Shown here piece by piece: positions 1-10,586 of a stretch of DNA of 10,586 nt. The number at the start of each line of letters is the position of its first letter. The first letter of the stretch is position 1. The position numbers and the translations under genes were made by a program. This DNA is from Candidatus Thorarchaeota archaeon. Lineage in GTDB: Archaea; Asgardarchaeota; Thorarchaeia; Thorarchaeales; Thorarchaeaceae. Under the pieces are notes generated by a model. The model saw only the letters and a list, made by a program, of their open reading frames with translations, was not told the DNA's origin and ran no database searches. The stretch covers positions 1 through 10,586 of the forward strand of contig JAOUFI010000077.1 of the NCBI GenBank assembly GCA_029858305.1. The letters are read 5' to 3'.

Positions 1-192
1 TGGCATCAGAACGAGATCATCAAAGGATTTGACTTTTCCAGAGATAGTATAAGGCAGACCACAACGAGAATACTGAGAATACTGTTCAGTGTTAAAGAGT
101 GAAATTGCAACTTTTCGATTGAATTTTCGAGCCTGCAATGCAGCGGTTGCACCAGCCGCTCCGCACCCAATTATTGCTATACTCTCAACCAT
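1..192 (-). CDS. FAD-dependent pyridine nucleotide-disulfide oxidoreductase (CoA-disulfide reductase / NADH oxidase family), N-terminal part, runs off the left edge
   Basis: Not in the ORF track. Manual translation from ATG at 192: MVESIAIIGCGAAGATAALQARKFNRKVAISLFNTEQYSQYSRCGLPYTISGKVKSFDDLVLMP. It has the Rossmann GxGxxG FAD-binding motif and the YSRCGLPY motif carrying the single redox-active Cys typical of CoADR/Nox/Npx. Confidence 0.9.
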   Translation of the reverse strand, partial: MVESIAIIGCGAAGATAALQARKFNRKVAISLFNTEQYSQYSRCGLPYTISGKVKSFDDLVLMP

Positions 193-358
193 GATGAGGA
201 CCTCTATGTATCTGAATTCTCACCTACAGTCTCATCATATTTAGACTATTGGTTCTACTAACAGCAAAGCATAGACCCAATAAAAGGATCGACCGACCAT
301 TTCTGAGAAATGCTAAAAGGATTCCTTCTCTGGGCTATGCATAGAGCGGCTCATAAGG

Positions 359-375
359 CTTAATGAAACATTAAG
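359..375. promoter_or_regulatory. Perfect inverted repeat, candidate operator
   Basis: CTTAATG-AAA-CATTAAG (7-bp arms, 3-nt spacer) in the intergenic region upstream of the oxidoreductase. Confidence 0.35.
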
Positions 376-425
376 TGTGGTAAGTAATTCCGCCCCATTT
401 TTCCTGCCCTAAAGCAAGGTCAGAC

Positions 426-1970
426 CTATTCCTCAGATATATTATCTTCACTGTTTTTTTCGTCAAATTCGGACTGTGATTCGAGTTCCTCTGATTCCTC
501 ACTTTTCTCCATGATATCTTCAAAAACATCTTCACTCTGTTCTTCTATGCCTTGTTCTGTAGTGTCTTCAGCAGCTTGTTCAGCTTTGGCTTCTTCTTCA
601 GTAGGCATCCATTTCTTACCGTCGGTCATATCAGCCTCGAACTTCTTAATCTGAGTCTTTCGACTGACATAGAGCGCTATTATTACTGCAAGAGACATGG
701 CTGCTCCAATGACAGTGATTGTTGTCTGAAGCGAACTGGCACTATCGCCAAGCAACTGCTGCCAAGTTATGACGAGAAAAGCAAGACCTGCAATATTCAT
801 CACAAAGGAACGAAGAGGAGTACCAACTTTAACAATCTCAGTGACATTTGTATCAACCATTGCTGCAGCAATGACTCCAGCATTATAGTCAGTCGACTTC
901 GTCTTCTTTGCGAGAGTACGGATACTTGCAGACTTTTTGTTGCCCATCACCTTTAGAGCAATTGGCACCTTGGATGCTAGAAGATCTGCATAGTGAACTC
1001 GCGCATCATCTTGCGTAAAATTACATTTCTTGCACATGTCGAGTTTTTTGTTCCAATCTCTCCGGCACTTGGGACACTTATCAACTTGCCATGCGTCGGG
1101 AGCAGTTTCTCGTAAACGTTGTCTGATGATATACTCGCTTACACCACTGTCCTCGCGCGCGGTATCGTCATCACTCTTCTTTTTCTTACCAAACTTTGTC
1201 ATTCCAGCTAGCATTGAGAAAAGAAGTGGAAGTGCACCAATGACAGTCAAATTAGGAAGGGACTTTAGCTCAGAAGCTTTCTTATGGATCCCACGCAGTT
1301 TGTACGCCGTCTTCAAACCATCGAACAGACTCATGAATCCATTACCGACTCCATAAACTACACCGACTGTCGCAATACCGGTTGAAATACCCGTTACAGA
1401 TGTGATAATATCAATTGGTGCAACAGGGATGCTAAAGTATAATGGCTCGCTACTTAGGACATGTTGCGTAGAATCTCCTTCTATATAATACTTGAAGTCT
1501 ACAGTAGCTTGCAAAATTCCAGTGATTAATTTGAGAGGACCATAGTTGAATAGAGACGCAAAATCGATGTACGCATTAACAACGGGGACAGAAGCAGTAT
1601 GATCCACCCAGATCCAGGTCGAGTTCGTCACAGGTTCAATGATTGTAATGGGGAATATTGCTATGCTTTGATAGTAGAACATGATTGTTCCACTAATATT
1701 GAGGTCTTGCGTACTTGATACATTGATCTGTAGTGTCAGTAACATTGGCCCATCCATATTGAGCACTAAAGGAGCTGCCTGGCTATCTGCATCGATGACA
1801 TTCTGTCCATCTAAGGCAGTATACACATAGAGTGTATCATCGTGAAGAAATTCTTCGGGGTTTACAGGTGGTAGAGCACTTGTTGTTGTCAGAGTAGATC
1901 CGCCAATCAATATCATGAATAATAGTGTCATGAATCCGAAGAAAGCAATTTTTGATGGTGAGCGACGCAT
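426..1970 (-). CDS. Hypothetical multi-pass membrane protein with signal anchor, predicted extracellular beta-rich domain, Cys4 zinc ribbon, possible HTH and acidic tail
   Basis: 514-aa ORF. Basic N-terminus plus hydrophobic stretch (MRRSPSKIAFFGFMTLLFMILIGG). Gly-rich hydrophobic segment (IITSVTGISTGIATVGVVYGVG) and a second hydrophobic segment (VIGALPLLFSMLAG). CPKC-x10-CKKC at 1023..1076. Two C-terminal hydrophobic helices and an E/D-rich tail. Confidence 0.8.
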   Translation of the reverse strand: MRRSPSKIAFFGFMTLLFMILIGGSTLTTTSALPPVNPEEFLHDDTLYVYTALDGQNVIDADSQAAPLVLNMDGPMLLTLQINVSSTQDLNISGTIMFYYQSIAIFPITIIEPVTNSTWIWVDHTASVPVVNAYIDFASLFNYGPLKLITGILQATVDFKYYIEGDSTQHVLSSEPLYFSIPVAPIDIITSVTGISTGIATVGVVYGVGNGFMSLFDGLKTAYKLRGIHKKASELKSLPNLTVIGALPLLFSMLAGMTKFGKKKKSDDDTAREDSGVSEYIIRQRLRETAPDAWQVDKCPKCRRDWNKKLDMCKKCNFTQDDARVHYADLLASKVPIALKVMGNKKSASIRTLAKKTKSTDYNAGVIAAAMVDTNVTEIVKVGTPLRSFVMNIAGLAFLVITWQQLLGDSASSLQTTITVIGAAMSLAVIIALYVSRKTQIKKFEADMTDGKKWMPTEEEAKAEQAAEDTTEQGIEEQSEDVFEDIMEKSEESEELESQSEFDEKNSEDNISEE

Positions 1971-2044
1971 TTTCCTTTTTCATCTCCTGAGAGAACACTT
2001 AGACAACTGCGTAATTATTTACAACTGAAAAGGATTTTGTTGCT

Positions 2045-2458
2045 CTATGTAGGATGAGAAGCAGGCGTAGGCTCTCTTGTGCCGCGCACCATATCTGCTA
2101 CTTTCTTTGCAATGGCGTCAAATCCTTCACTTTTTTTCAAAACACCCTTTGCACCTACTTCTACTGCTTGGCTCATTGAATCTTTGTCAAAATACGCAGT
2201 GAGAAGATGAATATTACCTATTCCCAGTTTTGTGAGCACTCGTGTGCATTCTAGACCACCCATCTCAGGCATTTTCATGTCCATCAGTACAAAATCTGGT
2301 GGATGGCCTTGTCTGATGCAATCTTCTGCTATGGAAACTGCATCTTGACCATTTGCAGCAGTGATAATTTCAAAATCATCGAGGAACTTCTTCAAATATG
2401 CATTCATCACTTCATGAATTGCTTGTTCATCGTCGACAATTAAAATTCGAAGTGTCAT
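2045..2458 (-). CDS. Stand-alone response regulator receiver (CheY-like) protein
   Basis: ILIVDDE acidic pocket, VLMDMKMPEMGG with the phosphoacceptor Asp, conserved Thr (LLTAY) and Lys (GVLKK). No output domain. Confidence 0.93.
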   Translation of the reverse strand: MTLRILIVDDEQAIHEVMNAYLKKFLDDFEIITAANGQDAVSIAEDCIRQGHPPDFVLMDMKMPEMGGLECTRVLTKLGIGNIHLLTAYFDKDSMSQAVEVGAKGVLKKSEGFDAIAKKVADMVRGTREPTPASHPT

Positions 2459-2607
2459 ATCTGATTCCCCACATTATAAACTCAAAAAGCAATAAGCTAG
2501 ACACCTTATCAATAGTGTGTTTAGATGATTTGGCAAGCAATGGGATGGGTCATTCACGAACCTATTTATCCTACTTGACACACGAGTCCAAAAGAGGTGC
2601 TTGCCAT

Positions 2608-3696
2608 ATGGTCTTTACACGAATGCCCTTAGAAATATGGTTCGATGAATATCAGTTTGAGGTCGATTATGATATAGGCGAAAGTGGAATGAAGTTCCAT
2701 TCAGTGAAGGAACTAGGAATTGACCTCAATGAAGTTGAATTGCGCTATGGATATCATCTAGGAAATCCAAATCTCAGAAAGGAGATAGCTAAACAATATA
2801 GAGGAATGACTCACGAAAACGTTGCTGTAACTACAGGTGCAAGTGAAGGTAACTTTGCTGTCATCGGGCATCTTGTTGGCACAAAGGATCATCTAATCGT
2901 TGAACATCCTACATATCCTTCTTTATATCAAATACCTAGGTCTCTTGAGAGAAACCTCACGTTATTCAAATTGACTTGGGATAATGAGTTTAGACCAGAT
3001 ATGGACAAGCTTCGAAAACTTGTCAAGCCAAACACCAAATTGATCACCCTGACTCATCCCAATAATCCTACTGGCTCTGTAATAACCGAGAGTGAATTGA
3101 AAGAAGCAATTGAGATCGCAGAGAATGTTGGAGCATATCTAATGGTTGATGAGACCTACAGGGACATGATGTTTGATAGTCCTCCACCACTAGCCGCGAC
3201 TATGAGCTCTAATGCAATTAGCCTAACAAGTATGTCAAAAACTTGGGGACTTCCAGGGATTCGTATTGGTTGGGTGGTTGCAGATACACCAATCATTGAA
3301 GCGATTCGAGCTGTGCGTGAACAAGTGACAATCTGTAATTCATCCTTGGGTGAAGCAATAGCATTAGCAGTTTTGAAAAAGAAAGAGCCGCTACTTAGAG
3401 GTTTGCGCAAGTCTATGCTGTCCAACTTCAAGATTCTTAAAGGATGGATGGACAATCAAGAGTGGCTAGAATGGATTGAGCCAAAAAGCGGAGTAGTTGG
3501 AGCACCACGTCTTACACGCGGGGGAAGTACTGATGCGCTCTGTACGCTGTTGGTGACAAAATATCGCACTTTTACAGTCCCTGGTTCGCGCATGGAACTT
3601 GATGGGCATCTCCGAATAGGTTTTGGTGGTGAGCACGAGGAGCTTGTCAAAGGACTCGATCAACTTCAGTTGGCTTTGAAAGAAATTCATCAATGA
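2608..3696 (+). CDS. PLP-dependent aminotransferase class I/II
   Basis: Motifs VTTGASEG, EHPTY, THPNNPTG, MVDETY and SMSKTWGLPGIRIG (PLP Lys), plus C-terminal LRIGF. Start moved from 2398 to the in-frame ATG at 2608, which follows an AAGAGGTG RBS (2592..2599) and avoids overlap with the divergent receiver gene. Confidence 0.92.
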   Translation: MVFTRMPLEIWFDEYQFEVDYDIGESGMKFHSVKELGIDLNEVELRYGYHLGNPNLRKEIAKQYRGMTHENVAVTTGASEGNFAVIGHLVGTKDHLIVEHPTYPSLYQIPRSLERNLTLFKLTWDNEFRPDMDKLRKLVKPNTKLITLTHPNNPTGSVITESELKEAIEIAENVGAYLMVDETYRDMMFDSPPPLAATMSSNAISLTSMSKTWGLPGIRIGWVVADTPIIEAIRAVREQVTICNSSLGEAIALAVLKKKEPLLRGLRKSMLSNFKILKGWMDNQEWLEWIEPKSGVVGAPRLTRGGSTDALCTLLVTKYRTFTVPGSRMELDGHLRIGFGGEHEELVKGLDQLQLALKEIHQ

Positions 3697-3755
3697 ATAA
3701 TTGATAGGAGTTCATTAACACTCGTTCAGATGCAAGTCTGGAAGCTGTGTGTCAG

Positions 3756-4247
3756 ATGAAACAATTGAAGGATGCGCTTGAGTACGAATCTGAGATAGGC
3801 TGGACTAATATCATTCATCTGACACCCGATTCTCAAGGAGTAAATGTAAAATTCAGAATATTCAAAAGAGGAGCCACAAGACAGGTGACTTCCAAATCTT
3901 CAGGCAGAAAACACAAAATCGCTACTTTTGAAATTGCAGATTCAACAGCTAGAATCAATCTGGTTCTTTGGAATGACGATATTGACCTGTTAGACAACGA
4001 TGATGACTTTTACCTTCTGAATGGATATGTTACTCTCCATGATGAGTGCATGAGTCTTTCAAAAGGAAGAAATGGTGCAATCAGAAAATCAAGCACATCA
4101 ATTGGGCCTATGAATGACAACATCGATATGAGTCGACCCTTTATTTGGAAACCAAGACGTCGTACTTCTCGTTCGATCACTAGTCGAACTCTAAATGGCT
4201 CATCCGGCCGCGAGGCACGAAGATACACTTCACGGAAGTCCTTTTGA
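3756..4247 (+). CDS. Single OB-fold ssDNA-binding protein (crenarchaeal SSB / hSSB1-NABP-like) with basic Arg/Ser tail
   Basis: LTPDSQGVNVKFRI...IADSTARINLVLWND...NGYVTLHDECMSLSKGRNG matches the simple-SSB OB-fold pattern (D-x-T-G/A-x-I-x-L-x-L-W). The start is either GTG 3747 or ATG 3756. Confidence 0.8.
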   Translation: MKQLKDALEYESEIGWTNIIHLTPDSQGVNVKFRIFKRGATRQVTSKSSGRKHKIATFEIADSTARINLVLWNDDIDLLDNDDDFYLLNGYVTLHDECMSLSKGRNGAIRKSSTSIGPMNDNIDMSRPFIWKPRRRTSRSITSRTLNGSSGREARRYTSRKSF

Positions 4248-4287
4248 GGTTGAATAAGTATAGCACTGAGTGTAGGGTGCTATAAAC

Positions 4288-5187
4288 ATGAGATTGAGGT
4301 TTCGAGAGGATGAAACGCCATATCCTATTGCCATTGTAAAAGGACGCCTAAGACTCAGTGGTCTTACTGACCAAGAAACATCTAGCATCATTGAAGGTTC
4401 TCTGCTGGAAACATCAACACCAGATACTTGGACTGAGGATGACCTTATCAGATCTATTGAAGGCTTGCTCGAAAAACACTCCAGAAAGATCCGAGACAAT
4501 TTCAGGTTATTGACTACTTATGAACAGTTTCGCGGGAAAACAAACTCGACTCCATCACTTATTCTTGCACTTGAAGGCGCGTCAGCAACTGGCAAATCAA
4601 TGCTAGCGATAGAGCTAGTCCAAGATCTTGCAGCTACTCGGTTCATAAGTACTGATACCATTCGACAGGTCCTAAGAGGAGTTTATGACAGACAGAGTCA
4701 TCCAGAGTTGTTTTGTCATACCTATCAAGCTTACAAGCATAAACAGTCAGGTGATTCATCACTTGATCCAATAGTTCGAGGCTACATCGCCCAGTCGGAG
4801 ATGTTAAAGTCACATATTCAAGATTTAGCTAAACGAGTTAATGAAGAAGGAGCGATTTCAGTTTTTGAGGGAGTTCACCTTCGGCCCGGAATACTCAAGG
4901 GCATTAACACAAACGTCCTCGAAATCGTCATCAATCCAACTTTAAACACTCATAGATCAATGTTCCTGAGCAAGCAGAGAGCGGCTAAATTAAGAACTGT
5001 GTCGAATAATCTATCAGTCAGAACTCAAGAATTCGAAGCTACACGAAAAATTCAGGAATACTTGATATCTCAAGCGTTACAAAAAAAGGTACCCATCATT
5101 GAAATGGAAAGCTATGAAGAGGCTAAAAAGGAGATTTATGGACATATCATTAACAGTGTGAAAAGTACTCTTAAGAAAGCCAAATAA
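4288..5187 (+). CDS. 2-phosphoglycerate kinase-like P-loop kinase
   Basis: Degenerate ATP-cone-like N-terminus (TPYPIAIVKGRLRLSGL), Walker A LEGASATGKS, ISTDTIRQVLR, PELFCHTY and FEGVHLRPG. These match archaeal 2PGK-family motifs. The substrate is not established. Confidence 0.8.
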   Translation: MRLRFREDETPYPIAIVKGRLRLSGLTDQETSSIIEGSLLETSTPDTWTEDDLIRSIEGLLEKHSRKIRDNFRLLTTYEQFRGKTNSTPSLILALEGASATGKSMLAIELVQDLAATRFISTDTIRQVLRGVYDRQSHPELFCHTYQAYKHKQSGDSSLDPIVRGYIAQSEMLKSHIQDLAKRVNEEGAISVFEGVHLRPGILKGINTNVLEIVINPTLNTHRSMFLSKQRAAKLRTVSNNLSVRTQEFEATRKIQEYLISQALQKKVPIIEMESYEEAKKEIYGHIINSVKSTLKKAK

Positions 5188-5202
5188 TAGGGTGAATGGG
5201 CT

Positions 5203-6597
5203 ATGAGTTGGAAAAATGATTCACTTGACAGACTCTTTAATCCAGACTCGATTGCAGTGGTAGGTGCTTCAGACAAGCCAGACAAACTTGGAGCTCTTTC
5301 GTTACTAGCACTGCGTACATTTGAAGGCAGTGTTGTACCTGTAAATCCAAGAATCAAATCTATTCAAGGTCAGAAATGTTTCCCAACTGTAGAATCGATA
5401 GGATCTCCTATAGACCTGGCAATTCTTGCAGTTGGACCACAACATGTTTTGCCAGCTTTGGAAGACTGTGCTAGAAGTACCGTAGGAGGAGCAATCATTT
5501 TCTCAGCAGGTTTTAAGGAACTAGGAACTATTGGATTAGAGCATCAAATCCGTGTAAGAGAGCTTGTAGAAGATGCACATATCGCTGTAATTGGACCAAA
5601 CTGTCTTGGAGCAGGCAATCCTGCAATTAATCTTAATGCTACTTTTTTTCCACACCCAACTCCATTGAAAGCTGGTTCAGTTGCGATGGTAAGTCAAAGC
5701 GGAGGAGTCACAGGTCTGATGCTATACCGTGCTTCTGATATCGGACTTGGTGTTTCTAAGTTCGCAAGTGTTGGTAATAGAGTAAATATTGATTTTCATG
5801 ATATGGTGCGTTACTTACGTCATGATCCACTTACTGAAGTCATATGTTTGTTTATTGAAGGGACAGAGTATGGTCGAGAGATGACAAATGAGATAGCAAG
5901 AACAACGCCGGAGAAACCGGTGATTGTTTACAAAGTTGGAAAGACACCAGCTTCTCGAGATGCTGCTCTGAGTCACACTGGTAGTCTTGCAGGAAATGCA
6001 GAACTATACAGCGCTGCAATAAAGCAATCTGGAGGTATTGAGGTGTCTGGAGTGGAGGATATGATAGATTTAGGATATGTAATATCGACATGCAAAAACC
6101 TACCCTCTGGAAACAACGTGGCAATCCTAACACATACTCTCGGTATTGCACTCATTGTGGCACAAACACTCGAAGAGAACGGAGTAAAGTTACCAGTCCC
6201 GACTGAACGAACTGCCAAGTTGATACAAGAAAGTCTCAGAATGCCCTTAGAGTTTCCAATTAAGAATCCTATTGATTTACTAGCAACTGGTTGGGCGAAT
6301 CCAAGAATCTTTGCAGACGCTTTTCGACTTGTTTTGCATGAAAATCAATACAATGCTGTTGTTATCGTCTTCTCCCCTAACTATCAAGAGAGCATCGGAG
6401 GAGGTATGCCGGCGAAGGAAATAGTGGAGATAACTCGAGAGTGTGATAAACCGGTTGTAAGTGTATTAACCTCACCCAATACCCGTAAACCTCCAGGTTA
6501 TGAAATCCTAGAAAAAGGGGGTATCCCATTCTTTGCAAGTCCACAGAGGGCTGCAAGAGCTCTTTCAAATGCAATCAGACTTTCTCAACGAGAATGA
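5203..6597 (+). CDS. acdA: ADP-forming acetate/acyl-CoA ligase alpha subunit (ACD alpha family)
   Basis: LFNPDSIAVVGAS CoA-binding start, IIFSAGFKE, VIGPNCLG, SQSGG, ASVGN, SHTGSLAG with the phosphorylated His, and KNPIDL. GGGTGA RBS just upstream. No ATP-grasp beta domain. Confidence 0.9.
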   Translation: MSWKNDSLDRLFNPDSIAVVGASDKPDKLGALSLLALRTFEGSVVPVNPRIKSIQGQKCFPTVESIGSPIDLAILAVGPQHVLPALEDCARSTVGGAIIFSAGFKELGTIGLEHQIRVRELVEDAHIAVIGPNCLGAGNPAINLNATFFPHPTPLKAGSVAMVSQSGGVTGLMLYRASDIGLGVSKFASVGNRVNIDFHDMVRYLRHDPLTEVICLFIEGTEYGREMTNEIARTTPEKPVIVYKVGKTPASRDAALSHTGSLAGNAELYSAAIKQSGGIEVSGVEDMIDLGYVISTCKNLPSGNNVAILTHTLGIALIVAQTLEENGVKLPVPTERTAKLIQESLRMPLEFPIKNPIDLLATGWANPRIFADAFRLVLHENQYNAVVIVFSPNYQESIGGGMPAKEIVEITRECDKPVVSVLTSPNTRKPPGYEILEKGGIPFFASPQRAARALSNAIRLSQRE

Positions 6598-6600
6598 ATT

Positions 6601-6627
6601 AAAAAAAAACCGCTGCAGGTGCAGCGG
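6601..6627 (-). terminator. Hairpin plus oligo-U terminator downstream of trpB2
   Basis: The minus strand reads CCGCTGC-ACCT-GCAGCGG-TTTTTTTTT (7-bp GC-rich stem, 4-nt loop, 9 U). It lies about 35 nt after the trpB2 stop, between convergent genes. Confidence 0.75.
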
Positions 6628-6661
6628 CGAGAAAACGAAAATGAACCATAATATTACACAC

Positions 6662-7975
6662 TCATGAGGACACTGAGTTTAGAGTCCCATCCAAAAGAGC
6701 GCTGTATGCGGACATGTCAAAGTGTCCGTGACCGGAGAGATTGAACACTATAACGCGTTCCTCATTCCTCTTCTTTGCTTCAAGTGCAATATCGATTGTA
6801 GCTTTAATCGCATGTGCCGACTCAGGAGCAGGGATAATACCCTCAGTCTTTGCAAATAGCGCACCTGCTTCCAGAACTTCAATTTGATTAAATGCGCACG
6901 GCTTGATTCGTCCTTCTTCAGCTAGGGCACTGATTGTAGGGGCTACACCATGATATCTGAGACCTCCTGCATGAATTTTTGGCGGGACAAAATCCGCTCC
7001 AAGTGTGTGCATTTTGAGCTTCGGTGTCATACCAGCAGTGTCCCCAAAATCATACTTGTATTGACCCTTTGAAAGAGATGGGCATGCCTCTGGTTCCACG
7101 GCAATATATTCACAATCTCGAAACCGACTCTCAGCTAAGAATGGATATGTCATCCCAGCAAAGTTGCTCCCGCCACCCACGCACCCGATCATGACATCAG
7201 GTGTTTCTTCAATAGAGGCTAATTGAGCCATAGTTTCTTGACCAATAACTGTCTGGTGAAGGAGTACAAAGTTCAGTACTGATCCTAATGTGTACTTTGT
7301 GTTGGCATTACTGAGAGTGTCCTCTAGAGCCTCACTAATTGCGATTCCAAGAGTGCCTGGATGATCAGGCTGTTCTCGATTGATTTTGCGACCAAACTCT
7401 GTTCTATCAGAAGGACTTGGAACTATCTCTGCACCATATGTTCTCATCAACATGCCACGATATTGTTTCTGCTGATAGCTTATTCGCACCATGTAGATCA
7501 TAGCTTCCATTCCAAAATAGGAACAAGCAAGTGCAACTGCACTTCCCCATTGCCCTGCTCCTGTTTCAGTAGCAAGTCTTTCGATCCCCTCCCTCTGAGC
7601 ATAATACGCCTGAGCGATAGCTGTGTTTAACTTATGACTTCCAGTAGGGGAAACATCTTCTCTTTTGAAGTAGATGCGGCATGGAGTTTTGAGTTTCTGT
7701 TCAAGACCCACAGCCCGTTGAAGAGGTGTTGGTCGTCCTGATCGAATGAGAATTTCTCTCACTTCCTCAGGCATTTTAATCCGTTTTTCTTGTGCCACCT
7801 CTTGTTTTACGCATTCCTCTGGAAACAAAGCAAGTAATGCTTCTGGTCCAATAGGTTCCTCTGTTGCGGGATTCAATGGTGGAGGAAGTGGATTATCCAA
7901 GTGTGGCAGTATGTTCACATAGTGAGTAGGCGTTTCTTCTATGTCTAAGAGTATTCTTGTTTTGGATCGATTCAA
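6662..7975 (-). CDS. trpB2: TrpB2 (stand-alone tryptophan synthase beta-like PLP enzyme)
   Basis: N-terminal extension [18 protein letters not shown] (PLP Lys), [59 protein letters not shown] and NLSGHGHFD are TrpB2 hallmarks. TTG start with an AAGGAG RBS at 7985..7990. Confidence 0.96.
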
Positions 7976-8141
7976 ATTGTTAAACTCCTTTTACTCGCCA
8001 TTTCTGTAACACAGCATCTTATCTGAAAATCAAATGAAAATGAATCGCAAACCATGAACCTACTAGGAGGAGAACATGGATCGAGTTGCATCAGAAAAGA
8101 AGAGGTGCTGTGATAACAAAGTGCAGTGTGCGGTATAAAAG

Positions 8142-8195
8142 CTAAACGGGCCAGATGAGGCCCTTGTGCCATTGGCCAAGACACACTCGCGTCAT
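8142..8195 (-). CDS. Putative Trp-containing leader peptide (uORF) of trpB2, MTRVCLGQWHKGLIWPV
   Basis: ATG ACG CGA GTG TGT CTT GGC CAA TGG CAC AAG GGC CTC ATC TGG CCC GTT TAG. Two TGG codons (8169..8171 and 8151..8153). GGGTG RBS at 8203..8207. It is the first ATG after the putative TATA box. Confidence 0.55.
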   Translation of the reverse strand: MTRVCLGQWHKGLIWPV

Positions 8196-8238
8196 GCTTC
8201 AACACCCAGAAACGGTTCAATAAGCAAAATTCGACCAT

Positions 8239-8246
8239 AATATAAA
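8239..8246 (-). promoter_or_regulatory. Putative archaeal TATA box for the leader-trpB2 transcript
   Basis: TTTATATT on the minus strand would place the start site near 8215, just upstream of the uORF RBS. The AT-rich element could also be read on the plus strand. Confidence 0.45.
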
Positions 8247-8442
8247 TATTGTGCAAAAAAGAGCAGTGATGCATACTTCTGTACATCGGTATAGGAGCAA
8301 CTTTCTTTATCAAATTATGTCAAAGATAGAGCCATTTGTGCGAATCAGCTATGTGTTCTATAGGAAATATTGGGTACAGGTCATCAAACATATATTTACA
8401 ACTTAATGAGATGATATGTACAATATTAAAAATGAGACATAA

Positions 8443-10425
8443 GTGATGCAAGAAATGACAAAGGAAAAAAGAAATGCATTTGAGCAAGAACTTGACATTT
8501 CGATGCTAAAGATGTTTTTTGATGCATCTCCACAAGGAGTCCTTGTCATAAATGATGGAATTATCATCTATGCGAATAAGAGCATCACTGAAAACTTGGG
8601 AATCACTCCAGAAACAGCAATAGGAAAAGATGTTGCTCTTTTGGCGAGTGTCTTGAATTCTGCCGAACGGGAAGATGCACTGAAACGTTTCATGCAGCTC
8701 TCTCAGGGCAAGAAGAAGAGAGATAAAGAGCGTTTAAAGTTCGTTAATAGAGATGGTGTGAAACGTGTTCTAGAGATAACAGCCCATTCATTGAATGTTT
8801 CTGGTAAGAACTACGTGATGACATATGGCGTTGATGTTACTGCTGATGAGCTGTCAAGGGAAACAGTCGCTAGAGAGAGAAAGGCCTACAGCATAATAGC
8901 TGAAGCCGCACTCAGCACAGAAGACATCTCAAAAGTATGCCAGCAATTGCTCGAAGGATTAATTGAAACCCTCGGTTTTGATCTCGGAACAATAAGATTA
9001 TTCCATGAAGAGGGGCAAACCCTTGATCTAATAGCATCAGTCAATATTGAAACCAGTAGTGCGACGAAATCTATTCGAAAAGACGATCCCAATCTTCTTG
9101 CATCTAGAACTGCACGAACCTTGGAACCTCTTGTAGTACCAGATGTATCGAAATTAAATGATCCGCAAGATAGGATGTCACGAGCAAAGGAGCTAGGAAT
9201 CAGAACCCTAATCTTCTGGCCAATAATCGGAGGTGACAATTCACTTCAAGGCATTGTGAATATTGCCTCGCGAGGAATTCGCACGCTGGAAGAGGATGAT
9301 AGAATTTTCTTTACTACTGTTGCAGGCATGTTCGCTACAATACTTGAAAGAAGAAAGGCAGAAGAGGACTTAAAGGTCAGTCAAGAGCAATTCATTGCCT
9401 TTGCAGACAATATGCCAGGTCCTGTCTTCATTAAGGATCATGAGTCACGAGTGCTTTTTGTAAATCATTTCATGAAGAGTAAAGCACCAAATTCTAATTT
9501 TCAAGATCTCACAAATGTTGATCTTTTCAGAGAAGGAATAGCAAAAGACCTGGATGATGAGGATCAGAAGGTCCTTGCGAGAGGACCTATTGATAGAATT
9601 CAAGCAGTGAGGGGAAGGGATGGAAAAACTAGGACATTTCGTAGTCATAAGTTTCCTATTTTCCGGGAAGGAAAACCACCTTTGATTGGAGGCTTCTCAC
9701 TCGACATAACTGAACAAATAGAGGCTGAGAAGGCAATCAATGAAGCTAGAGCTAGAGCGGAATGGGCTACTGATCTTATGTCACATGACTTGAATAATAT
9801 GCATCAGGGCATCATGGGAAGTTTAGAACTTATGCTTCAAGATCCATCTTTGCCATTGAATCTTAGGAATTTAGCTGAGAATGCTCTTATGCAGGTAAAT
9901 CGAAGTGTATCACTAATTGCGAATGTAAAGAAGTTCTCACTAGTAAATAAGGGCGACGTTGTCCTCCAGAAGACTGATCCAGCACAGTCATTAACTGCAG
10001 CGATTGAGATACTGAAACAGTCTTTCCCGATGCGAGAAATAAAAGTAATTACAAATATCTCCACAGGAGAATACTGTATTATGGCTGACGAGTTTCTTCA
10101 AGATGTCTTCTACAACATTCTTCATAATGGAGTGAAGGCAACTCTAACAGATGAGGTCACTCTGGAAGTAGAAACCAATCTCATAGAGGATGGCGAGTTC
10201 CTTAGAATGGACTTCACCGATTGGGGCGAAGGAATCGATGATCGGATGAAAGAAAATATCCTTTCTGGATTAGATGAGCGAATTCGAAGAATCTCAGGTG
10301 TTGGATTGACGCTCGTGAAACAGATAGTGGATATATATCATGGAAAAATATGGGTCGAGGACCGTATCAAGAATGATTATTCAAAGGGGGCACGTTTCGT
10401 CATCCTATTACCCTATGGATGCTAA
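8443..10425 (+). CDS. Soluble PAS-GAF-PAS sensor histidine kinase
   Basis: PAS (FFDASPQGVLVI...YANK...GVDVT), GAF (LGTIRLF...LIFWPI...GIVNIAS), PAS (FADNMPGPVFIKD...SLDITE), H-box DLMSHDLNN, N-box VFYNILHNGVK, G1 DWGEGI, G2 SGVGLTLVKQIV. No obvious transmembrane helix. The start is GTG 8443 or a nearby ATG (8446). Confidence 0.94.
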   Translation: MMQEMTKEKRNAFEQELDISMLKMFFDASPQGVLVINDGIIIYANKSITENLGITPETAIGKDVALLASVLNSAEREDALKRFMQLSQGKKKRDKERLKFVNRDGVKRVLEITAHSLNVSGKNYVMTYGVDVTADELSRETVARERKAYSIIAEAALSTEDISKVCQQLLEGLIETLGFDLGTIRLFHEEGQTLDLIASVNIETSSATKSIRKDDPNLLASRTARTLEPLVVPDVSKLNDPQDRMSRAKELGIRTLIFWPIIGGDNSLQGIVNIASRGIRTLEEDDRIFFTTVAGMFATILERRKAEEDLKVSQEQFIAFADNMPGPVFIKDHESRVLFVNHFMKSKAPNSNFQDLTNVDLFREGIAKDLDDEDQKVLARGPIDRIQAVRGRDGKTRTFRSHKFPIFREGKPPLIGGFSLDITEQIEAEKAINEARARAEWATDLMSHDLNNMHQGIMGSLELMLQDPSLPLNLRNLAENALMQVNRSVSLIANVKKFSLVNKGDVVLQKTDPAQSLTAAIEILKQSFPMREIKVITNISTGEYCIMADEFLQDVFYNILHNGVKATLTDEVTLEVETNLIEDGEFLRMDFTDWGEGIDDRMKENILSGLDERIRRISGVGLTLVKQIVDIYHGKIWVEDRIKNDYSKGARFVILLPYGC

Positions 10426-10470
10426 GTAGATTCAAAGGATGGAAAATCTCCCAGAACGGTTAAATCTCAC

Positions 10471-10478
10471 TTTATAGA
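10471..10478 (+). promoter_or_regulatory. Putative TATA box of the small GTPase gene
   Basis: TTTATAGA about 30 nt upstream of the GTG start, a spacing consistent with a short-leader archaeal transcript. Confidence 0.4.
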
Positions 10479-10505
10479 TAGACGAGGAAATAGGAAGTAA
10501 AATAC

Positions 10506-10586
10506 GTGGAAGATGATGGGCCTGAATATGTTCTCAAGATGGTTGCTCTGGGTGATGGAGCCGTAGGAAAGACCAGCTGTATTATG
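10506..10586 (+). CDS. Ras-superfamily (Rab/Rho-like) small GTPase, N-terminal fragment, runs off the right edge
   Basis: Not in the ORF track. Manual translation: (M)EDDGPEYVLKMVALGDGAVGKTSCIM, which contains a beta-1 strand and the G1 box GDGAVGKTS. An in-frame TAG at 10491 bounds the start. Confidence 0.85.
   Translation, partial: MEDDGPEYVLKMVALGDGAVGKTSCIM

Follow-up and report, generated by a model that had tools for sequence, protein, structure and literature searches.

The 5′ untranslated region (UTR) of a stand-alone trpB2 gene in Thorarchaeota, about 240 nt long, looks like a ribosome-operated tryptophan sensor, a candidate for a kind of control not yet described in archaea. On comparative sequence evidence, we assign a probability of about 0.55 to the reading that this region is a translated, structured leader, reporting charged tRNA-Trp through the position of a ribosome. 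The window (the whole stretch of DNA analyzed, 10,586 nt from a Candidatus Thorarchaeota archaeon) and the trpB2 loci of its relatives share the following anatomy. A short upstream open reading frame (uORF1) carries a Trp codon and its own Shine–Dalgarno (SD)-like site; a second frame (uORF2) overlaps it and runs up to the trpB2 start; and the two are set within a covarying stem-loop and a long-range helix, P0. The features in the window are as follows.

8280..8285, no strand assigned: TGTACA box, upstream of the TATA-like box
8270..8275, minus strand: degenerate second TGTACA copy (TATGCA)
8239..8246, minus strand: TATA-like box TTTATATT, a TTTATAA-like element conserved in all genera
8207..8215, minus strand: 5′ strand of P0, CCGUUUCUG, running into the SD-like GGGUG of uORF1
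8203..8207, minus strand: SD-like site of uORF1 (GGGUG), 7 nt before its AUG
8142..8195, minus strand: uORF1, MTRVCLGQWHKGLIWPV, 17 codons plus TAG, with ATG at 8195..8193
8182..8188, minus strand: GAGUGUG block, including the 5′ strand of helix P1 (8187..8181), 9 nt upstream of the second AUG
8169..8175, minus strand: CCAAUGG core, with CAA at 8174..8172, the uORF1 Trp codon UGG at 8171..8169 and the uORF2 AUG at 8172..8170
8148..8163, minus strand: apical hairpin P2, GGGCC-UCAUCU-GGCCC, arms 8163..8159 and 8152..8148
8125..8131, minus strand: 3′ strand of P1 (GCACACU), pairing with 8187..8181 and closing the stem-loop around uORF1
8092..8105, minus strand: C/U-rich tract CCUCUUCUUUUCUG, directly after the leader stem-loop and found in every genus
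7998..8006, minus strand: 3′ strand of P0, CAGAAAUGG, 10 nt upstream of the trpB2 SD
7985..7988, minus strand: trpB2 SD (GGAG), 9 nt before the TTG start
7972..8172, minus strand: uORF2, 66 codons plus TGA, in the −1 frame relative to uORF1
6662..7975, minus strand: trpB2, 437 aa with a TTG start, a stand-alone TrpB-like PLP enzyme

Part of this anatomy was given in a preliminary description of the same DNA. The 17-codon ORF with Trp at positions 9 and 15, the GGGTG at 8207..8203 and the TATA box at 8246..8239 are all in the sequence, and the distance from the uORF1 stop to the trpB2 TTG (7975), put there at about 165 nt, is 166 nt. That description recognized the leader, its promoter, its ORF and its apical hairpin, but overlooked the masking of the uORF1 SD by a long-range helix, the operator-like TGTACA boxes, the overlapping uORF2 that reaches the trpB2 start and the long stem-loop that encloses uORF1.

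The trpB2 gene and its promoter

The earlier assignment of the downstream gene to trpB2 is borne out by curated protein models. Its product matches over its full length, and exceeds the cut-offs of, the NCBIfam TrpB2 models NF009057 (675.6 bits; cut-off 366) and TIGR01415 (630.3 bits; cut-off 518.85), and falls under that of the canonical TrpB model TIGR00263 (196.8 bits; cut-off 392.45). The gene is an orphan here: a search of the genome, 88.9% complete, for the TrpA, IGPS, PRAI, chorismate-binding and TrpD families found none of them. Across the genomes of the family, trpB2 is present in 59 of 86, versus 6 of 86 for TrpA.

In the alignment, leader conservation starts about 23–27 nt downstream of the TATA box. 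The promoter proposed in the preliminary description agrees with both the conserved box and this point of onset, and we infer a transcription start near 8217/8216. Within 110 nt upstream of the leader, 52 of 56 loci carry at least one TGTACA and 26 at least two; the genome-wide background is 0.23 per kb. TGTAC is invariant in the alignment of 17 of 17 same-genus loci, and a regulator that binds TGTACA probably contributes further control of initiation. A single regulator gene flanked by TGTACA was noticed, and it belongs to the PF0610-like family.

uORF1 and its tryptophan codon

uORF1 is kept in all 57 trpB2 loci that could be judged, which represent 13 genera of one Thorarchaeota family; L190 and L207 were left out of this count, being cut by contig ends. 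Each of the 57 retains an SD-like site, an in-frame start (ATG in 51, GTG in 6), a Trp codon 7–10 codons in and a GC hairpin that covaries. The preliminary description had worried that a short ORF with Trp codons might arise by chance, and had proposed looking upstream of trpB2 in relatives; the joint retention of frame, SD-like site, invariant Trp codon and hairpin before this gene for a Trp-making enzyme answers that worry.

Of 56 loci, 51 have an in-frame ATG 21–33 nt before the UGG and the others a GTG, and the start–UGG distances vary solely in multiples of 3; 7 or 8 codons precede Trp in 54 loci. An SD probe paired with uORF1 sites at a mean of −7.4 kcal/mol (n = 56), compared with −6.4 at trpB2 sites and −1.4 in control UTR windows, which puts the uORF1 site on a par with that of trpB2.

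Invariance of the Trp codon at one position only is a point against the sensor. A single Trp is found in 43 of the 57 peptides, and tandem Trp in none. Thirteen have W-x-W, the second UGG there belonging to the G-run of the hairpin, and the position-15 Trp of the window (TGG at 8153..8151) is shared, among 21 same-genus loci, with L002 only. The second Trp codon, earlier taken as part of the sensor, is not conserved.

Variation by codon position before the Trp codon (0.82/0.83/0.76) has no three-base periodicity, as expected if frame and codon alone matter. Apart from Q-W, the residues of uORF1 vary freely, and constraint at the amino-acid level was not detected. The UGG side of its pairing helix never changes and the partner does (G-C in 34, G-U in 9); judging from this alignment, selection acts on the UGG codon itself. 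At L208, the second trpB2 copy of genome G053, the usual UGG has become UGU and the AUG is lost, and a UGG two codons on is kept.

The CCAAUGG core and the overlapping frame

The core that contains the Trp codon is nearly fixed at the nucleotide level: among 50 distinct sequences the C, C, A, U, G and G of CCAAUGG never change, and 49 have A as the fourth base. UGG is preceded by CAA in 55 of 57 loci, and CAA in turn by a C in 56 of 57, though the codon to which this base belongs specifies G, Y, C, S, R or L. Two synonymous positions fall within this invariant C-CAA, for which coding gives no explanation and, in genus g25, neither do the helices. Upstream, most genera keep the GAGYGUG block regardless of the uORF1 amino acids, and in the window GAGUGUG is a possible SD for the second AUG. 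That AUG is found inside CCAAUGG in 54 of 56 loci, and the base that follows it is always G.

In all 56 loci the −1 frame continues without a stop for 130–254 nt past the Trp codon, which gives uORF2 a length of 44–85 codons. In 54 of them it stays open to no more than 20 nt from the trpB2 start, versus about 11.5% of dinucleotide shuffles, and its stop falls within ±20 nt of that start in 49 of 56. In the window the TGA (7974..7972) overlaps the trpB2 TTG (7975..7973). This 4-nt overlap recurs in 15 of 56 loci, the window included; in the other 41 the stop lies elsewhere, from −47 to +62. Selection for an exact stop–start overlap was considered and rejected, as the stop frames spread over all three phases. 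Because the stop frame is not fixed relative to trpB2, neither coupling nor occlusion is specifically indicated.

The uORF2 peptide is not conserved, since 150 synonymous changes stand against 415 nonsynonymous ones (214/283/280 substitutions by codon position). A real small protein was likewise rejected, with no amino-acid-level constraint and no NCBIfam match for the 113-aa ORF that contains it. Avoidance of Trp codons within uORF2 is strong in pooled counts (12 observed versus 34 expected) but not in per-genus means (about 6.5 versus about 9), and is kept as a hint. In genus g16, uORF2 terminates in W-Y-H-W-W. A metatranscriptome contig of 177 nt, 96% identical to the window, spans 7936..8112; found in one RNA run, with 0.04 of words, this single contig is a weak hint of a long trpB2 UTR.

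Structure of the leader

uORF1, the GAGUGUG block and the second AUG all lie in the 5′ strand of a covarying stem-loop of about 90 nt. In the covariance-model alignment, which leans towards the model's own structure, 84.9% of stem-loop cells are paired versus 35–41% for slid partners and 76.4% for shuffles, and covariation is 0.304 versus 0.03–0.09 and 0.177, respectively; 0 of 500 shuffles reach either value. Sixteen of the 23 pairs vary on both sides. The apical hairpin P2 (helix 4) is 100% paired, one of its pairs being C-G in 17, U-G in 17 and U-A in 10 sequences, with compensatory variants such as GCGUCC/GGACGC and GGCUCC/GGAGCC. It corresponds to hairpin B of the preliminary description, which is present in the window and, as the hairpin after the Trp codon, covaries among relatives. 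A test of cognate versus non-cognate P1 strands discriminated weakly, because the paired blocks are common to several genera, and is superseded by the alignment counts.

Other elements proposed earlier fared less well. Hairpin A can fold in the window (−7.7 kcal/mol) but is not conserved; it needs GGCCAAUGGC, and its energy is near 0 in the 12 g25 loci. The alternative stem GGCCAAUG/CAUCUGGCC is not conserved, and both were dropped as switch parts. The T-rich tail flagged together with hairpin B is specific to the window and not conserved. The C/U-rich tract that follows the stem-loop reads CUUCUUCU in g1 and UUGUUUUCU in g25, and in minimum-free-energy folds it forms the 5′ strand of the next domain. 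An Rfam search of the leader at gathering scores gave no match (best E-value 2.8, to unrelated families).

P0 is a 9-bp helix joining 8215..8207 with 8006..7998. Cognate P0 duplexes average −21.5 kcal/mol, versus −14.2 (sd 4.0) for non-cognate pairings drawn from other genera. With the four segments labeled in order (A, the SD1 region; B and C, the P1 5′ and 3′ strands; D, the P0 3′ strand), the A:D duplex reaches −20.4 versus −11.9 kcal/mol shuffled, and B:C −17.8 versus −12.9. In the full-length fold the uORF1 SD is mostly paired, with an unpaired probability of 0.26.

All of these folds are equilibrium predictions. Predicted accessibility of the trpB2 SD over 56 UTRs is 0.51 with no ribosome, 0.48 with one stalled at UGG and 0.49 with one at the uORF1 stop; occupation of the uORF1 start gives 0.39, a modest fall owed mostly to genus g1. 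Equilibrium sequestration of the SD was therefore rejected as a general mechanism, the partition-function folds of the 56 UTRs giving no consistent change. A four-segment swap, in which the SD1 region pairs with the P1 3′ strand and the P1 5′ strand with the P0 3′ strand, did no better than shuffled sequence (A:C −11.2 versus −11.4; B:D −12.4 versus −13.3). A classical 2:3 antiterminator was sought and not found, and footprint-constrained folds leave the downstream domains unchanged. Neither the swap duplexes nor the stalled-footprint folds revealed a conserved pair of mutually exclusive helices of the kind suggested in the preliminary description.

Distribution

The core motif has a single occurrence in the 3.04-Mb genome. 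The leader covariance model gives one match per genome, always at trpB2, and a genome with two trpB2 copies has two leaders. Matches were found in 16 of 151 genomes of the phylum, all in one Thorarchaeota family; the model had no match in ten trpB2 upstream loci of other families (L018–L028), nor, under stricter filters, in 125 genomes of 26 other families. A pattern match with two mismatches in G097 (L173) is accompanied by neither trpB2 nor a model match and was set aside as chance. In a wider contig pattern scan, the matches listed include chance hits in unrelated bacteria, and the only relevant one among them (L085, Candidatus Thorarchaeota archaeon) is identical to L005 over the leader.

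A different trpB2 leader occurs in a second Asgard family, here f3. In four genomes its ORF ends in WAWRWL[T/L]WP and a stop, with four invariant Trp codons within the last ten codons, and the long uORF there reads in +1 with respect to the short ORF. By its sequence, this ending is a classical multi-Trp signature in an independent Asgard lineage, and suggests that the Trp-leader principle is older and wider than the Thorarchaeota element.

Proposed mechanism and alternative readings

In the mechanism that we propose, a ribosome would begin uORF1 on the nascent RNA before P0 forms. With ample Trp-tRNA it would run through uORF1 and open the stem-loop, exposing the second start; translating uORF2, a stream of ribosomes would then traverse the UTR and the trpB2 start region. 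With Trp-tRNA short, the ribosome would wait at UGG, sitting on the uORF2 start and near enough to the first AUG to bar new starts, and this traffic would halt. The UTR could then fold into its P0-closed form, with trpB2 read from its own SD. We consider it somewhat better than an even chance that expression rises when Trp is short.

It is also possible, though unlikely, that the element is a relay indifferent to Trp, in which uORF1 opens the stem-loop and uORF2 ferries ribosomes through the structured UTR to hold expression at a constant level. The UGG could then be merely a by-product of the second AUG and the G that follows it, and the near-universal presence of that AUG within CCAAUGG, its constant following base, the unconstrained peptides of both uORFs and the lack of a conserved alternative pairing or a Trp-dependent change in predicted accessibility are all consistent with this. 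However, the gene served encodes a Trp-making enzyme, and these genomes have the element at no other place; both trpB2 copies of G053 lack the second AUG and keep their Trp codons; the unrelated-looking f3 leader has four Trp codons in ten; and the g16 uORF2 ends in W-Y-H-W-W. A sensor made of structured RNA, whether riboswitch-like or recognized by a protein or tRNA, would make CCAAUGG and the stem-loop the functional parts and the reading frames incidental. Nucleotide-level invariance that extends to synonymous positions, strongly conserved secondary structure and the absence of visible amino-acid-level constraint speak for such a sensor, yet it would leave unaccounted for the SD-like site, start, frame and stop of uORF1 at 57 of 57 loci, start–UGG spacing in steps of 3 and a 44–85-codon frame kept open well beyond the shuffled expectation. 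Together with the lack of an Rfam match, these observations make it improbable.

Two further readings keep the ribosome at the center and differ in what it does there. A hungry-codon −1 frameshift, which we regard as quite improbable, would have a ribosome short of Trp-tRNA slip at C-CAA-UGG into uORF2 and reach the trpB2 start, turning the gene on, with the upstream GAGYGUG block and the GC hairpin 4–5 nt downstream as stimulators. It would yield the expected sign of regulation without an inhibitory uORF2. The open −1 frame is universal, extending to the two loci that lack an internal AUG; after the slip, first-position pairing would be regained through the invariant C ahead of CAA; and the site is flanked by an SD-like block, 9–11 nt upstream, and by a stable covarying hairpin shortly after it. 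However, C CAA UGG is not an X XXY YYZ slippery heptamer, slipped pairing would be mismatched at the middle position, and re-pairing would be worse still in g21, where the P-site codon is CAC or CAU. The long uORF of f3 lies in the +1 frame rather than the −1 frame, and for an AUG with an SD-like site plain initiation is the simpler account. If true, an Asgard archaeon would here be using programmed frameshifting as a gene switch that senses an amino acid. A sensor of free Trp in the manner of TnaC, in which the nascent uORF1 peptide (Trp, P-V-stop) would arrest the ribosome at the stop when Trp is high, is in line with the invariant Trp, with a stop 9 codons past it in 40 of 57 loci and with the 43 of 57 peptides that end in P, then V/T/I/A, then stop. 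The preliminary description had raised this role for the terminal W-P-V-stop. It is highly improbable, as 14 of 57 peptides end elsewhere, the stop of L012 comes four codons early, variation at residues other than W (and Q) is free and lacks codon periodicity, and Q-W alone is conserved where residues at fixed spacing and a Pro-stop ending would be expected; conservation of the Pro codon follows from its forming the 3′ arm of the hairpin.

Comparison with known systems

Leader-peptide control of amino-acid genes is a textbook mechanism of bacteria, dependent on coupled transcription and translation, and our literature search found no archaeal case of it. According to PMC6737238, knowledge of archaeal trp control hardly extends past TrpY. 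The present analysis contributes a Trp-codon leader conserved across an Asgard family, a second, multi-Trp trpB2 leader in another Asgard family and a precise anatomy (two overlapping uORFs, three helices and operator boxes), which could be tested by a few point mutations. The finding also bears on the role of orphan TrpB2, for here a gene appears tightly wired to a Trp-related signal where the rest of the pathway seems to be missing.

The TGTACA boxes that adjoin the trpB2 promoter recall the Methanothermobacter system, where TrpY reportedly represses the trp genes and trpB2 (work of Xie and Reeve in 2005 and Karr et al. in 2008). We take the TRP box consensus to be TGTACA. TrpY binds TRP box sequences in promoter regions, according to PMC6737238.

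The 4-nt overlap of uORF2 and trpB2 (NUGA), in the window and 14 other loci, resembles archaeal termination–reinitiation pairs, but the stop lies elsewhere in 41 of 56 loci and its frame is not fixed. Coupling by termination–reinitiation at overlapping archaeal gene pairs is said to have been described by Huber et al. PMC10666635 reports that gaps of about 20 nt all but abolish it.

In its layout, the leader also resembles eukaryotic two-uORF control of the ATF4/GCN4 type, where a short first uORF is followed by a long second one that ends at or past the main start, out of frame, and where the logic is likewise one of amino-acid supply; the host here is an Asgard archaeon. The likeness is one of layout and does not imply homology: starts here are SD-led rather than reached by scanning, the two uORFs overlap each other, and the sensor would be a hungry codon rather than phosphorylation of an initiation factor. 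With ermC/cat translational attenuation the leader shares the principle that the position of a ribosome on a leader ORF would decide the use of a masked downstream start. However, the signal would be aminoacyl-tRNA and not a drug, the masked start belongs to uORF2 and not to the gene, and predicted accessibility of the trpB2 SD is unchanged by a stalled ribosome.

The bacterial TrpL leader (Rfam Trp_leader) differs in its host, in its use of at least two, usually tandem, Trp codons where the Thorarchaeota family has one that is invariant, and in its mutually exclusive terminator and antiterminator hairpins; here no conserved alternative of that kind was found, and the T-rich tail after hairpin B, which might make a hairpin-plus-U-run terminator in the window, is not conserved. 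A second overlapping uORF that extends to the gene start and a long-range helix masking the leader SD also set the Thorarchaeota leader apart, and it has no Rfam match. What it shares with TrpL is a short ORF with its own ribosome-binding site, its frame conserved, ahead of a Trp biosynthesis gene and within its 5′ UTR, with a Trp codon in the 5′ strand of a hairpin and a peptide otherwise unconstrained. The f3 leader adds to this likeness the clustered Trp codons, four in number, that are characteristic of TrpL.

Conservation of a Trp-codon leader upstream of trpB2

The short Trp-bearing ORF that the preliminary description placed upstream of trpB2 (here uORF1) is present on the minus strand of the window, its stop codon 166 nt from the trpB2 start, and the element recurs in all 57 loci that could be judged. 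The coding features of the leader are as follows:

8207..8203, minus strand: GGGUG, the SD-like site of uORF1, read from the sequence
8195..8142, minus strand: uORF1, from ATG (8195..8193) to TAG (8144..8142), encoding MTRVCLGQWHKGLIWPV
8171..8169 and 8153..8151, minus strand: Trp codons of uORF1, read from the sequence
8172..8170, minus strand: AUG of uORF2, inside the invariant CCAAUGG, overlapping a uORF1 Trp codon in the -1 frame

Upstream regions were gathered from 21 loci of the window's genus (g1), from one g1-type second copy in a genome of genus g25, and from 37 loci of other genera; two loci cut by contig ends (L190 and L207) were left out of the conservation count, which thus covers 57 loci from metagenome bins, related genomes among them not being independent. 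Each of the 57 has an SD-like site, a start codon (ATG in 51, GTG in 6), a UGG, two variable codons and then a GC hairpin. Seven or eight codons precede the UGG in 54 loci, the in-frame ATG-to-UGG distances being 21, 24, 27, 30 or 33 nt, that is, steps of three; the stop falls nine codons past the Trp in 40 and is TAG in 51. Pairing with a generic anti-SD probe reached -7.4 kcal/mol at uORF1 sites and -6.4 at trpB2 sites, against -1.4 in control windows.

One proposed check was to look in relatives for invariant TGG codons with synonymous variation elsewhere. The frame and the UGG are kept throughout (57/57). Variation in uORF1 lacks three-base periodicity, and the peptide as such is therefore not under selection. 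Judged from these comparisons, conservation extends to the frame, the Trp codon and the invariant C-CAA-UGG string. The second Trp codon (position 15), also put forward as a sensor, is shared by just one relative; 13 loci have an extra Trp at +2, which there coincides in part with the hairpin's G-run. Two trpB2 copies lie about 10 kb apart in genome G053 (L205 and L208, contig C6), each with a leader that reads CCACUG instead of CCAAUG and hence has no internal AUG; L208 has UGU at the usual Trp codon and keeps the Trp two codons further on.

At 8169..8175 of the window, the C-CAA ahead of the UGG is invariant, two synonymous positions included. These bases fall outside every predicted helix in genus g25, and none of the explanations tried accounts for their invariance.

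The leader's 13-nt core occurs once in the window's genome, and a 21-nt pattern occurs once each in 21 of 28 same-genus genomes, precisely those where trpB2 was found. A broader covariance model (R2) matched 16 of 151 sampled genomes of the phylum, all from the Thorarchaeota family, with one match per genome and two in G053, which holds two trpB2 copies.

An overlapping frame reaching trpB2

From its internal AUG, uORF2 runs for 44-85 codons (median 62) without a stop in each of the 54 loci that have that AUG, and the -1 frame is likewise open in two loci of genus g21 that have no internal AUG. In 54 of 56 loci the frame remains unbroken until 20 nt or less separate it from the trpB2 start, versus about 11.5% of dinucleotide shuffles, a generous estimate because the shuffled segments are already stop-free. 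The uORF2 stop itself lies no more than 20 nt from the trpB2 start in 49 of the 56, and 15 loci, including the window (TGA 7974..7972 on TTG 7975..7973), have a 4-nt overlap. Selection for an exact stop-start overlap is ruled out, the stop frames being distributed among all three phases. Within genera, substitutions number 214, 283 and 280 at codon positions 1, 2 and 3, with 150 synonymous versus 415 nonsynonymous changes among 32 non-independent pairs, mostly from g25; it seems that translation of the frame matters, not its product. A GAGYGUG block lies 9-11 nt ahead of the uORF2 AUG and in g1 resembles the SD-like site of uORF1; block and AUG are both paired within the predicted stem-loop.

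Structure of the leader RNA

Single-sequence folds from all genera, which like all folds here are thermodynamic predictions, place the whole of uORF1 inside one long imperfect stem-loop. The predicted helices in the window are:

8215..8207 with 8006..7998, minus strand: P0, a long-range helix
8187..8181 with 8131..8125, minus strand: P1, the GAGYGUG block (codons 2-5) paired with a GCACACUC-like block
within the uORF1 stem-loop, minus strand: middle helix, AUGG(N) paired with (N)CCAU
8163..8159 with 8152..8148, minus strand: P2, the apical hairpin

P2 is the hairpin B of the preliminary description, now placed at the apex of a covarying, family-wide stem-loop. Across genera, the GCACACUC-like 3' strand of P1 lies 10-45 nt past the uORF1 stop. 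Trained on 15 sequences, a covariance model matched every family locus bar three of genus g28, with no match in ten trpB2 loci of other families. In the 45-row alignment that this model gave, 84.9% of cells are paired, as against 35-41% for slid partners and 76.4% for shuffles; both sides have changed in 16 of 23 pairs, and the covariation score is 0.304 versus 0.177 in shuffles (reached by 0 of 500), figures that are upper bounds because the alignment leans towards its own model. In the middle helix the UGG strand is invariant and only the opposite strand varies, which places the constraint on the UGG itself. The window's own stem-loop (-37.9 kcal/mol, z = -1.86) has the lowest model score in its genus.

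Through P0, the very 5' end of the leader, uORF1 SD included, pairs with a segment lying 6-33 nt ahead of the trpB2 start; in g1, P0 is an 18-nt inverted repeat with arms about 200 nt apart. Its sequences vary across genera with pairing kept: cognate duplexes average -21.5 versus -14.2 (sd 4.0) kcal/mol for non-cognate ones, and -20.4 versus -11.9 kcal/mol with shuffled partners. The suggested switch between mutually exclusive stems did not emerge, equilibrium folding giving no classical alternative hairpins. The window holds no Rfam families at gathering scores and no tRNAs, and a permissive Rfam search of 7900..8340 returned chance-level rows only.

Genomic context and promoter elements

8443..10425, plus strand: cytoplasmic PAS-GAF-PAS histidine kinase gene, divergent from trpB2
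8285..8280, minus strand: TGTACA box upstream of the trpB2 leader
8275..8270, minus strand: second, degenerate TGTACA copy
8246..8239, minus strand: TATA-like box, read from the sequence (trpB2 transcription start putative)
6662..7975, minus strand: trpB2, TTG start, TrpB2 by NF009057 (675.6 bits)
5203..6597, plus strand: ADP-forming acetate-CoA ligase alpha-like gene, convergent with trpB2
4288..5187, plus strand: 2-phosphoglycerate-kinase-like gene (score below cut-off), convergent with trpB2

A 467-nt gap separates trpB2 from the kinase gene; a stand-alone receiver-domain protein is encoded at 2045..2458 (minus strand), 5.5 kb away. Since the two plus-strand genes run convergent to it, trpB2 is monocistronic. 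It is also an orphan here, given that TrpA exceeds the cut-off in just 6 of the 86 family genomes and that the TrpA, IGPS, PRAI, chorismate-binding and TrpD families were not detected in the window's genome (3.04 Mb, 88.9% complete). Orthologues of trpB2 occur in 59 of the 86 family genomes and 13 of 16 genera. One g25 genome (G079) has its own trpB2 (72% identical) and a second (78%; L172, contig C109) with a g1-type leader, reflecting either a binning mix or transfer. One study of TrpB2 evolution mentions that orphan trpB2 genes have been interpreted as pointing to a further, unidentified function (PMC1854888).

The TGTACA boxes suggest separate control of trpB2 at initiation. They may correspond to the TrpY TRP box. 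Three such boxes (L223:1908-1945, G000 contig C203) lie just 5' of a regulator gene (L223:1983-2291, plus strand) whose 102-aa product is a PF0610-like winged-helix and zinc-ribbon protein (PF21476, 64.9 bits; PF23470, 41.1 bits), a candidate autoregulated factor for the trpB2 boxes. In the sister family f21 (L228, L229, L230), a TGTAC(A) box sits directly 5' of a TTTAAATA TATA element, about -95 from the trpB2 start, with neither leader type upstream; because f21 has the box without a leader, this operator-like element may be older than the leaders.

Trp-rich leaders in family f3 and genus g16

In f3, another Asgard family, all four genomes have a trpB2 (55-59% identical to the window's) with an independent leader between -230 and -65 from the trpB2 start (L224:about 2870-3020, minus strand; L225, L226, L227). 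It begins AGGGUGU-AUG-CCU-UGG-AAU-GGG, and its short ORF (MPWNG..) is overlapped by one of 45-46 codons starting at the AUG inside UGGAAUGGG. The long ORF ends in [F/I]WAWRWL[T/L]WP*, 67-75 nt ahead of trpB2, with four invariant Trp codons among ten and variable neighbouring codons; a T6-T7 run and then the trpB2 SD follow. At L178 (genus g16 of the Thorarchaeota family), uORF2 stops early, at -43 from trpB2, with the terminus W-Y-H-W-W, resembling the f3 design. With these cases, a Trp-codon reading becomes more probable for the class as a whole.

A possible mechanism

From the observed leader anatomy we infer a mechanism in which the UGG/AUG overlap would act as a decision point. A ribosome awaiting Trp-tRNA would sit squarely over the uORF2 start and no more than a footprint away from AUG1, and one traversing uORF1 would have to open the stem-loop that masks that start; the overlap is read as a decision point because a stalled ribosome would cover the uORF2 start and a passing one unmask it. 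It would thereby set the number of ribosomes entering uORF2 and crossing the UTR towards the trpB2 start region. This traffic could hinder independent trpB2 starts and hold P0 open, in which case Trp shortage would stop it, P0 would form and trpB2 would be switched on. Alternatively, the traffic could help, via unfolding, coupling or shielding of the nascent RNA from termination, and trpB2 would then follow Trp supply, unless a hungry-codon frameshift were the route into uORF2. In g1, the trpB2 SD is predicted to become less accessible when the uORF1 start region is blocked, which fits hindrance by uORF2 traffic; this is not so in other genera.

One metatranscriptome contig (sediment, run X1) covers 177 nt over 7936..8112 at 96% identity; its 7 differences indicate a close relative, not the window's strain. 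It is compatible with a long trpB2 UTR but no proof, since libraries can contain DNA and contigs reveal neither ends nor strand.

Comparison with known systems

The literature searched contained neither an archaeal leader-peptide sensor nor an account of uORFs in Asgard archaea. By two traits that define the TrpL family, several Trp codons and mutually exclusive hairpins, the trpB2 leader falls outside it. Its likeness to ATF4-type control is one of layout only, in that its out-of-frame second uORF also reaches the main start. Among known systems, the leader would work most like bacterial leader-peptide attenuators or translational attenuators of the erm type.
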